Virus record (IMG/VR): IMGVR_UViG_3300033153_009397
Location: 16,004 to 80,003 of that record
Direction: 5' to 3' (one strand)
Length of the DNA stretch: 64,000 nucleotides
Origin: a virus
Below the pieces are notes generated by a model that did not search any database, was not told the DNA's origin, and saw only the letters and a program-made list of their open reading frames with translations. Both the position numbers and the translations under genes were made by a program. This document shows positions 1 through 64,000 of the stretch, one piece after another (within the stretch, counting starts at the first letter, position 1; every line of letters starts with the position of its first letter).

Positions 1-1434
1 ATCTAGCTCTCTGTCCATGTTCTCAGTAGCCTTATTAAGATTCTCAGCTTGAGCAAGAAATTGTCTGAGTTGAGGATGTAATTCATCTTCATCATAGTAT
101 TCTGACCTACCAAACTCTTTACGAGCTTCTGGCAAAGTAAGAGTACCAGCAATAAGTTCTTCTCTAACTCTTAATCTTCTATTAGGAATATTCTCAATTT
201 CATTATATCTAATAAAGGGTACTTCAGCATATTGTATTGGGGTAATTTCATGAACAGCCTTTCTTCCATTAGCTGTTTTTAGGTCATTAGGATGAAACAA
301 AAAGATATCTCGCAAAACCTCATTAGTAATCATTCCACCTATATAGTTTTGTAGAACCATTATTCTTCTTCTGAAATACTCTTCTGTAATTTCATCTGTC
401 TGCCCAGAAGTAGAAGGAACTAATCCAAGTATAGTAGCTGGAACACCTAAAGTAGTAGAAATAGCTCGTATTTGATATTCCATAAACCAATCAGTATCCA
501 TAACTTTATCTCCACCAGAAATAACTTCTGCCTTAACTCTGCCGTCTACTGCTATGTCAGAACCCATAGATAATCCTTGAGAAATACTAGTTGCTATTCC
601 TTCCATATGTTTTCGAGGCATGGGATTATCAGCATCACCCATATACCATACAGTGAGTGGTCTTGCCATAGTTCTGATAATATCAGCAGTATCACTTTCC
701 GCACCAAGTAAAATATTAATAGAAGTACGAATAGGTCTCATCAATGACCTACCATATGCTCCTCCAGTATAATCTCTTCTTTTGAAGTGAACCACATTCT
801 CTGCTGGAACCTTAATAAGCCACTCATCTCTATCTCTTTTATTAGACTTCCCTTTAGTAACACCAGCTCTTGGAACAAAATATGAACCTTGTACATGTTC
901 AATCTTCGAAACGTCTTGTACATATGTTTTAGGATTTCCCCATTTATCCCTCTCTATCTCAACAGTATGAGGATGTACGAGTTTCAATTTCTTTATTCCC
1001 CATCCTCCTTCATCATAACTTTTTTCATCATAAATTTTCTCTACAAAAGCATCTCCCAACCCTTCTACACACAAAGCTATCTTTTCTTTAAGACTTGTAA
1101 GATTTACAAATCTACTCCACAACCTTAAGAACTTTAACTTCTCTTTATGTCTGTCCTCCAACTCCTCGTCATTGTCAAATCCGAAAGTATATCCGTATGC
1201 TACAGTTACACTTGCTTTGAGGTCTAAACATGCCATAACTATTCCAACGGTATCCATGGCTTCTTCATATTTTAATATATTATCTTTCCTAGCTTCAGTA
1301 AATCGTATATACTTTTTTGGAAGAATAACCAATTTTCCTTCGTTTCTTGGTCTCGCTTGGTCAACAAACCACTGCTGATTCATTCTTGTACCCAAGTGAG
1401 TAGCATATGGTTCTGGATACTCTTTTTCATTCAT
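1..1434 (-). CDS. Phage portal protein (partial; runs off the left window edge)
   Basis: Absent from the ORF track because there is no stop in the window. My translation from ATG 1434 gives MNEKEYPEPY...LGDAFVEKI...KLKLVHPHTVEIERDKWG...VPAENVVHFKR...AYGRSLMRP, matching portal motifs G(N/D)A(F/Y), xxIHF and YGxS. Confidence 0.8.
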   Translation of the reverse strand, partial: MNEKEYPEPYATHLGTRMNQQWFVDQARPRNEGKLVILPKKYIRFTEARKDNILKYEEAMDTVGIVMACLDLKASVTVAYGYTFGFDNDEELEDRHKEKLKFLRLWSRFVNLTSLKEKIALCVEGLGDAFVEKIYDEKSYDEGGWGIKKLKLVHPHTVEIERDKWGNPKTYVQDVSKIEHVQGSYFVPRAGVTKGKSNKRDRDEWLIKVPAENVVHFKRRDYTGGAYGRSLMRPIRTSINILLGAESDTADIIRTMARPLTVWYMGDADNPMPRKHMEGIATSISQGLSMGSDIAVDGRVKAEVISGGDKVMDTDWFMEYQIRAISTTLGVPATILGLVPSTSGQTDEITEEYFRRRIMVLQNYIGGMITNEVLRDIFLFHPNDLKTANGRKAVHEITPIQYAEVPFIRYNEIENIPNRRLRVREELIAGTLTLPEARKEFGRSEYYDEDELHPQLRQFLAQAENLNKATENMDRELD

Positions 1435-1529
1435 ATCCTATTTTTCAACTTAAGATTACTTAAATCTGTCTGTTAAATTTAGCTAAATATAATCGTAATG
1501 TTTAAATATATTTAATCCCACGTTACACC

Positions 1530-2072
1530 ATGAAACGAATAGAGGTAGAAAAAACCGACCTTAAAATATTACTTTCAACAGCAAAAGAAAAAGAAAAGGG
1601 AGTAGAATACTATCTATGGGATAGGGGGTATCTTATAGGGGGTAATCAACATCTAACAGAAGTAGATGAAGAAATAGTAAGAAAGATAATGACCCCCACC
1701 GAAGAATTACCAATAAAATACAAAACATGGACACTGAAACCTACCAGTTTTATTCATTCAGAAGTAATGAAACGTGCTATACATATTATAAGGTTAGAAG
1801 ACCTTCCGTCGTACGGGAAGGTACCAGAAGGATATTTTTTCATATCAAATCATCCAACAGTATTTGACGCCCATTATTACGACGCAGAAAGATGGTATGA
1901 AATTAAAAAAACCCAGTGGAAAGTATGGATAGATAATGAAGTGTACGAACATTGGAAAGTATATCTTTATTTTCCAGCTAATCATCTTTATGACCATTCC
2001 CCCCCATTCGTAGTAGATTATAGTGTTATCCCAATACCAGTAAAACCAATAGGAGGAAACAAAAATGAGTAA
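1530..2072 (+). CDS. Hypothetical protein
   Basis: 180 aa ORF about 29 nt downstream of a TTTAAATA box at 1501, so probably leaderless. Confidence 0.7.
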   Translation: MKRIEVEKTDLKILLSTAKEKEKGVEYYLWDRGYLIGGNQHLTEVDEEIVRKIMTPTEELPIKYKTWTLKPTSFIHSEVMKRAIHIIRLEDLPSYGKVPEGYFFISNHPTVFDAHYYDAERWYEIKKTQWKVWIDNEVYEHWKVYLYFPANHLYDHSPPFVVDYSVIPIPVKPIGGNKNE

Positions 2073-2268
2073 AACACCACAACACCCTCCCCAACCTATT
2101 TATTGTTGTTATTGTGAATCACGTCAGATACTTGAATCTAACGTTCATTTTAATACCAGATTGAAGTGTCCAAGATGTAAGACAGAATTTCAATGCATAG
2201 ATAGTGGAGTGGGAGAACTTCATGTAGTTATTAGACAACCAAAAGAAGAAGAAGTACCAAGGATGTAG
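2065..2268 (+). CDS. Small Zn-ribbon protein
   Basis: CxxC...CPRC; GGAGG RBS upstream. Confidence 0.65.
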   Translation: MSKTPQHPPQPIYCCYCESRQILESNVHFNTRLKCPRCKTEFQCIDSGVGELHVVIRQPKEEEVPRM

Positions 2269-2276
2269 GATGTAAT

Positions 2277-3122
2277 ATGACTATTATATATGGAAATTTC
2301 TATGATGTAATGTATGATAAAATAAACTGTGAATCTATTGACCACCTTATAACCGACCCGCCATTTGGTATAGAATTAAAAAGTAATCAAAGCTCGTACA
2401 ATAGAAAAGATGACAATGTAATAGGAGGATATATTGAATGGAGCAAAGAAGATTATTTTTCAAATATGAATGCGTTGCTATCTAGTGCTGCACGAGTATG
2501 CAAATCTACTGCTAACATAATAATATTCAGTAGCTGGAATAATCTACCTATCTTTTTCAAAGCTTTCAACAATAGATGGATAAAAGATATCTATAACTAT
2601 CAAGGAAATATAGTATGGAAATACCAATTTGGAGTAAGAAACAATTCAATAATAACGGGTCATTATCATATTCACTGGTTGACTTTTAGAACAAACAAGA
2701 AACCTATTTTTAATAGAGACTGTAGATATCCTCCAATAAGTGAGGAAAATAAAAGATTATCATATGCTGACAGATACAGTGTGTGGAACATAAAAAAGAA
2801 ATATAGACGAAATGTAAGAAAATATACCACAGAACTCCCATCGGAACTATGTGATAAGCTTATTCAATATTTCACTAACGAAGGGGATATAGTACTAGAC
2901 CCATTTGCTGGAGCTGGCAATATTGCTGTTGCAGCCAAAAAATATGAAAGATTGCCATTATCTATAGAACTTAACCATGAAGTTATACCTTACCTTATGC
3001 ACAAAGTATATGGTAAATCAATATTTGAGGGATGGCCCACTTCAAAAATAAAATCTTATTTAGAAAAAAATCCTATACAACATTCAAAACAATTGGAGGA
3101 CAGACAATGTTTAATACTATAA
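2277..3122 (+). CDS. DNA methyltransferase, N6-A/N4-C beta class
   Basis: Catalytic DPPF motif N-terminal and SAM-binding VLDPFAGAG C-terminal. Confidence 0.9.
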   Translation: MTIIYGNFYDVMYDKINCESIDHLITDPPFGIELKSNQSSYNRKDDNVIGGYIEWSKEDYFSNMNALLSSAARVCKSTANIIIFSSWNNLPIFFKAFNNRWIKDIYNYQGNIVWKYQFGVRNNSIITGHYHIHWLTFRTNKKPIFNRDCRYPPISEENKRLSYADRYSVWNIKKKYRRNVRKYTTELPSELCDKLIQYFTNEGDIVLDPFAGAGNIAVAAKKYERLPLSIELNHEVIPYLMHKVYGKSIFEGWPTSKIKSYLEKNPIQHSKQLEDRQCLIL

Positions 3123-4204
3123 GCGTTAATATTATTGTAAATAGAGAAAGGGGATGTCACAATTTACTTCGAGGGACAATTTCTTGGCTTACTGCTCTGA
3201 AGAACAATTATCTTCCAGAAGGAGCAATAGACGAAGTTCTCGTAGCTTGCTCAAAAAGCGAGTTCGTAAGAACAAAAAAAATGCTCATTCCAATAAAAGA
3301 ACAAGGAATAAGAGTAGAAGTCATACCAAAAGAAAACGTAGATATAGATAAAGCCGAGACCAGAAATAATTTAATGAGGGTATCTAGAAATAACCTTATT
3401 CTTTTTTTAGACCCTACAATATTGATAGGGAGTACTGCAAGATTATATATTCAACAAGTAGTAGAAGGTAAATTAATGAAAAAAAGCAATGAAGTCTTAG
3501 TTACTAAAAACTTGAAAATAGGACTAGTAGACTTATCCGGAAAGTTTTCTTCACTACATATGTTGTCTACTACTCGAGCCATTTCATTTATTGAACCTAA
3601 ACCGTACCAAACAATCAATAATCATCCACTGTTATTCTACAATTTATACCCAGATAACTTATGGATAGATTACATACCACCAGTACTCAGAAATGCTAAA
3701 TATCCAGAAAGACTTGATGCTCCGGAAAAAAGAGTGGGTCTTTCAACAACAAGACAGACATTTGTAAGAAACGTAGAAGATGAAGAATTAGAACAAATTA
3801 TCTGTTCTCTTTCTCTTGACTTTTCCAGAATATCTTCTACTTACCTATATCTTGAAGATTATATAGAAGAACATACAACCATAGAACCTTATCATACTAC
3901 ATACAAAACTTCTGGTAAAGTATATGCTTGTAACATTACTCTTAGATATCCTAATCCTTATGAAATTCAACCTATCCTAAAAAGGCTATTCTATGGTTCT
4001 GATGCTTTCATGCATTATATGAACTACAGATTAAATCTCTATCTTTCAAATACTTATTCTGATATAATTGTAGATATTAATAGAAGACCAAGACTTTACC
4101 AGTATGGTCATGATGAAGGTTTATTTGACTTTCCTCATGATGGGGACAACTCTCTTTTTGCCGAGATGCCTCGTGTATATGATTCAATTAATCCAAAGGA
4201 GTAA
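3107..4204 (+). CDS. Putative GT-A-fold glycosyltransferase-like protein
   Basis: RNNLMRVSRNNLILFLDP resembles the GT2 'RN...ilflDxD' segment. Start moved to ATG 3107 behind GGAGG. Confidence 0.4.
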   Translation: MFNTISVNIIVNRERGCHNLLRGTISWLTALKNNYLPEGAIDEVLVACSKSEFVRTKKMLIPIKEQGIRVEVIPKENVDIDKAETRNNLMRVSRNNLILFLDPTILIGSTARLYIQQVVEGKLMKKSNEVLVTKNLKIGLVDLSGKFSSLHMLSTTRAISFIEPKPYQTINNHPLLFYNLYPDNLWIDYIPPVLRNAKYPERLDAPEKRVGLSTTRQTFVRNVEDEELEQIICSLSLDFSRISSTYLYLEDYIEEHTTIEPYHTTYKTSGKVYACNITLRYPNPYEIQPILKRLFYGSDAFMHYMNYRLNLYLSNTYSDIIVDINRRPRLYQYGHDEGLFDFPHDGDNSLFAEMPRVYDSINPKE

Positions 4205-4208
4205 AATC

Positions 4209-4394
4209 ATGAAAACTTTACTTATTATATTTGCAATTATCTATACGGGCTTAATCTTTGGATGGTTTCTAATTTTGTGGATAAAATTAATAAAAATAAA
4301 AAGAAGAATTATAGCAACAAATGAGTGTTATGGATTACTGGAAGATTTAGATGACAAAGCATTGGAAGCTTATGAAGAATGTATAAAGAGATGA
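4209..4394 (+). CDS. Small membrane protein
   Basis: N-terminal hydrophobic helix; ATG directly after the previous stop. Confidence 0.6.
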   Translation: MKTLLIIFAIIYTGLIFGWFLILWIKLIKIKRRIIATNECYGLLEDLDDKALEAYEECIKR

Positions 4395-4400
4395 ATAAAA

Positions 4401-4610
4401 ATGAAGTGCCCAGTTTGCGAAAAGAAAATGATTAAAAAAGCAGAAGAAGATTATAAAACCTTCTGGATTTGTAGTAATGAAGATTGTTATATAATTACCA
4501 TGATATTAACAACCACAAAAAAGGTAATTAAACTAGCAAATAGAAGTATTATAATTCAATCCAATGATGTTACAGACGACGTAGTTAGAGGTTTAGATGA
4601 AAATGAATAA
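4401..4610 (+). CDS. Zn-finger protein
   Basis: MKCPVC...CSNEDC. Confidence 0.65.
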   Translation: MKCPVCEKKMIKKAEEDYKTFWICSNEDCYIITMILTTTKKVIKLANRSIIIQSNDVTDDVVRGLDENE

Positions 4611-4680
4611 CTACGAAGATATATAGATTACGAAACTCACAAAAGGAAGACCACCAATGAAGGGTTGTTTATCTTTATTT

Positions 4681-4995
4681 TTACACTCTTTTATTTCCAT
4701 GTTTATATCTTCTTTTCTTATTTACCTCTAATTTTTTCACTATTTCTTCTCCTATGTTTATGTTTAATCCAGTCGTTAGGTCTAATAATCTAATCATTGT
4801 GTCTGCTATTTCTTCTTTGAAGTTTTCAAAATCATAATTTCTGTATGCTTCCAGAGCTTCTGATAGTTCTGATACACATAACATCAATTTTGTTGGAATA
4901 AAGTTTTCTAACTTATTCCATGCATTTTCTGGAAAAATCCAACCATTTTCGTCATTTATTTTTCTTATTTCTTTTTCTATCTTTTCTAGTTCCAT
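4681..4995 (-). CDS. MazG-like nucleotide pyrophosphohydrolase
   Basis: SELSEALEA...EEIAD pattern (ExxE...ExxD). Confidence 0.8.
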   Translation of the reverse strand: MELEKIEKEIRKINDENGWIFPENAWNKLENFIPTKLMLCVSELSEALEAYRNYDFENFKEEIADTMIRLLDLTTGLNINIGEEIVKKLEVNKKRRYKHGNKRV

Positions 4996-5456
4996 TTTTT
5001 TTCTACCTCCAGCGAGTATAGACTTAACGCTTCATCCACTCCATATCCTTGCCATTCATCATCTTTAGAAAGGTTTGGGATGTTTTCAACGTATTTTGCC
5101 TTTGTTCTCCATTGGTGTCTACATTTTAAACATATCAAGGTACTCCACTTACTCGGGTGGGGTTTCCCTTTAGGATGCTCTGAATAGCTAACATTCTTTT
5201 GACGTAGCATTACTCTATAATGACTTTTAGAACAATTATGTTTCTTTCTTTTTAACACTAATTTTCCCCCAATATTTAACACTACCTTCCATAAAGGTCT
5301 ATCAGAAGGAAATTTTACTCCTATTGCTCCACTATTAAACAATCTTTCTTTTAATTCCACATCATTTATCTTTGCTTTTATTCTTACAGTGTCATTTCCA
5401 ACATACATTACATCATAGACATCAAATTCATACTTTGGCATTATATTGACATACAA
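4986..5456 (-). CDS. Hypothetical protein with a C-terminal Zn-binding domain (paralog of 9867-10086)
   Basis: HPSKWSTLICLKCRHQWRTKAKYV. Confidence 0.7.
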   Translation of the reverse strand: MYVNIMPKYEFDVYDVMYVGNDTVRIKAKINDVELKERLFNSGAIGVKFPSDRPLWKVVLNIGGKLVLKRKKHNCSKSHYRVMLRQKNVSYSEHPKGKPHPSKWSTLICLKCRHQWRTKAKYVENIPNLSKDDEWQGYGVDEALSLYSLEVEKKWN

Positions 5457-5460
5457 CTGA

Positions 5461-5495
5461 ATATATTTAAATGTTACCGTTACGTTTAAATATGG
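5461..5495. promoter_or_regulatory. Divergent archaeal TATA-box pair
   Basis: ATATTTAAATGT...GTTTAAATAT between divergent ORFs. Confidence 0.6.
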
Positions 5496-5498
5496 TAA

Positions 5499-5732
5499 AT
5501 GGTATCGTTAATAAAAGGTAATAATGGAGAACAAAAAATGAAAATGAATAAAAAAGACCCTCTAACAAGAAGGATATACGAAGTTATAAGAGAACAAGAA
5601 GAAACTTCTATAGCTCAATTGTATCTCAAATTCGGAGAAGGAAGAAGAGAAGAGGTATATAACAGAGTGCTAGAGATGATTGACGATGGAGACATCTATG
5701 AGTCAAGAGAAGGAATTTTTAGGGTGATATAA
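5499..5732 (+). CDS. Winged-helix protein (resembles the MCM C-terminal wH)
   Basis: LEMIDDGDIYESREGIFRVI wing motif. Confidence 0.55.
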   Translation: MVSLIKGNNGEQKMKMNKKDPLTRRIYEVIREQEETSIAQLYLKFGEGRREEVYNRVLEMIDDGDIYESREGIFRVI

Positions 5733-5953
5733 TGGTAGGAGTAGATAAAAGCCACGTAGAAATATTGTCTTTTGAAGATAATGGTATAGTAACAAGAACT
5801 TCTCTCCCGTGTAGAATGTGTAATTGTGACGAAGAAAGTGCTGGAGAGTTTTATTTTACTACTGGAAAGATAGTAAAAACACGAACATACGGAAAGATGT
5901 TTGAAGTTAGATGTAAAACTTGTGGAGATAGAATATTTACAAATATTAATTGA
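5732..5953 (+). CDS. Zn-ribbon protein
   Basis: CRMC...CKTC. Confidence 0.6.
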   Translation: MVGVDKSHVEILSFEDNGIVTRTSLPCRMCNCDEESAGEFYFTTGKIVKTRTYGKMFEVRCKTCGDRIFTNIN

Positions 5954-6004
5954 AGGTGAAAACTTGTCAAACAAATCAGCAAATGATATAGTAGAAGGAG
6001 TTGA

Positions 6005-6232
6005 GTGATAATGGTCATGAAAACAATGCAGCCTAAAAACAAAAGAAAAAAATTTGAGAAAAAAGACCCACTATGCATATGTGGACATATAAGAAGTCAT
6101 CACAAGTTTGATGTTGTAGTTATGGATGGTTTTCCCGTCTATAAAGAAGCCATGTGCAGACATATAAACTGTGATTGTAAAGAATTTAAAGAAATAGAAG
6201 AACCAAAAATGGAGGAAAAAGAAAATGAATAA
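6005..6232 (+). CDS. Cys/His-rich small protein
   Basis: CxCGHxxxxH...CxxxxCxCxxF. Confidence 0.65.
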   Translation: MIMVMKTMQPKNKRKKFEKKDPLCICGHIRSHHKFDVVVMDGFPVYKEAMCRHINCDCKEFKEIEEPKMEEKENE

Positions 6233-6512
6233 AAATGAGGGGGACGAAGAATTTATACATTCTGCTTCTGGAACTACATGGACCTCAGATACTTTTTATG
6301 ATTTAACTATAACGCCCTCAAAACAAAAAGTAAGTGCGACCGTACCAGAGTGGATTAAATATATTATTTTCGAAGAAAAGGTAAATCAGCTATCTATTAC
6401 ACAAACAATTATCTCAAAAGATATGATAATTGACATGCTTAAAAAATACCAGAGAAAGATACATCGAAAAGAGAAAATCAAAAAGATAATCAAAAAGATA
6501 ATTAAATGGTGA
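6225..6512 (+). CDS. Hypothetical protein
   Basis: Overlapping operon ORF with GGAGG RBS. Confidence 0.6.
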   Translation: MNKNEGDEEFIHSASGTTWTSDTFYDLTITPSKQKVSATVPEWIKYIIFEEKVNQLSITQTIISKDMIIDMLKKYQRKIHRKEKIKKIIKKIIKW

Positions 6513-7069
6513 TAAAAATGGTTAGCTTAAAAGAACTGGAAGAAAAAGACAAATTAAAAATATTAATTGAATATCTCAGAGCTCTCATCATAAAAATGGG
6601 TGGTCATCCCGTTCTTCTAGAAGAGTATGAAAATCTCCAGATGGCTCGTACAAGATACCTCAGTGTACCTACAAGTTGTTTAATTGATGGAGAAATACTC
6701 GATGAACTTGAAAAAGAAAAGAAAGAAGTCCTTTTTCCTATATCTCTCGATGAAGCAATAGAGAATCGGCTTTTTGGAACTACGCCTAAGTCTATCAAAC
6801 GGATTAGACGTGAACTTAATCAATATACAAACAGAAACAAGGAACTGTTAGATGAAGAATTAGAAGCTTATGATAAGCTAAAAAATGATGATAATTTCTC
6901 AATTCCAGTTAAAATTGATATGCGACTAAAACTTATTCACAATCTATATACTAGTAGGTTGGAAACCAAACCAGAATTTGACCAAGTACTACTCCAAATA
7001 AAAGAAGATTTAGATAGCGTCATTGCTAGAACTAGGGAAAAAATGAAGAGTGAAATAAATGAAGCTTAA
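6506..7069 (+). CDS. Hypothetical protein
   Basis: 187 aa in-operon ORF. Confidence 0.7.
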   Translation: MVIKMVSLKELEEKDKLKILIEYLRALIIKMGGHPVLLEEYENLQMARTRYLSVPTSCLIDGEILDELEKEKKEVLFPISLDEAIENRLFGTTPKSIKRIRRELNQYTNRNKELLDEELEAYDKLKNDDNFSIPVKIDMRLKLIHNLYTSRLETKPEFDQVLLQIKEDLDSVIARTREKMKSEINEA

Positions 7070-7219
7070 CTTACGAGCTTATAGAGGCATAAAAGTCTAT
7101 TTAATACCAACAGTAGCTTTTACATATATAGAAGACTATGGCGGAGAAACAAAATACGTTATCCGGATAGATTTCTATTTCCTAATGTTTAGGATAGTGT
7201 TTCGAGTAAGGTGGGGTAA

Positions 7220-7522
7220 ATGGTCAATAACTTTGTGAACAGAAAAGTCTATCTGCTCTTAGCTCATGACTATGACGAGACCGTGGTTGTGGCAGTTTAT
7301 AGTTCCTATAAACGAGCACATAAAAACATGATTAATTTACTCCCTAAGACTAACTATAGTCTAGCTATTCAAAGCATAAAGGTTAATGGCAAGATAGAAG
7401 AACAAATCTCGGACTATATTAAACCCATAGAAATGAGAGAGGTTTATTGTTGGGAAACAGAAACTGAATCCGAAATTGAATGTCCCAAATTCGAAGATGA
7501 AAAAGTGAAACAAAATGAATGA
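7220..7522 (+). CDS. Hypothetical protein
   Basis: VVAVYSSYKRA segment of a type common in small viral proteins. Confidence 0.65.
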   Translation: MVNNFVNRKVYLLLAHDYDETVVVAVYSSYKRAHKNMINLLPKTNYSLAIQSIKVNGKIEEQISDYIKPIEMREVYCWETETESEIECPKFEDEKVKQNE

Positions 7523-7784
7523 TAGTAAAGATGTTAGAGACAATTTTATACGTTCTATCAACAGTCATACAGAAAAATGGGGTAAGCCCCCTAAATATGT
7601 TGTTGTTGATATATATACCTATTATGAATTGTTAAAACAGTTTTCAGATGTACCAGTCTGGAAGGTACTTGATAGTAAAGCAAAATACAAGATAGCTGGA
7701 GTAACTCTTCTTGACCCAGATGAAGTTATGGTTTTCCAGACGGAAGACGTAAAGGAGAAAGATATCAATGAACCAATATGTTAG
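7515..7784 (+). CDS. Hypothetical protein
   Basis: Overlapping operon ORF. Confidence 0.65.
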   Translation: MNDSKDVRDNFIRSINSHTEKWGKPPKYVVVDIYTYYELLKQFSDVPVWKVLDSKAKYKIAGVTLLDPDEVMVFQTEDVKEKDINEPIC

Positions 7785-8406
7785 TAGTATGCTTAAGAGT
7801 ATGTGTTATAGTGAACTACACGATTTATTCGTACGTTCTAATAAACCCGCCAAGGAGATATCGGAAAGCTATGCTGCTTTTCATCATCTAAAAAGCGTCA
7901 TGGGCGAAGAAATGCAGAAAGACCACTTATTTCTCCATATTGGTGATGGAAAATATTGTCGTACTGCTGCTCTTTTTACTCTCATGTTAGGTATAAAAAG
8001 CACCTCTAAAAATATGTCTATTGACCCTAATATAAACGCAGAGTTCATGAAAGAATGGGGGGAAGGTCCCAAATGGGGTGAAACAAAAAGAATTAAAAAT
8101 TTTACTTATCTCCCTCACAAATGGCAAGATGTTGATTGGAATGAAAAAACTCCCCGTCAACCTTATTCTTATGTTCTTGTTCATGCTCATGTAAACCTTC
8201 GAGAAATGATTGACAAGATAGGTTTTAACGGTTGGTCATATATTTATAGTAACCCTTGCTGTAATATCTCCAATCAAATCTTAAGTCTTACCTACTGCGA
8301 AAGGCACCACATAGACATCTTGAAATGTGGTGCTGACCACAACATTATTTCTCCCAAGAACATGGTCTTTGTTTATCGTAATAATCTTATTCTGGAGCGT
8401 TGGTAA
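7768..8406 (+). CDS. Putative SAM-dependent methyltransferase-like protein
   Basis: LHIGDG motif-I-like segment, plus VHAH and PCC as seen in Methyltransf_32-like proteins. Confidence 0.5.
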   Translation: MNQYVSSMLKSMCYSELHDLFVRSNKPAKEISESYAAFHHLKSVMGEEMQKDHLFLHIGDGKYCRTAALFTLMLGIKSTSKNMSIDPNINAEFMKEWGEGPKWGETKRIKNFTYLPHKWQDVDWNEKTPRQPYSYVLVHAHVNLREMIDKIGFNGWSYIYSNPCCNISNQILSLTYCERHHIDILKCGADHNIISPKNMVFVYRNNLILERW

Positions 8407-8407
8407 C

Positions 8408-8761
8408 ATGCCTAAATATGGTTTCGGTAAAATTCGAACTTTTAAAGGTAAAACCTTTGTTTTATACAAAAAATATCGTATCGATATAATCATACGAGAT
8501 TTAACCTCTGTTCACAATGATATTGACCAACTCAAAGATACTCACAACTATCGTCTTCTTAAGGGAAATTACGTTGTTTGGAGTTGCCCCCCTTATGAAC
8601 ATTACTACCTTTATATCCGCCCCAAAGAACCAAGACTTAAAATAAGGTGGGAAGAATACCATTTTTCAGTTCCCATGTCTGCTACATTCATAGATTATTA
8701 TAATAGAATTTTCTGGAGTAATTCTACTCCTTTATATAAAGAGGTTAATGAAAATGAATGA
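8408..8761 (+). CDS. Hypothetical protein
   Basis: ATG immediately after the previous stop. Confidence 0.6.
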   Translation: MPKYGFGKIRTFKGKTFVLYKKYRIDIIIRDLTSVHNDIDQLKDTHNYRLLKGNYVVWSCPPYEHYYLYIRPKEPRLKIRWEEYHFSVPMSATFIDYYNRIFWSNSTPLYKEVNENE

Positions 8762-9155
8762 CAAGATAATACTAGATGATGAAATTATCGACTTGATTAA
8801 ACCAGCTATATCATCTTATCTGGAAAATAAGCTTATTGGTCTACTTGAAGAAGACGACATTAAAAAACTGGCAGATGACGTAATATATCTAATTAAAAAA
8901 GTATCAGCAGAAGCATCAAAAGGATATTATAAAAACTATCAAGGAGATATCAAAATGAATGAAACAAAAAAAGAAAACAAAAGTTTGTATATGTTAAGTG
9001 ACAGAACACTGGTTAGGTTTTTTAAAAAGAGAATTCTTATTTTAAGTGTTTCTGAAGAAAAAATTGAAAAGGTTTATCTATCTTATGACGAAGTGTGGAA
9101 ACTGTTCGAGATAGTAGGAAGCCTAAACGAATCTGGATGGAGCGAACCTCGATGA
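8748..9155 (+). CDS. Hypothetical protein
   Basis: In-operon ORF. Confidence 0.6.
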   Translation: MKMNDKIILDDEIIDLIKPAISSYLENKLIGLLEEDDIKKLADDVIYLIKKVSAEASKGYYKNYQGDIKMNETKKENKSLYMLSDRTLVRFFKKRILILSVSEEKIEKVYLSYDEVWKLFEIVGSLNESGWSEPR

Positions 9156-9871
9156 AAGAACAAACAATTGAACTAGTAGATAAGGTGTGTAAGAACCTTT
9201 TTGACTACAATAAGAATCTCAATGAATATGCTAAGAAACATGGCATCATTTCTCCTTTGTTAGGTATTGAGATGGGAAAAGAAGAGAGAAGGAAAATGAA
9301 GAAAGAGATAGAGGAAGTGATTGATAAAATTCATTCTTCTATAAGGGATGCTCAATTCTACTCTCTTGAGCTGGGAGAGATACCTCTCACTCACGATGAT
9401 GATAAAAGAGCTATCTACAACCTTTTTACTAATGAGAATATTAATCTCTTTGGTCAGTTCTTTCATCCTCATAAAGAAAAAGAGAAAATAATTAAATATC
9501 CTACAGACAGCCATTATTATGAAAATACTTGCTACAAACGACACAAGATTTCCCATGGTTATCGTACCATTAAAAAAGATGTTATCGAGTTAGCCGAAGA
9601 GACTAAATTTTTTGAAGGCTTTAATGGTATTTTTATCATGATTCCCCCCTTTGATAGGGACGCCTTTGCCCAGATAGGTTTCAACTTCTATCTTCATCGT
9701 GAAGGCTATCCTCGTGACCGTTCTATCCTTTTACCTTTCTCCATTCTCCCTCTTGCCACCCGTTACCGTCTCCTCTTCTACAACGAGCCCAACCTTCTCC
9801 AATTGCTCAATGATGCCATCTTCTCTTCTGTTCAAGAAGTTGGCAACTATGTTTGGGAGGACTACTCATGA
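9152..9871 (+). CDS. Hypothetical protein
   Basis: ATGA overlap with the previous stop. Confidence 0.7.
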   Translation: MKEQTIELVDKVCKNLFDYNKNLNEYAKKHGIISPLLGIEMGKEERRKMKKEIEEVIDKIHSSIRDAQFYSLELGEIPLTHDDDKRAIYNLFTNENINLFGQFFHPHKEKEKIIKYPTDSHYYENTCYKRHKISHGYRTIKKDVIELAEETKFFEGFNGIFIMIPPFDRDAFAQIGFNFYLHREGYPRDRSILLPFSILPLATRYRLLFYNEPNLLQLLNDAIFSSVQEVGNYVWEDYS

Positions 9872-10086
9872 GCGGGGGTAAAGCTTGTATCTGTGAGGGT
9901 CCTTTCAAAGAGAAATCCCAGAACTGGGTTATTTGCCACTACCGACACAATCACTCCTATTTCAACGCTGGTCCCCGAGGTTCTTGGCACCCCTCTGACT
10001 ATTCTTCTGTCCACTGTAAGAAGTGCGGCCATTACTGGCGTACCAAAGCCAAGTATGTCGATAATTTGCCCCTCGAGGACTGGTGA
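9853..10086 (+). CDS. Zn-binding protein (paralog of the C-terminal domain of 4986-5456)
   Basis: HPSDYSSVHCKKCGHYWRTKAKYV. Confidence 0.7.
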   Translation: MGGLLMSGGKACICEGPFKEKSQNWVICHYRHNHSYFNAGPRGSWHPSDYSSVHCKKCGHYWRTKAKYVDNLPLEDW

Positions 10087-10090
10087 TTAC

Positions 10091-10303
10091 ATGAAAATCA
10101 AAGACTCTGATAAAAATGAATTACTTGACAAAGTTGTCGAGCATTTCAAGGATGTACCCCCTTCTCCCCGTGTGGTCTACCGCCAAGCTTGGGTCTGTAT
10201 CAACTGCTATACTGAACCCGACCCTAAACATTTGAACTCTGACCTTCTCTGTCCTATCTGCGGAAAGTCTTTAACTCTCCGCATAGTAACTTCCGCACGG
10301 TAA
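10091..10303 (+). CDS. Zn-finger protein
   Basis: CINC...CPICG; GGTGA RBS before ATG 10091. Confidence 0.6.
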   Translation: MKIKDSDKNELLDKVVEHFKDVPPSPRVVYRQAWVCINCYTEPDPKHLNSDLLCPICGKSLTLRIVTSAR

Positions 10304-10424
10304 ATTTTTACAAAACGGTTGAGTGACCAAGTGACATATAAGGCTCCTCTCATTCGTCTGGAGCCTCTCCGAAACAAAAATCCCGTCCCTCAAAAACCTT
10401 AACAAAAAGAGATAAAGAGAGCGT

Positions 10425-11396
10425 TTAAACGTATTTACGCCACTCTGGTAATTGTTCATCCATCCATTGATACATTTCATTATCTGTATGATGGATGAAG
10501 TATGTTGAACTATTATTCAATAAATCACTAATTGCTATCTTCATCGCTCTTAACTGATTAGAACGTTCCTTCTCTGTTAGTTTATTTGACAGCTTATTCT
10601 TGCAAGTGTTATATTTCTTTGCTAATTGGTTTTTCCTCATTCCCGTTTGAGCTAGACCCCCTAACAATAGGGACATGGTAGCAATGGGTTCGGTTATACC
10701 ATCGAAGCGAATAGTTAAACCTAACTCTCTGCTCCTCTGAAACCACATAAGCAGAGCAGAAGCAGAAGCGTTATTTCTTGCCAATCTAGACAAGTCTAAT
10801 TGACCCAATTCAAGAACTAATAGATTAACAGACCTATTAATCAACAGTTCTGTTACATCAAATAGAAAGTCTGTTAGTTCATCAATCTTAAACTGTTTTA
10901 TTCTTGAGAATATCCCAAAGATGAAAGATTTGCCTATTTGACCCTTCTTAATTGACTTTTTAGCTACTTCAACGTCAGAGAATATAGCATATTGTAGTTT
11001 AGTCACTTTATCTTTAATATTCAACCCGTAAATCCCAAAACTGTTAAGGGTACGGGGTTTTGTAGCCTTATAGACCTTTGGCTTTGGTTTTCCCTTCATA
11101 ATCTTTACCTCTACCTCCTCAACTTCAGTTAGTGATAGGTAGATGTCATTTAGCTTCATATTTTTGTAATATTCTCCTTTTAAGGCTTGGTACGTTTCCC
11201 TCCAGAGCGTTTTAAACTCTGTTGCCTTTAACAATCTCTCTAATCTTCCCTTGCTTAAAGCTCTTTCTCCTTGAACGGTGAGGTCAAGGCTCTCAAACCT
11301 TACCCCTAGCTTATAGTTAGGGGCTATGAAGACTATAACTTGTTTTTCTTCGTCTTCTCCTATAACTCTTAAATCCTTGTTCAGCATTTCAAACAC
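10425..11396 (-). CDS. Protein with a degenerate serine-recombinase/resolvase-like C-terminal domain
   Basis: LLVLEL...LSRLARN...ELGLTIRF...LLLGGLAQ follows the resolvase DRLxR-to-helix-E pattern. No clear YxRxS nucleophile motif. Confidence 0.45.
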   Translation of the reverse strand: MFEMLNKDLRVIGEDEEKQVIVFIAPNYKLGVRFESLDLTVQGERALSKGRLERLLKATEFKTLWRETYQALKGEYYKNMKLNDIYLSLTEVEEVEVKIMKGKPKPKVYKATKPRTLNSFGIYGLNIKDKVTKLQYAIFSDVEVAKKSIKKGQIGKSFIFGIFSRIKQFKIDELTDFLFDVTELLINRSVNLLVLELGQLDLSRLARNNASASALLMWFQRSRELGLTIRFDGITEPIATMSLLLGGLAQTGMRKNQLAKKYNTCKNKLSNKLTEKERSNQLRAMKIAISDLLNNSSTYFIHHTDNEMYQWMDEQLPEWRKYV

Positions 11397-11437
11397 AACC
11401 TAATATATAAAAGTGTTAAAAGTATTTAAATGTGTCG

Positions 11438-11495
11438 TAAGGAAACAAGGAAACAAAATTCTATCATGATAGGGCTTTGTTTCCTTGTTTCCTTA
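11438..11495. repeat. AAGGAAAC-box inverted repeat, copy 1
   Basis: TAAGGAAACAAGGAAACAAA-att-CTATCATGATAG-ggc-TTTGTTTCCTTGTTTCCTTA: perfect 20-bp arms with a palindromic core. Confidence 0.9.
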
Positions 11496-11497
11496 TG

Positions 11498-11527
11498 CAT
11501 TACATATATATACATTACATATATATA
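11498..11527. repeat. 15-bp tandem repeat
   Basis: CATTACATATATATA x2. Confidence 0.85.
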
Positions 11528-11644
11528 CTCTTTAGAATGTAATTCAAGAAAAAAGAGTTTTTGTTTTTTTTTATTTAGTATAAGATGTAAGATGTAAATG
11601 GAGTTAGAAAATAAAGCCTTTGTTCAAAATCATCCTAAAAAAAA

Positions 11645-11965
11645 TTAAAACTCTCGCTCATAAACAGCGAGAGTTTTATTCGATAAATCATAGAAATATA
11701 GTTGCTCTTCATAGACATCATTTGTTTCGTCGTAGATTTTACGATAAATTAAGACTGAAGTCTCAAAATTCTTGAAACGAACAGTCTCTACTGTCGTAGG
11801 TATGCTTGAAGTAGATATAGTTTCTATTTCACAATTACCCGCTAACACAGTGTAGCGGTCTGTTCTGAAGTACAAACTTCCAACGCCATATTCGAGTGTG
11901 ATATCGAACTCGAATATATTATCCTCCTCATAAAGAAGAGCCCAAATTTTTTGTTTTTTGTTCAT
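11645..11965 (-). CDS. Hypothetical protein
   Basis: GAGGA RBS; in-operon. Confidence 0.65.
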   Translation of the reverse strand: MNKKQKIWALLYEEDNIFEFDITLEYGVGSLYFRTDRYTVLAGNCEIETISTSSIPTTVETVRFKNFETSVLIYRKIYDETNDVYEEQLYFYDLSNKTLAVYEREF

Positions 11966-11979
11966 TTTAATATCCTCTT

Positions 11980-12345
11980 TTATTTGTTCACGGGTTTTAC
12001 TCTATAATCTGGTAATTTATTTACGAAATGCTTAAAAGCATAGCTCTGAATGTTGTAAATCTCATCTAAACACTTTTGTGCTGAATGAAATGCTGAATGA
12101 AAGGGTATTCCATTCTTTTCAATGTACAGAATACCGTTTTCAATTCTAGCTCTGTACTCGTCGTAGTCTAAAAGACTAAAGAAAATATTAATTATATTCT
12201 GGTCTGTTCTAGACCAACCCTTACATGACATGACTTCACGTTTTGTGTGATTTAAAGTTAAGATTTCAGTACTAAAGTGTTGAATAGACACGATTGTGTC
12301 GTCGCCACATTCATAGATTGTAACTACAGCGTCAGTTTGTGCCAT
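11980..12345 (-). CDS. Hypothetical viral protein
   Basis: In-operon ORF with RBS; GWSRTD motif. Confidence 0.7.
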   Translation of the reverse strand: MAQTDAVVTIYECGDDTIVSIQHFSTEILTLNHTKREVMSCKGWSRTDQNIINIFFSLLDYDEYRARIENGILYIEKNGIPFHSAFHSAQKCLDEIYNIQSYAFKHFVNKLPDYRVKPVNK

Positions 12346-12610
12346 TTTTATACCTCTCCTTTATATAGTTCTTGTATTCTTCTTCTTGCTTCTCTTCATA
12401 TTCTTTCCATTCAACAGTTTTGTGTAGTAAGTCTATGAGTGATATAAATTCACTATGTCGTTCTCCTCTATCTGTTATTACTAAATAAACTCGTGATTGG
12501 GGTCTTTTAGCGATATCAAGATTAACATAGACGTCCCATCCTCTACGTCTCAAATAAGAGATATTTTCTCTTATTGATTGTCTCAAAATTTCAGTTTTAC
12601 TTTTTTTCAC
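12332..12610 (-). CDS. Hypothetical protein
   Basis: GGTGA RBS; first gene after the TATA at ~12662. Confidence 0.65.
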   Translation of the reverse strand: MKKSKTEILRQSIRENISYLRRRGWDVYVNLDIAKRPQSRVYLVITDRGERHSEFISLIDLLHKTVEWKEYEEKQEEEYKNYIKERYKNGTN

Positions 12611-12678
12611 TTATCTCACCTTTTATTACTTTTGTTATCTATTGACACTTTCTTGCAAAACTATTTAAATATAACGCA

Positions 12679-12735
12679 TAAGGAAACAAGGAAACAGTTT
12701 CCTTTCATAAAACCCCTTTGTTTCCTTGTTTCCTT
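12679..12735. repeat. AAGGAAAC-box inverted repeat, copy 2
   Basis: TAAGGAAACAAGGAAACA...TGTTTCCTTGTTTCCTT. Confidence 0.9.
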
Positions 12736-12778
12736 GCACTAAATCGATAAAAAAAGATTAAAAACTATAAGATGTTTT

Positions 12779-13126
12779 TCAGATGTCTTTGTAGGGGTGT
12801 CCTACTGCACTTTTACAGCTAGAACAAATAAGCTGTACTGTCAAAATACCGTCGCTATCACAATCTAGTGTTATCAAGTAGCTGTTACTGTCGTCTCTCT
12901 CGTCTTCCTCAATCTTACAATATTCACATTCACAAAAATGTCTTACTTCACTCTCAAACTCAATGTTGTACATCCCATGAGTTTCAGCGTTGTATTTAGC
13001 TCTTATCTTTCTTACTTCATCAGCTTGCTCTCTTGTTATTCTTTGAATATTGTAACAATTAGGACAAAAGACTGCATTGTAGAAAAGACTTACTTCCATT
13101 TTGCTACTGCACTTTTTACATCTCAT
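12779..13126 (-). CDS. Double Zn-ribbon protein
   Basis: Four CxxC pairs. Confidence 0.7.
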   Translation of the reverse strand: MRCKKCSSKMEVSLFYNAVFCPNCYNIQRITREQADEVRKIRAKYNAETHGMYNIEFESEVRHFCECEYCKIEEDERDDSNSYLITLDCDSDGILTVQLICSSCKSAVGHPYKDI

Positions 13127-13518
13127 TCTTGTATCACTCTCTTATAGCTATCAGAAACTAAAGCTCCGCATGTTTGGCATTCGTAAGCATCGAATGCAGT
13201 AGTGTAACAGTTATGTTTAACGGCAATAGCCATAATCCCATTTTTAGCGGGATACATTGGAACACCACAACGTAAGCACAATGGGGGACAATGTCTTGGT
13301 ATATTTGAAACCTTAATAGTTCTCAAGCTGTTCCATACTACTTTGTACATTGGAAATGTCCCTTTACTCTTATCTGGATACTTCTCTTCATCCATGTACT
13401 TATTAGTCTCTGTTATTATCTCTCTGAATATCTCATCGAATTTTCGGCTTCTCTCGTTACTATCTTCGATTTTTAACAATTTAATGTTTTCTTTACAGAA
13501 TATTCTTATTTCGTTCAT
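13123..13518 (-). CDS. Zn-ribbon protein
   Basis: CLRCG...CQTCG; GGAGG RBS. Confidence 0.7.
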   Translation of the reverse strand: MNEIRIFCKENIKLLKIEDSNERSRKFDEIFREIITETNKYMDEEKYPDKSKGTFPMYKVVWNSLRTIKVSNIPRHCPPLCLRCGVPMYPAKNGIMAIAVKHNCYTTAFDAYECQTCGALVSDSYKRVIQE

Positions 13519-13561
13519 TCTTATTCCTCCTTTAGTGTAGATGAAAAAAAAGGTTAAAAAG

Positions 13562-13768
13562 TTACTTTGTAACCGTGTTGATTACTTCTAATGTAACTTT
13601 TATCTCCGCTGGAACTTGTTTAAAAGCGTTCTTCCTAACGTATAGTCCTCCTACTACTGTAGGTTTCCCGCTTCTTATTTGTTCTTGATATCTGTAACAG
13701 TTTGTACTTTCTTTTTCTATCTTAATGAAAGTCAAAACTTGTTTTTCGGTCTTTGGTGTTGTGCTCAT
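13562..13768 (-). CDS. Small viral hypothetical protein
   Basis: First gene after the TATA at ~13801; RYQE...GLYVRK. Confidence 0.7.
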   Translation of the reverse strand: MSTTPKTEKQVLTFIKIEKESTNCYRYQEQIRSGKPTVVGGLYVRKNAFKQVPAEIKVTLEVINTVTK

Positions 13769-13819
13769 TTCTTTCCACCTAATTAATTAGCCTATTAATA
13801 TATATATAAATATATCTCG

Positions 13820-13877
13820 TAAGGAAACAAGGAAACTGTTTCCTTTCATGATTTCTTTTTGCGTCCTTGTTCCCTTA
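13820..13877. repeat. AAGGAAAC-box inverted repeat, copy 3 (right arm degenerate)
   Basis: TAAGGAAACAAGGAAAC...GCGTCCTTGTTCCCTTA. Confidence 0.8.
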
Positions 13878-13879
13878 AT

Positions 13880-14505
13880 TCCACCCCCTCTTCCTTATCT
13901 TGACCATAAGATGTTAAATATTAGGTAGAGCCTTTCTACTGCCCGACAAATTCTTTTTTTCTTGCGTCCTAAAGTCGAAAAATACCTTACGTCAGCCTTG
14001 TTTCACTTCAACTTAATGACAAGTGTGTATCAGTCAGCCTATTTTCTTTCTTTTGTACTACTTCCTACTTTTTTTCTTTAGATGTGTAAATTTACTAAAC
14101 ACCGATTTTCACAGACATGAGTTTAAAGGCTTGAGAACACTGACCGGTATATTCACAAGCGACGTAGTACAACTCTCTTGTAATACCATCTTAACATTTC
14201 TATCATCTTCAAACTTCATCCATAAGATGTAAGATAGTAAGACGATAAGCTTACAAGCGTTTCGCTATTCTTGTACTACTTCATCTTCAAAACCTTCGAT
14301 AACCCCACTATACTATATATATAGTGGCACTATCGAAAGCTTTGGAAACGACAAAAGGGGTTTGAGCCGGAGAGGAGACAGAATAAGAAATTAAAATCGA
14401 CAAAAGTCAAGAGAGGACAGAAAAACAGCGTTAGAAAGAAAAAAGGAAAAAGAAGAAAAGAGAACTAAAGATAAAGACACTTGAGGGATATCAAGAAACA
14501 GTTAT
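13880..14505. other. Large non-coding region with a central palindrome; candidate replication origin or genome terminus
   Basis: No credible ORF. TTCGATA/CCACTATA...TATAGTGG/TATCGAA palindrome at 14295-14337, with a pyrimidine-rich left flank and a purine-rich right flank. Confidence 0.4.
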
Positions 14506-14508
14506 CAT

Positions 14509-14808
14509 TTAACTGATACTGAAATAATCCTCTTCATCTTCGTCTTCATCAGAAAAGTCTATGTCAGCCCAATGCATACATGCTCTCAAGAGATGATTGT
14601 AATCGCCCATTTTAGCGTATTTGTAGAATTCTTTTTCTTGGGTAATGTAACCTTCTCTATACTCGGGGTACTGGTGCCTTTGCCTTTTAATGGCATTAGC
14701 AACAATGCCCATAAGATTAAAGGCATTGCTATTGACACCAGTAAAACTAACAGAGGGTTTATCGTACCATTCGGGTAGTTCTGGAAATTCGATTTGCTGT
14801 TCAGTCAT
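14509..14808 (-). CDS. Conserved phage hypothetical protein
   Basis: NAFNLMG...GDYNHLL motif, recalled from a common small phage family. Confidence 0.75.
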   Translation of the reverse strand: MTEQQIEFPELPEWYDKPSVSFTGVNSNAFNLMGIVANAIKRQRHQYPEYREGYITQEKEFYKYAKMGDYNHLLRACMHWADIDFSDEDEDEEDYFSIS

Positions 14809-14999
14809 TTTAAATCCTCCTTAATCTTCTTTTTGTAACTTTCGCAGTACATCCCATCTCTCGGTATATTTCTGATAGTGACTTTCTTTTTGGAGCAATA
14901 AAGCTCCATCTCGTCGAAATATTTGCAGTCTTCTTCATGGCAATACATTGTCCTTCTGAAAAAGTATATAGGTATTTTACGTTTCTCTCCTTTCTTCAT
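14805..14999 (-). CDS. Cys-rich small protein
   Basis: C-x4-CKY...C...C pattern, similar to 28099-28296. Confidence 0.6.
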   Translation of the reverse strand: MKKGEKRKIPIYFFRRTMYCHEEDCKYFDEMELYCSKKKVTIRNIPRDGMYCESYKKKIKEDLK

Positions 15000-15586
15000 T
15001 CGTAACGTACCTCCTTGTTTTTCTCTCGTTCTATGGCATAAAGGGAAGCCATGAATTCAACACCGTTGAAAGTGTGTCGAGAATTGCCAAGCATAACGAG
15101 TTTGTAGTTTTTAAGAGCATAAGAGAAGCCAATGAGTAGATTAGTAACAGCAAGACGCAATGAAACTTCATCATCATGTCTATAAAGCAGAACAAACTCG
15201 GGAACTATGGTAAAAGCATGTCTGGTATGAGCATGAGAAGTACGGTAACTATAATGTTCAGTATAGCGTCGAACTACCCTCTCTTGTAAAATAATTGCTG
15301 GTTCAAGTTCAAACATCTTACGTAAGCGTCGAATAACAAAACAAAGAGAAGGGGGCAAAAACTGGTCAATGACATGCCAATAATAGTAATCATCTGCATC
15401 TGTAATAGGCAAACTCTTCATGGCTTCAAGGTAAGGAATATCATACTCGGCATAAGAGCCATAGCCTTCTTTTTGGAGCTTATCAAAGGGTGTTCTAAAC
15501 TTTGTAGGTTGCCAATTTACTAAAATTCCCGTATATCTATGAGGATAGAAGGAAGGGAGAATGTAAGTATCACTTTTAGTCATCAA
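14996..15586 (-). CDS. Hypothetical protein
   Basis: ATGA overlaps. Confidence 0.7.
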   Translation of the reverse strand: MMTKSDTYILPSFYPHRYTGILVNWQPTKFRTPFDKLQKEGYGSYAEYDIPYLEAMKSLPITDADDYYYWHVIDQFLPPSLCFVIRRLRKMFELEPAIILQERVVRRYTEHYSYRTSHAHTRHAFTIVPEFVLLYRHDDEVSLRLAVTNLLIGFSYALKNYKLVMLGNSRHTFNGVEFMASLYAIEREKNKEVRYE

Positions 15587-15813
15587 TATCTACCTTCCTC
15601 CACCTTTATGCTAAAATCATATGTTGAATATTTTGAGTTTAGTAACAGAACAGCAAAGAAAAAGACGACAGCCGTTTCAAAGGAGCATTTGCCAAGTAAA
15701 TATAGGACTGGAATAAGGATAATTGCTACTAGAGTCGTTATACCTATAACAAAAGTGATGCAATTAATACGATATTGGAGAAGCTTTATTCTATACCAGT
15801 GTTCTTCAGTCAT
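15583..15813 (-). CDS. Two-TM membrane protein
   Basis: Two hydrophobic segments. Confidence 0.65.
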   Translation of the reverse strand: MTEEHWYRIKLLQYRINCITFVIGITTLVAIILIPVLYLLGKCSFETAVVFFFAVLLLNSKYSTYDFSIKVEEGRY

Positions 15814-16112
15814 TAGAGCTCTACCTCTACATGCTTACGAACTTCTTTAATGGCTTCGTCGTACTGTTTTCGTAATTCAACAAGACGGGTCTTAATCTCG
15901 TTTTTCTTTTCAGTCAGTGTATCAAATCTAGATGGATTAGAATTAATCCAAACAGATTGACCCTTATGCAAAGTTGCTTCTTGGTCGATATAGACGATTT
16001 CATCTATTTCTTTATCGACCCTTCCCAAGCTTGCTATAGCTTGGCTGATTTGCTCTTTAATATCTTGTAAGACCTTAAGAGCTTCTTCATATTCTTCATT
16101 TACTTTATTCAT
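15813..16112 (-). CDS. Coiled-coil protein
   Basis: Heptad-rich, in-operon. Confidence 0.65.
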   Translation of the reverse strand: MNKVNEEYEEALKVLQDIKEQISQAIASLGRVDKEIDEIVYIDQEATLHKGQSVWINSNPSRFDTLTEKKNEIKTRLVELRKQYDEAIKEVRKHVEVEL

Positions 16113-17122
16113 TTTTCTTTTCCTCCATTGATGAAGAGTTTATTTAGAGCGTTAAGGAAATCCCTTTCATTCTCATTGAGGAGTGAGCTTTTGATGTCTC
16201 CATAAGGATAATCTTTAAGCACCCTTGCAATTTTCTCTATTAGAAGGATTGCTTTATCCTTATGTTCAATAGGTACATAGTGACTTGATAGAATGCTGAA
16301 GAGATTACTAGTACGCATAATAACAATGAAATAAGGTATGCCTTCGGATTTTAGCCCTTTGGCTAACAAATCAGCGAAGTTTTTATTGAACTCTGCTGTA
16401 CTATCACCCCATAGATGACACATATATTGTATCTCTGCTACCAGCTTTGTATTTTCAACTTCATAGTTTCCTCTCAAGGCATCAGTTTTAATGTAGGATA
16501 CATGTTTGCAGATATCAAGTATCCAGTCTTGATATATTCCAATTGCTGGTTGCCAAAAAAGATTATCTTGAGGGTCTCTTTCTTCTCCTACAATCTCAAC
16601 GTTTCGATAAGCAATATCCCATAGTATAGGGTCATCATAGATAACTTTTAATTTCAGATTGTTGTGATAACCTAAAATCTGAACTGGACACTCATTCAAC
16701 CTTTCGTAACAACCATAGCACAATCTTCCTTCTTTGCCTTCTATATGTGAGAATTCACATCCATCAACGTATTGTGCTTCTTGTGCATAGTCGTCGAAAT
16801 CTTGGGTTTCTCCGTTTTCATCATCATATTCTATTATAGCATTACAGCTAACACAACGATTAAGCCTTTCTTCTTCTATCAGAGTGATTTTAAAGATAGT
16901 GTCTTGGTCATGTTCAATATCGTAAGAAAGGAGCTCTAATGTCATAATTCCCAAGTCATGGATGTTTGAAACTGGTACTGGTATAAGTTCATAGTAATCT
17001 AAATGATATTGCTTTATTAGGGTATCTAATGAGATATGACCTTGAGTTTCAAAGAAACTCTTTTTTAGGTCATCATACATCTCATTTATACGCCAGTTTA
17101 AAGTTATCATCCTTATTCCCAT
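16109..17122 (-). CDS. Hypothetical protein with CxxC motifs
   Basis: 337 aa; CVSC and CYGC. Confidence 0.75.
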   Translation of the reverse strand: MGIRMITLNWRINEMYDDLKKSFFETQGHISLDTLIKQYHLDYYELIPVPVSNIHDLGIMTLELLSYDIEHDQDTIFKITLIEEERLNRCVSCNAIIEYDDENGETQDFDDYAQEAQYVDGCEFSHIEGKEGRLCYGCYERLNECPVQILGYHNNLKLKVIYDDPILWDIAYRNVEIVGEERDPQDNLFWQPAIGIYQDWILDICKHVSYIKTDALRGNYEVENTKLVAEIQYMCHLWGDSTAEFNKNFADLLAKGLKSEGIPYFIVIMRTSNLFSILSSHYVPIEHKDKAILLIEKIARVLKDYPYGDIKSSLLNENERDFLNALNKLFINGGKEK

Positions 17123-17559
17123 CCAAAACTTATGTCAAGAGCGTGTAGCCCTATCATTATCTTGCCTTCATGTGTATCATAGCCAAAGAACTCTCTACAC
17201 CAAAACTTTCTTGTTTTTCTATCTTTGAATAAATAGCGTATGAATTCTCTTTGTTCGAATTTATGTCCAATGATGGATATGAAAGTTTCTTCATCTAGAA
17301 GGTCAGAAATAGTAAGGTCAAGACGGTTAATTAAATCACTTGAATAAGTACGATAATAATTCTTTCTACTCTCACTTCCACAATTAAACCCGTAAGTAGC
17401 TAGGCAGAAGCTAGCCAATGGTATGTTTTTAACATGGAATTCTTTAGGGAGCTTCTGAATGAATTGCTTATATGCTTGGGTCTGTTTTAGTTTCTTTATT
17501 TTGGTTCTATTGACTTTGTAAGTTTCAAGCTTCTGAATAATTTTTCTGATTTTACTCAT
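17113..17559 (-). CDS. Hypothetical protein
   Basis: AGGAGG RBS. Confidence 0.7.
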   Translation of the reverse strand: MSKIRKIIQKLETYKVNRTKIKKLKQTQAYKQFIQKLPKEFHVKNIPLASFCLATYGFNCGSESRKNYYRTYSSDLINRLDLTISDLLDEETFISIIGHKFEQREFIRYLFKDRKTRKFWCREFFGYDTHEGKIMIGLHALDISFGWE

Positions 17560-18098
17560 TTGTTATTCCTCCTTTTGGGATTTCCCCATAATAATCTAGC
17601 AATAATTTCTGCTATTCCTCTTGTTGTCTCGATTTTTCCAGTATGCTTTATGACATGGTATCCATTACATTCTCTGCATTGTGTCTTGGGTATCCATTCA
17701 TTGGTTAAATAGACTGTATCAGCATCTACTATCTTGTCACAATCCCAACAGTAATGAGATTGAGGTAGTAATTTAAATCGGTGTTTAACTTCCATAATCA
17801 TTGCACTTTCTCTTTTTTCTCCTTTGTTCTTCTCCTCCTTTGTTCTTCTATCTCTTAATTTTTCCCATAGTGTGCGATGGTTGATATTGAAGAACTGTCC
17901 AAAGACTTGAACGTTTAGGAGCCATATTAGCTCTTGTACTTCGATTGTGTCTTTAATATCAGTGAGATTGTTAGTCTCATGTTTTTCTAGAACTTCAGTT
18001 AGCCTATTTAGAATTGCTCTACTATTGACTGGTAAAGCGTTTGAGTAGATAGTTTGTTCAATTTTCATCTTTCTATCACTTCCCATCCGAGAACCCAA
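17556..18098 (-). CDS. Hypothetical protein with a Zn ribbon
   Basis: CWDC...CREC; true start probably ATG 18068. Confidence 0.7.
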   Translation of the reverse strand: MGSRMGSDRKMKIEQTIYSNALPVNSRAILNRLTEVLEKHETNNLTDIKDTIEVQELIWLLNVQVFGQFFNINHRTLWEKLRDRRTKEEKNKGEKRESAMIMEVKHRFKLLPQSHYCWDCDKIVDADTVYLTNEWIPKTQCRECNGYHVIKHTGKIETTRGIAEIIARLLWGNPKRRNNK

Positions 18099-18382
18099 GC
18101 AATGACATAAGCAGTCATTCTGTATTGTATTCCTCCTAGGAGGAGGTAAAATTGTAAGAAACGTCCTCCTCCTTCGACTCTGCTGATTTGTTCATTTGCA
18201 CACTCTTGTAATTCTTGGTACTCATTGACCAATTGCTCTAGTTGTTCATGAGATTGAATTACAATAGGATTGCCTACATTGGTAAAAACGCTTTCTGAGC
18301 TGATAACGCTATAAGGTCGGTCTGGTACATCTTCTTCAAAGGTTCTTTGGCTTCTTTCTTTCCATTGTGCTATAAGTGTCAT
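18065..18382 (-). CDS. Hypothetical protein
   Basis: ATGA overlaps. Confidence 0.65.
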   Translation of the reverse strand: MTLIAQWKERSQRTFEEDVPDRPYSVISSESVFTNVGNPIVIQSHEQLEQLVNEYQELQECANEQISRVEGGGRFLQFYLLLGGIQYRMTAYVIAWVLGWEVIER

Positions 18383-18693
18383 TTTAAAGTCTCCTCAAAG
18401 ATATTTTTGCCATATTTGTATTCTAATGAGTTTTTGTGCAAAGGTAACGGGTCTAGCTTTTCGAGAATGGGTTTGACTTCCTCACGGCTGAATGGAACTA
18501 CAATTTCTTGTGCATGTAGTTCTTTTTCATGGTTATAATTAGGTTCAGAAGCCCAATCGGCATAGATGAGCCATCCTAAACAATTAGACCAGCATAAAAC
18601 TGAATAATCTCCAGAAGGGAATTTCTCTGTTCTAACTCCGTAACGAGTACGGGTGGCTATTATGGAATTTATTGACTGAACTATGTCTGCCAA
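18379..18693 (-). CDS. Hypothetical protein
   Basis: TTG start with AGGAGG RBS. Confidence 0.65.
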   Translation of the reverse strand: MADIVQSINSIIATRTRYGVRTEKFPSGDYSVLCWSNCLGWLIYADWASEPNYNHEKELHAQEIVVPFSREEVKPILEKLDPLPLHKNSLEYKYGKNIFEETLK

Positions 18694-18779
18694 TAGTATT
18701 CCTCCTTTTTATTTGTGATTGTTTTTTTGGTCATTTTCAATCAGCCACAATTCTCAAAGGGTTTTTTAAAGATTTAGTG

Positions 18780-18814
18780 TAAGGAAACAAGGACACAAGG
18801 AAACAAGGACACAA
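18780..18814. repeat. AAGGA(A/C)AC x4 tandem box, copy 4
   Basis: TAAGGAAAC AAGGACAC AAGGAAAC AAGGACAC, between a minus-strand TTTAAAAA and a plus-strand TTTAAATA. Confidence 0.9.
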
Positions 18815-18845
18815 AATTTAAATACTTTTGTTGTCTCTAAATATT

Positions 18846-18910
18846 GGGAGCATCTCACGCTTTCATACACAACCTAAAATTCCATTTTAGAGGTGCTCTC
18901 TCTTCTTTTT
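18846..18910 (+). ncRNA. Candidate trans-antisense small RNA
   Basis: Starts 29 nt after TTTAAATA (18817). Terminal stem GGGAGCATCT/AGGTGCTCTC, then a U-tract. The interior matches 11387-11403 at 16/17. Confidence 0.6.
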
Positions 18911-18945
18911 ATATAAATAAGATGTTAGATATTTGATGGTAACGT

Positions 18946-19031
18946 AAAAAAGAAAAATCCCCAGAGGCGAAAAGGCTTCGCTTTTGCGAAGATAGATAGT
19001 TTTTGGGGCACGACAATGACGCCTCTGGGGG
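18946..19031 (-). ncRNA. GC-rich structured RNA element or terminator at the 3' end of an operon
   Basis: 11-bp stem CCCCAGAGGCG/CGCCTCTGGGG enclosing CTTCGC-AAAA-GCGAAG, followed by a U-tract on the minus strand. Confidence 0.5.
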
Positions 19032-19038
19032 AACGTGA

Positions 19039-19260
19039 TTAATCTATGCCAAGTTTCTTCTTGATTTTATCTATCTTTGTTTGTAATATTCTACACTTCT
19101 CTTTGGCATTTTTATATTTGAGATATGCATATGGAGGAGTTGGCTGTCTATCGCACCAATCATAACTAGCTAGCTGGTATCGAAGCTTGCTCTCTTCATA
19201 CTCTATTTGTAATTTAGACAATTTTCGTCGCAGAAAATATTTAGTCCAAATCATTTTCAT
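19039..19260 (-). CDS. Hypothetical protein
   Basis: In-operon ORF. Confidence 0.6.
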   Translation of the reverse strand: MKMIWTKYFLRRKLSKLQIEYEESKLRYQLASYDWCDRQPTPPYAYLKYKNAKEKCRILQTKIDKIKKKLGID

Positions 19261-19496
19261 TCACCATCATTCTTGTAACTTCTGTAGTCTTTTTTTATTA
19301 CTTCAAAATTTGAGATTTGACCTTGCAAGAATTTGCTTTCTTTAGGTTCTAATCCCGCTTTTAGAGTTTCATAAACTATCGTATCTACTTCTGCTGGTGT
19401 GAGATTTTTTGGGATTGTAACTTCTGCTACATGTTCATAATAGCCATTCTCTGTCCATAGAACAGTTACTTTCTCGGTCTTTTTTTCTTGGTTCAT
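19257..19496 (-). CDS. Hypothetical protein
   Basis: ATGA overlap. Confidence 0.65.
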   Translation of the reverse strand: MNQEKKTEKVTVLWTENGYYEHVAEVTIPKNLTPAEVDTIVYETLKAGLEPKESKFLQGQISNFEVIKKDYRSYKNDGE

Positions 19497-19735
19497 GATT
19501 TGTGCTCCTTCAACATTTTCTCATAGCATTCAATGTGGTAATATTCTACTTTTCCTACATAGTCCTCAAATCCTCCTTCGAGCTCATTAGAGAAAGCTAC
19601 ATCCATGACTACTATGCCATAGGTTGTTTTTCTCTCCTTATTTAGATTTTTACCACATATTTTACATGGATAGTTCCATGTTATGGCTTCTATATTTGTA
19701 GAAGCTACTTCATTTATCGGTTTTTTGTCGTTCAT
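19493..19735 (-). CDS. Zn-binding protein (paralog-like to the next ORF)
   Basis: CKICGK...YHIECY. Confidence 0.65.
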   Translation of the reverse strand: MNDKKPINEVASTNIEAITWNYPCKICGKNLNKERKTTYGIVVMDVAFSNELEGGFEDYVGKVEYYHIECYEKMLKEHKS

Positions 19736-19937
19736 TTTTCTTCATCTCCTTTTCTATCTCTTTTGAAATATTTTTATAGAAACATTCTTCATCGTAGTAA
19801 TATGGATAGTTTAGGTCGAGAGGTATCTCTGATATATCTGGTAGGTTCTCACTATCGTATTTTGCTATCCATTCATATACTATCATTGCTTCTTCTCCTT
19901 CTTTTATTGGCTTCCCGCATTTTCTACATTCTTTCAT
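19710..19937 (-). CDS. Zn-binding protein
   Basis: CRKCGKPI...YDEECF. Confidence 0.65.
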   Translation of the reverse strand: MKECRKCGKPIKEGEEAMIVYEWIAKYDSENLPDISEIPLDLNYPYYYDEECFYKNISKEIEKEMKKNERQKTDK

Positions 19938-20434
19938 TTTTCTTCACCTTCTTCTCTATCTCTTTTGAAATATTGTTTGAAGATAACTCTCTCTTTACCG
20001 TCACAAGGTAGTTGTCCTATCCCGTCGATAAATCCTCCAGATACTGTTTTATATATCATTACAGCTTTGCCTTTTAGCTCATGGAATTCTTCAACATCGA
20101 ACATTCGCATAATATCGGTAACTAGCTTCATTCCATAGGGAGATACTATTCTCTCTATAAATTTCCCTCTTTCATCTTTTATTGGTTCGCAGAGTATCAA
20201 ACTTATTCCTTGTGCTCCTATCTCCAAGTCAAACACTATATGCATCGTGAAAAATTTTTCTAGTGATAATGAGACTTCAGTTATTCGGGCGATTTCTTTC
20301 CAAAAACCTTTCGAACCGCCCAGTGTTCTCTCTTTATTTAAATCCATGATAGTCTGTATATCCACATTAAAAATCTCTTCATGTCGTTGATTTATGACCT
20401 CTTTCTGGTCATTTTTTCTTTCATTATTAGTCAT
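19934..20434 (-). CDS. Conserved phage hypothetical protein
   Basis: IMRMFDVEEFHELKGK...IDGIG motif. Confidence 0.7.
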   Translation of the reverse strand: MTNNERKNDQKEVINQRHEEIFNVDIQTIMDLNKERTLGGSKGFWKEIARITEVSLSLEKFFTMHIVFDLEIGAQGISLILCEPIKDERGKFIERIVSPYGMKLVTDIMRMFDVEEFHELKGKAVMIYKTVSGGFIDGIGQLPCDGKERVIFKQYFKRDREEGEEK

Positions 20435-20723
20435 CTTTTTTACCTTCTTTTTCTACTGGGACATAGCAACGAGCTGTTAAGGTCAAATCTGGTTCAATAT
20501 ACATTTGATATATTTGTAGATTATCTAATTCCCATTCTGTTATTTGTCCTTCTTCAATTTCTGTTCTGATAAGTCCTTTTATCAAATTCAGTAAAGCAAC
20601 AGATAGTTTGATATACTTTGTATTTGGTGTTTTGCAACGAAGACAATGATAATCATTTTCCATCTTGAAGAGTAGTGCTCCGCATAATAGGCAACTTTTT
20701 CTTTCTTCTATTAGATTATTCAT
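20427..20723 (-). CDS. Zn-ribbon protein
   Basis: CLLCG...CLRC. Confidence 0.65.
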   Translation of the reverse strand: MNNLIEERKSCLLCGALLFKMENDYHCLRCKTPNTKYIKLSVALLNLIKGLIRTEIEEGQITEWELDNLQIYQMYIEPDLTLTARCYVPVEKEGKKDD

Positions 20724-20838
20724 TATTATTCACATTCCATTCTGCGAGTGACTTTGTTAGTTGGGGGCTTCTCGTTTGGTTCTTCATCTTGGTACAGCTC
20801 AATTCTCTTATCGGTCATTATGGGTATTTTTATATACT

Positions 20839-21228
20839 TCATTGTTCTTTCCTCTTTTTGTCGAGTTTCCAATCAACAAAAGCCATATCTATAGCGGTGT
20901 CTATATCAGTATCCTTACCAGAAGTGTTAAATACTTTGGCTACATAGTTTTCGATATAATATAATATATCAACTTGTTCTTTTGTCCTTTTATTCTCTGG
21001 GGTTTCACAAGCATTTATATAATCATTGAAGTGTTTAATTTTCTCTTCTTCTCTTCTTATTGTTTCATCTGTTATTGCGAAGTCTCTTTCTTCACCTTCA
21101 TTGCGTTTGATTGCTTGTTTAAGCCATTCCATACTGCCATCTCTAATTCGTATTATATCATAATACAAATCTCTCGTTGTATAACAATATGAATATAATT
21201 CTTCATTTTTTTCTTCATTGTCGGTCAT
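20839..21228 (-). CDS. Hypothetical protein
   Basis: Follows a TTTAAAAA box at ~21255. Confidence 0.7.
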   Translation of the reverse strand: MTDNEEKNEELYSYCYTTRDLYYDIIRIRDGSMEWLKQAIKRNEGEERDFAITDETIRREEEKIKHFNDYINACETPENKRTKEQVDILYYIENYVAKVFNTSGKDTDIDTAIDMAFVDWKLDKKRKEQ

Positions 21229-21321
21229 GTTGATTTAACATGTACTACTATATTTTTAAACATTTTGGTCATATTCAAAGGTTGAAAAAAAAAGAAGGTT
21301 AAGATATAGATGTGAGATATC

Positions 21322-21780
21322 TTAAGCATTGAATATATGAGAAACGAAGTATCCTTCTTCTGACCACTGTAGGACATAAATTCTTGTACCTTTTTTGATT
21401 TCTGCATTAGCACAAGCCATATCATATTCATGTTCATCTTTATCGAAGTACCTTGTTATTTGTCCATTCCACTCTATTGTGCTGAACCATTTTCCAGCCC
21501 AACTATCGTTTGCTCCTATAAGTTTTCTATATTCTTTGTCTATTTCCCAAGCTAGTTCAACAGCTTTTCTATATATACTTCCTCCATACATATATCCATA
21601 ATCAGTAGTTTGTATTGAACTTGTGGCTACATCTCCATACTCGTTGGTTGGTTCTACTTCTATCCAGTCATACGTTTTATCATATCTCACTATATATCTA
21701 TAACCTTTTATTCTTGTTTCTGTCTCTTTTCCATCGTAGAGACATGCAAGTATTCTTCTTATTGTTCTTTTATCAGCCAT
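21322..21780 (-). CDS. Hypothetical protein
   Basis: Follows the TATA at ~21813. Confidence 0.7.
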   Translation of the reverse strand: MADKRTIRRILACLYDGKETETRIKGYRYIVRYDKTYDWIEVEPTNEYGDVATSSIQTTDYGYMYGGSIYRKAVELAWEIDKEYRKLIGANDSWAGKWFSTIEWNGQITRYFDKDEHEYDMACANAEIKKGTRIYVLQWSEEGYFVSHIFNA

Positions 21781-21790
21781 TTTAAGTCAC

Positions 21791-21823
21791 TGTATTTACA
21801 TGTATTTACATGTATTTAAATGT
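21791..21823 (-). promoter_or_regulatory. TATA box embedded in a 10-bp tandem repeat
   Basis: TGTATTTACA TGTATTTACA TGTATTTAAA TGT. Confidence 0.65.
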
Positions 21824-21851
21824 TTTGGAAAACATAAAAAAAAATAAAAAA

Positions 21852-22166
21852 TTAGATTGAAGTAGGTTCGATAAGGACAATAATGATACTCCAATATCCT
21901 TCTGGGGCATCATCAAGAATATCAACGCTGATTAAGTCCATGGTATAGTCTTTTGCTATCTTATTAGCTGTTTCCATGAGATAGTAAGCTGATAGCTGGT
22001 TGAGTGAGTGTTTATCTGGGAATAACTTGGGAATGAGGCTCTTGATAACGATAGCTTGTTCTACGCTTTCATGTCTTATAACATAAGTTTGTTTAGCCTT
22101 CATTTTCCTAGTCATTATGTCGGCAATATCTCTTTTCATAGTTGAACTAATGCGTCTCATTTTCAC
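21852..22166 (-). CDS. Hypothetical protein
   Basis: In-operon ORF. Confidence 0.65.
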   Translation of the reverse strand: MKMRRISSTMKRDIADIMTRKMKAKQTYVIRHESVEQAIVIKSLIPKLFPDKHSLNQLSAYYLMETANKIAKDYTMDLISVDILDDAPEGYWSIIIVLIEPTSI

Positions 22167-22569
22167 ATCCTCTTTTAATCATTTTAAGTGCTTCTTTGCA
22201 TCGTTCTGCCTCGTTTTGAACTTTTTTCTCTATTTTAGAAAAAATATCTGAAAGTCTAGTGGCTAACCATAAGGCTTGTTCTTTGCTTATTCTCCTCCTC
22301 ATTGGTGTAGCTACATTTATTTCATTTCCAAATGGTACTTTTACGTTGATATATCTTCCATCTAATAGCCAGTAAGTGTTACCATCTAGATGGTCTCTCA
22401 CTAGCCTTATATCGTGGTCATCGTATTCTATGTCAAAATTGGGTTCAATAGCATCTGCTAACCAATCGAATAGGTCAATGATAGTTTGGTCTAATTTTTG
22501 GGATATTCTGGTTCGTCCCGTGGCAGCTTGGTTGAGCATGTAAATACGTTCTTTGGTTAATCGTTTCAT
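22147..22569 (-). CDS. Hypothetical protein
   Basis: GGAGG RBS. Confidence 0.7.
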   Translation of the reverse strand: MKRLTKERIYMLNQAATGRTRISQKLDQTIIDLFDWLADAIEPNFDIEYDDHDIRLVRDHLDGNTYWLLDGRYINVKVPFGNEINVATPMRRRISKEQALWLATRLSDIFSKIEKKVQNEAERCKEALKMIKRGCENETH

Positions 22570-23003
22570 ATTTTGACCTCCTCCAATATTTTGCTATTAT
22601 AGCCATTTTTTGCATTTATTTCATCCATTGCATTATTGTATGATATATAGTTGAATTCTATACATATCCAAGCTAGTTTCTTTTGGTTTAGACCATTTTG
22701 TCTTTGTTCTTCGGGTTGTAATACTTGATTGCCCCATTCACCTAGTTTTCCAAGATTGTAAGAAATTTCTTCGAGAATAGCATATTCGTCGCTATGAGTG
22801 TCAAAGTAAGTGATGATTTCGTCTAATTCATACAATATGTTTTCCCAATCTTCTGGATGAATAAATGGTCTTCTCGTTGCTTTATCTCTAAACTCTTGAA
22901 GGTAGTCTCTGCATTTGGATGAAAATTCTCCATCTGTTAATTCATCTCTTGTCCATTGTTGGTAGAAAGGATGGATGTAGATTATATATTGCCAATCACT
23001 CAT
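22566..23003 (-). CDS. Hypothetical protein
   Basis: In-operon ORF. Confidence 0.7.
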   Translation of the reverse strand: MSDWQYIIYIHPFYQQWTRDELTDGEFSSKCRDYLQEFRDKATRRPFIHPEDWENILYELDEIITYFDTHSDEYAILEEISYNLGKLGEWGNQVLQPEEQRQNGLNQKKLAWICIEFNYISYNNAMDEINAKNGYNSKILEEVKI

Positions 23004-23232
23004 CTTCTTCCTCCTCCCAGCATTGTTCTTCTAACCATCGAGTTACTACTATATCTCTTGGAATGGCTTCTCCTTTAAGTACCTTTATTATTTCTTCTGT
23101 GTTTATTATTGTTCCTTGAGTGCATTTGCATGTAGCACATATTAGTTCTACTGCTACCCCATTGGCAAAGCTTATAATTCGATTGATATGAGGTTTGTGT
23201 CTGTTTTCACTTGCCATTTGGTATCTCCTCAT
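22996..23232 (-). CDS. Hypothetical protein
   Basis: In-operon ORF. Confidence 0.55.
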   Translation of the reverse strand: MRRYQMASENRHKPHINRIISFANGVAVELICATCKCTQGTIINTEEIIKVLKGEAIPRDIVVTRWLEEQCWEEEEDE

Positions 23233-23608
23233 CTGGTGTTAATGTAAAGATATCTTGTTTTTCATAGAGTTTTCTTAACTCTTGGTATTCCTCTTTTGTT
23301 AAATACATATCTGCCAAGAAACTAAAACCTTCTACTCTTTGTATTCTTTCAAAGACTAGCTGTTCTAATTGTTCTATTCGACTTGGATACTGTTTCCTTA
23401 TTCCTTCGTAAGCTTCTATCGCTAAAATTTTGTCGTATAATTCTCTCTTTGTTCTTCCGTGAAGGAAACAGTCATTGTTAGCATCATATTTAAGAATATC
23501 AAATCTGTATCCATCTGTTATGAGTATTAGTTTTACCCCAATCATTTCTTGTAGCTTTCTTGTTCGTTCTAATAACATCTTTCTTGTTATTCCATTCATG
23601 TTAATCAT
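23207..23608 (-). CDS. Hypothetical protein
   Basis: TKRELY motif; in-operon. Confidence 0.7.
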   Translation of the reverse strand: MINMNGITRKMLLERTRKLQEMIGVKLILITDGYRFDILKYDANNDCFLHGRTKRELYDKILAIEAYEGIRKQYPSRIEQLEQLVFERIQRVEGFSFLADMYLTKEEYQELRKLYEKQDIFTLTPDEEIPNGK

Positions 23609-23903
23609 TCCCTTTCATTATTTCGATGTATAGAAACAGTTGAGGTATAGGCTTTTTTGAATATTCATCCCATCTATTATCTAAAAACCAACCAACCTCG
23701 CTCTCGTTGAACTGTAATAATGAACCTCTTATATCTTTCTTGAGTAGCTCGTAGAATTTTTCTTCAAAATTCTTTATTAAGTCAAATAGTTCTTCTTTGG
23801 TTGATTGCATTTGCCCAGTTTCTGCATAAGCCTCCGCATAGAAATAGTCTTCCATTTCTATTAGTTCCATCTTTTCAATGTTTGACTCCATTTCAGTCAT
23901 CAC
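23601..23903 (-). CDS. Acidic hypothetical protein
   Basis: In-operon ORF. Confidence 0.6.
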   Translation of the reverse strand: MMTEMESNIEKMELIEMEDYFYAEAYAETGQMQSTKEELFDLIKNFEEKFYELLKKDIRGSLLQFNESEVGWFLDNRWDEYSKKPIPQLFLYIEIMKGND

Positions 23904-24064
23904 CTATTTCATATTTAACGGCTGAATTTGATAGTATTTCTATCAGAAGGTATGTAGCCTCTTCATAGTTTTCTACTTCCCATTCATTGATGGTTTTCCA
24001 TTTGTCATTATCTCTTTCTAATGCTTTGATAATCATTTGTTTTCACTTCTTTTCGATTTCTCGG

Positions 24065-24484
24065 TCATTCTGATTTCATCTCTTCTAATTTTTCGGTTAT
24101 TTCTTTCTCTATTTTTGGTAACCTTGTTTTTATGGTATTATATTCTCTCATAAGTGATACTATGAGCGGGTCTGAAGTATCTATTTTCCCCCATCCGTTA
24201 TCTCTACTTGCTTTAACTCTTCGTAAAAATCCATGTATTTTTTGATGACAAGCGTGGCATAGTATTTGGCATTGTTTCATTTCTTTCTCTATTTCTTCTA
24301 TTTCTTTTCCTTTTACTATCATTGTAGCAATGTTATTTTCTTCATCATATCTTGGTATTGGGTGATGTAATAAAAGTTTCTTGGTATAGCTACCACAAAA
24401 TAGACAATTTTTTCCTTTTTTGAACTCCTTAAGGAGTTCTAATGACACTTTTCTTTTTAAAACACTTTTGCTTATCTCGGTCAT
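24065..24484 (-). CDS. HNH endonuclease
   Basis: CLFCG...LHH...LCHACHQKIH. Confidence 0.8.
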   Translation of the reverse strand: MTEISKSVLKRKVSLELLKEFKKGKNCLFCGSYTKKLLLHHPIPRYDEENNIATMIVKGKEIEEIEKEMKQCQILCHACHQKIHGFLRRVKASRDNGWGKIDTSDPLIVSLMREYNTIKTRLPKIEKEITEKLEEMKSE

Positions 24485-24548
24485 GTAATCTTACATTGTT
24501 TTTAACATATTTAAATGTTACGAGACATCACAAAATTTTTATTTAAAC

Positions 24549-24905
24549 TTGTTTGGTTTTTGTAATATAAAATTGGCGTCTTTTATAGTTTCAGCCGTCG
24601 AAATGTTTAAATGTGACAAAAGAGATTTTAGAATAATGACTGAATTAGAATTTTGTAGTATAGAAAACCGACTTACAGATAATGGGATAGGGTGTCTGAA
24701 AGAGGCTCGATTTGCTCTGGCTATTGGATTGGACGGAGTAATAAAGTTTTTACCTATACAAGAGATGGGAGTTATTGCAAACAATTATATTCCCTTATGT
24801 GAAAAACATAAAAAGGAAATACAACAAGTCATCAAAAATATAAAAGAAAAAGAGAGAGAAAATGAACGTCTCAAGAACATCAAAGCTAATCATAAAAGAA
24901 CATAA
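24549..24905 (+). CDS. Hypothetical protein
   Basis: First gene of the divergent plus-strand block; start uncertain. Confidence 0.55.
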   Translation: MFGFCNIKLASFIVSAVEMFKCDKRDFRIMTELEFCSIENRLTDNGIGCLKEARFALAIGLDGVIKFLPIQEMGVIANNYIPLCEKHKKEIQQVIKNIKEKERENERLKNIKANHKRT

Positions 24906-25278
24906 GATTGTAATGATAGTAGGAAATATGTATCCCACGTCCCAGAAGATACTTACTGGGTTACATCTTCTAGCTAGGAGGTTTGGGCAAGGTAATCATC
25001 CCTCATATGTCATTGCCTATATGGTACCCAATAGAATTAAGACCGAGTTTGTTTGGGAGAAAATACCTAGCCATTTTTCTTCCAAGGATAAGATGTTAGA
25101 TATACAGCGAGCTTGTGGGAGAAAACCCTCATTTAAAAGAATATGGTTTAACAAAAAGAAGAATAAGATGATATGTTACATTGAATTTAATACTTGTGAA
25201 AACGCTAAACTTTTAGATATCTATTTTGTTGAGCCCGAAGAATATTTCGACGGTTTGCGTAGTTATCAAACAAGATAA
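24862..25278 (+). CDS. Hypothetical protein
   Basis: In-operon ORF. Confidence 0.65.
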   Translation: MNVSRTSKLIIKEHKIVMIVGNMYPTSQKILTGLHLLARRFGQGNHPSYVIAYMVPNRIKTEFVWEKIPSHFSSKDKMLDIQRACGRKPSFKRIWFNKKKNKMICYIEFNTCENAKLLDIYFVEPEEYFDGLRSYQTR

Positions 25279-25325
25279 TTGTTTTATACCGAAATGTTTA
25301 AATGTATTTAAAGATAAAGTAGTAC

Positions 25326-25955
25326 ATGATGAAAATGACCGATAAAGATATTTTTTCGAGATATCTTCACCCAACAAGGTCTCAACACATTTTGTTGGGA
25401 AATAAGGAGAAATTAAGTGTGGGGGAAGTGGCTAGTCTCTTAGGGAAATCGGAAAATAGAATTAGACAGATGATTAATGATGGGGAGTTATTAGCAGATA
25501 AAGTAGGTAGAAGATGGGAGGTTTATTCTTTTCCTCTTCTTGAAAAACTATCATCTTTTAAAAGACTGTTAAGAAAAGCCAAGATTGGAAGATTAAACTC
25601 AGAGTATTATAGCAATATGTGGTATGCTAAAATGGATGAAACCTTCATTGAATATTTCATCTTTGATGATTTAGGAGATTCTGTTGAAAGAGTAATAAAG
25701 ATTCATTATCTACGAATTAATGAGGCTAATGTTTCTGCTCAGTATATAGTTCCTTATTGTTCTATGACTATCACTTATAGTCAAGGAATTCCTATTGTTT
25801 ATACTATGAGTCAGAGGTGGAATGTAGACAATAGATTTGATAATTATCCCAATAAGCTTATCAGTCCTAAATGGATGTTGTTAAGTTATTATTTGATAAA
25901 TGTGTACTTGATGTCTGAAGGTGAGAAACATGCCAATTGTGATAGTAAAAGGTGA
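25326..25955 (+). CDS. Excisionase/MerR-like HTH (HTH_17) regulator
   Basis: LSVGEVASLLGKSENRIRQMINDGELLADKVGRRWEV. Confidence 0.8.
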   Translation: MMKMTDKDIFSRYLHPTRSQHILLGNKEKLSVGEVASLLGKSENRIRQMINDGELLADKVGRRWEVYSFPLLEKLSSFKRLLRKAKIGRLNSEYYSNMWYAKMDETFIEYFIFDDLGDSVERVIKIHYLRINEANVSAQYIVPYCSMTITYSQGIPIVYTMSQRWNVDNRFDNYPNKLISPKWMLLSYYLINVYLMSEGEKHANCDSKR

Positions 25956-26274
25956 AGGAGATATGAAAAAAGTGTCACGAGCTGTAAGAGTTCCAAGTGC
26001 TCTCAGAAAATGGATTGAGGATAGAGGGTTAGGATATACTCAAGCTATTAAGTTAGTAATGTCTTTGGAGTTGGAGCAAGGAGATATAGACTATATTGGC
26101 GATGGATATCTTATAACCTTTAAGGTTAGTGAAGCAGAAATAGAAGATTTAATGAGGGAATCAATAAGAATGAGGATACCTTATTCTACTATAATAAGAA
26201 GAAAGCTACTTAAATGGCATATAATGGAATGTGAAAAGAATGGAGAAACCGACATTATTACCAGAAATAATTGA
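25921..26274 (+). CDS. Putative ribbon-helix-helix DNA-binding protein
   Basis: Two beta-helix-helix-like repeats (AVRVP..., ITFKVSE...YSTIIR). Confidence 0.5.
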   Translation: MRNMPIVIVKGEGDMKKVSRAVRVPSALRKWIEDRGLGYTQAIKLVMSLELEQGDIDYIGDGYLITFKVSEAEIEDLMRESIRMRIPYSTIIRRKLLKWHIMECEKNGETDIITRNN

Positions 26275-26425
26275 GTTACATGATGATTTATCTGATTATC
26301 TCTCAGAAGAAACGATAGATAAGGTTTTTATGAAACATCTTAAATTGTTTAATGATAGATTGAGAGAATTGGAGAAAATGAAGGAATTATGGGACAATGA
26401 AGAAAAAGATGGTGATGAAAATTAA
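26231..26425 (+). CDS. Hypothetical protein
   Basis: In-operon ORF. Confidence 0.55.
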   Translation: MKRMEKPTLLPEIIELHDDLSDYLSEETIDKVFMKHLKLFNDRLRELEKMKELWDNEEKDGDEN

Positions 26426-26666
26426 AGCTGGTTGGAGAGATTGTAAATGCATGTTAGAAAATTGTTGGATTGATGACAATAAGGATGAGCTTGAGAAAAT
26501 GACCTCTACTTTTTTCAAGAGATTGTTAAATCGACTTATATTAAAAAGGAAGAGAAGAATATTCATATTGAAAATTAGTTTAAGCCCAGTAAAAGATGAA
26601 GCGGATTTCTGTAAATATGATTGTGGGTATAATAGATGGGGAGAGATAAGAGAAGATAACGATTAG
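26397..26666 (+). CDS. Hypothetical protein
   Basis: In-operon ORF. Confidence 0.55.
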   Translation: MKKKMVMKIKAGWRDCKCMLENCWIDDNKDELEKMTSTFFKRLLNRLILKRKRRIFILKISLSPVKDEADFCKYDCGYNRWGEIREDND

Positions 26667-26669
26667 AGG

Positions 26670-28010
26670 ATGGAAAAAATGAAGAAAATCAAAGAGATGG
26701 AAAACTATGCTTGGGCTAAGAAACAAGCAGATAAGTGGAATACTGGTTTGATAAAAGCCAAAAAAGAGCTGAAGCTAAGCAATGATAGAATACTAGCCAT
26801 GTCTCCAGCTAATGACCCGTACTGGATGACCCCAGCCAAATTGATGAAAGCTAAGTGGGCAGAAGAAATAATGGAAGAAACAATCACACCTCATTTAGAA
26901 AGGATAGGTGTTAGAGATATTCATTTACGAGATATTCATTATACTCTTACTAGCAGCGAGCTACAAGAAACGTGGGATGGAGAAAGATATCTTAATACTG
27001 TTGGTTGTTGGTCAGACCTTATCAAAGCTTTTGCTGTGGCAAGGTATACTGGTCTAATAGATTGGAGACTTATTAGGGATAATAAAAATATCTTGTATCA
27101 GCGTACTAGATATGGAAACAATAAAACTTTTATGGGGAATTTGATTGAGGGGAAGGATAGTTTAACTGTAGATAATATTATCTACGAAACTTTACTTTTC
27201 AGATTTGGGGATATGCTTAATCCATGGAACTGGATGCCTATTCATATTGAAATTTGGACTGAGAAAGACCTAGCTTTGTTAGAGCTAATTTGTAGCAAAC
27301 ATAAAGTCAATATGGTAGTAGGAGAAGGTGAAACTTCTATTACTCAAGTGTTTCAGTTGGTTGAACGTATAAGGAAAGCTGGTAAACCTACCAGAATAGC
27401 TTATATAGCCGACTGTGATGTAGTAGGTTCAAATATGAGCAAGGCTATGGCAAGGAAACTTGAATTTTTGCTTAATAAGTTACTTGGTGAAGAAAAGCGT
27501 GATGTCAAGGTTATACCTCTTATGCTTACTCCCACGCAAGTTGATGATTATGGATTGCCTACTATTCCGATGAAGCCATCTAAGTCTGGAGCTTATGAAA
27601 CTCGTAAAGACCAGTGGTTAGCATCCAGAGGTATGGATGGAGCAGTGGAAGTTAATGCCTTTCATGCTCTTTATCCAGATGATTTTAAATTTATTGTGGA
27701 GAGTTTTATTTCTAGTTACAAAGATGAGAAGATGTGGAAAAGAGTTAAGGAATTTAATGGGACGGTAAGAGACTTTGTTAGAGAACAAATTGATTGTAGC
27801 AATGTAGATATTAGTAGTCTTATCAAGGCTATTGAGTCCGTTGACTGGGTTAAAGTAGAAAAAGAGTATCATGACAATGTGGATGAGATTGGAGAAAGTG
27901 AATTATCCTATGGTTACAAAGACCAAAAATATAGGTGGTTGCTGGATACTGAAAGAAACTATTTTGAACAGTTGTGGGCTTACAACAGATATGAAAATGG
28001 TGAATTGTAA
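26670..28010 (+). CDS. Topo VI-A/Spo11/JetD-like Toprim-domain protein
   Basis: LRDIHY helix, IEIWTEKD, YIADCDVVG (Toprim E and DxD), EVNAF. Confidence 0.7.
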   Translation: MEKMKKIKEMENYAWAKKQADKWNTGLIKAKKELKLSNDRILAMSPANDPYWMTPAKLMKAKWAEEIMEETITPHLERIGVRDIHLRDIHYTLTSSELQETWDGERYLNTVGCWSDLIKAFAVARYTGLIDWRLIRDNKNILYQRTRYGNNKTFMGNLIEGKDSLTVDNIIYETLLFRFGDMLNPWNWMPIHIEIWTEKDLALLELICSKHKVNMVVGEGETSITQVFQLVERIRKAGKPTRIAYIADCDVVGSNMSKAMARKLEFLLNKLLGEEKRDVKVIPLMLTPTQVDDYGLPTIPMKPSKSGAYETRKDQWLASRGMDGAVEVNAFHALYPDDFKFIVESFISSYKDEKMWKRVKEFNGTVRDFVREQIDCSNVDISSLIKAIESVDWVKVEKEYHDNVDEIGESELSYGYKDQKYRWLLDTERNYFEQLWAYNRYENGEL

Positions 28011-28098
28011 TGAATAAGAGAATACTAATAAAAAGGTTAAAGAGGTTTTTGAGCTCGAGAAAATGTAGGAAATGGAAAAAAGGAAGAAGTGATGAAAA

Positions 28099-28296
28099 AT
28101 GATATGGCAGACAACTATTTATTGCCCCGATAACACTTGTAAATACAATTCTAACTATAAGTGTCAAAAAGATTTTATACAATTAGAGTTTGAAGACCAA
28201 GAGATACCTTCTTTTGTGTGCACTGATTACGAGTTTAAATCTTCGATAAAAAGCAAAAAATCGAATTTTGCTTTAGGAGAAGGTGATAATCTATGA
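28099..28296 (+). CDS. Cys-rich small protein
   Basis: CPDNTCKYN...C...C. Confidence 0.6.
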   Translation: MIWQTTIYCPDNTCKYNSNYKCQKDFIQLEFEDQEIPSFVCTDYEFKSSIKSKKSNFALGEGDNL

Positions 28297-28598
28297 CTGA
28301 AGTACATTGTAGGTGTGGAAAGGAAAGAGATGATAAAACAATTGATAAGAAACAGAGTTTTAAAAATATGCATAAAGAGATGATGAAACATATTAATTCA
28401 CGTGTAAAACTTGACCAAGAACGAATATTAAACAAAATAATTTCTGAAATGGTATTAAACGATGAAGAAATGATTGTTTCTAGTCTACTTTCAAGATATA
28501 CTAAGTTGCCATTAGTACAGCAAGATGAGGATATTTTACAGATACTTTATAAGTATACAAATAGAAGAGGAATAAAAAATGACCAAGGTAAGAATTGA
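28293..28598 (+). CDS. Hypothetical protein
   Basis: GGTGA RBS. Confidence 0.6.
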   Translation: MTEVHCRCGKERDDKTIDKKQSFKNMHKEMMKHINSRVKLDQERILNKIISEMVLNDEEMIVSSLLSRYTKLPLVQQDEDILQILYKYTNRRGIKNDQGKN

Positions 28599-28959
28599 AG
28601 AAGGAGAAACGCTAATAGAAGCGTTGTTGAAAAGGAAAGAATTAGCTAATGGGGATGTATTAGAGCTTTATAAAGACGAGGCTGTTTTACATCTCTTGAA
28701 AAAACAAGCTGACCTCAAAGCGGATTTGAAGAAAATTGATGAGGTCTTAAAGCTTGTTGATAAAGAGGCGATTAAACGTCTCAGACGTAGAAACGTTACT
28801 ACTGCAGAGGATGATGAGATAAAAGTAACTCTTGTGAGTTATTCTCAACGTTCTGTGGATAAAGATAAACTAGGTGAGTATCTTTCTACTCAAGGAAAGA
28901 GTTTGGAAGAGTTCGAGGAAATCAAGAAAGTAGAATATGTGAGGAGAAAGCTTAAATGA
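28579..28959 (+). CDS. Coiled-coil phage protein
   Basis: Coiled coil followed by RSVDKDKL. Confidence 0.7.
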   Translation: MTKVRIEEGETLIEALLKRKELANGDVLELYKDEAVLHLLKKQADLKADLKKIDEVLKLVDKEAIKRLRRRNVTTAEDDEIKVTLVSYSQRSVDKDKLGEYLSTQGKSLEEFEEIKKVEYVRRKLK

Positions 28960-29135
28960 GTTTCCTCTCATTTATTCTCTTATTTATTATAGGCTCTCTT
29001 GCTACGGCTATTGCTACTCTATTGTTATCTGTCTTTAAAATTGTAAGACTGATTGGGGTAGATAGATATCTGTTGATTATGTCTTTGTTAGGAGTAATGA
29101 TTTCTGGTTGCTATTTGTGGTGGAGTAGATTATGA
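28956..29135 (+). CDS. Two-TM small membrane protein (59 aa, not in ORF track)
   Basis: MSFLSFILLFIIGSLATAIATLLLSVF...; ATGA overlaps on both sides. Confidence 0.55.
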   Translation: MSFLSFILLFIIGSLATAIATLLLSVFKIVRLIGVDRYLLIMSLLGVMISGCYLWWSRL

Positions 29136-29662
29136 GGAGATATTGGAACTCTGAACGTGTAATAAGGTCTATAGAGACCTTTATTCATGAGACTGGATAC
29201 TTTCCTACCAAGAAGGATTTTAATGGGTTAGAATGTCTACCCTCTTATTCTACTTATCAGAGTATCAACATAGGAAGAAATATCGAACAGATTGAACAGC
29301 TACGTGAACAGTTACGGGCTGAAAATCGAACTTTTTTTCCTCGTCTTAATTACCCTCGCTCTAAGATGATAAATATCGTTAAAGAATATAGAAATCGTAC
29401 TGGCACCCCGTTCTTTTTAGAGATGGATAGGTTTTTCTATATAATTACTCTTCATGATGGATTGAGAATATCTTTTTTTGATACTCCCTTTGTTTTGGGG
29501 CATAAGCATCGCTATGAAGAGCTTAAGGACGAAGTTATGTTTGTCAATCCTTGTAAGGTTGAATGGGTATTGCAAAATATGGGTTTTCTTGCTGAATGTA
29601 AACAAAAAAATAAAAAAGAGGAGGATGAAGTTTCTACTCTGATAAGCTCTCTTCTAGAATAG
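29132..29662 (+). CDS. Protein with a homing-endonuclease-associated repeat-like N-terminus
   Basis: WNSERVI...GYFPT...LPSYST. Confidence 0.55.
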   Translation: MRRYWNSERVIRSIETFIHETGYFPTKKDFNGLECLPSYSTYQSINIGRNIEQIEQLREQLRAENRTFFPRLNYPRSKMINIVKEYRNRTGTPFFLEMDRFFYIITLHDGLRISFFDTPFVLGHKHRYEELKDEVMFVNPCKVEWVLQNMGFLAECKQKNKKEEDEVSTLISSLLE

Positions 29663-29957
29663 TATCACGTTTTGACAGATAAGGAATTGTTGCTTTTAAT
29701 GGAGTTCTAGTCATTTTAGACAATTCTTTGTTTTGTGTAAATTCTTTGCTTAGTTGGTTCATTAGACTTACTATATTTTTTATTGTTTTTTTCTTGATAG
29801 CAAAAAGAAAAGTAACTACTTTTTTATGAGATAGATATTGACAATCTAGTAATTCATCTGGATGATTATTAAGTAGTATGTCTCTAACAATGTTAAAAAT
29901 GTCATAGTTACAAGACATGATATTTATTCTTACAGCCTCACACATAACCTCACACAT
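29634..29957 (-). CDS. Hypothetical protein
   Basis: Start trimmed to reduce overlap with the C2H2 gene. Confidence 0.5.
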   Translation of the reverse strand: MCEVMCEAVRINIMSCNYDIFNIVRDILLNNHPDELLDCQYLSHKKVVTFLFAIKKKTIKNIVSLMNQLSKEFTQNKELSKMTRTPLKATIPYLSKRDTILEESLSE

Positions 29958-30177
29958 CTTTATGCATCCTTGTAATGTGAACACTTTTTCCTCTTTTGGT
30001 AGAAAATACTCTTCCACAATGTTCACAGACATATCCAACTTCTGCTGCCTCATAGTTGTCAGTTGAGTCCGTATATGCTGTACTAGTGTGTACCCAAGTA
30101 CGTCCACTATCAGTTGAATCTATCATAACAATGGGTTCTTTCTTTTCTTCCTTTTTCTTTCTTTTGAAAAATTTCAT
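29950..30177 (-). CDS. C2H2 zinc-finger protein
   Basis: YVCEHCGRVFSTKRGKSVHITRMH. Confidence 0.8.
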   Translation of the reverse strand: MKFFKRKKKEEKKEPIVMIDSTDSGRTWVHTSTAYTDSTDNYEAAEVGYVCEHCGRVFSTKRGKSVHITRMHKDV

Positions 30178-30539
30178 TCTTTTATCACTGTCCTTTTTAT
30201 CTGCCTATTTTCTACTTCTCTGAGTTTGGCCCGTTTGTAGACCTTTTTTTCTCTGCCAAGTATTTCTTTTTTCAGTTTTCTAAATTCTTTCAGTCTATCT
30301 GGCTTTATTCTGTATACTGGTGTTAGATGTGAGTCTTTTGGATGTCCTTTTTCTAGCAGTTCTGCATAGCTAAATGGATTGATATGGTAATGTACTGTTC
30401 CAGATTTCTTACCTACTTTTTCGCATATTTCACGAATACTCCACCACTGTAAGTTCCCTTCTTCATCAGTTTCTTCTAATAAATCAAGGATAACTTCTTT
30501 GGTGGACTTGGCCTTAACGTCGTCACTTTTTAATGGCAT
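30174..30539 (-). CDS. ArsR-like winged-helix regulator
   Basis: SIREICEKVGKKSGTVHYHI. Confidence 0.7.
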   Translation of the reverse strand: MPLKSDDVKAKSTKEVILDLLEETDEEGNLQWWSIREICEKVGKKSGTVHYHINPFSYAELLEKGHPKDSHLTPVYRIKPDRLKEFRKLKKEILGREKKVYKRAKLREVENRQIKRTVIKE

Positions 30540-30599
30540 TTTAATCTATGTAAACATTTAGACATCTACTATAAAAATCTATTGTTCTCATTATTAAGG

Positions 30600-30878
30600 T
30601 CATTTTTCAATGATTTTGTTGAACCTTAGTTTATTGTCGAAGGTACGTAGAATAATTGTGTCTTGAAGAAGTTCAAAAATAAGGGAAGAGTATCGTTTAC
30701 CTCTGAAATAAGTATGAGGGTTCATAGTGAGAAATGCTTTTTTCAATTCTTCATGAGTTAGAGAACCCTCTCTTCGAAGAATAAAAATAATACTATTAAT
30801 AGCAGCACGTTTATGGATAAACTCCATATTTCTACTAATATAAACTTCATTATTTTTGTATGGCAAAAAAATCATCAA
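30600..30878 (-). CDS. Putative winged-helix protein
   Basis: In-operon, downstream of polB. Confidence 0.5.
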   Translation of the reverse strand: MMIFLPYKNNEVYISRNMEFIHKRAAINSIIFILRREGSLTHEELKKAFLTMNPHTYFRGKRYSSLIFELLQDTIILRTFDNKLRFNKIIEK

Positions 30879-33800
30879 CTTGTGTATTAATTATTTTCTT
30901 TTTAGGCATTGTATCTTTTACTGGTTGTATTAATTGTTTAAAAACATTATTGAGTCTTTTGATATATTCTTGGTAGTCTAAATCCCTTTTTTTGGCTATT
31001 TCTATGGGTTCCACGCCTAGTATTTTATTATCCATGGACGGTTTATCAATGACGTAAACAAAGTCGATAAATGAGCCTTTTCTCATGATGATATTTTCAT
31101 CAATAGGATGTTTACTGGATGATTGAATAGCTTCAACTAATTTTTTGGCAGCACGAACATGAGGAGCTCTTTGTTGAGTATATTTAGAAAGAGGACGAGA
31201 AAGCTGTTTAGTAATCTTATAATCTTCAATACTGCCATGTTTTAATCGTATACCTCTAACAAATTTATCTCTAATGGCAATAAGATTGAAGTAAAGTTCT
31301 TTAATTTGCTCGGGACGGTTAAATTTTTCAATGGCTGCTATCCACTCATTGAAAGCTTGCTGTATGATGAGAGGGGTATCTCTCTTCTTGCCAACTAATC
31401 CTTTAATTGTTTTATGAAGCTTACCGTCTTTTTGTTCAATAACTACATAGTTTTTCTTTTTATGCAGTACAAGTATTAAGCCCGTTTCTTCTATATCTAT
31501 GTCTACATCATATTTTTCACTAATTTTTGGCTGCATTGTTTCTTTAAAGTGATTTACATCTAAACCTTTAATGAAAACACTGTCGGTATTATGTACAATT
31601 AGTTCTCCCACCCCAGCATGAAAATGATGGTTGTAAGTTGTAAGGTCGTATACATTTTCTTCTTCTTCTCTTAATAGTTCTATTTTTTTTATTTTTGTTG
31701 AGGAGTATCTTTGGTTGTTATTTGATATATTAAGACGAAATATATCTAATTTATCTCTTCTGGTATTAATAGAAACTTTATATCCTATTGACTTGGCGAG
31801 AAAATAGAGTCCTTGAGCTCCTATTTTACCTTTAATATCACATCTTAAGGAACCACTTTTTTTATCTCCATCCCCTCGATAATATCCTTCAAAGAAGGCT
31901 TTTTTTATCTCCTTTTTGCTATTAAGTATAATTGAAGGTATTTTCTTGTAACCATCTTCTGTGTATAAACTTAGATAGATTTTTACCATATCTTTTATGT
32001 TGCCTTTTGGTATAACTCTATATATTTTCGTACTCTTTCTGATATCTATGATTTTGAAGTCAGTAAAATGTCCGTAGACTTTGAGTAATTTCTTTTTTAA
32101 TTCCTTCATTAGTGGTAAATTATTTTTTCCTATATACCAAGAGTATTTTGTTCCCCATTTGGTATTATAAATACCACAACTACCATCGGCAAGAAATAAA
32201 CCCATTATCCAAGCTTCGTCTTTGGAAATATAATTCATGTTACTTTTTATTTCTGGAAAAGAGTGTAAAAGTTTATCACCAATTAGTATCTCAGAAGGTC
32301 TAACTATATTATTATTGGGTTTTAATAATGAATGGTCTTCTGTAACATCTACACAACCAGTATGAGTTAGTATTCTATAAATTTTCTTTTTGGTTTTGTG
32401 TTTATGTATTTTTAGAATTCTTGTCCAACCTTTTTCTGTCCACACTCTTAGATTTTCTCTAAATTCATGGTTTTCTAATTCTTTTATTGGCATGATTTCT
32501 ATGTAACCATCTAAGTTGGTTATTATTGGTGTATCTGCTGTTACACTATCTCCATAGAATACGGTTAAACCTTCTGCTTCAAATGTTTCTTTGATGCCAA
32601 TAAGGGTATCTCGTCCAGTGGCTGTTACACACTCTGCAACTGGACCGCAGAAAAAGGGGAAAGATTCAAAACCAGCAACTCCATAACTGGCATTGATGAT
32701 TACTTTTAGCCATTGTTCAATAACTTTGGCTATAGCATTAGTATTTTTCATGGGCTTATAATAGTAAACTCTTGCATCCTTGATGAAACCAACAACTGAA
32801 GGAAAGAGACCAATGTATTTGGTACAAACTTGATGATAAGCACCTTCAGAAACTTTTATTTTATTATCTTTACATTCTTCATGACCACAATTCATTGTAG
32901 TATAACATAAGTTATGGTTTACAATCATGGTGGGATAAAGAGAGGCTACATCAGCAACAATAATATCGTAGTGTACTCCTTTTTCCGGCTCAATGACTAT
33001 TGCTCCTCCATATCTCTTACCAGTGGTTGAAGCGGAAAGTATTTTTCCTATTGCACTTAATTCAATACGAGAAATGGCTAACATGTTGTAGAAATGAAGG
33101 GCACGATAGAATATATTTGATATAATAGCCGAAACTTGTCGTCTAACAGCACTTTCTACTGTTAAATGACCCATCCTCATTGCCATACAAATAAGTTTCA
33201 TTACTACTTCATTGTCAAAAGTAGCCAGTTTTAAGCAAAGAGATGTATCTTGAGCATTGTAATATAGTAATTCTTGCATACAGAGGTCTGTTACTCTTCC
33301 TTCATAGTCATATTTTGTCTCTCCTATGAGTTCTTTTGATACATCATCAAGAGAGTTTTGTTTGTATTTGTTTTTAAAAGCGTAATTTTTAATGCTTGGA
33401 TTAGAAAAGAATGGATAAAGGTCAATGAGGAACTTGTCTTTCAATCCTTTTACTATGCGGTCTTTTTTCTTATATGTTCTATCTTCATCTTCTGGTCGCA
33501 TAAATCCCCATATTCTACTATCATAAATTCCCAGATATTTCATTCTGGTGACAATATAGGGAATATCAAACATATCAAGGTTATATCCTACCACGAATTT
33601 TTGTTTCATAGCAAATAAGAATATCATAAATTTCTTTAGGAGTTCCACTTCATTATCACATATTCTAATAAGATGATTAGGATGTTTGAGGTTAAATTTT
33701 TTGACTTTTATTTTTCTGACCTCATCTGATATAACGAATGATAGGTGATGAATATCATCTCCTTTGTACCAACTCAAGGTAATGGAAGAAATAGGTGAAA

Positions 33801-34479
33801 CCGCCTCAAACGAATTTAAGGCATCTCTAAAGTTAAAATCTATTTCGATATCTAACGCTACCAGATGCTCCTTAAATTGTGGGAACGGAGTAGTGAAGAT
33901 ACTCATCATCCAATCATACATTTTTTTTGGTAGTTCTTTTTTGTATCTTTCTATTTGTTTTAGATTATAAATAGGGTGATGTTTTACATGGTACCAATCA
34001 ATCTCTGGAGATATAGTTGATATATTATAAGGCATACCAATTGTAATATTATGTTCTATGTTAAAGAGGTCGGCATATTTTATATGGTTGTTATATACGA
34101 AAGTAGGAAGCAAAAGTTGACTTAGTCCAGTTCCAGTATCTCTATCTGTAACATATCTAGGTTGAGTAACTATAACTTTGGTTACCTTCATTTTTTTTCG
34201 TGTTCTGGGATGAATTTTATCTACTTCTTCACATCCTATAACTTTTTTATTGTTCCAATATGGTTCTCCCCGTTCATTTAGTTTAACATATCCACATTCT
34301 CTTACTTTTTCGATGTTTAAGAGCTGTGATTCTTTTAATCTGGTATAAAAATAGGGTCGGTGAGATTTTCCATGCGGTATCTCGGTTAATTTTCCAGTTT
34401 CATCATTCCAGAAGATTAATACTTGTCCCGTTCTGCTTCCTTCTTTATTATATTTAGTGCTTATCAGCCATTCGGTCAT
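30850..34479 (-). CDS. polB: Family B DNA polymerase (archaeal type) with an intein
   Basis: Exo motifs LDIE, GYNLDMFD, YNAQD; polymerase motifs DVASLYP, KVIINASYG, YGD|TDS, KKNY, KGL. Confidence 0.97.
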   Translation of the reverse strand: MTEWLISTKYNKEGSRTGQVLIFWNDETGKLTEIPHGKSHRPYFYTRLKESQLLNIEKVRECGYVKLNERGEPYWNNKKVIGCEEVDKIHPRTRKKMKVTKVIVTQPRYVTDRDTGTGLSQLLLPTFVYNNHIKYADLFNIEHNITIGMPYNISTISPEIDWYHVKHHPIYNLKQIERYKKELPKKMYDWMMSIFTTPFPQFKEHLVALDIEIDFNFRDALNSFEAVSPISSITLSWYKGDDIHHLSFVISDEVRKIKVKKFNLKHPNHLIRICDNEVELLKKFMIFLFAMKQKFVVGYNLDMFDIPYIVTRMKYLGIYDSRIWGFMRPEDEDRTYKKKDRIVKGLKDKFLIDLYPFFSNPSIKNYAFKNKYKQNSLDDVSKELIGETKYDYEGRVTDLCMQELLYYNAQDTSLCLKLATFDNEVVMKLICMAMRMGHLTVESAVRRQVSAIISNIFYRALHFYNMLAISRIELSAIGKILSASTTGKRYGGAIVIEPEKGVHYDIIVADVASLYPTMIVNHNLCYTTMNCGHEECKDNKIKVSEGAYHQVCTKYIGLFPSVVGFIKDARVYYYKPMKNTNAIAKVIEQWLKVIINASYGVAGFESFPFFCGPVAECVTATGRDTLIGIKETFEAEGLTVFYGDSVTADTPIITNLDGYIEIMPIKELENHEFRENLRVWTEKGWTRILKIHKHKTKKKIYRILTHTGCVDVTEDHSLLKPNNNIVRPSEILIGDKLLHSFPEIKSNMNYISKDEAWIMGLFLADGSCGIYNTKWGTKYSWYIGKNNLPLMKELKKKLLKVYGHFTDFKIIDIRKSTKIYRVIPKGNIKDMVKIYLSLYTEDGYKKIPSIILNSKKEIKKAFFEGYYRGDGDKKSGSLRCDIKGKIGAQGLYFLAKSIGYKVSINTRRDKLDIFRLNISNNNQRYSSTKIKKIELLREEEENVYDLTTYNHHFHAGVGELIVHNTDSVFIKGLDVNHFKETMQPKISEKYDVDIDIEETGLILVLHKKKNYVVIEQKDGKLHKTIKGLVGKKRDTPLIIQQAFNEWIAAIEKFNRPEQIKELYFNLIAIRDKFVRGIRLKHGSIEDYKITKQLSRPLSKYTQQRAPHVRAAKKLVEAIQSSSKHPIDENIIMRKGSFIDFVYVIDKPSMDNKILGVEPIEIAKKRDLDYQEYIKRLNNVFKQLIQPVKDTMPKKKIINTQVDDFFAIQK
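31588..32547 (-). mobile_element. Intein (320 aa) with a LAGLIDADG homing endonuclease, inserted in PolB motif C
   Basis: YGD|SVTADTP...VTEDHSL...GLFLADG...EGYYRGDG...VYDL...IVHN|TDS. Confidence 0.95.
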
Positions 34480-34744
34480 TTTTTATACTCTCCATTTTTA
34501 GTCCAGCTTTATCCATCTGGAATTTAACGAATCTTACATGATTTTTATGGCTTATTTCTTCTTTTGTACAGTGGTCTATTATCTGCAACCGTAGTTCTTC
34601 CAGAAAGTCCATTAGTGGTAGTTTATCCATTGGTAAAAACCCATTTTCGTCAAACTCATTTAGTTGTGTTGCTGCAGCAAGTAGAATACTGTAGAACATG
34701 TTCGCTTTTTCTTTACCAAATATTATTTTTATTTCTTCTTCCAT
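34454..34744 (-). CDS. Hypothetical protein
   Basis: Lies between the methylase and polB. Confidence 0.6.
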   Translation of the reverse strand: MEEEIKIIFGKEKANMFYSILLAAATQLNEFDENGFLPMDKLPLMDFLEELRLQIIDHCTKEEISHKNHVRFVKFQMDKAGLKMESIKNDRMADKH

Positions 34745-35564
34745 ATTTATTTAACCTCTTTTTTGTTGCTTCTACATATGATTTGGCTATATCGCAGCCA
34801 TAGAAGTTGCAGCCTAAATGATTAGCTACTAAGGCAGTTGTTCCTCCACCCATAAATGGGTCATATACTGTAAAATTTTCTTTTCTATCATAATCCCAGT
34901 GAACTTTTATGCATGTTTCTGGGAATTCTGGAGGAAATTCTGTTGGGTTGAATCTTTTGACGTTTTGATTGTATTTTAATATGTTTATATCCCATACATC
35001 TCCTCTATCTCTGAATACTTTACCATACATCTCCATTTGTCTTTGTCTGGAAGCTTCATATCTTTTATCCATCAAATAGGCCTTACTATATTCTGTTCCT
35101 ATTCGGGATTTATCTAATTTGTGGTCACCTTTAGCAAACATGAATACATATTCTTTATATATCGAAAACTTTTTTACATATTTTGTCGGGGCGATAGGTT
35201 GCTTATTAGGCATAAACCATATAATATCTTGAATGAATTTCCATTCGGAGTGGTCTTCTATTTTTTGTACAATTGTTCCCATTGCCTTAAAATATGTAGA
35301 AATCTCTTTGGTATTGGGTTTGAGGTTTAAAAACATTAATGCCCCATCATTGCATATTTTGTCGGTGGGGTGAAGGCTATAAATTATAGTGTCCATCCAC
35401 TCTTGTAAAGGTAAATTATCGCTGGTTGCAGCGTAGATTTTTCCTATGTTATACTGGGGTGAAGTACATATTACATCTACTTTTGGTTTATTGTAAGAAT
35501 GTATCAGCCCGTAGATATAATTATGAAAATCTAAGGCATCATGACATAGAAGTATTTGTTCCAT
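34713..35564 (-). CDS. DNA methyltransferase, probably N4-cytosine (beta class)
   Basis: TSPQY (SPPY-like) and YDPFMGGGT. Confidence 0.88.
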   Translation of the reverse strand: MEQILLCHDALDFHNYIYGLIHSYNKPKVDVICTSPQYNIGKIYAATSDNLPLQEWMDTIIYSLHPTDKICNDGALMFLNLKPNTKEISTYFKAMGTIVQKIEDHSEWKFIQDIIWFMPNKQPIAPTKYVKKFSIYKEYVFMFAKGDHKLDKSRIGTEYSKAYLMDKRYEASRQRQMEMYGKVFRDRGDVWDINILKYNQNVKRFNPTEFPPEFPETCIKVHWDYDRKENFTVYDPFMGGGTTALVANHLGCNFYGCDIAKSYVEATKKRLNKYGRRNKNNIW

Positions 35565-35742
35565 TATATCAATCCTAAATATATTAATACTTGTTTTACA
35601 GTAAATATAGTTATTACAATGTACAAAATTATCAAGAATTCACTCGTCATAATTAAAAGTAAGACCTAACATATTTAAATATTTCTAACATTACGGTTCG
35701 GGCACGGGAAAATTGTACCAAAAATTTTTTCAAAAATGGTGA

Positions 35743-35934
35743 TTAAGGGATTTGGTCTAAGAAGTGAGAAATTTCATCGGTTTTTTCTTGGATTTTTCGC
35801 TGGTAATAGGCTTTTTTACCACGACTGGTAGTAGTTCTGCGAAGCTCAAGATAGCCGTCTATTTTACCTACTAAGTTGCGTAAATGATGTACGTAACCTC
35901 GTACTTCATCACGAGTGTAGGTCTCCCTCGTCAT
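35743..35934 (-). CDS. Hypothetical protein
   Basis: ATGA overlap. Confidence 0.6.
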   Translation of the reverse strand: MTRETYTRDEVRGYVHHLRNLVGKIDGYLELRRTTTSRGKKAYYQRKIQEKTDEISHFLDQIP

Positions 35935-36110
35935 TTTTTACCCTTTCTTTGTTTTTTGTAGTGTTCATCAATTCGTTTGTTATATTCATCGATAAGTTGT
36001 TCTGCCGCTTTGGGAAAGGCTTCTCGTTTTTTTCTCAGCTCTTTTGCTAATTGCTCAGAGGACATCTTTTTAATTTTTTCTTGGTCATCGACATCTTTAT
36101 TGTAACTCAT
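35931..36110 (-). CDS. Hypothetical protein (59 aa, not in ORF track)
   Basis: MSYNKDVDDQEKIKK...; GGTGA RBS. Confidence 0.55.
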   Translation of the reverse strand: MSYNKDVDDQEKIKKMSSEQLAKELRKKREAFPKAAEQLIDEYNKRIDEHYKKQRKGKK

Positions 36111-36120
36111 CTAATCACCA

Positions 36121-36190
36121 TGCATAAGGAGGTTTCTGGGCAAGGAAATGACCGAGAACCTTGCCTCAGAAGAATTAGCTGCACTTACGC
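36121..36190 (-). ncRNA. Candidate structured small RNA or 5' leader
   Basis: Starts 29 nt after a minus-strand TTTAAATA. Outer stem GCGUAAG/CUUAUGC, inner stem UUCUG(A)GGCAAGG/CCUUGCCCAGAA, loop UUCUCGGUCAUUU. Confidence 0.5.
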
Positions 36191-36236
36191 AATATACAAA
36201 GGGTACCGAACTATTTAAATTTATTGATGTAGAATT

Positions 36237-39200
36237 TTAGATGTAATAATTGGGGTCAGAAACAAGTCTCTTAAAAATAAGTTCTCCATCTGTATTTTTA
36301 TGCCAAGTTATACCAAAATGAGAGAGAAGATTAGGGATGGCTCGAAGTTCGCCAAGAAAGTCTCTTCCAAGATAAAGTTCTTTCTTAGCTCTGTTCTCAG
36401 TAAGCTGTTCATGTTTCTCAAAGTATTTTACAAATCTAACAAAGCGGTCATCTAGCAGAGCACCAAAACGTAACCATGCTTTGCCTATTTTAATGAACTC
36501 TTTATTCATGCCACGACTAGAGATACCTCTGTATTCTCGCATTTTTGCTATGTGGGGGATAGGGACATCTTCATCCATTTGAATAATTTCCATGACTTTA
36601 TTATAAGAGATACCCCAACAATAAACCAAGCTCTGTTCCTTAGCTGATGGGTCCTTTACTCTTCCTATTGTTTGATAAAACGTTTGATGCATATTCATTT
36701 TCTCTAACATATCTGATAGTTCAAAGGCATTCAAGTCTTGAAAAAGTTCTTCTTCATGATAATATCTTGCTAACCATAAATGGCTACCTTTGGGGGGAGC
36801 TGGAGGACATGCAGCAATCATTATTCTTTTCTTGCTTCCTACTCCTACAGTTTTATCTGACCTATACCATGTTACTTCTAAGTTATAAGGAAGATGTTTT
36901 TGTCTTTTCAGTGTCTGTATAAGACGATAAATAAACCTTTTATTGGGAAGTACTAACATGACATTCTCTGTTCCGTGAGCTTCGCAGACCATGTTGACAA
37001 ATTTTATTAAATCTTCTATGTGTTTTTGACTATTAGGGTGTTTGTTTAGCTGTTTAGCTGATACATTTCTAACACCACAAATAACTAACTGATTATCACA
37101 AGTTTTTCTGGGGTCTCCTATGACAAATCTCTTAAAATCTACTCCAAATACATCGCTTATCTTGGCTAAAGGCATAGTAGCATCAGTAACAATAATTTGG
37201 TTCTTGAAATGTTCTACAGTCATTTTTACAAACTGTTTAGTCATGTCTATCTTGGGAGTGGTTGTGAAAACTACTGAAGCTGGTTTATCTGGTGTAGGAG
37301 TGCTTTGCATCCACCAAGATTCATTCTGTAATAATACTAACATTCTTTCCAGACTATTAAGGTGAATATTAAAGTCTTTAGCATACTTACTAATCATTGC
37401 ATAATAAGAGAAGAAGTTTTCTTTATAATTACTTAACTCGGAAGGGGATAAAAAATTGCCTATTTTGTAAGTAGTAGATTTCTCAAAGATACCATTCAAA
37501 GCCGCCCTTCTAATAAACGGGTCAAATTTATTTATAAATTCGTCTGCTAGTTCAACTATCTTATTTATAGTTTGATTGTTATATTTCTCTATGAGCCTAG
37601 CTACATCTTGTGAGAGTTCATAAGTGTAATCAAAGAATTTTTCTCCCACTTCATTCTGTTCATATACAGTTATTTCAAGGGGAGAAGCTTGAACAAGCTT
37701 GGAAATTTCATCCATGAAAACGATATCAAAAGAGTTGTATAAGACACTGACAAATTCTTGAGCTTCTTTTTCTACGTTACTAAGAAGTGAGGTAAGCTTG
37801 TCATATGTTATGAATACTATGTCATAATCCATAATCCTTTCCATGATTGTTCTGTAAGCACACTTACCTACCTTTTCTCCTATCTGATACAAAGCATGGT
37901 CATGTTCAGAGACTATGATAGGTATTGGATATTCTCCTTCTCTATGAGGATACTCAAATACCTCTTCATAATATTCACAGTAACGATACTCGCTACTCCC
38001 CGACTGTGCCACAGCACAAGACGGTTTAGATTGGAACATCATATTTTTCCATTGCACTCCTTCTTCTCCCCAATTAGGATTTTCTTTTTTCTTCTTCTCT
38101 AAATCCATGAGAGTAAATCTAAGTTTTAAACAAGCCTTCATATTAGCTGATAATACTGCTCCTTCTATACTCTCTCCATATATATCATATATAAGCCTCA
38201 TTGCATCTACAAATACTTCTCTTGCTATTCTGTTGGTAGGGGTTACTACTAACATTCTCTTGCCATGAAATGTTGCTGCTCTAATAAGACTGGTAGTAAA
38301 ACCAGCTCGAGTAGTCTTTATGGCTTCAAAGTTGGTGGTAGGATTTCTAACTAACTCACTGACTAATGATGTAATAACTTCAAACTCATGTTCTGAGGAA
38401 GCAAACTTCTCTTTCTCTACAGTTACTACTGATTTGGGTTTGGGAAACATACAATAACTTCTTCTACATTTGGCTGCATCTTTTGGTGTACAGCAATAGA
38501 ATTCACTTTTTTTATCTTGCATTTTATCGCAGTGTGGTGGCATATCTGGTTGGTCTGGATTTCCATATGTCCATGCTACAAGTTGTATCTTATCTTTGTT
38601 TTGTGGAGTATTATCTTCCTCGTCATTTACTACAAATCTTATAAACAATGCACATTCATCTGGCGTATATCCCTTCCCTCCAAAATCGTCATACCTCATT
38701 GCTCCTAAATACCTAACCAGTATCATTCTCATCCAGTGGTCTCTTCTGTTTATCCAAGCATTTCTTATGCATGGAGGTGTATCAAATGGGTCTGTTCTAT
38801 TGACAAGATTAGTCATCTCTTGTAGTAATGCTTTTTGTTCATCTGTTAAAATGGTATTTGGTTCTGGTACCATCACTTCATATTCTGCATGGCCTTTTCC
38901 TTGATACGGTCTTCTTACTACTATCTTTGCTGTTTCATGCATTACCTCTTTGATTATATCTTCAAACTGGAATTCTTTATAGTATAGAGGCTTTATCTTT
39001 AGATATTTATATTTACTATATAGTATTGTTCTTGTAGCATTCATTTCTCCGTTGTCGTATTCTACTGGGACACAGTAGAATGTTTCATATGATAGCTTGG
39101 TATATACCGTGTATGGAAGTCTGTAGACGTGTCTTCCTCTCTTGTACAAAGAGGTATCAATGATAATGAGGTATTTGATATTATCTAATTCTATTATTTT

Positions 39201-39785
39201 TCCTATTCCTTTTTTGTTTCGTTTATTCTTTGGTAAAGGAGAGTTCTTGGCATTAAGCATAAAGAAACCTTTACATCTGCTACTACATCTATGTATCTTC
39301 CCCATTCTGGCATATTTTTTCTGTTGAATACATTCTTCTAATATTCCTTTTTCTCCCCATAATATATCTATAAAGTCTGCCTTATCTACCTCTTTATGAT
39401 ATCTTTGTACTCTATACATTCCTTGTCCAGTAATGTATGATGTCCACTTGTATTCTGGATGTTCTTTATCCCATTCATTCCAGAAGTGTATGGCTGCTCG
39501 TAGTTTTAATTCCCTTATTTGATTAACTGTATATTCTTCTTCGATGTATGGAGTTAATATTTCTACATCTGTATCTATTACAAAATCAGTATGACCATGT
39601 CCTTCTAAGGTTCTAAACAATGGCTTGTTGGTATTTATGCCGTATCTATCGAAGATATCTTGCCATTGATATATCTCTTCTCCTCCTTCCTCTTTTCTTC
39701 TTCCCATCGATATAGCTTTAGCACCATCTAATAGCCTAAGCACAACATCATTGATTTGTTGTAGTTTATTTTCTACCTCGGTCAT
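36237..39785 (-). CDS. Primase-helicase fusion (AEP catalytic domain, PriL-like Fe-S domain, SF2-like helicase)
   Basis: IDTD and YRLPYT (AEP-like); PPCI...HWMR...PPHCDKM...C (PriL-like); KTTRAGFTT, FMDEIS, TDAT, QTIGR (helicase). Confidence 0.75.
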   Translation of the reverse strand: MTEVENKLQQINDVVLRLLDGAKAISMGRRKEEGGEEIYQWQDIFDRYGINTNKPLFRTLEGHGHTDFVIDTDVEILTPYIEEEYTVNQIRELKLRAAIHFWNEWDKEHPEYKWTSYITGQGMYRVQRYHKEVDKADFIDILWGEKGILEECIQQKKYARMGKIHRCSSRCKGFFMLNAKNSPLPKNKRNKKGIGKIIELDNIKYLIIIDTSLYKRGRHVYRLPYTVYTKLSYETFYCVPVEYDNGEMNATRTILYSKYKYLKIKPLYYKEFQFEDIIKEVMHETAKIVVRRPYQGKGHAEYEVMVPEPNTILTDEQKALLQEMTNLVNRTDPFDTPPCIRNAWINRRDHWMRMILVRYLGAMRYDDFGGKGYTPDECALFIRFVVNDEEDNTPQNKDKIQLVAWTYGNPDQPDMPPHCDKMQDKKSEFYCCTPKDAAKCRRSYCMFPKPKSVVTVEKEKFASSEHEFEVITSLVSELVRNPTTNFEAIKTTRAGFTTSLIRAATFHGKRMLVVTPTNRIAREVFVDAMRLIYDIYGESIEGAVLSANMKACLKLRFTLMDLEKKKKENPNWGEEGVQWKNMMFQSKPSCAVAQSGSSEYRYCEYYEEVFEYPHREGEYPIPIIVSEHDHALYQIGEKVGKCAYRTIMERIMDYDIVFITYDKLTSLLSNVEKEAQEFVSVLYNSFDIVFMDEISKLVQASPLEITVYEQNEVGEKFFDYTYELSQDVARLIEKYNNQTINKIVELADEFINKFDPFIRRAALNGIFEKSTTYKIGNFLSPSELSNYKENFFSYYAMISKYAKDFNIHLNSLERMLVLLQNESWWMQSTPTPDKPASVVFTTTPKIDMTKQFVKMTVEHFKNQIIVTDATMPLAKISDVFGVDFKRFVIGDPRKTCDNQLVICGVRNVSAKQLNKHPNSQKHIEDLIKFVNMVCEAHGTENVMLVLPNKRFIYRLIQTLKRQKHLPYNLEVTWYRSDKTVGVGSKKRIMIAACPPAPPKGSHLWLARYYHEEELFQDLNAFELSDMLEKMNMHQTFYQTIGRVKDPSAKEQSLVYCWGISYNKVMEIIQMDEDVPIPHIAKMREYRGISSRGMNKEFIKIGKAWLRFGALLDDRFVRFVKYFEKHEQLTENRAKKELYLGRDFLGELRAIPNLLSHFGITWHKNTDGELIFKRLVSDPNYYI

Positions 39786-39980
39786 GCAGTTTCACATTTG
39801 TTTTTTGACATTTAAATATTTTCATTGAGAGTATCGGAATATTTAAATGTGATAAAAGTATTAGTTTCTTAATGAAAACCAGAAAACAATATCAAGATGA
39901 ACTTTTAGAGCATAAAGAAATGTGGATAATGAGGGGGGGTTTATATTGATGCTTCTCGTGTACAAGAATGTTTTACACAT

Positions 39981-40355
39981 ATGATAATTACCCTCTCATT
40001 TAAAATATCATATGATATTGCGGAACATTTATCGTTTGTAAATGATATGTTTGAATATAAAGGAGAAGAAAAAGGACACGAATATATTTCTTATCTATAT
40101 AGTAGATGTGATATAGGAAAAGTACTATGTGCTGAAGTTAGTAGACAGTTTGGTGAGGCTAAGGTTAATATAAAAATAAAATTGTCACCCAGATTTTATG
40201 AGATTTATAAATTATTTTATTATTTTTGGTTAAAACCCGATGAGGAATATCAACGAGAATATAAGTATTCACTAAATCCAGTTTGTAAGAACTCCCTCCA
40301 CAAGCATATGGAAAGAAAAGTAAAAAAACTTTTCAGTTCCGATAAAAACATTTAA
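39981..40355 (+). CDS. Hypothetical protein
   Basis: 124 aa ORF upstream of the Ro60 locus. Confidence 0.55.
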   Translation: MIITLSFKISYDIAEHLSFVNDMFEYKGEEKGHEYISYLYSRCDIGKVLCAEVSRQFGEAKVNIKIKLSPRFYEIYKLFYYFWLKPDEEYQREYKYSLNPVCKNSLHKHMERKVKKLFSSDKNI

Positions 40356-40377
40356 AAATGATAGGGATAATATTAAT

Positions 40378-40454
40378 TTGCAAAGTGCAGAGGATGGTTA
40401 CTTCGTAACTGACATGTGAAATTGCCCATCCTCAATTATCTTGCAACTGTTTTT
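40378..40454 (+). ncRNA. Y-RNA-like ncRNA 1
   Basis: TATA at 40351. TTGCAA/TTGCAA outer stem, GAGGATGG/CCATCCTC inner stem, AGTGCAG and GGTTACTTCGT motifs, U-tract. Lies directly upstream of Ro60. Confidence 0.75.
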
Positions 40455-40480
40455 ATAACAATTTGCAAGGAGGAAAAAAA

Positions 40481-42076
40481 ATGAAATATAATGAAAAAAC
40501 AGAAGGAAAGAGTAGAGAAATAAACTATATGGGAACAAATGCATATAGGTTAGATAATAGAACTCGATTATTGAACATTGTAGGAACTACATTTGTAGCA
40601 GAGCCTACATATTATGAGTTGGATGATGTAAAAGAAATCATAGAGATGTGCCAGAAAGATAAGAGTGAATTTATTCTACAGTTAGCGGCATATGCCAGAA
40701 ATGAGCTTTATCTACGTAGTGCTCCTACATTGTTACTGGTTATTGCAGCAAATATAAATGAGACTAAGCCATTAGTTCGTAAGTATGCTACTAAGATTAT
40801 TAAAAGAGTAGACCAAATGACTGAGGCATTAGCAATGCAGTTAGCATTGTTTGGCAAACCCATTCCTAACTCATTAAAGAAAGCCATCGCTAGTGCCTTT
40901 ATTACTTTTGATGAATATCAGTTAGGTAAGTATAGAGCTGAGGGAAAGAAGGTTACTCTCAAGGATGTAGTTAAACTATGTCATCCAGCGGCTTACAAGA
41001 AAGAGGGCTTAGACTTAGCCAAGAAAATTATTGATGAAACACTTGCTACTCCTTATACATGGGAAACAGAGATGTCTACTAAGCCTAATGAAGATAGAGG
41101 CAAACTTTGGGATGAATTAATATCATCTAATAGACTTGGATATATGGCAACCTTGAGAAATTTGCGTAATATGATTAAATATAGAGTTACCAAGATTTCA
41201 GAGGTAGCAAATTATATTAGTAATGAAAAGGCAGTCGCTCATTCTAAACAATTTCCTCATAGGTATTTGAGTGCTCACCAGATGTTAAAAGAGTATCTCG
41301 AAAAGAAAGAAGAAGGAATTGTATTTGAGAAGGATGAACTTCCTATTGAAAAAATAGAAACTTTATTAGCAGCCATCAATAAAGCCACCGTCATTGCAGC
41401 GAATAAAAATATTCCTAAACTTCAAGGAAAGACTGCTATATTAGTTGACAATTCTGGTTCAGCTAGAGGAGATAGCGGGGGACAATCCAAGATTAGTCAT
41501 AAATCTATTAGAACCATGGCAGACGTTGGTAACCTCTTGGGATTATTGTTCTGGTATGTATCAGATGATACTTACTTTGCTGTATTTGGAGATAAATTAC
41601 TTCAAGTAGACCTCGATAGACATGCTCCTTTCTTGGACAACTTTGAAGCTGTCAATGAATTGGGTAATAAGGCTGGAAAATGTACTGAACAAGGAGTATT
41701 TACTTTCTTGAAGAATATCATTCATGATAAGGTTCATGTTGATAGATTGATTGTTTGTTCAGACCTACAGATAGGGGATGGTCGTAATTATGCCTATGGT
41801 CTTGATAGGTTTGAGACCAACATTGAAACAGTTCCTAAGCTCGTGCAGAAATACAGAGAAGAAGTTAATCCAGACTTTATGTATTATTCTGTCTGCTTCA
41901 AGGGATATGGTAATGATGTAGTCATGGGTGAGAAGAAGGTTCTTATCAGCGGTTTCAGTGAAGGTATACTCAAGTTTATTCCATTCTATGAAAAAGATAA
42001 GACTACTCAAATCAAGTATATCAAAGAGAACTTTGGTTTAGATGTTGAAAAGGTTGAGGTCAATAAAAACGTTTAA
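40481..42076 (+). CDS. rsr: Ro60/Rsr-like RNA-binding protein (TROVE plus vWA domains)
   Basis: YARNELYLRSAP, IPNSLKK, FDEYQLGKY, LKDVVKLCHP, PYTWETE, LGYMATLRNLRN, SKQFPHRYLSA; MIDAS VDNSGS; SDLQ; ISGFSE. ATG 40481 follows AGGAGG. Confidence 0.93.
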   Translation: MKYNEKTEGKSREINYMGTNAYRLDNRTRLLNIVGTTFVAEPTYYELDDVKEIIEMCQKDKSEFILQLAAYARNELYLRSAPTLLLVIAANINETKPLVRKYATKIIKRVDQMTEALAMQLALFGKPIPNSLKKAIASAFITFDEYQLGKYRAEGKKVTLKDVVKLCHPAAYKKEGLDLAKKIIDETLATPYTWETEMSTKPNEDRGKLWDELISSNRLGYMATLRNLRNMIKYRVTKISEVANYISNEKAVAHSKQFPHRYLSAHQMLKEYLEKKEEGIVFEKDELPIEKIETLLAAINKATVIAANKNIPKLQGKTAILVDNSGSARGDSGGQSKISHKSIRTMADVGNLLGLLFWYVSDDTYFAVFGDKLLQVDLDRHAPFLDNFEAVNELGNKAGKCTEQGVFTFLKNIIHDKVHVDRLIVCSDLQIGDGRNYAYGLDRFETNIETVPKLVQKYREEVNPDFMYYSVCFKGYGNDVVMGEKKVLISGFSEGILKFIPFYEKDKTTQIKYIKENFGLDVEKVEVNKNV

Positions 42077-42100
42077 ATATGATGTATTGTATATTATTTT

Positions 42101-42191
42101 AGGCAGTGTAGAAAACGGTTACTTCGTTAAGACGACACTAACTAATGCCGAAAGGCAGTTCCCGTTTTCGACTTACCTCCAACTTACTTTT
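42101..42191 (+). ncRNA. Y-RNA-like ncRNA 2
   Basis: TATA at 42072. AGG/CCT outer stem, GAAAACGG/CCGTTTTC stem, AGTGTAG and GGTTACTTCGT motifs, TGCC-GAAA-GGCA GNRA hairpin. Confidence 0.75.
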
Positions 42192-42236
42192 CTCATAGAG
42201 ATAAAGTGAAAAGATAAAGTGAAAGATGTGATAAAT

Positions 42237-43757
42237 ATGAGTTTAATGAACAAGAAACTAGAAACTGTCGAATTTGACGATTTTTTAGAGGCTGTTAAAG
42301 CTCAAGTCAATGTTAGAACAGATAAGCAAAGGATAGTTGATTCCTTTGCTGAAGGAAAATACGAAGAGAACCTCATTAGTATATGCGAAGCAGTCTATAA
42401 TGAGAGTACATATAAGAAGGGTACTTTGCGAGGAGGAGTAAATGGGGTAATCCGTAGACTAACTCAGTCAGCCTACGACGCCAATAGTGCTGAAAGGCTG
42501 TCGGAGCGAATTAAAAAAGGGGAAGTTATCACGAAAAGAGGAGTAATTCTTGGATGTTTAGACCGAGAGATACAACGCAATGATGGTAGTGGTAGCTTTA
42601 TGAAAGCTTTTTGCCCTCTTATTGAGGAGGACGGAAAAATAACAGAGGTTACTTATATCACCAAGATAGGCGGAGAAAGACGAGGAAAGGCTACTCCATA
42701 TTTATGTGTAGCAGATTACTATGTCGATGAAGACAGCTATTTTAATGCTCGATTAGGTATAGAGCTTCCAGATAATAAGATAGTTAACTATGATAATGTA
42801 GCAGAGAAGGAAGTTGATATTATGAAAATAATTGATACTGCCAAGAAAGCGGGTCTTTGTCATGATGCGAAAAGTCTGGTAGAAGGGTTAAATAATGGGA
42901 GCATAAAGAACTATAGCTGGTTGTGGTTTGAAGGCATTGTTAATAATATAAGACCTACGCCAGTATTTTCAAATGGTGTAAAGACTGATGAACTAAGGTT
43001 CCTCATGATACCAACCAGAACTGAACAATACTGCTATACATTTCAAACCAAGTCTCGAGGAGTTAAACTTCCAACTCCACAATGGAACTATGATGAAAAC
43101 GGGAATAAAACAGACCCAGTTGTCGACCCAGAAACTGGTGAACAGTTAATAGAAGATAATAAATATTATCCTACTGTCAGACTTAATCCAGTTCAAATAG
43201 TTCAAACATATGTTGACTGGGGTAACATCAATGATTGGGTACTTGACCTTCTTGATGGGGAAGCGATTAGTCCAGAGATACAAATACAATCTCTTGCTGA
43301 CCAAGTACTAGGTAGAAAATTCTATGCTCTTACAAAACTTGGTAAAGTTTCTAAATCAATTGTAGAAGTCAGAGGAGACGGTGTTCCAGAAGGAACATTG
43401 GAAACTATTTACTTCATTAATCTTAATGCTGTAGCCTTTGTTCTTACTGATGAAACTGTAGGTTGGGAATCTTTAGATGAAGAAGATAAGAAGGTAGAAA
43501 CCAAAGCTGAAAAAGTAGATGATAGTGATAGTAAAGAGCCAGAGATTAAACCCGAACCCAAGAAAGCCCCAGTTAAGAAAGCCCCAGTTAAGAAAGCTGA
43601 TTGGAGAAAGAAGCTAGAAATGGATGTTGAGGCATACCTTGAAGTCCTTCCAGACGCCACCTTTGATGATATGAAAGGAGACAATCTCTTTATTGATTAT
43701 AGTCATATACCAGATGCAGCTCTTAAGAAGGCAGTCGAACAGATTAAAGGAGGATAA
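42237..43757 (+). CDS. Putative ssDNA-binding/replication protein
   Basis: Large beta-rich acidic protein with a low-complexity linker, directly upstream of a recombination-type ATPase. Function inferred from context only. Confidence 0.45.
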   Translation: MSLMNKKLETVEFDDFLEAVKAQVNVRTDKQRIVDSFAEGKYEENLISICEAVYNESTYKKGTLRGGVNGVIRRLTQSAYDANSAERLSERIKKGEVITKRGVILGCLDREIQRNDGSGSFMKAFCPLIEEDGKITEVTYITKIGGERRGKATPYLCVADYYVDEDSYFNARLGIELPDNKIVNYDNVAEKEVDIMKIIDTAKKAGLCHDAKSLVEGLNNGSIKNYSWLWFEGIVNNIRPTPVFSNGVKTDELRFLMIPTRTEQYCYTFQTKSRGVKLPTPQWNYDENGNKTDPVVDPETGEQLIEDNKYYPTVRLNPVQIVQTYVDWGNINDWVLDLLDGEAISPEIQIQSLADQVLGRKFYALTKLGKVSKSIVEVRGDGVPEGTLETIYFINLNAVAFVLTDETVGWESLDEEDKKVETKAEKVDDSDSKEPEIKPEPKKAPVKKAPVKKADWRKKLEMDVEAYLEVLPDATFDDMKGDNLFIDYSHIPDAALKKAVEQIKGG

Positions 43758-43759
43758 CT

Positions 43760-44578
43760 TTGATGTCAACTGAGAATGAAATAAAACTAAAAGGAACAGC
43801 CACACAGCAGTTATCTACGCTGAATGCTTGTGCCTTTGGAGGAACTAACGTTGGAAAAACCTATTTCCTTCTTTCTTATGTTCGTTCTCAGAAAAAAAGA
43901 ATGGTATTTATCAACGCCGATGTCGAAGAAAATTTCGTAAGAAATTATAATCCTCTTGAGTCAGAACAAAAAAGGAGAATTATTCAACCTCATAAAGCCA
44001 ATGTTTCTGGGATACAGATGGGAGATGTTCCTTCTATCAGAAAGATAGTAAAAGAGATACGTGAAGGACCTATTCAAGCCCTCATTCAAAGTGGACAGAT
44101 AGAACTTATTGCAGTAGATAGTATAGATACTATAATGAACGTCTATGAGGATTGGCATTTTACTGCTAAAGGGGTAGAAAATCCTACTCCTTTTGATTAT
44201 GGTAGAGCTAGAGATATTTTCGAAAGAGAATTTCTTCTTCCGTTACTTCGTCAACCATGCCACTTTTTGTGTACCAGCAATTTCAAAGTAGTTTATCCTA
44301 CTCCACAAACACAGTTTTCTAAGCCTATAATGGTTCGAGTTGGTGGAAGAATGCTACCAGCTCATCAACCCAAAGTTCCAGCTAGGTTCTGGAAGCACTT
44401 TACTACTATCTTCGAGCTTCGTCAAGCTAATCCTTTCGAAATAAGAGATGTAGAGGCATTCTTTATTAAGTCTAAAGAACAGTCTGGCTTATATCATTAT
44501 CGTATGCTTCCTAAAGCAGACAAGAAAGGTCTGGTTTTTGCAGATTACTTAGCTTATATAAAGAAGGTTTTTGAATGA
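43760..44578 (+). CDS. P-loop ATPase (AAA_24/Sak4/RecA-like)
   Basis: Walker A GGTNVGKT; Walker B IAVDS; DYG motif. Confidence 0.8.
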   Translation: MMSTENEIKLKGTATQQLSTLNACAFGGTNVGKTYFLLSYVRSQKKRMVFINADVEENFVRNYNPLESEQKRRIIQPHKANVSGIQMGDVPSIRKIVKEIREGPIQALIQSGQIELIAVDSIDTIMNVYEDWHFTAKGVENPTPFDYGRARDIFEREFLLPLLRQPCHFLCTSNFKVVYPTPQTQFSKPIMVRVGGRMLPAHQPKVPARFWKHFTTIFELRQANPFEIRDVEAFFIKSKEQSGLYHYRMLPKADKKGLVFADYLAYIKKVFE

Positions 44579-44892
44579 CTGTTTTTTTATCAGAACTTCC
44601 CCCCCAAAAGCAGTTTGCTGTAATGAAATTGTTTATGGAGGGGGAAATTCCTCTTTTTAAGGGTGAAGAAGTTATTTTACCAGATATGATTTCAGCCCGT
44701 TATGTTTGTGCTGATTGTGGAAAGTTTGTTATTCCTACTTTTTATTTAGATGATATTGTTAGTATAGCAAAACGGGTTAAATGCCCTCATTGTTCTGGTA
44801 ATATGAGCTTGTATCTTATGGGTACTGAACTTCAACAAGAAGTTAAAAGAATAAGAAAAGGTATTCAACGTAAGATTTATGATTTCTTTTGA
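44575..44892 (+). CDS. Zn-ribbon protein
   Basis: CADCG...CPHCS. Confidence 0.7.
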   Translation: MTVFLSELPPQKQFAVMKLFMEGEIPLFKGEEVILPDMISARYVCADCGKFVIPTFYLDDIVSIAKRVKCPHCSGNMSLYLMGTELQQEVKRIRKGIQRKIYDFF

Positions 44893-45686
44893 AGTCTCAT
44901 CTTTGCTTCTCTTCTTTCTTTTTCTGTGAGTGCAAAGATAACTTTTTTGGTTTTACTCTTTCTAATAAGTGGTTTCTTTAGAAATGGAAATATAATAAAG
45001 ATGACCATTAATATTATTCCTATTCCAATCATAACAAAAAAGGTTTTGTTATTTTGAATGAAGGAAACAAAGTTTTCTGAGCCAAAAAATCTGTTAGCAA
45101 TTAAAATTACTAACATGGTAATGTTATAAGCAGTCACGGCAGATTTAATAAAGTCATTAATAATTTTTTTGAAGATTTCACTATTTTTTTCTTGTCTAAA
45201 TATCCAATCTCTTACTTCTGCTCTGAATTCTGTTGCCATTTTTATTTCTGCTAACTGGTCTCTTCTGTAGATTACTTGATTTTCTTCTACTCTGCTTACT
45301 CTATTCTGTAAAATAGTTTCTGATTGTTTTTTAATATAGTTTTCTACTTGTTGTAAAAGGTTAGGTAATCTTAAAGGCTTAGGAAGAATAGACCTAGCTC
45401 CAGCAGCAATGGCTTCTTCTTTTCTTGAAGAAGCATGACCAGTAATAGTGACTATCTCAGCATCGGGGTTAATCTTTATTATCTCTCTTGTAGCTTCTAC
45501 TCCATCCATAATAGGCATATGTATATCCATCAGCACGATGAAGGGGTCGTATTTTTTGTACATATCTATAGCTTCTGAACCGTTAGTAGCTCTGATAATC
45601 TTATAGTCTTTTAGATAATCTTCTACAATGTCCAGTAGTTCAGTGTCGTCATCGACGACTAATATAATAGGATTTTCAGAAGCCAT
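44877..45686 (-). CDS. CheY-like receiver domain fused to a coiled coil and two TM helices
   Basis: ILVVDDD, LMDIHMPIMDG, TITG, LPKPL; two C-terminal hydrophobic helices and a basic tail. Confidence 0.85.
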   Translation of the reverse strand: MASENPIILVVDDDTELLDIVEDYLKDYKIIRATNGSEAIDMYKKYDPFIVLMDIHMPIMDGVEATREIIKINPDAEIVTITGHASSRKEEAIAAGARSILPKPLRLPNLLQQVENYIKKQSETILQNRVSRVEENQVIYRRDQLAEIKMATEFRAEVRDWIFRQEKNSEIFKKIINDFIKSAVTAYNITMLVILIANRFFGSENFVSFIQNNKTFFVMIGIGIILMVIFIIFPFLKKPLIRKSKTKKVIFALTEKERREAKMRLQKKS

Positions 45687-45708
45687 CTATATCTGTCCGT
45701 TAGTGCTG

Positions 45709-46008
45709 TTATTTTGCAAGTTCTGGAGGTTCTTCTATAATTTCCTCTTCTGATTCTTCTTCTATAAGTTCTTCATCTGGCTTGACAATGATTGCCTTGA
45801 TAAAGTTCATACATAACATGAGTAATCTTTCCGCTTCTTCTGGGTCAATCTTTCCGTCTGCCATATCTTTTCCGAGCTCTTTAATAAGGGCAAGAAAAAT
45901 TCTGGCTAATGCTGGAAAGTTTTTTTTGTTCCAGAAATGGTACACAGCGTATAAAACAGCTATTGTAGCTACTGTTATTGTTACATAATCAAATGGTCTT
46001 AATATCAT
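45709..46008 (-). CDS. Small membrane protein (holin-like)
   Basis: N-terminal TM helix, DGKIDPEE, acidic tail. Confidence 0.45.
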   Translation of the reverse strand: MILRPFDYVTITVATIAVLYAVYHFWNKKNFPALARIFLALIKELGKDMADGKIDPEEAERLLMLCMNFIKAIIVKPDEELIEEESEEEIIEEPPELAK

Positions 46009-46038
46009 ATTTAAAAAAATGTTAGGGAATATAAAAGT

Positions 46039-46965
46039 TTATTCTATGGAAATTTTTGGTAGTTCCTCCAGCTCTACAGTGCCATAACTAAACTCTGGGC
46101 AATCTTGTACTCTATCACATACAATACATAATCCCTTTATTCCTACTTCTTTGTTTCCATGATTGTAAGCAAGATTTCTTGGGTTGTTGTGTATCTTCCA
46201 AGCTTTGAGCCACTTGTTTAAGTCAACGTTATATTTCTTAAGCTCATATTTATATCCTCCAAAGATGGCACAAAGTGTTACGGGCTTACCTTCATCATGC
46301 CAATATGGTGCTTCATTAAATATTCCCATGTCAGCCATGTCTTTATATAATTGGTGGTTAGTAAACTCCCAATAGTAGCCACTTAGTTGAATAGAATGAC
46401 TGAGGAGACCTCGTTTGCTGGTTTTCCAGTCCAGAATAACTGTTCTCCACCCTTTTTGGGTTTTCCATTTAGCTATACAATCTATTGTTCCAACGATACT
46501 TTTATTTTCATCTATTGTTCCATCTGGATTTCTTTTTATAATTACCATCCTTTTTTCTAAGAATAGTGGTACGAAATTATTTTTATTATCACTATAGAAC
46601 TGCATAAAGTTCTCAAAACAGTGGTCTATTGACTTAACGAAGTACTTGTATCTCGTAGGACTTTTTCGGAGCTTTGTGAATAGTTTCTGTTGATGTAAAT
46701 CCAGTTTTAAAACGGGTTTAGGTATGTCCATTATGGCTGCCATATATCCTTCTATTCTATGGTGAGTAATAGTTCCTCTAAGTGCTGCTACGTTGAACCT
46801 CAGAGGCGGACTTAGACCTTCAAGTGAGGGGTCTTTCATCTTTTTTCTGTGTTCCTTATCTAACCTAGCATACATCTCGCATTCATAAGAGTTAGATATC
46901 TCTGTAGTTCTGTTGAGAAGATATTCTCTACCTTTCTCTGTGTATCTATAAGGCAAAATGTTCAC
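46039..46965 (-). CDS. PD-(D/E)xK Cas4/RecB-like exonuclease
   Basis: GTITH, LEKR, GTID, ILDWKT, QLSGY; one N-terminal Cys plus C-terminal CxxC-x5-C. Confidence 0.85.
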   Translation of the reverse strand: MNILPYRYTEKGREYLLNRTTEISNSYECEMYARLDKEHRKKMKDPSLEGLSPPLRFNVAALRGTITHHRIEGYMAAIMDIPKPVLKLDLHQQKLFTKLRKSPTRYKYFVKSIDHCFENFMQFYSDNKNNFVPLFLEKRMVIIKRNPDGTIDENKSIVGTIDCIAKWKTQKGWRTVILDWKTSKRGLLSHSIQLSGYYWEFTNHQLYKDMADMGIFNEAPYWHDEGKPVTLCAIFGGYKYELKKYNVDLNKWLKAWKIHNNPRNLAYNHGNKEVGIKGLCIVCDRVQDCPEFSYGTVELEELPKISIE

Positions 46966-47843
46966 TCTGCTTTTGCGGCTCTGACTTTTGCCATTTTTTC
47001 TTTGTTAATAAGACTAATTTTTTCTCTGGCAGCAAGTACAATAGCTGGATAACCTTCAGCTTCTGCTTGTTTCATTATACTTTTCAAGGCTTTAATACTT
47101 CTACTTCTTTGTATTGATTGATACATAAACTCTCTATTTTCTTCATCTTCATCCTCATCAATTATTGCTTCTTCCATATCTATTACTGATGGTGATGTTG
47201 GTAGTATTTGTTCTGGTGTTTGTATTTGTTTCAGTACATCTTTCACACTGGGATAAGGTCTATTTTCTATCACTGAAGGAGGCATAGTATGGCTTTTTTG
47301 GACTTGAGGAATTGCTACTGAAGGAGGTACTTCATCTCCTTCCTCATTCGTTGTTACTACTGGCATTTTTGGATATTGTATCTTTGAACGAACCAATTTA
47401 TCATCCTCTATTTTGCTAGGAAGAATATCTTTTTCTGTTAAGGGCCGGCCTATTTGCGTCATTTGATGTTGTCGAGCTTTATCTGCTGAAGTAATTGCCT
47501 TTGTCACATCAGCAACTGAAGCATATTCTCTAGGTATTTTAGTAGGTTGTTCCTCTATAGATATTGGTGGTCTTTTTTGTAAATCTAATTTTTGTTCTAT
47601 TTTGATTGAAGCTCTTCGAGTTATTTCTTCTTCTCGCTTCATTCTTTCTGCCTCTTCCAATGTTAGTTGTGTTTGTGTTTTATAGAGGTCCAATTCATAT
47701 TTTCTCATAGGATTTCTTTTACAATTCATTTGAAAACAGATACCTTGAGATAACGGCTCATTTGTCACTGTATGTCTTGCTGGAATATAATTTATGCATT
47801 TTCTGTAAAGTTCACATTGACTCATGTATATCAATACTATCAA
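46962..47843 (-). CDS. Hypothetical low-complexity protein
   Basis: Cys-rich N-terminus, Pro-rich linker. Confidence 0.7.
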   Translation of the reverse strand: MIVLIYMSQCELYRKCINYIPARHTVTNEPLSQGICFQMNCKRNPMRKYELDLYKTQTQLTLEEAERMKREEEITRRASIKIEQKLDLQKRPPISIEEQPTKIPREYASVADVTKAITSADKARQHQMTQIGRPLTEKDILPSKIEDDKLVRSKIQYPKMPVVTTNEEGDEVPPSVAIPQVQKSHTMPPSVIENRPYPSVKDVLKQIQTPEQILPTSPSVIDMEEAIIDEDEDEENREFMYQSIQRSRSIKALKSIMKQAEAEGYPAIVLAAREKISLINKEKMAKVRAAKAE

Positions 47844-47904
47844 ACGTTTTGTTGGTTTTAAACATTTTGGTAGAGAAAAATAAAAAGAAAAAATAGATTA
47901 AATC

Positions 47905-48222
47905 TTATGTTGGAGGTTGTTCTGGTTCGGGTTGAGGGTCCTCTTCGACAATCTTAAACAAAGGATTGCTCAGTAATTCTTTAATAGATGCTTCGAGAGT
48001 ATCTATTCTCTTATTCAAAGTAGTAATATGTTTATCAGTATATCTTTTTGCTTCTTGTATTACTTCTTGCATTACTGGAGCTAGGTCTACTGGTTGAGGC
48101 ATTGCAGCCAGAACTTTTTGTACCATTACATTAGTATCTATGGCTCCGATACCACTTTTTCTAAGTTCTGATATAGATGTTTTTAGATTATCAATATCGA
48201 TTTGTAATTGTGTTTTACCCAT
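47905..48222 (-). CDS. Coiled-coil protein
   Basis: GGTGA RBS. Confidence 0.7.
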   Translation of the reverse strand: MGKTQLQIDIDNLKTSISELRKSGIGAIDTNVMVQKVLAAMPQPVDLAPVMQEVIQEAKRYTDKHITTLNKRIDTLEASIKELLSNPLFKIVEEDPQPEPEQPPT

Positions 48223-48244
48223 TCATTTCACCTTTATATTATTA

Positions 48245-49807
48245 TTATTGTTTAGGAGTATTTATATCTTCTTCTAACTCGCTTAAGTTTGTAGTCTTAA
48301 TGATATTCTCTAGAAACGTACCTTTAACATCTAGCTGGAAACCGTCTTTATACCAATATGTTGCTCTTGCTATTGTATGTTCATAGAGGTACCTACAATT
48401 ATTGGCAAAGTCCACAAAGACTGCTTGGTGTTTGTTGGCTGCTTTACGCATCAGACGACCTATTGCTTGAATGGTTCGAGTCTCACTTTTCCAGCTACCA
48501 GCCAAAACCATCCCCGATAACTCTGGAAAATCAAATCCTTCTCCTACTAGTTGAGTGGTACAAATTAATATGTCTGTATTTCCATTCATCCAGTTGTTGA
48601 ATTTCTCTTCTCTTTTTGGGTCTTCACCGAAGGTATACGAGATATTTTTATCATCATACTTCCTTCCCAGCTTTTTGGCGTGTTCTATTCTGTCAACTAA
48701 GACCAAAACCTTACCCTCTTTAGTGAGTAATATGGCTTCTTTAAGAATTTCTTCATCTCTCCCTTCATTATCGCAGACGTAATCATCGTATATATTTTGA
48801 TACGACCATCCTCTTGGATAAGACCTTGGGGAAATGCGAACAAATCTTACGGTAGGCATGACGCCTCTTCCTTCTTCCACCATTTTGGTTCGAGTTATCT
48901 TCCCAACGTTTGGGCCAAGAAAGGCATGATAAACTAAATCTGTTTTATCACTCCTCATATCCGGAGTAGCTGTCAGACCTAGTCGATAATAAGCTTGGAC
49001 AGCTCTTAACACTGCTTCTGATTGAGCACTGGCAGCTCGATGACACTCATCATATATTATCATTCCAGCATCTCTCACAAATTTTCGATACATCTCATTT
49101 CGTTTTGCTGTACTTTCTCTTTTATCATAAAACACATTGTAAAGAAAAGGAACAGTAGTAATGAGTATTCTTGGCTTGTTTTGGTGGTCGTGAATTAATC
49201 TATATCCCTTTTCTTTGTCTTCCGGTAGAGATACTTCAAGGAACCAAGTGAATTGTTTTATCCACTGTCTTAGAAGAGTAAGGTTAGGTACAATAACTAT
49301 TGTAGGTACACTCAGTAATCTGATGACATTGATAGCCATCACTGTTTTCCCAGAACCAGTAGCAGCGTAAAGAACACATCTATAATCTAATTCAGCCATT
49401 TCCTCTTGAGCATCACGCTGATATTGTTCAAGCACGATTTCATTTTTCCAAGGTATATGGTCAAGAGTATCTGGAATATCACACTGATTAATTATCTCTT
49501 CTATTTCATCATAATAGAATCCTTCTAAGAGGTACATCAATCCAGAAGGAAACCTATTGGTTTTCTTGTCGAATAGGTGTACTTTTCCAGTCCACTCACT
49601 AACCCAGTAATCTATATCTTTTTTTACAGCCCTCATTTCATGTATATCTCTAGCTTTATCCAGCTTCTTATCTAGTTCCTCAAGCTTGTGTTGTCTGATA
49701 AATTTAGCATTAGGTATATCGTAGCACATCACTTTATCCAGAGATTCTTTTACTTCTTCTGGACAATCGATGATTGTTGCATAGACATTCTCTAGTAATA
49801 TCTTCAT
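48245..49807 (-). CDS. SF2 DExH helicase (UvsW/XPB-like)
   Basis: ATGSGKT, DECH, LTATP, GEGFD, QAIGRLMR. Confidence 0.93.
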   Translation of the reverse strand: MKILLENVYATIIDCPEEVKESLDKVMCYDIPNAKFIRQHKLEELDKKLDKARDIHEMRAVKKDIDYWVSEWTGKVHLFDKKTNRFPSGLMYLLEGFYYDEIEEIINQCDIPDTLDHIPWKNEIVLEQYQRDAQEEMAELDYRCVLYAATGSGKTVMAINVIRLLSVPTIVIVPNLTLLRQWIKQFTWFLEVSLPEDKEKGYRLIHDHQNKPRILITTVPFLYNVFYDKRESTAKRNEMYRKFVRDAGMIIYDECHRAASAQSEAVLRAVQAYYRLGLTATPDMRSDKTDLVYHAFLGPNVGKITRTKMVEEGRGVMPTVRFVRISPRSYPRGWSYQNIYDDYVCDNEGRDEEILKEAILLTKEGKVLVLVDRIEHAKKLGRKYDDKNISYTFGEDPKREEKFNNWMNGNTDILICTTQLVGEGFDFPELSGMVLAGSWKSETRTIQAIGRLMRKAANKHQAVFVDFANNCRYLYEHTIARATYWYKDGFQLDVKGTFLENIIKTTNLSELEEDINTPKQ

Positions 49808-50337
49808 TTATATCCCCTTGGTATCAAGTCTTGTTCTTCTTGTAGTATTCTATAACGTAGATGGAACTTTGTTTGTTCAGCTTCTATCTTGGCTATGAAG
49901 CCGTCGAATATTCTTCTCATCATTTCATTGAGGTGATTCTCGTCGAGAGTATGAGCAACTATTAGATTTCCATCTTCTGTTTCTTCTTTTGTTTCCCAGT
50001 GTTTTCCTTTTCTGTTATAGTCCCACGTCATTAACATACCATCTACGATTTCATCTTCTGGGTTTTTGGTAGCAAGAAACTTTTCTTCTAAATACATTAT
50101 AAGAGTTTTTAGTTCCCAAGCCAGATGAGTTGTTTTTTCTATGAACAATTCTTCTGGAATTACTTCATCATGGAAAGACATTTCTATTGTTACTATCTTT
50201 GCATTCATTGTTCTCAATATATCTCTTGTAGCATTAAACCATCTGCTGATGTTGTGGATATATTGTTTTCTTACTTTTTCATCCATTTTATCTAATTCTT
50301 TCTTGATTTCTTTTGCATCTTTTTTTGGTTCTAACAT
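49804..50337 (-). CDS. Hypothetical protein
   Basis: In-operon ORF. Confidence 0.7.
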   Translation of the reverse strand: MLEPKKDAKEIKKELDKMDEKVRKQYIHNISRWFNATRDILRTMNAKIVTIEMSFHDEVIPEELFIEKTTHLAWELKTLIMYLEEKFLATKNPEDEIVDGMLMTWDYNRKGKHWETKEETEDGNLIVAHTLDENHLNEMMRRIFDGFIAKIEAEQTKFHLRYRILQEEQDLIPRGYK

Positions 50338-50339
50338 TT

Positions 50340-51302
50340 TTATCTTCCTTTTATTTGTTCTAATATACGAGTTATTTCACAGTCGTATTCTGTTCTAAAA
50401 TTAATTGGATTAACCATATACTTCAATGATGTGTAAATATCTTCGTTCATGCACTCTTTAGGTATGTGGTAGTTTCCTTTATATGTTTTTTTTAATTCCT
50501 TTAGATGGAAACCAGTAGGATAATGGGAGGTTTTCATTGATATGGTTTTGTCCAGTCTATAAAAACCGTAATATAATTGGTGTAGATAATGTAGTAATTC
50601 TTTGCTTCTTTTAGACCTTGGTCCTCCTTCTATTGAAGGTGTAGCAAAAAGGACAATTTTTATATTTTCCATTTTCAGTAAGTGTTGAATGATTATGTCT
50701 CCTTGTGGGGAATACTCATCAAGTATAACTATTACCTTTTCATTGTCTCTTAAGATTTTAAGTAGTGTAGCCATGTAGTTTTTATGATGGGCTACAAAAA
50801 ATTTTTTATTCATTATTATATCCCATCTGTTCCATTCTGCTATGGCTTTGAATTTTGGTATATGGTGATAGTATAGAAACGTTTTTTCCTTTTTGTTTGA
50901 TACGATATATAGTATAGGAATGTTATTTGAGAAGGCTATCCTCAATGCTGTTATAGTTTTTCCCGTTCCTCTACCCCAAAGATTAACATACAAACTATGT
51001 TTTCTTACATCAATTACATCTAATTGTTGTTTAGTAGCTTTGAAATCATCTAGTGTTTTTACTTTGGAAGTTTCTTGGGGGTCTATATCTTCTTTCCAGA
51101 CAGTTATAGGTCTTCCTCTATCTAGTCCCATTCGTGCTTTGGTAGATTTTAATACTTTTTCTTTTACCAGCTTATCTAATGCATCAAAAATCGTTGTGCG
51201 TGGCATGTGTAAATAGTTTATTATCGTATCTCTATGCATTGCTCCATAAATAGATATTACTTTCGGCAAAAGTTCAAGTTTATTTATAATCCTTTTTGTC
51301 AT
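50340..51302 (-). CDS. HTH fused to a terminase-like ATPase domain (no nuclease domain)
   Basis: MPRTTIFDALDKL...GRP (wHTH); KQQ, WGRGTGKT, ILDEY, ATP, FRTEYDCE. Confidence 0.65.
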   Translation of the reverse strand: MTKRIINKLELLPKVISIYGAMHRDTIINYLHMPRTTIFDALDKLVKEKVLKSTKARMGLDRGRPITVWKEDIDPQETSKVKTLDDFKATKQQLDVIDVRKHSLYVNLWGRGTGKTITALRIAFSNNIPILYIVSNKKEKTFLYYHHIPKFKAIAEWNRWDIIMNKKFFVAHHKNYMATLLKILRDNEKVIVILDEYSPQGDIIIQHLLKMENIKIVLFATPSIEGGPRSKRSKELLHYLHQLYYGFYRLDKTISMKTSHYPTGFHLKELKKTYKGNYHIPKECMNEDIYTSLKYMVNPINFRTEYDCEITRILEQIKGR

Positions 51303-51353
51303 GTGTGAACATATTGGGCATCTTTATATATAAAGTTGTCGAGCTCGACAAAA

Positions 51354-51902
51354 TTATTCAGAGCTTTTTATGAACATATTAGCTAAATCATCTTCTTGTT
51401 TTTTGTCTTTTTGTTTCTTAGCAGTTTTTCTGGTAGCTTCTAATTCTCGAAGAGCATTAAGAAGTCCTTTGGCATGGTCATTAATGTTTTTGTGACGGAA
51501 TTTAGACAGCTCTGAACCTTCTTTAGTTGAATGACTAAAGGTTTCATCTCTGGATGACTCAATGGCATGGTTTCTCCAGACGTTTACCAAATGAATAAAG
51601 CCCGTCATTATCAGTACCCTATCTACAAGTGATACTCCTCTTTCTTGAAGGTCTGTAAGATAAGCTTTGAATAAGGTTCTTTCTATTTGACATACTCCTC
51701 CATGTTCGAAGAATTTACAAGGAGGTTCAGCATTACGAAGAACACAGTTTACGCATCTCTTGTATGTAGGAGAAAGAACAGTATCTATATCTGCTACTTC
51801 AACAAGGTCTCCTTCAGTTATTAATACGTTAGGTGTTCTGATAAAACCTTCATCTTCAAAATCGTTTTCTGGAGTGATATCTTTATCTTTCATGGTTATC
51901 AC
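51354..51902 (-). CDS. Candidate terminase small subunit
   Basis: Cys cluster, helical body and basic tail near terL. Context inference only. Confidence 0.35.
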   Translation of the reverse strand: MITMKDKDITPENDFEDEGFIRTPNVLITEGDLVEVADIDTVLSPTYKRCVNCVLRNAEPPCKFFEHGGVCQIERTLFKAYLTDLQERGVSLVDRVLIMTGFIHLVNVWRNHAIESSRDETFSHSTKEGSELSKFRHKNINDHAKGLLNALRELEATRKTAKKQKDKKQEDDLANMFIKSSE

Positions 51903-51947
51903 TTGTCATAGTAACATTTAAATGTACCGCATGTTCATTTATATCTA

Positions 51948-52154
51948 ATGAGTAAAGAAGAGGAAGAAGATTACATAGCAGAACAGACGATTACTATTAA
52001 TGCTCTAACTGATGCTCCCATGGAAATATATAACAATGAATATGGTGGGATAGTTATAGAGATAATGGGAGAAAACTTTTATCTTACCGAGAGACAAGTA
52101 AAGATGTTAGAGGATTTTTTTCAAGATAGAAAAGTGAATAATAATGGAGAGTAA
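51948..52154 (+). CDS. Small acidic protein
   Basis: Leaderless after TTTAAATG at ~51917; overlaps the terL start. Confidence 0.6.
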   Translation: MSKEEEEDYIAEQTITINALTDAPMEIYNNEYGGIVIEIMGENFYLTERQVKMLEDFFQDRKVNNNGE

Positions 52155-53796
52155 TGCTGATAAAAGAATAATTAAGGTCATTAAGGGTATGAAAGAAGAC
52201 CCTAATCTCTTCATTGAGAAAACGACTGGAAAGATTCCTTTTTATTATCAGCAAGAGTTTGCTCGTGCTATTAGAGACCACAGATTTGTTTGTGGTTGTT
52301 GGGCAAGACAACTAGGCAAGAGTTGGATAGTTAGAATGATGGCTATCTGGTTTGCTTTTGTTTATCCCAAGAGTTTTATTATGATTGTTTCTTCTACTGA
52401 GAAACAAGCTTACCATTTTTTTGATTTACTTACACAAGATTTACGTGAATCAAATATTCTTTATAAGTCAGTAGTTGATGACCTTAAAGGTTCATGTAAG
52501 TTTAGTAATGGTAGTAAGATTATTACTTGTGCTCCTTCAGAGAAGGCTGTGCGAGGATATTCTGTTGATTTCCTTATCATGGACGAAGCTGACCGTATCC
52601 CCAGAGAGGTTATAGTTGGTTCTCTTGCTACTACTGCTGCCAGACATGGTAGTGTTGCTATGATTTCCACTCCTAACATAGGCGGTATTGGTTCCTATTT
52701 CCATCAATGTTTTATAGATGGTATGGAAGCCAGAAGAAATGGTAATTTAATTGGTGAAAGACACGGTTATGTCTCATTTCATTATAATTGGGAAGTTGGT
52801 CTAACTGTTTATAGAGATGAATATATTAGAGGTGAAAAGGTTAGAGTTACCCAGCTGGATGAGTTCTTTCTTAAATCTCAAAGAAACAGTCTTCCAGAAT
52901 GGGAGTGGAAAAGAGAATATGAAGCTGAATGGGCAGACGAAGCTGGTCAATACTTTAACAAGGTACATATCGAAGCCAGTATTTGGGACAAGAATTATCG
53001 TATGCAAGAGGTTGTTCGGAGTAAAGGTGTCAAGGAATATATTGGTGAGTTATATGTTCCTAATGTCACTTACTTTGCTGGTATAGATGTAGCTAAACAA
53101 ATTGATTATACGGTTGTTTGCATTGTCAGAGTTCTAGAAGATGGACGTTTCAAGATTGTTTACTTTTTGGAGTGTCAAGGACGAGACTATCCAGAACAAG
53201 AACCTTATATTATTGAAGCTCTTTACAAGTATCATGTTCGTAAGGCTTGGATGGACCGTACTGGTGTAGGTGATAGCTTTGTTGATTATGTCACTCGTAC
53301 TGCTTATGCTATCTGTGATGAGCTAGAAAAGATTGAACCCATTTTTCTTAGTAGCCCCAAGAAGATTGAAGTCTTTGGTAATATTACACCTATTGTAGGT
53401 TCTGCTCTTTGTCAATTCCCTAATCATCATCGTTTTCTTAATGAGATGAAGATGTTAAAAGTAGATATTACTGAAAAAGGCAATGTTCAAATTAATGCTC
53501 CTAAAGAGATGTATGATGTCCATGATGATTATCCTAATGCTTTTGCCCTTGCCATGCAATGTGAACAAGGTGGAGGATACTATGGCGAACCTAAGATTGA
53601 CAGCGTTGCTAAGTATTCTGAGATAGTTCAAGCTGAACGTGAACGTCTTGAATTTTTCAATGAATTCTTCCGTGATAGTTCCAAAGTTATTGGTACTAGT
53701 GCTTATGGCAACTCTGACGGTTTCGTTGCCTCAGTTGGAGGTACTAGAAATAGTTCTTATAGTGGACGTAAAAGACGCAGTACTGACCTATTCTAA
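52144..53796 (+). CDS. terL: Terminase large subunit
   Basis: YQQ, WARQLGKS, VRG...MDEA, ISTP, REYEAEW; nuclease motifs GIDVA, DYTV, DRTGVG, HDD. Confidence 0.95.
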   Translation: MESNADKRIIKVIKGMKEDPNLFIEKTTGKIPFYYQQEFARAIRDHRFVCGCWARQLGKSWIVRMMAIWFAFVYPKSFIMIVSSTEKQAYHFFDLLTQDLRESNILYKSVVDDLKGSCKFSNGSKIITCAPSEKAVRGYSVDFLIMDEADRIPREVIVGSLATTAARHGSVAMISTPNIGGIGSYFHQCFIDGMEARRNGNLIGERHGYVSFHYNWEVGLTVYRDEYIRGEKVRVTQLDEFFLKSQRNSLPEWEWKREYEAEWADEAGQYFNKVHIEASIWDKNYRMQEVVRSKGVKEYIGELYVPNVTYFAGIDVAKQIDYTVVCIVRVLEDGRFKIVYFLECQGRDYPEQEPYIIEALYKYHVRKAWMDRTGVGDSFVDYVTRTAYAICDELEKIEPIFLSSPKKIEVFGNITPIVGSALCQFPNHHRFLNEMKMLKVDITEKGNVQINAPKEMYDVHDDYPNAFALAMQCEQGGGYYGEPKIDSVAKYSEIVQAERERLEFFNEFFRDSSKVIGTSAYGNSDGFVASVGGTRNSSYSGRKRRSTDLF

Positions 53797-53841
53797 AATC
53801 GACAGAAAGGGGTCATAAATCAACGAGGTGTCAAGTTTTAT

Positions 53842-55563
53842 CTAGTACATGATAGATGATATACAAGATAAAAAAAGTGAACAGAAAAAAGTTTCTGTTA
53901 GTATTATGTTAATTGAGCTTAATTGAGCTTGTTGACAAATGTATGCAGAATAAACAGTAACTGAATCTCCCCCAGTAGAACGAAACTCAAGAGTAAATTT
54001 TCCGTCTGTAGTTGGCATATCAAAATCTGCGTTGCTCCATGTTCTAGATGAACTAAATGAGCCTTCGCATACTGCTGTGCAAAGAACAGAATCTTCAAAC
54101 TTTAAATTTACTTCGAGATTACTTGTAGTAGCATCTGATGCTCCTACGATAACAAAAACTCCCTTTACTGTGGTGTGACTTATATCCCAGTCAGATACAT
54201 CAAAACTGTGTCCACTACCTCCTATAACGACAAAAGTAGTGTTTGTTGTAGAAGTAGGAAATATACTTTGGTCAAATAGCAATGAATTACAAACATAGAA
54301 TTTCCCCTCATTAGATAAAAGAGGTTCTTTATTATTTAATTGAGTCTGTATAGAGGAAGTAACTCCATCAACATAATTAAGTTCGGTAGTACTGAGAGTA
54401 GCTCCATAAAGAATATTGATTTCCGTTGCAGTAGCGGTGACATCCTTTAAGGTATCTGGGAAACCGTCAACATCGGCTTTAAGAGCAGCAACATCTACAC
54501 CATCAATAGTACCACTTGCAGTTATGTTGCCTACAACATCTAAAGTACTGCTCAAGGCAACTGCTCCAGTAACATCAAGGCCTCCGCTAATAGTAGTACC
54601 GCTCGCTATGTCAAGTGTTCCAGCAATGACCGTATTGCCCGTGACGGGGTCAACCGTCATTTTATTAGTATTAATCTTAAGATGCCCGACAATATCTACA
54701 TTCCCAGCAGCATCAATATCACCAGTAGGAGCATCAACAATGAACTTATTGGTACCTATAGTAAGGTCATTACCCAGACTAAGTGTTCCACCAATAGAAG
54801 TATTTCCATCAATATCCACTGTTCCGCTTACTCCAAGGTTGCTAAGTAAATCTAAGTCTCCAGTAATATCAACAGTAGAACCAAATGTAACAGCACCACT
54901 TGTAGCGAAGGTGCTTTGGAAGTCTACTGCTCCTTCAACTGTTTGCGTTCCGCTTACTACATGATTACCAGTGGTATAAAAATTAGTAAAAATTTGACTA
55001 GTACCAGAAGCTAAATCTAAAATCTTGAATCCATAATGAGAGTAGATGTTAACAGATGTATCCAGCTCTGGATATATATTGGAGGTCGTAAAATCTGGTG
55101 CATGGCGTACATCTGTAACATCTATGGCAGTTGTGCCACTGAGGGTCGCAGTGGCAAGTAGGAGACGAGTGAAAGCTGGTGTATAAGAACCAGAAGCATG
55201 AATAGTGAAATCTTCATTACGAGGGTCACGAGTAACGCTTTCACTGTAACTGTTTAATTCAACATAAATATAATTGTGTCCAGCATCAGAAAGAGTAACA
55301 CTGGTAGCTCCTAAATCAAGGTATCTTCCAGCTATGACTATTTCACCAGCAGCAATATTTACTATTGCTCCTCCTCCAGCAGATGCTGAAGAGCCACTGG
55401 AAACATGTCCATAACTATATCTTTTAAGATGGTCTTCTACATATCGTTGAGTATTTTTAAGTACTGATTGTGTATCGTCCCCACTTAAAGTAACTTGGGG
55501 TGTAACTATACCAGCTCCAGCAGATACGCTTGATTCTGTAATATTATATTTGCTTTCTGTCAT
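53842..55563 (-). CDS. Tail fibre/baseplate-associated structural protein
   Basis: Gly/Thr/Val-rich beta repeats, GTIDGVDVA, TELNYVDGVTSSIQTQLN; lies downstream of the baseplate genes. Confidence 0.75.
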   Translation of the reverse strand: MTESKYNITESSVSAGAGIVTPQVTLSGDDTQSVLKNTQRYVEDHLKRYSYGHVSSGSSASAGGGAIVNIAAGEIVIAGRYLDLGATSVTLSDAGHNYIYVELNSYSESVTRDPRNEDFTIHASGSYTPAFTRLLLATATLSGTTAIDVTDVRHAPDFTTSNIYPELDTSVNIYSHYGFKILDLASGTSQIFTNFYTTGNHVVSGTQTVEGAVDFQSTFATSGAVTFGSTVDITGDLDLLSNLGVSGTVDIDGNTSIGGTLSLGNDLTIGTNKFIVDAPTGDIDAAGNVDIVGHLKINTNKMTVDPVTGNTVIAGTLDIASGTTISGGLDVTGAVALSSTLDVVGNITASGTIDGVDVAALKADVDGFPDTLKDVTATATEINILYGATLSTTELNYVDGVTSSIQTQLNNKEPLLSNEGKFYVCNSLLFDQSIFPTSTTNTTFVVIGGSGHSFDVSDWDISHTTVKGVFVIVGASDATTSNLEVNLKFEDSVLCTAVCEGSFSSSRTWSNADFDMPTTDGKFTLEFRSTGGDSVTVYSAYICQQAQLSSINIILTETFFCSLFLSCISSIMY

Positions 55564-55769
55564 CTCTTTCTACCTTTCTTCCTTTTACTTTTAGGTTTGT
55601 GCTTACTTGAACTTTTCCTTTTCCTTTTACTTTGATTTGCTTTGATAGCTTTTCTAATTTGTTCTCTCTTTCTAGGTCCAATGGGACCATAATTCTTGTT
55701 TCCCCAATACCAATTTTTTCCTTTCTTTCTCCAAGGCATTTGTATCACCTTACGGTGGGGCTGAACCAT
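55560..55769 (-). CDS. Small, highly basic protein
   Basis: K/R-rich; probable start MPWRK at 55739 after GGTGA. Confidence 0.6.
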   Translation of the reverse strand: MVQPHRKVIQMPWRKKGKNWYWGNKNYGPIGPRKREQIRKAIKANQSKRKRKSSSKHKPKSKRKKGRKR

Positions 55770-56478
55770 GAATGGTAAGGGTATAAGTCTTACCTAACGG
55801 TTTAGCCGTATCAATAATATTTTTAAGCATAACTCTGTTTCTCTCCGATTGTTCAACATAGCTCCCACTCATTTGTCCCCAATAATCAAAATGATTTCTT
55901 CTTGGAGTTTCAACATAGTCATTATATTCTAAGTAAATATCTATACTAAACTTATAAAGGTCAACATAACTTTCTAACCAGTAAGAATAAACCGTAGCTC
56001 CACTACCCCATTTACTATTAGCTACATCATTCCAATAATAAACTGCTGCCCCGCTAGAATAGGGGTCACTAATAACTATAGCGGTTGTATCATCTAAGCT
56101 TTCTGCAAAAGCTTCTGGCCCGATGAAATAATAAATAGTTTGCTTTAATGAACCGGAACTACCTCCTCCTTCAAAATACCCCCAATGATATGTTAATCTA
56201 TTTATGAAAGAGTCTGTTGGCTCATCAGCTAGTCTTTCTAACCCCCAATACTTTCCTAACTCATCTAAAGATTCTCCAAGAGCATTGTCGTCAAAAGGTA
56301 TCTCTACCGTTCTTCCTCTATTTCTATGTTCTTGTCTATTATTTATTCTATCTATTGCACAGTCCATAGCAAAGGCTAACTTGTAAGCATTAGTGGTGTC
56401 ATCAGAAACAAATGCTTGAGGAAGATACCTTAATGTTCCACTGCTAACAATTTCTCCAAATTCTTTATACCAAGCCAT
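55750..56478 (-). CDS. Baseplate wedge protein (gpI/gp48-like)
   Basis: GESLDELGKYWGLERL...AKPLG; adjacent to the J-like gene. Confidence 0.7.
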   Translation of the reverse strand: MAWYKEFGEIVSSGTLRYLPQAFVSDDTTNAYKLAFAMDCAIDRINNRQEHRNRGRTVEIPFDDNALGESLDELGKYWGLERLADEPTDSFINRLTYHWGYFEGGGSSGSLKQTIYYFIGPEAFAESLDDTTAIVISDPYSSGAAVYYWNDVANSKWGSGATVYSYWLESYVDLYKFSIDIYLEYNDYVETPRRNHFDYWGQMSGSYVEQSERNRVMLKNIIDTAKPLGKTYTLTIHGSAPP

Positions 56479-58730
56479 TATGCTTTCCTCTCTGAAGTTA
56501 AGTCTATATCATACTCAATAGCTACTTCACTTTTCCATATCTCATCATCTATAATAGCGTTATAAGTAGCTGTGATAGGCATCATTACTACACATCTCAT
56601 TGGTGCTGAAGCCCCGCTCCATGCTCCGTTGTAATATTTGAACAATTCTCCTTTGTCTGGTACTTCACTATCGGTATTAGTACCTATATAACAAGAACCA
56701 CTAGTAGATATACCAGAAGCTACTAACCAGTGTTTTTGTTCTTGGTCAGCTAAAGTAAGAGTACTAGAAAATTCTGCAAAATAATTCTGAGCTGTTGAAG
56801 CGGTAAGAGTAACTGTTCCACTGGTGAGTTTAGCACTAGGAATACCTCCAGAACCAGACCAAATAGACAACTCTATCTGGTCGCCAATAGTACCACTCAA
56901 TGAAACTATAGCTCCAATAACGTCACTGTAATCAAAGCTTTCATAGATGAATACTAAATCATCACCAGTTTGTAAATTCTTACCTACTGTTCCACTGGGA
57001 GGCGCTTCTACAATAGTATCAGCATTGTAAAGAGGATTACGTATCCATTTCCCGCTATTATCTTCAATTGATAAATATACTAAAGGATTTGAGTAATTAG
57101 AAGATATACTTGACCCACTAACGGGATAATTAGTGGTTCCAGATGTATGGCTTTCATGTTGTCTCCAAGACCTTGTACCCATGTAGAATTCTTGTCCAAA
57201 AGAACCACTATTAGAACTGCTGATATCGTATACATATTCCAAGGGATATGTATCAGTCTCGGTTGAGAATACAGATGTAGCCACGTAGAACTTGTTAATT
57301 TGTGAGGAGTAAACTCCAGTAACGTCCATTATTTGTTCAAGCAATTCAGAATAGACAATATCATCTCCTAATCCTAAATTGTTAATATAGCTACTTAAAG
57401 CAGTATTAACTCTTGATATAACTCCATCTCTGTTATACCAATAACCCGTATCTGGAACAATTGTAATATCAAGATAAGTGTACTTGGGAATAGGCTGATA
57501 AACCGTGAAAGTGGAAGCAACGGGCTTCTTTGTACTAATCACTGTAGAGATAGAATTCAATAATGAATTGTCTGTAATAACTTTATCTTCTCCTAATACA
57601 AATACTTGAAAGAAATTCTCTGAAATATAGGGTTTGTTTTCTATATCATAAACTCTGGCTTCTACTACCCCACTAAGGTCCTCTACTGCTGCTTCTATAG
57701 CCGTGTAAGTTGCTGAACCTTGCTTTGTAGATACATTATATATTCTGGTACGTAAACTTTCATCGTCCTCGTCATCTGTTCCATTATTGAAATAATTGGC
57801 TGCACCATTATAAGTTGGATAGTTGGACACAGTGACATTAGATACTTCTACCAATAACTCATCACTTTCCCACATTTTTATTATTGTATTTGTTCCAGTA
57901 TTGTAAGATGACCCAGTACTTACAGCTTCAATTTCTATATGAGTAGTAACCCCTCCAGAAGCTATTGTTCCAATGTAACCACTCTTAGCTTGGAACACTG
58001 CTCTTCTTCCTACAGTAGAAAATCTATGAGACGCTCCTATAATTATATCTGTACCAGAGTCTGGGGTAACTGCTAAATATCCTTCAGCCTTTGTTGCTCG
58101 ATTTCTTGTTATCCCCCAAGGATAAGCAAGATTATCTAAAGATTCTCCAGTAGCGTAACGAATGAAGTTATTCAAAAATAGATAATAATTGTTATTTTCA
58201 ATATTACTCAAAGCAATAGAGAAAGCTTCTACCCATGTATTAGCCACACCCCCAGCTCTAAAACTGGTAATATCTGAAATAAGATTAGCATCAATATATC
58301 GATAGGTTACAAAGAATTTTGAATTATGTTTTGGTTTAGTACCATCATTTATCCATCTTACTGATTGATAAAGAGGATAACTGGGATAAGCGGAATCTTC
58401 TGATGTGGTTAGTTGAGAACCAGTCCAGTAAAGAATATAATCTCCTTCAGTAGATGCTGGTATAGCATCACCTACTTCCCAGTCTGCTCGTCTCCATGCT
58501 GCAACATCATTGTATGTTCCTTCCGGTGGTACCCATGACCCACTAACGTTTATTCCTTCTATGGCATCAATGAATAGTACTCTTGCTGTGCCAACTGAGC
58601 CAGAAAGCACGTATTCGTTTACTTCCTCATCAAATAGATATGCTTCTCTTTCTATTTTAACAATACCATCTCGTATTTGTTCAATTAACATTTCTTTTAA
58701 ATCTTCTGCTGTTTTAGGAACGTAGGACAT
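56478..58730 (-). CDS. Baseplate J-like protein
   Basis: ATGESLD, GITR, GTDDEDDESLRTRI, GVVEARV, LGLGDDIVYSEL, VTGV. Confidence 0.9.
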   Translation of the reverse strand: MSYVPKTAEDLKEMLIEQIRDGIVKIEREAYLFDEEVNEYVLSGSVGTARVLFIDAIEGINVSGSWVPPEGTYNDVAAWRRADWEVGDAIPASTEGDYILYWTGSQLTTSEDSAYPSYPLYQSVRWINDGTKPKHNSKFFVTYRYIDANLISDITSFRAGGVANTWVEAFSIALSNIENNNYYLFLNNFIRYATGESLDNLAYPWGITRNRATKAEGYLAVTPDSGTDIIIGASHRFSTVGRRAVFQAKSGYIGTIASGGVTTHIEIEAVSTGSSYNTGTNTIIKMWESDELLVEVSNVTVSNYPTYNGAANYFNNGTDDEDDESLRTRIYNVSTKQGSATYTAIEAAVEDLSGVVEARVYDIENKPYISENFFQVFVLGEDKVITDNSLLNSISTVISTKKPVASTFTVYQPIPKYTYLDITIVPDTGYWYNRDGVISRVNTALSSYINNLGLGDDIVYSELLEQIMDVTGVYSSQINKFYVATSVFSTETDTYPLEYVYDISSSNSGSFGQEFYMGTRSWRQHESHTSGTTNYPVSGSSISSNYSNPLVYLSIEDNSGKWIRNPLYNADTIVEAPPSGTVGKNLQTGDDLVFIYESFDYSDVIGAIVSLSGTIGDQIELSIWSGSGGIPSAKLTSGTVTLTASTAQNYFAEFSSTLTLADQEQKHWLVASGISTSGSCYIGTNTDSEVPDKGELFKYYNGAWSGASAPMRCVVMMPITATYNAIIDDEIWKSEVAIEYDIDLTSERKA

Positions 58731-59185
58731 TAAATCACCATAACTAAACTACCAACTGAGCTGGTTACTGTATATACTGTCATATGCATTTCCATTCGTC
58801 TATTTATCTTATCAAATTTGACATACCCAAATTCTACTCCACTAATTAAATCTGGAAAATGACTAAAGATTGATAAATAAATCTCGTTTTGAATAACTTC
58901 TAATTGTTCTTCTGTAGAAGTAGATGCTAACAATAAAGTAGGCAAAGCTGAACCAAAAGTAGGATGAAAAGGTAATTCTCCCAACCTTGAAATATAATCA
59001 TGGTTAGTAGATAATAACATTGTAATATGTGAAAGAACCAACTCCGTTAGACCATTGCTTAATTGTATATCTCCGGTATCATCTATTTGTAAATCTAACC
59101 CCCCTCCGCTGAGGTAGGTTATCGTAGCATCTCTTCCAAATACTTGGTTTTCCTCTTCTGGAGTATAGATATGGTCTAACGACAT
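58730..59185 (-). CDS. Baseplate W/gp25-like protein
   Basis: GELPFHPTFGS motif; upstream of J. Confidence 0.8.
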   Translation of the reverse strand: MSLDHIYTPEEENQVFGRDATITYLSGGGLDLQIDDTGDIQLSNGLTELVLSHITMLLSTNHDYISRLGELPFHPTFGSALPTLLLASTSTEEQLEVIQNEIYLSIFSHFPDLISGVEFGYVKFDKINRRMEMHMTVYTVTSSVGSLVMVI

Positions 59186-59208
59186 TAATTATATATATTA
59201 CAATCTTG

Positions 59209-60345
59209 TTAATTACTCTTTTGCTTTGTTTTTCTTTTCTTTATAACTATAGATATTATTCCTATTCCTAACAATCCAAAAGTTAACAACAATGGGGTTT
59301 CTTCTGTTGGAAATTCATAAGTAGAATTTTGTATGTCAAAGTCTATTAATTTCATTATTTTATTATATCCCGTATCTACATTTGTTTCCTTATTTGTAGA
59401 TAATATTTTATTTACAGTACTAGATAAAAGATTTTCTTCTATCACCAGAGGTAGACCTATATCATAAGTATAAATCCAAGTCTCTTGTATGATAGGAATA
59501 TTTACGTCTCCATATTCTATTACCCAATAATTATCATGTCCACATATAAATATATCTTCTACATAAGCTTTTAGAGGTGTTATAGTTATGTTTCTACAGT
59601 TTTTATCTTCGAAAAGATAATCATTGCTAGCTTCGTATCTTTCTTCTATAACAAATTTGATTTGCTCCAAATCCATTATTTCCGTCTCATTAATTATTCC
59701 ATCAATAAAGTAATCATCAAGACTGTTTTCATGATATAACGTGAAACTTCTCTTGTTTATCTGCACTGTTCCAGTACTAATTGTTTCAACAATTGATGGA
59801 TTACTACACTCTTCAATCATTCTTAAATTGTCTATTTGAAAAGTATAATCATTATACTTTGTATTATTGTAGATTATATCAGTTAATGTTATATTTAACG
59901 TAAAATTGGTTAATCTATTGTAGAGTATATTTCCTCTTGATGATTTATATATATAATCATCTGACGGGTTACTAAATAATATACTTAGTCTAGCTGAACC
60001 TTTCCATATAGATATTTCTTTTATATCTATTTCAACGTTGAAATTATAAACTTTGAAATTATCTACGGTCTTATTTGACTTTATCCTATTAACTTTCATT
60101 TCTTCTGATTGTTCATCTATAGCTGGTAGATAGTCTATATCCGTTACATTAAAAACAACCGTTTCAGTAGTTGTACTATAAGTAGTACCGATTGTATCAG
60201 TTGTTACTTTGTATGTCCAACTATCTCCTAATTCTATTTCTAACAGAATTTTTGCTGTACTATTAATTGAACTAATAACAAAAATTGATATAAGAATAAC
60301 TGTTATTAGTTTAAGTTTATTTTTTGCCTTAATCATTTTTTTCAC
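59209..60345 (-). CDS. Secreted cell-surface protein with a C-terminal TM sorting anchor (moron)
   Basis: Signal peptide, GDSWTYKV, several N-x-S/T sequons, TEETP + TM + KKRK tail. Confidence 0.75.
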   Translation of the reverse strand: MKKMIKAKNKLKLITVILISIFVISSINSTAKILLEIELGDSWTYKVTTDTIGTTYSTTTETVVFNVTDIDYLPAIDEQSEEMKVNRIKSNKTVDNFKVYNFNVEIDIKEISIWKGSARLSILFSNPSDDYIYKSSRGNILYNRLTNFTLNITLTDIIYNNTKYNDYTFQIDNLRMIEECSNPSIVETISTGTVQINKRSFTLYHENSLDDYFIDGIINETEIMDLEQIKFVIEERYEASNDYLFEDKNCRNITITPLKAYVEDIFICGHDNYWVIEYGDVNIPIIQETWIYTYDIGLPLVIEENLLSSTVNKILSTNKETNVDTGYNKIMKLIDFDIQNSTYEFPTEETPLLLTFGLLGIGIISIVIKKRKTKQKSN

Positions 60346-60359
60346 TTTATCCTCTCATT

Positions 60360-60650
60360 TTAATTATCCTTCAGTATTAAAGATATTCTATGTAAATCTC
60401 TATTTATTGTTCCACCTACAAACTTTGTTTCCCCTTCTACATTTTGTATTTCAAATTCTATATCTGATATTCCAGTCTTTGTTTTTATATATACATTGAT
60501 TTCTTTTATCAGATTATTTATTTCGTCATCACTCAAAATGTCAAATGCCATTTTATCTTTATATATTTTTTCAAACATAAACTCATCTACTATATTTTGT
60601 AAATGTTCTCTCGCTCTCATCTTAGAGATTACTACAAATATTTTTATCAC
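60360..60650 (-). CDS. Hypothetical protein
   Basis: Follows a TTTATAAG box at ~60680. Confidence 0.55.
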   Translation of the reverse strand: MIKIFVVISKMRAREHLQNIVDEFMFEKIYKDKMAFDILSDDEINNLIKEINVYIKTKTGISDIEFEIQNVEGETKFVGGTINRDLHRISLILKDN

Positions 60651-60694
60651 CTAATATATTTAATCACTTCTATACTTATAAAGTTTTCATTCAA

Positions 60695-63600
60695 TTATGC
60701 ATAATAACATTTTATTGCTGGTGCACTATATCTTAGTCCTAATGCATTTGTGACTATAGCAGTCACTTTTATAACTATCATATGATAAGTAGAAACATCA
60801 TACGTAGAAAGTGCAATTACGTGAAGTCCAGCAGTAGTTAAATCGGTAGCAGAACTACCTAAAGAAGTGGTTCCACTATCTGTTAGTCCATATACATTTA
60901 TATTAGTGATATAATCATCAACAGAAGCAGCAGAAAGAGATATTTTTATATCATCTATAAACAAAGACAAGTCTCCTTTGACAGATGGTAAAGGTATTAA
61001 CCAATAAGTAGAATAATCAGTTGCCCCTTCATTGGCTATTCTTGCATCATAGGCTTTAAAATTTAATCCACCAGCACTTTCTACATAATACATACATGGA
61101 ACATATGCTGCATTAGCTGAACCAAACATAACAAAATCAGACAAATATTTAGGTGTTCCAGCATTATAGAAAGCTAAATCGTTATTAGCAGTAACAGTTT
61201 TATTAAAATAAAACTTAGGCATATCAGTATTAAAATGACACCAATTAGCATTTTGTGGTCCTATATCTACATAACCATCAGTTGTTTTTGCTCTGGTTAC
61301 ACCAGTAGTTTGTATCCTTAAATAACCACTTGAACCACTATGAATTAAGAACAATGCACCACTATTATCATCACTTTTAGTACTAATATTCCAATAACCA
61401 ACTCTATTATCAAGTTGTAAATAAGCATATAATTCAGTTGTATAAGAACGTACATGAACACTACTATGACTATTATCGTGAATTACTTCTATATCTCTAT
61501 AAATATTTACTTTAGCATTTGAAGCCCTTAAAATAACATCTTCTCCGCTTGCACCACCAGTACCATCATTAGCTCTTAACTCTACATAACCATTAGCAGT
61601 ACGATTACATAAAGCAACTACTTTGTTAGTAGCATCAAAAAGTAATCCATATCGTTCGGCATCGCTGTTAGGATAATAAGTTATACCATATTGACCAGTA
61701 TCCATAGGAAAATAAATACCACTATCATCAATTTGAAATCTAAAACTACCACCATCATCGTAAAATTGATACTTACTTGCTTTATAGAATTTTAATATAT
61801 CATCATTTCCATAATATATTATTCTTGCATCATAATCTGCTGAACCACTACTAAAATCAATATATGATAATCCCCCACCCTCAGCTCTTAATTCTAATCC
61901 TACATTACCAGAACTAGAATAACTGTTAATAATATTCAGTGCTACATCTCCGTTCACAGAACCACTAATAGTTACTTTTGAAGCATCTTCTGAAATTATA
62001 CTATCAGTTAAAACACCAGCACTTTCCCATTTAGGAATATAACCAGTGGTTACATTAGTACCTTGTGAAACATCTCCGGTACCAGAAATAACATCATTAA
62101 CCCAACCAGAACCGTCATACAATAACCCTTGACCAGAAACTGGAGAAGTTATTGTTACATTACTTAAATCATCTAAAGAATGAGTATGATTTATATCTGA
62201 ATATAATGAACTTAAAGATGAACCACCTTCAGAGATAGTTCCAGAAACTGATAAACTATCAGAAACGGTAACATTATTATCAAATAGAGCATCTCCACCG
62301 ACTTCTAAGCCATAACCACTCTTAACACTACTACTACCACGATTAATAGAAGTAATACCAGTCAACCATTGTTTATCATCATAAAAGTAAGCAGCAATAT
62401 TACCATCATTACCTTTAATCATTAAACCATTAGCTAATGATTGAATATATCCACCATCAGTGGAAGGAGAACCTATGACTAAACTTGAATTAGCATATAA
62501 TGTTTGTCCATATATATTTGCCCATGAATTGGTTGAGGTTCCTAAATCACTAGAATTATCATTATATGGGTATAAATTATATTTAACAGAAATGGGTCTA
62601 TCAAAATAAAATCCATTATTTGTATCAGTGTCAAAATGAGCCCATGAAACATTTCCAGCTCCTATATGAACAGTTTTACCAGTTGATGAATTATATATTC
62701 CTAAAGCATTTCCGTATTCACTATCTGTAGGTTTAATAGTAATACTATTTGTTCCAGATAAAAGAATATCACTTTTTACTGTCAAATCACCAACAATTTT
62801 TATATCCCCTATCTTATATCTTGTATCTGGTATGTTATCTATTTCTTCTATTTTAGGCATATAAAAATACATAGTAGTAGTTGTACCTTCAGCATAATAA
62901 TTAAGAAAACGTATTAAAGTTTGTGTAACTGTGTTATTCCATCTATAGCTATGAACTGTAGATTGTTCAACTCCTTCTTCATTTATCCCCCAACCATGTG
63001 CCATTGAAGTTCCAGAAGCACTGTAAGGATAAACATAAGCTTCTATATATACCCATTTATCAGAATCTAAAGCACTACCATCCCATGAAGAACAATAAAA
63101 ATAAGGATTATTTGTTAATGTATCTCCTAAAGTATAAACCCCTACATCACTTCCATTATCATCTAATCCTTCTAACCCGAAATAAGCTTCACCAGCAGTA
63201 TTGTCTCGTTTTATCCACATACTAAAACGATACATTTTTTCTGGATTAATTGGAACTTTTGTTGTATAGACTATTGCATTTCCACTTGTAACTACTTCAT
63301 ATGCTTTTACTTCTTTACCATCTATAAAAGGAACTGTAACTAAACTTAAACTATCATATCCACTTCCAGTATAATCATTAGATGAAGTTGGTTGAGCACC
63401 ATAAACAAGATTGGTAGTTGCAGCATGTAAAGCTAGTCCATCTACGTGAGATGTATTAGTCGCATTCACTCCAGCACTTCTTCTAAAATTTATTTTATCA
63501 TTGAAAGTCCAATTAGCGTCTATTACGTTATCATATGAATCTACACAAACTGTTCCATCTACATTTGGTAAAGTATAAGTTCTTGGTGTAGCATTATTAC

Positions 63601-64000
63601 AAGTAAATTGACCATATGATGAACCTACACCATAAAATCGTAAATCCCCAGAACTTATAACAATTCCATTAGTTACGTACAAATTACCTACAGTTCTAAT
63701 AGTTCTTGTAGAATCATTAGCGTAAAAATAAGGTATATCACCAGTTCCTTGATTAGTTATATACAAATATTTTGTAGTTAAATTATTACTAAATGACCAA
63801 TTACCAGAAACAACTTCATCTTGACTTAAATGAGCATATTGAGGGTGGTCATCATCTCCCAAACCACCTATAGACCCATGGTCTATACCAACAGTTGAAC
63901 CACTAAAAGATACTGAACCACTAAAAACTGTTGAACCACTAAATGTCCAAGAACCAGTTATTGTATGACCATAACTGTCTAAACAAACATTACCAGTTTT
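60695..64000 (-). CDS. Long tail fibre/receptor-binding protein (5' partial)
   Basis: Frame stays open to the window end. DHGSIGGLGDDDHPQY, CBM-like YRFSMWIK domain, LDDLSNV...LLYDGSGWVN, DYDARI. Confidence 0.85.
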   Translation of the reverse strand, partial: KTGNVCLDSYGHTITGSWTFSGSTVFSGSVSFSGSTVGIDHGSIGGLGDDDHPQYAHLSQDEVVSGNWSFSNNLTTKYLYITNQGTGDIPYFYANDSTRTIRTVGNLYVTNGIVISSGDLRFYGVGSSYGQFTCNNATPRTYTLPNVDGTVCVDSYDNVIDANWTFNDKINFRRSAGVNATNTSHVDGLALHAATTNLVYGAQPTSSNDYTGSGYDSLSLVTVPFIDGKEVKAYEVVTSGNAIVYTTKVPINPEKMYRFSMWIKRDNTAGEAYFGLEGLDDNGSDVGVYTLGDTLTNNPYFYCSSWDGSALDSDKWVYIEAYVYPYSASGTSMAHGWGINEEGVEQSTVHSYRWNNTVTQTLIRFLNYYAEGTTTTMYFYMPKIEEIDNIPDTRYKIGDIKIVGDLTVKSDILLSGTNSITIKPTDSEYGNALGIYNSSTGKTVHIGAGNVSWAHFDTDTNNGFYFDRPISVKYNLYPYNDNSSDLGTSTNSWANIYGQTLYANSSLVIGSPSTDGGYIQSLANGLMIKGNDGNIAAYFYDDKQWLTGITSINRGSSSVKSGYGLEVGGDALFDNNVTVSDSLSVSGTISEGGSSLSSLYSDINHTHSLDDLSNVTITSPVSGQGLLYDGSGWVNDVISGTGDVSQGTNVTTGYIPKWESAGVLTDSIISEDASKVTISGSVNGDVALNIINSYSSSGNVGLELRAEGGGLSYIDFSSGSADYDARIIYYGNDDILKFYKASKYQFYDDGGSFRFQIDDSGIYFPMDTGQYGITYYPNSDAERYGLLFDATNKVVALCNRTANGYVELRANDGTGGASGEDVILRASNAKVNIYRDIEVIHDNSHSSVHVRSYTTELYAYLQLDNRVGYWNISTKSDDNSGALFLIHSGSSGYLRIQTTGVTRAKTTDGYVDIGPQNANWCHFNTDMPKFYFNKTVTANNDLAFYNAGTPKYLSDFVMFGSANAAYVPCMYYVESAGGLNFKAYDARIANEGATDYSTYWLIPLPSVKGDLSLFIDDIKISLSAASVDDYITNINVYGLTDSGTTSLGSSATDLTTAGLHVIALSTYDVSTYHMIVIKVTAIVTNALGLRYSAPAIKCYYA

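Follow-up and report, generated by a model that had tools for sequence, protein, structure and literature searches.

Does the intergenic region at 18694-19038 encode a small RNA that acts on a distant gene? We addressed this question in a 64,000-nt window of DNA, comprising bases 16004-80003 of an 80,003-bp IMG/VR virus record (IMGVR_UViG_3300033153_009397) with an estimated completeness of about half; positions below are those of the window unless stated otherwise. The record carries tailed-virus genes for a large terminase, baseplate J, a family B DNA polymerase with an intein, a helicase and a TROVE/Ro60-like protein. Its promoters look archaeal, with an 8-bp TATA-like box about 26 nt before the predicted start and leaders that are often absent or very short, and on this promoter geometry the virus appears to be a tailed virus of archaeal type. 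Between 10.4 and 24 kb the genes lie nearly all on the minus strand and are read leftward.

The region is one of four intergenic sites to which boxes of the AAGGAAAC type are confined (nine matches against 0.24 expected). Read leftward, the order of these modules is an ACATCTT-heptad motif, the boxes, 7–9 nt, a TATA box and an operon, and the heptad motif, which is kept in three related viruses, borders every module. An SD-like (A/C)GGTG or AGGTTG sequence is found across these promoters about 30 nt past the TATA start and 6–9 nt before the start codon. Modules A (11439-94), B (12680-735) and C (13821-76) are palindromes in which two boxes, a TCATGA-like centre and two inverted boxes follow each other. 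Module A precedes the gene proposed as the target, here called gene A (10425..11396, minus strand; 323 aa from GTG 11396 or 320 aa from ATG 11387); its promoter core and operator occupy 11418..11494 on the minus strand, with the core at 11418-31 and the palindrome, (AAGGAAAC)2 – TCATGA centre – inverted boxes, at 11439-94. Module D differs from these three in that its operator (18781..18812) consists of four tandem octamer boxes (AAGGAAAC/AAGGACAC) rather than a palindrome, placed between two outward-facing TATA boxes. The earlier note had remarked that such boxes abut both the gene A promoter and the module D promoter that faces rightward, and we found this to be so.

The leftward face of module D has the TATA-like box CTTTAAAAAA (18762..18771, minus strand), the promoter of a ten-gene operon starting at 18693, whose first gene (18379..18693, minus strand) has the SD sequence GGAGGA and a TTG start. 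The leftward face, this box and its 9-nt linker included, matches the module B right flank with 89% identity over 37 nt. On the other face, 3 nt from the last box, lies the rightward promoter core ATTTAAATACTTTT (18816..18829, plus strand; TATA 18817-24), and the far side of the region carries ATAAGATGTTAGAT (18917..18930, plus strand), that is, ACATCTT heptads on the minus strand. From this layout, the intergenic region 18694-19038 is best described as a bidirectional promoter module, and module D would be essentially a B-type module reversed, its gene-driving core promoter aimed at a hairpin, H1. TATA-like sequences and T-runs are also present in the right flanks of modules A and B, and the hairpin of the module A flank is weak (−4.6 kcal/mol).

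The core ATTTAAATACTTTT is exact at both 18816-29 (plus) and 11418-31 (minus), as previously claimed; it is not specific to this pair, since the module B promoter matches it at 13 of 14 positions. Beyond the 14/14 core, the H1 and gene A promoters agree at 24 of 33 positions up to the predicted start (ATATTAGG versus ATATTGGG). Judged by its distribution, the shared core is a trait of the whole module family and no private link between RNA and target. The paralogy of the core does make a working rightward promoter plausible.

Downstream of this core we recovered the plus-strand hairpin and T-tract that the earlier note had placed here. H1, the predicted body of a small RNA (18846..18900, plus strand; arms 18846-56 and 18890-900), starts 25–26 nt past the TATA centre and has an 11-bp stem, including two G·U pairs, that closes a 33-nt loop; it contains no ORF. 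The plus strand folds at −15.9 kcal/mol (z −4.7), and none of 200 shuffled sequences folded equally well. The minus-strand fold (z −0.4) is no better than shuffles, because the two G·U pairs turn into mismatches. A T-rich run, TCTTCTTTTT (18901..18910, plus strand), adjoins the 3′ side of the stem and is the predicted termination point of the RNA. Rfam covariance models gave no match at gathering score in the whole window, which also yielded no tRNA or tmRNA. A scan of 18500-19300 for simple intrinsic terminators (short G+C-rich stem, 3–8-nt loop, T-run) found none, and H1 itself is not of this type, its loop being 33 nt. We also scanned the whole genome for units with a stem of at least 9 bp, an interior of 8–74 nt and a T-rich tail; six were found, of which only two, H1 and a second hairpin, H2, are intergenic.

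The loop of H1 contains an anti-start element (18861..18880, plus strand) that matches 11387-11406 at 18 of 20 positions. This extends the 16/17 match between 18861-18877 and plus-strand 11387-11403 on which the earlier note was built and which we confirmed; the 17-mer has no further match at three or fewer mismatches. The proposed target site (11387..11406, minus strand) holds the predicted transcription start of gene A, the SD-like AGGTTG, GTG 11396 and the A of ATG 11387, so that an H1 RNA read from the plus strand would be complementary to the gene A mRNA at its 5′ end, its SD-like sequence and its start codons. Of these complementary bases, three to six may lie upstream of the real transcription start of gene A. 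The RNA gene (18846-18909) is 7.4 kb away from this site and is not cis-antisense to it.

How unusual is this match? In an all-against-all comparison of 17-mers in the 80-kb genome, matches of at least 16/17 formed 88 direct and 70 inverted clusters, about 158 pairs. The chance of one such match for a 60-nt stretch is roughly 15%, and about one chance match per genome is expected between intergenic DNA and a gene-start window. Matches of this quality are common here and the genome is AT-rich; the statistic for H1 and gene A alone is therefore weak to borderline, and the genome-wide count is not exceptional. More focused comparisons gave lower probabilities. Local alignment of the two regions of about 100 nt gave p = 0.002. 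Against shuffled controls, the start of gene A came out best of 116 gene-start windows by ungapped score (30, with 20 for the next and a null of 22.5 ± 2.7; p = 0.015). Its duplex energy in the same 116 windows, −23.4 against −18.5 for the next best, fell short of this level (p = 0.055). Over the whole genome, RNAduplex placed the start of gene A as the best non-self site, with runners-up close behind (−22.9 and −21.1).

Control hairpins and opposite strands gave z values between −1.8 and 1.4, with one exception: the minus-strand loop of H1 scored 29 (p = 0.03) against an unrelated gene start at 30539, with a weak duplex of −16.1 kcal/mol. This score suggests that the shuffle null has heavy tails. 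A hairpin at 36121-36191 was not significant in the start-window test (p = 0.095, z −0.3). Standard cofolding does not favour an interaction of the H1 loop unless the stem opens, because RNAcofold cannot model pairing between a loop and a linear strand; it pairs the U-rich tail with purine-rich codons instead, which is a low-complexity match. We also considered whether the H1 region might derive by decay from the 5′ end of a minus-strand gene A paralogue and rejected this, as the likeness spans at most 20 nt and ends sharply at the 20-mer; a look-alike match to L092 was not significant (p = 0.07).

The second intergenic hairpin, H2, lies with its T-run at 18945..19030 on the minus strand (stem-loop 18958-19030), where the upstream leftward operon ends. 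It is built like H1, with a closing stem of 11 bp, a single-stranded 5′ side of 28 nt, a small inner hairpin at the 3′ arm and a U-run, and it folds at −29.7 kcal/mol (z −4.2). Within its single-stranded part, 19000-19020 runs antisense to the start of a minus-strand gene that has no leader, lies just outside the window (15218-15754 of the genome) and has a head maturation protease as its best PHROG (E 3e-5). The two sequences share 19 of 21 DNA identities and would form 17 contiguous RNA pairs (p < 0.005). The alignment score is 32 against a null of 13.5 ± 2.0, the ungapped score 34 against 22.6 ± 2.5, and the duplex energy has p < 0.003. In H1 and H2 alike, the strand with the U-run is the strand whose interior opposes a gene start.

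We then asked what becomes of this arrangement in related viruses. Two records, G001 and its sister record G002, have TerL identities of 47–50% (47% for G001). Neither has gene A or the AAGGAAAC boxes. The heptad motif occurs at five sites in G001 and three in G002, on one strand only, with 0–1 sites for a control pattern, and their modules have other half-sites and a CATG centre. G001 contains a D-type module (G001:1740-1925) in which a leftward TATA box is followed by three tandem GTCGCT boxes, 3 nt and a rightward TATA box at 1792-99. After about 20 nt comes a 55-nt hairpin, hairpin b, with a 10-bp stem and a 35-nt loop, and then a T-run and AGGATGT heptads. The sequence of this loop is unrelated to that of the H1 loop, and it includes 16 nt that pair perfectly with the start of a resolvase gene, AAA-TTG-TTAAACGAAA. 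The gene encodes 346 aa on the plus strand from a TTG start and matches PF00239 above the cut-off (E 9e-8). The score of hairpin b is 35 against a null of 24.8 ± 2.3 (z 4.5).

The target strands are opposite, the G001 resolvase gene being on the plus strand and gene A on the minus strand, and in both genomes the RNA from the rightward promoter is antisense. A DNA site or a relic of duplication would not be expected to keep the antisense relation despite the change of target strand. Because the stem of hairpin b is perfectly Watson–Crick, its strand is assigned from promoter geometry alone, and leftward read-through could also transcribe it. A further hairpin in G001, hairpin a (81823-81876, minus strand), is separated by 7 nt from the leftward gene that precedes it, and over 13 nt its loop is complementary to the SD region of the same resolvase gene (score 27 against 19.8 ± 1.8).

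In G002, a resolvase gene with a PF00239 match is placed like gene A, behind a palindromic module with the heptad motif; no hairpin complementary to it was found in this record, which is 47% complete. The earlier note had proposed covariation of small RNA and target in related genomes as a check. That check came out positively in G001, with its own-matched loop, and found nothing in the partial G002. As far as these sequences go, complementarity between small RNA and target appears to be kept despite sequence change, on one supporting genome and with the orthology of the targets unproven. Viral contigs scanned with the operator pattern, the 104-aa and 337-aa neighbour proteins and the gene A alignment yielded nothing related, and megablast against phage records also returned nothing.

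The identity of the target is less clear than its position. The earlier note had called gene A resolvase-like, a label that did not hold up in family searches. Pfam had no match for gene A or for eight homologues, PF00239 found nothing in this genome at E ≤ 10, although the same model matches G001 and G002, and BLASTP of gene A against the G001 resolvase was empty. No known family was assigned by Pfam, PHROGs, PDB sequence search, Foldseek or VIA-align, which gave weak STAS-like and SNF2-associated leads only. The AF2 model of gene A has a pLDDT of 65, and fold searches with it were uninformative. A profile–profile comparison of gene A with the G001 resolvase by hhalign was colinear over 117 columns (residues 134-258 against 140-261), pairing SRLARN with DRLGRN, at a probability of 4% and an E value of 0.01. 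The placement of gene A behind its module mirrors that of the G002 resolvase. Gene A might be resolvase-like; its resemblance to resolvases is weak, and its homology to the G001 resolvase is unproven.

Homologues of gene A are one at 43% identity and a few distant ones. The closest is on a 5.3-kb contig, L093, the only one to carry a true homologue, which sits in a Saccharibacteria MAG bin, probably wrongly. L093 has three modules of the same architecture with half-sites (T/C)GCAAAC, behind which the homologue lies, and they keep the TCATGA centre and the ACATCTTAT motif with T-runs. L092 and L093 both have a like module architecture with other half-sites and are too short for a D-type module, and the 5.3 kb of L093 carry nothing antisense to the start of the gene A homologue. 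Scanning with the L093-type operator pattern gave chance matches only, and L153 proved unrelated. A second assembly of 13.4 kb carries a 100%-identical gene A.

Taken together, sequence and statistics show promoter paralogy, a plus-strand-specific fold, complementarity to a gene start and an equivalent unit, with its own matching loop, in a related virus. H1 is thus predicted to be, probably, a real RNA regulator; its transcription, its pairing in vivo and the direction of its effect are our inference. Our favoured reading, held with moderate confidence, is a trans-encoded antisense RNA of about 60 bases that would pair with the start of gene A and lower its translation. The earlier note had proposed a trans-acting antisense switch for gene A. 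For this pair alone the statistic is borderline (p 0.015–0.055); the core of the proposal gains independent support from the G001 unit and from H2.

By this reading, transcription from the rightward TATA box at 18817-24 would yield a non-coding RNA some 60 nt long (18846 to about 18909), which would fold into an 11-bp stem closing a 33-nt, mostly open loop and end in a U-run. The 17–20 nt of the loop would pair with the first bases of the gene A mRNA, among them the SD-like AGGUUG and both possible start codons, GUG and AUG. With its ribosome-binding and start region masked in this way, gene A would be translated less, and its mRNA, once in a duplex, might also become open to cleavage. Since both gene A and the RNA sit behind one operator family, a regulator that binds the boxes would switch them on together, and the output of gene A would be damped or delayed.

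A wider proposal, to which we give slightly less than an even chance, is that ‘anti-start’ hairpin RNAs form a family which serves this virus group as a post-transcriptional layer of control. In such RNAs, a closing stem of 10–11 bp would present a single-stranded element of 15–30 nt complementary to the start of a viral gene. Members could come in two settings: behind an operator-controlled promoter of their own and aimed at a recombinase or recombinase-like gene, as H1 and G001 hairpin b would be, or as the hairpin that terminates an early operon, as with H2, aimed at the late head-protease gene, and G001 hairpin a.

Several observations could be read otherwise. H1 might be a by-product of a quasi-symmetric bidirectional promoter, its hairpin and T-run serving only to keep this transcription from running into the upstream leftward operon, and its loop matching gene A by chance or as the decaying relic of a duplication. 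The right flanks of modules A and B, with their TATA-like sequences and T-runs, fit such an origin, as does the 89% identity between the B right flank and the leftward promoter of D, which implies that one module face can stand in for another; the genome is rich in 16/17 matches, and halovirus HF2 offers a bidirectional promoter with direct repeats (PMC8707807). A terminator, however, needs no 33-nt loop, and the scan for simple terminators was empty here. The loop match is significant in context, and the G001 counterpart, with a different loop directed at the start of its own recombinase gene (z 4.5), is hard to reconcile with chance or a relic, neither of which would preserve the antisense relation across the change of target strand. 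We regard this explanation as unlikely. The reverse strand could instead be the functional one, with a leftward transcript (18930-18840) carrying a sense copy of the gene A 5′ end as a mimic or decoy that titrates a leader-binding factor, or giving the D operon a second leader further upstream. Read this way, both 20-mers point in one direction, and a TATA-like sequence, TTTATATAAAAA, lies upstream at 18918-18907. Yet the minus strand folds no better than shuffles (z −0.4), promoter geometry is lost (40 nt from TATA to element against 27 nt in gene A), H2 and its T-run should stop leftward transcription earlier, and the likeness stops sharply at the 20-mer, all of which makes this reading very improbable.

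The remaining possibility removes the RNA from the argument altogether. Recombination sites often lie at the 5′ end of recombinase genes, and the 17–20-mers could be binding or crossover sites on duplex DNA, either recombination sites of a recombinase or recombinase-like product or operators of a second regulator, with any RNA irrelevant. The corresponding gene of G001 and G002 does encode a genuine serine-recombinase-domain protein; the copies are direct here and inverted in G001, as substrates of deletion and inversion would be, and in another G001 module, L094, each of the two divergent TATA boxes is closely followed by a copy of one 11-mer, both copies having the same absolute orientation. 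The shared sequence, on the other hand, has no dyad symmetry, its copies share no flanking half-sites, and gene A lacks a Resolvase HMM match. DNA sites also leave unexplained the H2–protease match and the match of G001 hairpin a to an SD region, the plus-strand-specific G·U stem, and the placing of each copy in the open part of a stable hairpin before a T-run. We consider this explanation quite unlikely, and the rest of the probability goes to something else. None of the rivals would seem, from the sequences compared, to explain H2, G001 hairpin a, the strand-specific stem and the strand flip together, and the antisense RNA remains the reading that we prefer.

In mechanism, the closest known system is RNA-OUT of IS10/Tn10, a stem-loop RNA about 70 nt long that limits translation of the transposase mRNA by pairing its loop with the extreme 5′ end. 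In both cases a hairpin loop covers, or for H1 would cover, the ribosome-binding site and start codon, there of a transposase mRNA and here of a recombinase-like one. RNA-OUT is specified by the strand opposite its target and overlaps it perfectly over about 35 nt, whereas the H1 gene is 7.4 kb off, has near-complementarity over 17–20 nt and a regulated promoter of its own, and belongs to a virus with archaeal-type promoters. Trans-encoded small RNAs that mask start regions are known in bacteria. In the archaeon Methanosarcina mazei, an sRNA acts in trans on an mRNA whose ribosome-binding site and start codon it sequesters (PMC3432209). H1 resembles these in that complementarity is short and imperfect and an open region of a structured RNA would pair. 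It differs from them in being encoded by a virus and predicted from sequence, in carrying its element inside a hairpin closed by the RNA's own 5′ and 3′ ends, and in sharing one operator family with its target.

Archaeal viruses also offer RNAs complementary to viral mRNAs, with control proposed or shown. The antisense RNA T_ant of PhiH is cis-encoded (Stolt & Zillig 1993, as cited in PMC8707807), as are the antisense transcripts of SSV1, for example T3E (bioRxiv 10.64898/2026.06.17.732947), and the term ‘trans-acting’ does not occur in the SSV1 preprint. These RNAs lie opposite their targets, whereas H1 would act in trans on a distant gene. Halovirus HF2 has repeated promoter-bearing intergenic modules, one of them bidirectional with direct repeats (PMC8707807). 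HF2 and this virus are alike in placing modules of a motif plus a TATA box before gene cassettes of an archaeal tailed virus, with one module that fires, or here would fire, both ways. The sequences are unrelated, and no hairpin RNA with an anti-start loop is found in the passages of PMC8707807 consulted.

The prediction made here is concrete, with defined RNA ends and a pairing of 17–20 nt, and could be tested in vitro without culture of the host. To our knowledge, based on a non-systematic literature search, archaeal viruses have not previously been credited with trans-acting antisense RNAs, and, as far as we know, almost nothing has been learned about how viruses of uncultured archaea regulate their genes. 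H2, aimed at a head protease, suggests that early transcripts may restrain late genes by base pairing. If the wider proposal is true, archaeal viruses would here show their first trans-acting antisense RNAs and time early and late genes by an RNA route. A small RNA that acts as proposed for H1 would mean that the virus combines a transcription-factor regulon with control at the RNA level, much as bacterial phages and transposons restrain their recombinases.

The palindromic operators have a build that is constant across relatives, with two direct half-sites, a TCATGA/CCATGG-like centre and two inverted half-sites, and they sit 7-10 nt before the TATA box. They lie at 11439-94, 12680-735 and 13821-76 in the window, at 1645-1705, 2359-2419 and 3082-3142 in L093, the 5.3-kb contig that carries a homologue of gene A, and in the modules of G001 and G002, two relatives that share TerL. 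Within this constant architecture the half-site sequence varies from virus to virus (AAGGAAAC, GCAAAC, GTCGCT and CGGAAATTCG), which looks like co-evolution of a putative regulator and its sites. A candidate regulator is encoded by the divergent face of one G001 module (L094, G001:4874-7887, around 1240-1500 of the locus): a leaderless, zinc-ribbon-like 47-aa protein with two CxxC pairs, whose gene ends at the heptad motif described below. A candidate DNA site is the 11-mer CTGTGTTACAA, which follows each of two divergent TATA boxes in this locus in identical absolute orientation.

L093 (CAYRIM010000056.1) is the sole contig on which gene A has a clear homologue and was binned to a Candidatus Saccharibacteria MAG. 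Because its promoters and modules agree with those of the present virus group, this binning is probably wrong; it nevertheless calls for caution in assigning a host to the virus.

Boundaries between leftward operons are marked by the motif ATAAGATGT(A/T)AGAT, which reads on the gene strand as two to three copies of an ACATCTT heptad. The motif occurs on the plus strand at 11580-93, 12769-77, 13906-19, 14222-35, 18917-30 and 25088-101 of the window, at 1592-1609 and 2916-24 of L093, and in G001 and G002. It is kept in four related viruses, always on a single strand, and often has T-runs and a hairpin beside it; its probable role is that of a termination or 3'-end signal, or of a site bound by a protein. 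One copy (14222) falls within 13880-14508, a stretch of about 630 bp in which we found no convincing leftward ORF. Given this copy and the G+C-richer segments that it also holds, the stretch may contain further non-coding elements.

The right flank of module B (12736-12790, plus strand) shares 89% identity with the leftward-facing promoter of module D, the four tandem boxes between divergent TATA boxes, and is directed rightward, entering the minus-strand gene 12779-13126 at its 3' end. On the basis of this resemblance and orientation, module B may also fire bidirectionally, yielding a short or antisense transcript. The predicted D operon transcript starts at its 5' end with a near-leaderless 17-codon ORF (ATGACCAAA..., 18684-18734, minus strand) that overlaps the first gene's SD (GGAGGA) and its TTG start. 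Three occurrences of TTGAAnATGACCAA, a motif similar to the start motif ATGACCGA, were found: within 18684-18734 (minus strand) and at 16902-17 and 21263-78.

The pyrimidine tail of the predicted small RNA H1 (CUCUUCUUUU, 18901-18909) can pair with purine-rich codons 12-17 (GGAGAAGACGAAGAAAAA, 11345-11362) of gene A, its proposed target; we did not count this pairing as evidence because the sequence is of low complexity. The upstream leftward operon carries at its 3' end a second hairpin of the same build as H1, H2 (18945-19030, minus strand), whose open part is antisense to the start of a probable head-maturation-protease gene, with 19/21 identities and 17 contiguous pairs (p<0.005). This gene is leaderless and lies on the minus strand outside the window (genome positions 15218-15754). 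Via H2, early transcripts could hold back this late gene.

Follow-up and report, generated by a model that had tools for sequence, protein, structure and literature searches.

The DNA polymerase of Mimivirus contains an intein at residues 1053-1403 (Ogata, Raoult & Claverie 2005, PMC549080). The same work gives the definition of the pol-c site (position III, YGD/TDS), assigns the Mimivirus intein to the archaeal pol-c type and reports a closest archaeal relative, as of 2005, with only 24% identity. Giant-virus polymerases often bear inteins, as described for Phycodnaviridae, Iridoviridae and Mimiviridae (PMC5784728) and for pandoraviruses (PMC6950457), and viruses have been found to mediate the spread of inteins across domains (PMC10710043).

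Here we describe an intein at the same site in the polymerase gene of a tailed virus, encoded in a 64,000-nucleotide stretch of DNA (the window; bases 16004-80003 of an 80,003-bp IMG/VR record). It shares with the intein of Mimivirus R322 the YGD/TDS site, Ser1, Thr+1, a LAGLIDADG endonuclease and a phylogeny incongruent with that of the host polymerase, but the Mimivirus intein is 351 aa long and ends with KN, whereas that of the window has 320 aa and ends with HN. The host polymerases also differ: the Mimivirus enzyme is Pol-delta-like and belongs to a giant virus of amoebae, while the enzyme of the window is of archaeal PolB1 type and belongs to a tailed virus. Other giant-virus PolB inteins, including those of Pithovirus LCPAC304 (P0104) and pandoraviruses, make up the bulk of the same subfamily and are 43-53% identical to the window intein; unlike it, they reside in eukaryote-infecting viruses and their exteins fall in a Pol-delta-like clade.

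Asgard PolB pol-c inteins (P0043 and P0047 from Promethearchaeota MAGs, P0090 from Heimdallarchaeaceae) have the same site and architecture and 47-51% identity. Their host PolB is archaeal and related to the window extein, with 43-45% identity across the 250 residues preceding the site; however, these are cellular chromosomal genes, whereas the window gene is viral, and the Asgard inteins do not form the sister clade of the window intein. Euryarchaeal pol-c inteins (PI-PkoII, 2cw7; Tsp-GE8 Pol-2; haloarchaeal P0310 and P0311) represent the same allele and fold, but they are larger (439-537 aa), remote in sequence and placed on a long outgroup branch. Our search of the literature found no description of the subfamily that includes the window intein, either for tailed viruses of archaea or for Asgard PolB; the only mention in Rambo et al. 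(bioRxiv 10.1101/2021.07.29.454249) is of a Hint domain in a ribonucleotide reductase. The best overall explanation of our data, which we consider probable, is that of a class 1 homing intein at pol-c which was acquired horizontally and then inherited in a subclade of the tailed viruses.

Organization of the polB gene

The polB open reading frame occupies positions 30850-34479 of the window (minus strand). Its product, P0001, is a 1209-aa family B polymerase with Pfam matches to DNA_pol_B (3.5e-39) and DNA_pol_B_exo1 (1.1e-18), and is the only family B polymerase encoded in the whole record. The gene encodes a precursor made of an N-extein, an intein and a C-extein. The N-extein (residues 1-644; 32548-34479, minus strand) holds the exonuclease domain. 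It contains motifs A (DVASLYPT) and B (KVIINASYG) of the polymerase, both intact, and has the YGD half of motif C at its end. The intein, P0002 (residues 645-964; 31588-32547, minus strand), is translated into 320 aa with zero stops. The C-extein (residues 965-1209 and the stop codon; 30850-31587, minus strand) opens with the +1 nucleophile, the Thr of TDS in the second half of motif C. The reading frame is unbroken across both junctions, ...VFYGD/SVTADTPII... and ...GELIVHN/TDSVFI..., and the point of insertion, between YGD and TDS of motif C, is the PolB pol-c site (position III). As the intein splits the catalytic motif C, the polymerase would be functional only after splicing.

A sequence-only reading of the window had placed a Ser-starting intein with a LAGLIDADG domain at YGD/TDS between positions 31588 and 32547. 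These coordinates proved exact, the strand being minus, and the junctions, the splicing residues and both LAGLIDADG motifs bear the description out.

Anatomy and predicted activities of the intein

The nucleophiles of a class 1 intein, Ser1 and Thr+1, are present at the junctions (YGD/S...HN/T). Block B reads T69-E-D-H72 (Thr-x-x-His), block F reads V299-Y-D301-L, and the C-terminus is formed by H319-N320. The first LAGLIDADG motif is MGLFLADGS, with acidic residue D121, and the second is FFEGYYRGDGD, with acidic residue D226. Conservation of these positions was judged on an alignment of the window intein with nine homologues (alignment A1). In this alignment no variation is seen at S1, T69, H72, D301, G116, F118, G122, G221 or D226, and almost none at H319 and N320; both acidic residues, D121 and D226, are conserved across the homologues.

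The Pfam Intein_splicing profile matched the intein alone above its cut-off (1.6e-10), and the match to LAGLIDADG_3 was sub-threshold (21.2 vs 22.5 bits). An AlphaFold2 model of the intein had a mean pLDDT of 91.6 and a pTM of 0.90. The top Foldseek matches of this model were endonuclease-bearing inteins: TliVMA (7qsu, 2.7e-17), PI-PfuI (1dq3), PI-PkoII (2cw7, E 1.6e-13) and PI-SceI. The HINT fold is supported by the Pfam Intein_splicing match, the AlphaFold2 model and the Foldseek matches to solved inteins taken together. The middle domain of the model superposes on I-DmoI with a target-normalised TM-score of 0.64-0.71, and phmmer aligned I-DmoI to intein residues 105-278. Through this match the domain has the two-fold alpha-beta-beta-alpha-beta-beta-alpha endonuclease fold, and the I-DmoI alignment places it at approximately residues 105-280 of the intein (31708-32235, minus strand).

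Overall, P0002 is a canonical class 1 intein with a LAGLIDADG homing endonuclease at pol-c, in the sole replicative family B polymerase. Both splicing and DNA cleavage by P0002 are predicted from its residues, their conservation and the modelled fold. Established intein chemistry, applied to these residues, suggests the following course of events. The precursor would be translated whole. Ser1 would undergo an N-O acyl shift aided by the Thr-x-x-His of block B, Thr+1 would attack the resulting ester, and cyclisation of Asn320, aided by His319, would free the intein. Ligation of the exteins would restore YGDTDS and thereby an active polymerase. During co-infection by two related viruses the freed endonuclease would be expected to cleave this site in polB alleles that have no intein, and repair of the cut allele would copy the intein into it.

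Host polymerase and virus family

The best solved relative of the N-extein is Sulfolobus PolB1 (1s5j, E 3.8e-69); matches to Thermococcales PolB were at about 1e-24 and to Pol delta at about 1e-17, and identity to T4-like phage polymerases is only 22-27%. Its closest homologues are P0003 and P0005 (71% identity), followed by P0243, P0244 and P0245 (51-54%) and by P0246-P0249 (36-43%). The next relatives are proteins of Bathyarchaeia and Nitrososphaerales annotated as 'DNA polymerase I' (about 30%). In the extein tree the clade of the window PolB is sister to TACK PolB1 and Asgard PolB together. Members of this small polymerase family are found on IMG/VR contigs of 70-86 kb. One metagenome search returned intein-free or distant PolBs only, with close relatives not among the matches.

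Products encoded in the window include the large terminase, portal, baseplate J protein, Ro60/TROVE, an SNF2-type helicase, two N6/N4 DNA methylases and a response regulator. The virus is thus a tailed one, and its replicase is of archaeal type, in agreement with the sequence-only reading, which had described the surrounding polymerase as archaeal-type in a tailed virus. Its host may belong to the TACK or to the Asgard archaea. A 1182-aa primase-helicase-like protein gave a single weak match among 151 Asgard-phylum genomes, and no match among 151 genomes of Thermoproteota. Homologues of the response regulator were found only in the virus family and among generic bacterial-type proteins, and for the terminase the only matches were to distant phages, with about 24% identity. 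A search of the virus for tRNA genes found none.

Intein history within the virus family

The full intein is present in P0001, P0003 and P0005. P0243 has a 216-aa version at the same site, which is without the first LAGLIDADG motif. An uninterrupted (G/A)GDTDS site was found in six close relatives (P0244, P0314 and P0246-P0249). Among the IMG/VR loci, L002 and L005 have the site without an intein, and the match at L001 is too short to include one. Most members of the tailed-virus family are without the intein. The residues preceding the site are YGD in all four intein-bearing alleles and GGD or AGD in all intein-free ones. This pattern fits co-conversion of the flank when the intein invaded, the donor having YGD, or equally shared ancestry. 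Loss of the intein in P0244 and P0314 was considered and dropped: the extein node behind the need for a loss has a support of only 0.63.

Between P0001, P0003 and P0005 the inteins are 64-73% identical and the N-exteins 67-72%. As the divergence of the intein is about that of the polymerase, it has been inherited since the common ancestor of these three polymerases and did not arrive recently. Divergence in step with the polymerase, resembling vertical descent, could also be expected of an intein that splices but is immobile, its endonuclease being inactive, and that is retained since imprecise deletion would destroy motif C. The partial lack of the endonuclease in P0243 and the sub-threshold LAGLIDADG_3 match would agree with this. 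Nevertheless we regard an immobile intein as unlikely: both LAGLIDADG motifs with their acidic residues are present and conserved in homologues, and the model, of high confidence in the endonuclease core, can be superposed there on I-DmoI. Furthermore, in the comparison of P0001 with P0003 the identity of the intein (73%) is close to that of the N-extein (71%) and exceeds that of the C-extein (53%).

Similarity to other inteins and intein phylogeny

The sequence-only reading had pointed to the Mimivirus PolB intein as the counterpart of the window intein. BLASTP against Mimivirus PolB (P0051, 1740 aa) aligned intein residues 1-320 to residues 1053-1403 with 47% identity (E 1e-94). All six blocks which that reading had listed were found in the R322 intein in this alignment: SVTGDTPII, VWTAKGW, HKTVKKIYRVLTHTGCIDVTEDHSLL, DGSCGSYQTKNGIKYSW, RCDIKGKISAQCL and FHAGVGEMIV. 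The similarity of the two inteins far exceeds chance. The resemblance over the full length thus stands; a specific tie does not, since the match to a PolB intein from Promethearchaeota is just as close (48% identity, E 4e-94) and the clades are separate, as described below. The identity of the window intein is flat over host types: 47-53% for Mimivirus, 49% for Pithovirus, 48-51% for Promethearchaeota, 54% for P0028 and P0032, and 53% for P0045. Overall, inteins of this giant-virus/Asgard-type pol-c subfamily are 43-54% identical to that of the window, with E-values of about 1e-80 to 1e-94, and haloarchaeal and TACK pol-c inteins are 24-37% identical. PI-PkoII matched at E 7e-6 over a 60-residue stretch only, and haloarchaeal P0310 had 24% identity in a 115-residue local alignment.

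A quick tree and a FastTree of 195 inteins preceded the final phylogeny, in which 72 inteins were analyzed with IQ-TREE under LG+C20+F+G4 by PMSF; support is given as ultrafast bootstrap / SH-aLRT. Haloarchaeal pol-c inteins and the TACK PolB1 intein P0250 are placed far outside an ingroup of 69 inteins (96/97), the backbone of which is a polytomy. The window intein lies inside the giant-virus/Asgard-type subfamily, which also contains the Mimivirus intein. Since giant-virus PolB inteins are much closer to it than euryarchaeal pol-c inteins are, the grouping with ordinary euryarchaeal pol-c inteins, which the earlier reading had named as the outcome that would speak against it, was not observed; the haloarchaeal and Thermococcales inteins are far more distant.

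The window intein clade has full support (100/100). Its sister is formed by the inteins of P0100, P0129 and P0048 (96/93); their host PolBs have exteins of about 880 residues and are placed next to the archaeal PolB1 clade, on a long branch. A loosely supported group of 20 rows (87/84) unites the window clade and its sister with the Asgard inteins (100/87), the inteins of P0028, P0032 and P0080, which are GGD-type PolBs, and a topoisomerase II-hosted clade (100/100). The Mimivirus intein clade (12 rows, 97/96) excludes the window intein, which is neither a member nor its sister. By this tree and the pairwise identities, the window intein is not specifically Mimivirus-like, and its nearest relatives appear to be archaeal-side.

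These data bear on direct and specific exchange with Mimiviridae, under which the window and Mimivirus inteins would be mutual close relatives. The identity over the full length with its long shared blocks, and Ser1 and the identical insertion site in both, would be accounted for in this way. However, dozens of inteins are equal or closer (P0028 and P0032 at 54%, P0045 at 53%, Promethearchaeota at 48-51%), the Mimivirus clade leaves out the window clade, which is instead paired with P0100, P0129 and P0048, and the C-terminus is KN in Mimivirus and HN in the window. Such an exchange is therefore very improbable.

Distribution of the intein family

A search with the intein region among 5.8 billion proteins gave 2508 matches. 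An exhaustive HMMER search of 1.84 billion cluster representatives gave 2319 matches, including 1639 at E<=1e-10 and 529 at E<=1e-30. The Mimivirus intein is thus one among at least 529 clusters at E<=1e-30. From the matches listed, 192 homologous inteins were extracted, and in 182 of these the insertion is at xGD/TD(S/C). To class the hosts, a PolB profile was made from intein-free sequences, all polymerases were aligned to this profile and a tree was built. The Pol-delta-like clade, with Mimivirus, Pithovirus LCPAC304 and eukaryotic Pol delta, hosts 124 of the 182 pol-c inteins extracted. Six others are in Asgard PolBs (Promethearchaeota and Heimdallarchaeaceae), a few are in unlabelled archaeal-like PolBs and the remainder are in fragments. 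This sampling of inteins is strongly weighted to giant-virus metagenome bins.

In IMG/VR neither the N-extein nor the intein gave a match as a single query sequence; loci were found there only with alignments. Giant-virus MAG names are attached to 21 of the 47 IMG/VR loci found by intein patterns, and others are on contigs of up to 1 Mb. The search that gave these loci was seeded with P0100, P0129 and P0048, picked intein patterns and returned mostly giant-virus bins. A search of genome contigs with narrow patterns, which is not a census, gave 12 loci, several of them in bacterial MAG bins; these are probably mis-binned viral contigs. Among cellular genomes, matches at E<=1e-10 were found in four of the 301 Asgard-phylum genomes sampled, two of them at 50-52% identity, and in three of the 301 Thermoproteota genomes sampled, where two were full-length at 38% and one was an N-terminal fragment. 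Overall, members of the intein subfamily are numerous in eukaryote-infecting giant viruses and rare in cellular archaea.

Origin and spread of the intein

Intein and extein searches and phylogenies were run separately, and the intein and extein trees disagree. Local extein segments are 25-45% identical to those of outsiders while the inteins are 47-54% identical. The conflict between the trees, together with inteins of about 50% identity next to exteins of 25-38%, requires horizontal movement. The sequence-only reading had proposed intein traffic between archaeal viruses and giant viruses; horizontal movement is retained from that proposal, but no direct transfer from virus to giant virus was seen. 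Since the window intein groups with inteins of archaeal-like PolBs and the Mimivirus clade lies elsewhere in the tree, its nearest pool is likely to be archaeal-side.

Slightly less probable still than exchange with Mimiviridae is ancient vertical inheritance, i.e. a pol-c intein already present in the ancestor of archaeal and eukaryote-like PolBs and followed by many losses. Very distant PolBs do use the same site, and no part of the enzyme is more conserved than motif C (PMC549080). This explanation is opposed by an intein similarity about twice that of the exteins, by the incongruence of the two trees, by the absence of the intein from the nearest relatives of the window PolB and by its occurrence in only about 1% of the archaeal genomes sampled. 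An artefact, whether through chimeric assembly or through a fragment of a giant virus being taken for a tailed virus, is hardly credible: the GC content of the intein is slightly below that of the flanking exteins (0.293 vs 0.334 and 0.314), but the large terminase, portal and baseplate J protein are encoded in the window, the frame is open through both junctions, and the independent contigs of P0003 and P0005 carry the same intein at the same PolB site and share the neighbouring response-regulator gene.

Under the preferred explanation of horizontal acquisition followed by inheritance, the intein would have entered the ancestor of one subclade of the tailed-virus family, the donor being probably archaeal-side. 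Inheritance within the subclade would have followed, with decay of the endonuclease in one lineage. A wider role may also be considered, in which tailed viruses with archaeal PolB1-type polymerases, whose hosts are possibly Asgard or TACK archaea, are a bridge spreading the intein among archaeal cells, the viruses of these cells and giant viruses of eukaryotes via the invariant YGDTDS site. We give this little weight, somewhat less than to an immobile intein. If true, it would mean that DNA of archaeal viruses and of giant viruses met in one cell, e.g. in a protist harbouring or grazing archaea.

Inteins of the type found in the window, about 50% identical to that of Mimivirus and located in an archaeal-type polymerase of a tailed virus, narrow the gap left in 2005. 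A single family of mobile elements occurs in giant viruses of eukaryotes as well as in Asgard archaea and in tailed viruses of archaeal type. The general understanding of intein function is unchanged by these findings. As several stages of the homing cycle occur within one virus family, in the form of sites without an intein, complete inteins and one in decay, this family could serve as a natural system for the study of intein dynamics in archaeal viruses. Within it, the inteins of P0005 and P0243 group together (100/99) and their exteins do not, which is a mild hint of intein exchange between members of the family.

Pol-b and pol-c inteins in the virus family

The codons for YGD that precede the pol-c insertion (window 32548-32556) were compared with those of L002 and L005, two IMG/VR loci of the same virus family in which polB lacks an intein. 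At position -3 from the insertion site all four intein-bearing alleles of the family have Tyr, whereas the residue is always Gly or Ala in the intein-free family relatives. This difference could be a footprint of co-conversion, or it could reflect shared ancestry.

The window's polB carries the pol-c intein only. P0005, a related PolB 71% identical to it, has in addition an intein of 410 aa that interrupts motif B at pol-b (INA|C...THN|SYG), inserted after the residue that matches residue 597 of the window's PolB. There are therefore at least two PolB intein alleles in the virus family.

In P0243, a further intein-bearing PolB of the family, residues 657-872 constitute a 216-aa form of the window's pol-c intein at the identical insertion site. 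The splicing blocks are retained, with 57-69% identity to the full-length inteins, and the first LAGLIDADG motif is absent. This shortened intein looks like the decay stage of the homing cycle.

Related inteins in other proteins and contigs

Four giant-virus-type PolBs (P0006, P0007, P0008 and P0049) contain two inteins in tandem within motif C. The first intein ends at HN|TD and is followed directly by the second, which starts with Cys and ends at HN|SNYIHF; the two insertion sites are thus just two residues apart (YGD|TD|S).

Close relatives of the window's intein were also found in the type II topoisomerase/gyrase-like proteins P0009, P0013, P0172, P0189, P0223, P0225, P0234 and P0235, where they are inserted at D(Q/A)D|TDG. 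The residues around this site are similar to GD|TDS, and the topoisomerase II-hosted inteins form a single clade (support 100/100), which suggests that the PolB intein jumped into a different gene with a similar-looking insertion site.

A scan of genome contigs with narrow patterns, which is not a census, gave loci L009-L016, whose inteins are 37-41% identical to that of the window (just 26% for L014). These contigs are binned in bacterial MAGs, including Sediminibacterium, Bacteroidales, Patescibacteria and Acetobacteraceae, and are probably mis-binned viral contigs.

Other genes of the window

The window has two N6/N4 DNA methyltransferase genes (2277-3122, plus strand; 34713-35564, minus strand). 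The latter has the same orientation as polB and sits just upstream of it, with only a 96-aa ORF between the two genes. An ORF of 1182 aa adjoining polB (36237-39785, minus strand) was assigned to no Pfam family and had no matches among 50,697 phage records.

The response-regulator receiver protein (44877-45686, minus strand) is 51-71% identical to P0316, P0317 and P0318, encoded on contigs of related viruses, but outside these viruses has generic homologues only, which by homology marks it as a viral gene specific to the family.
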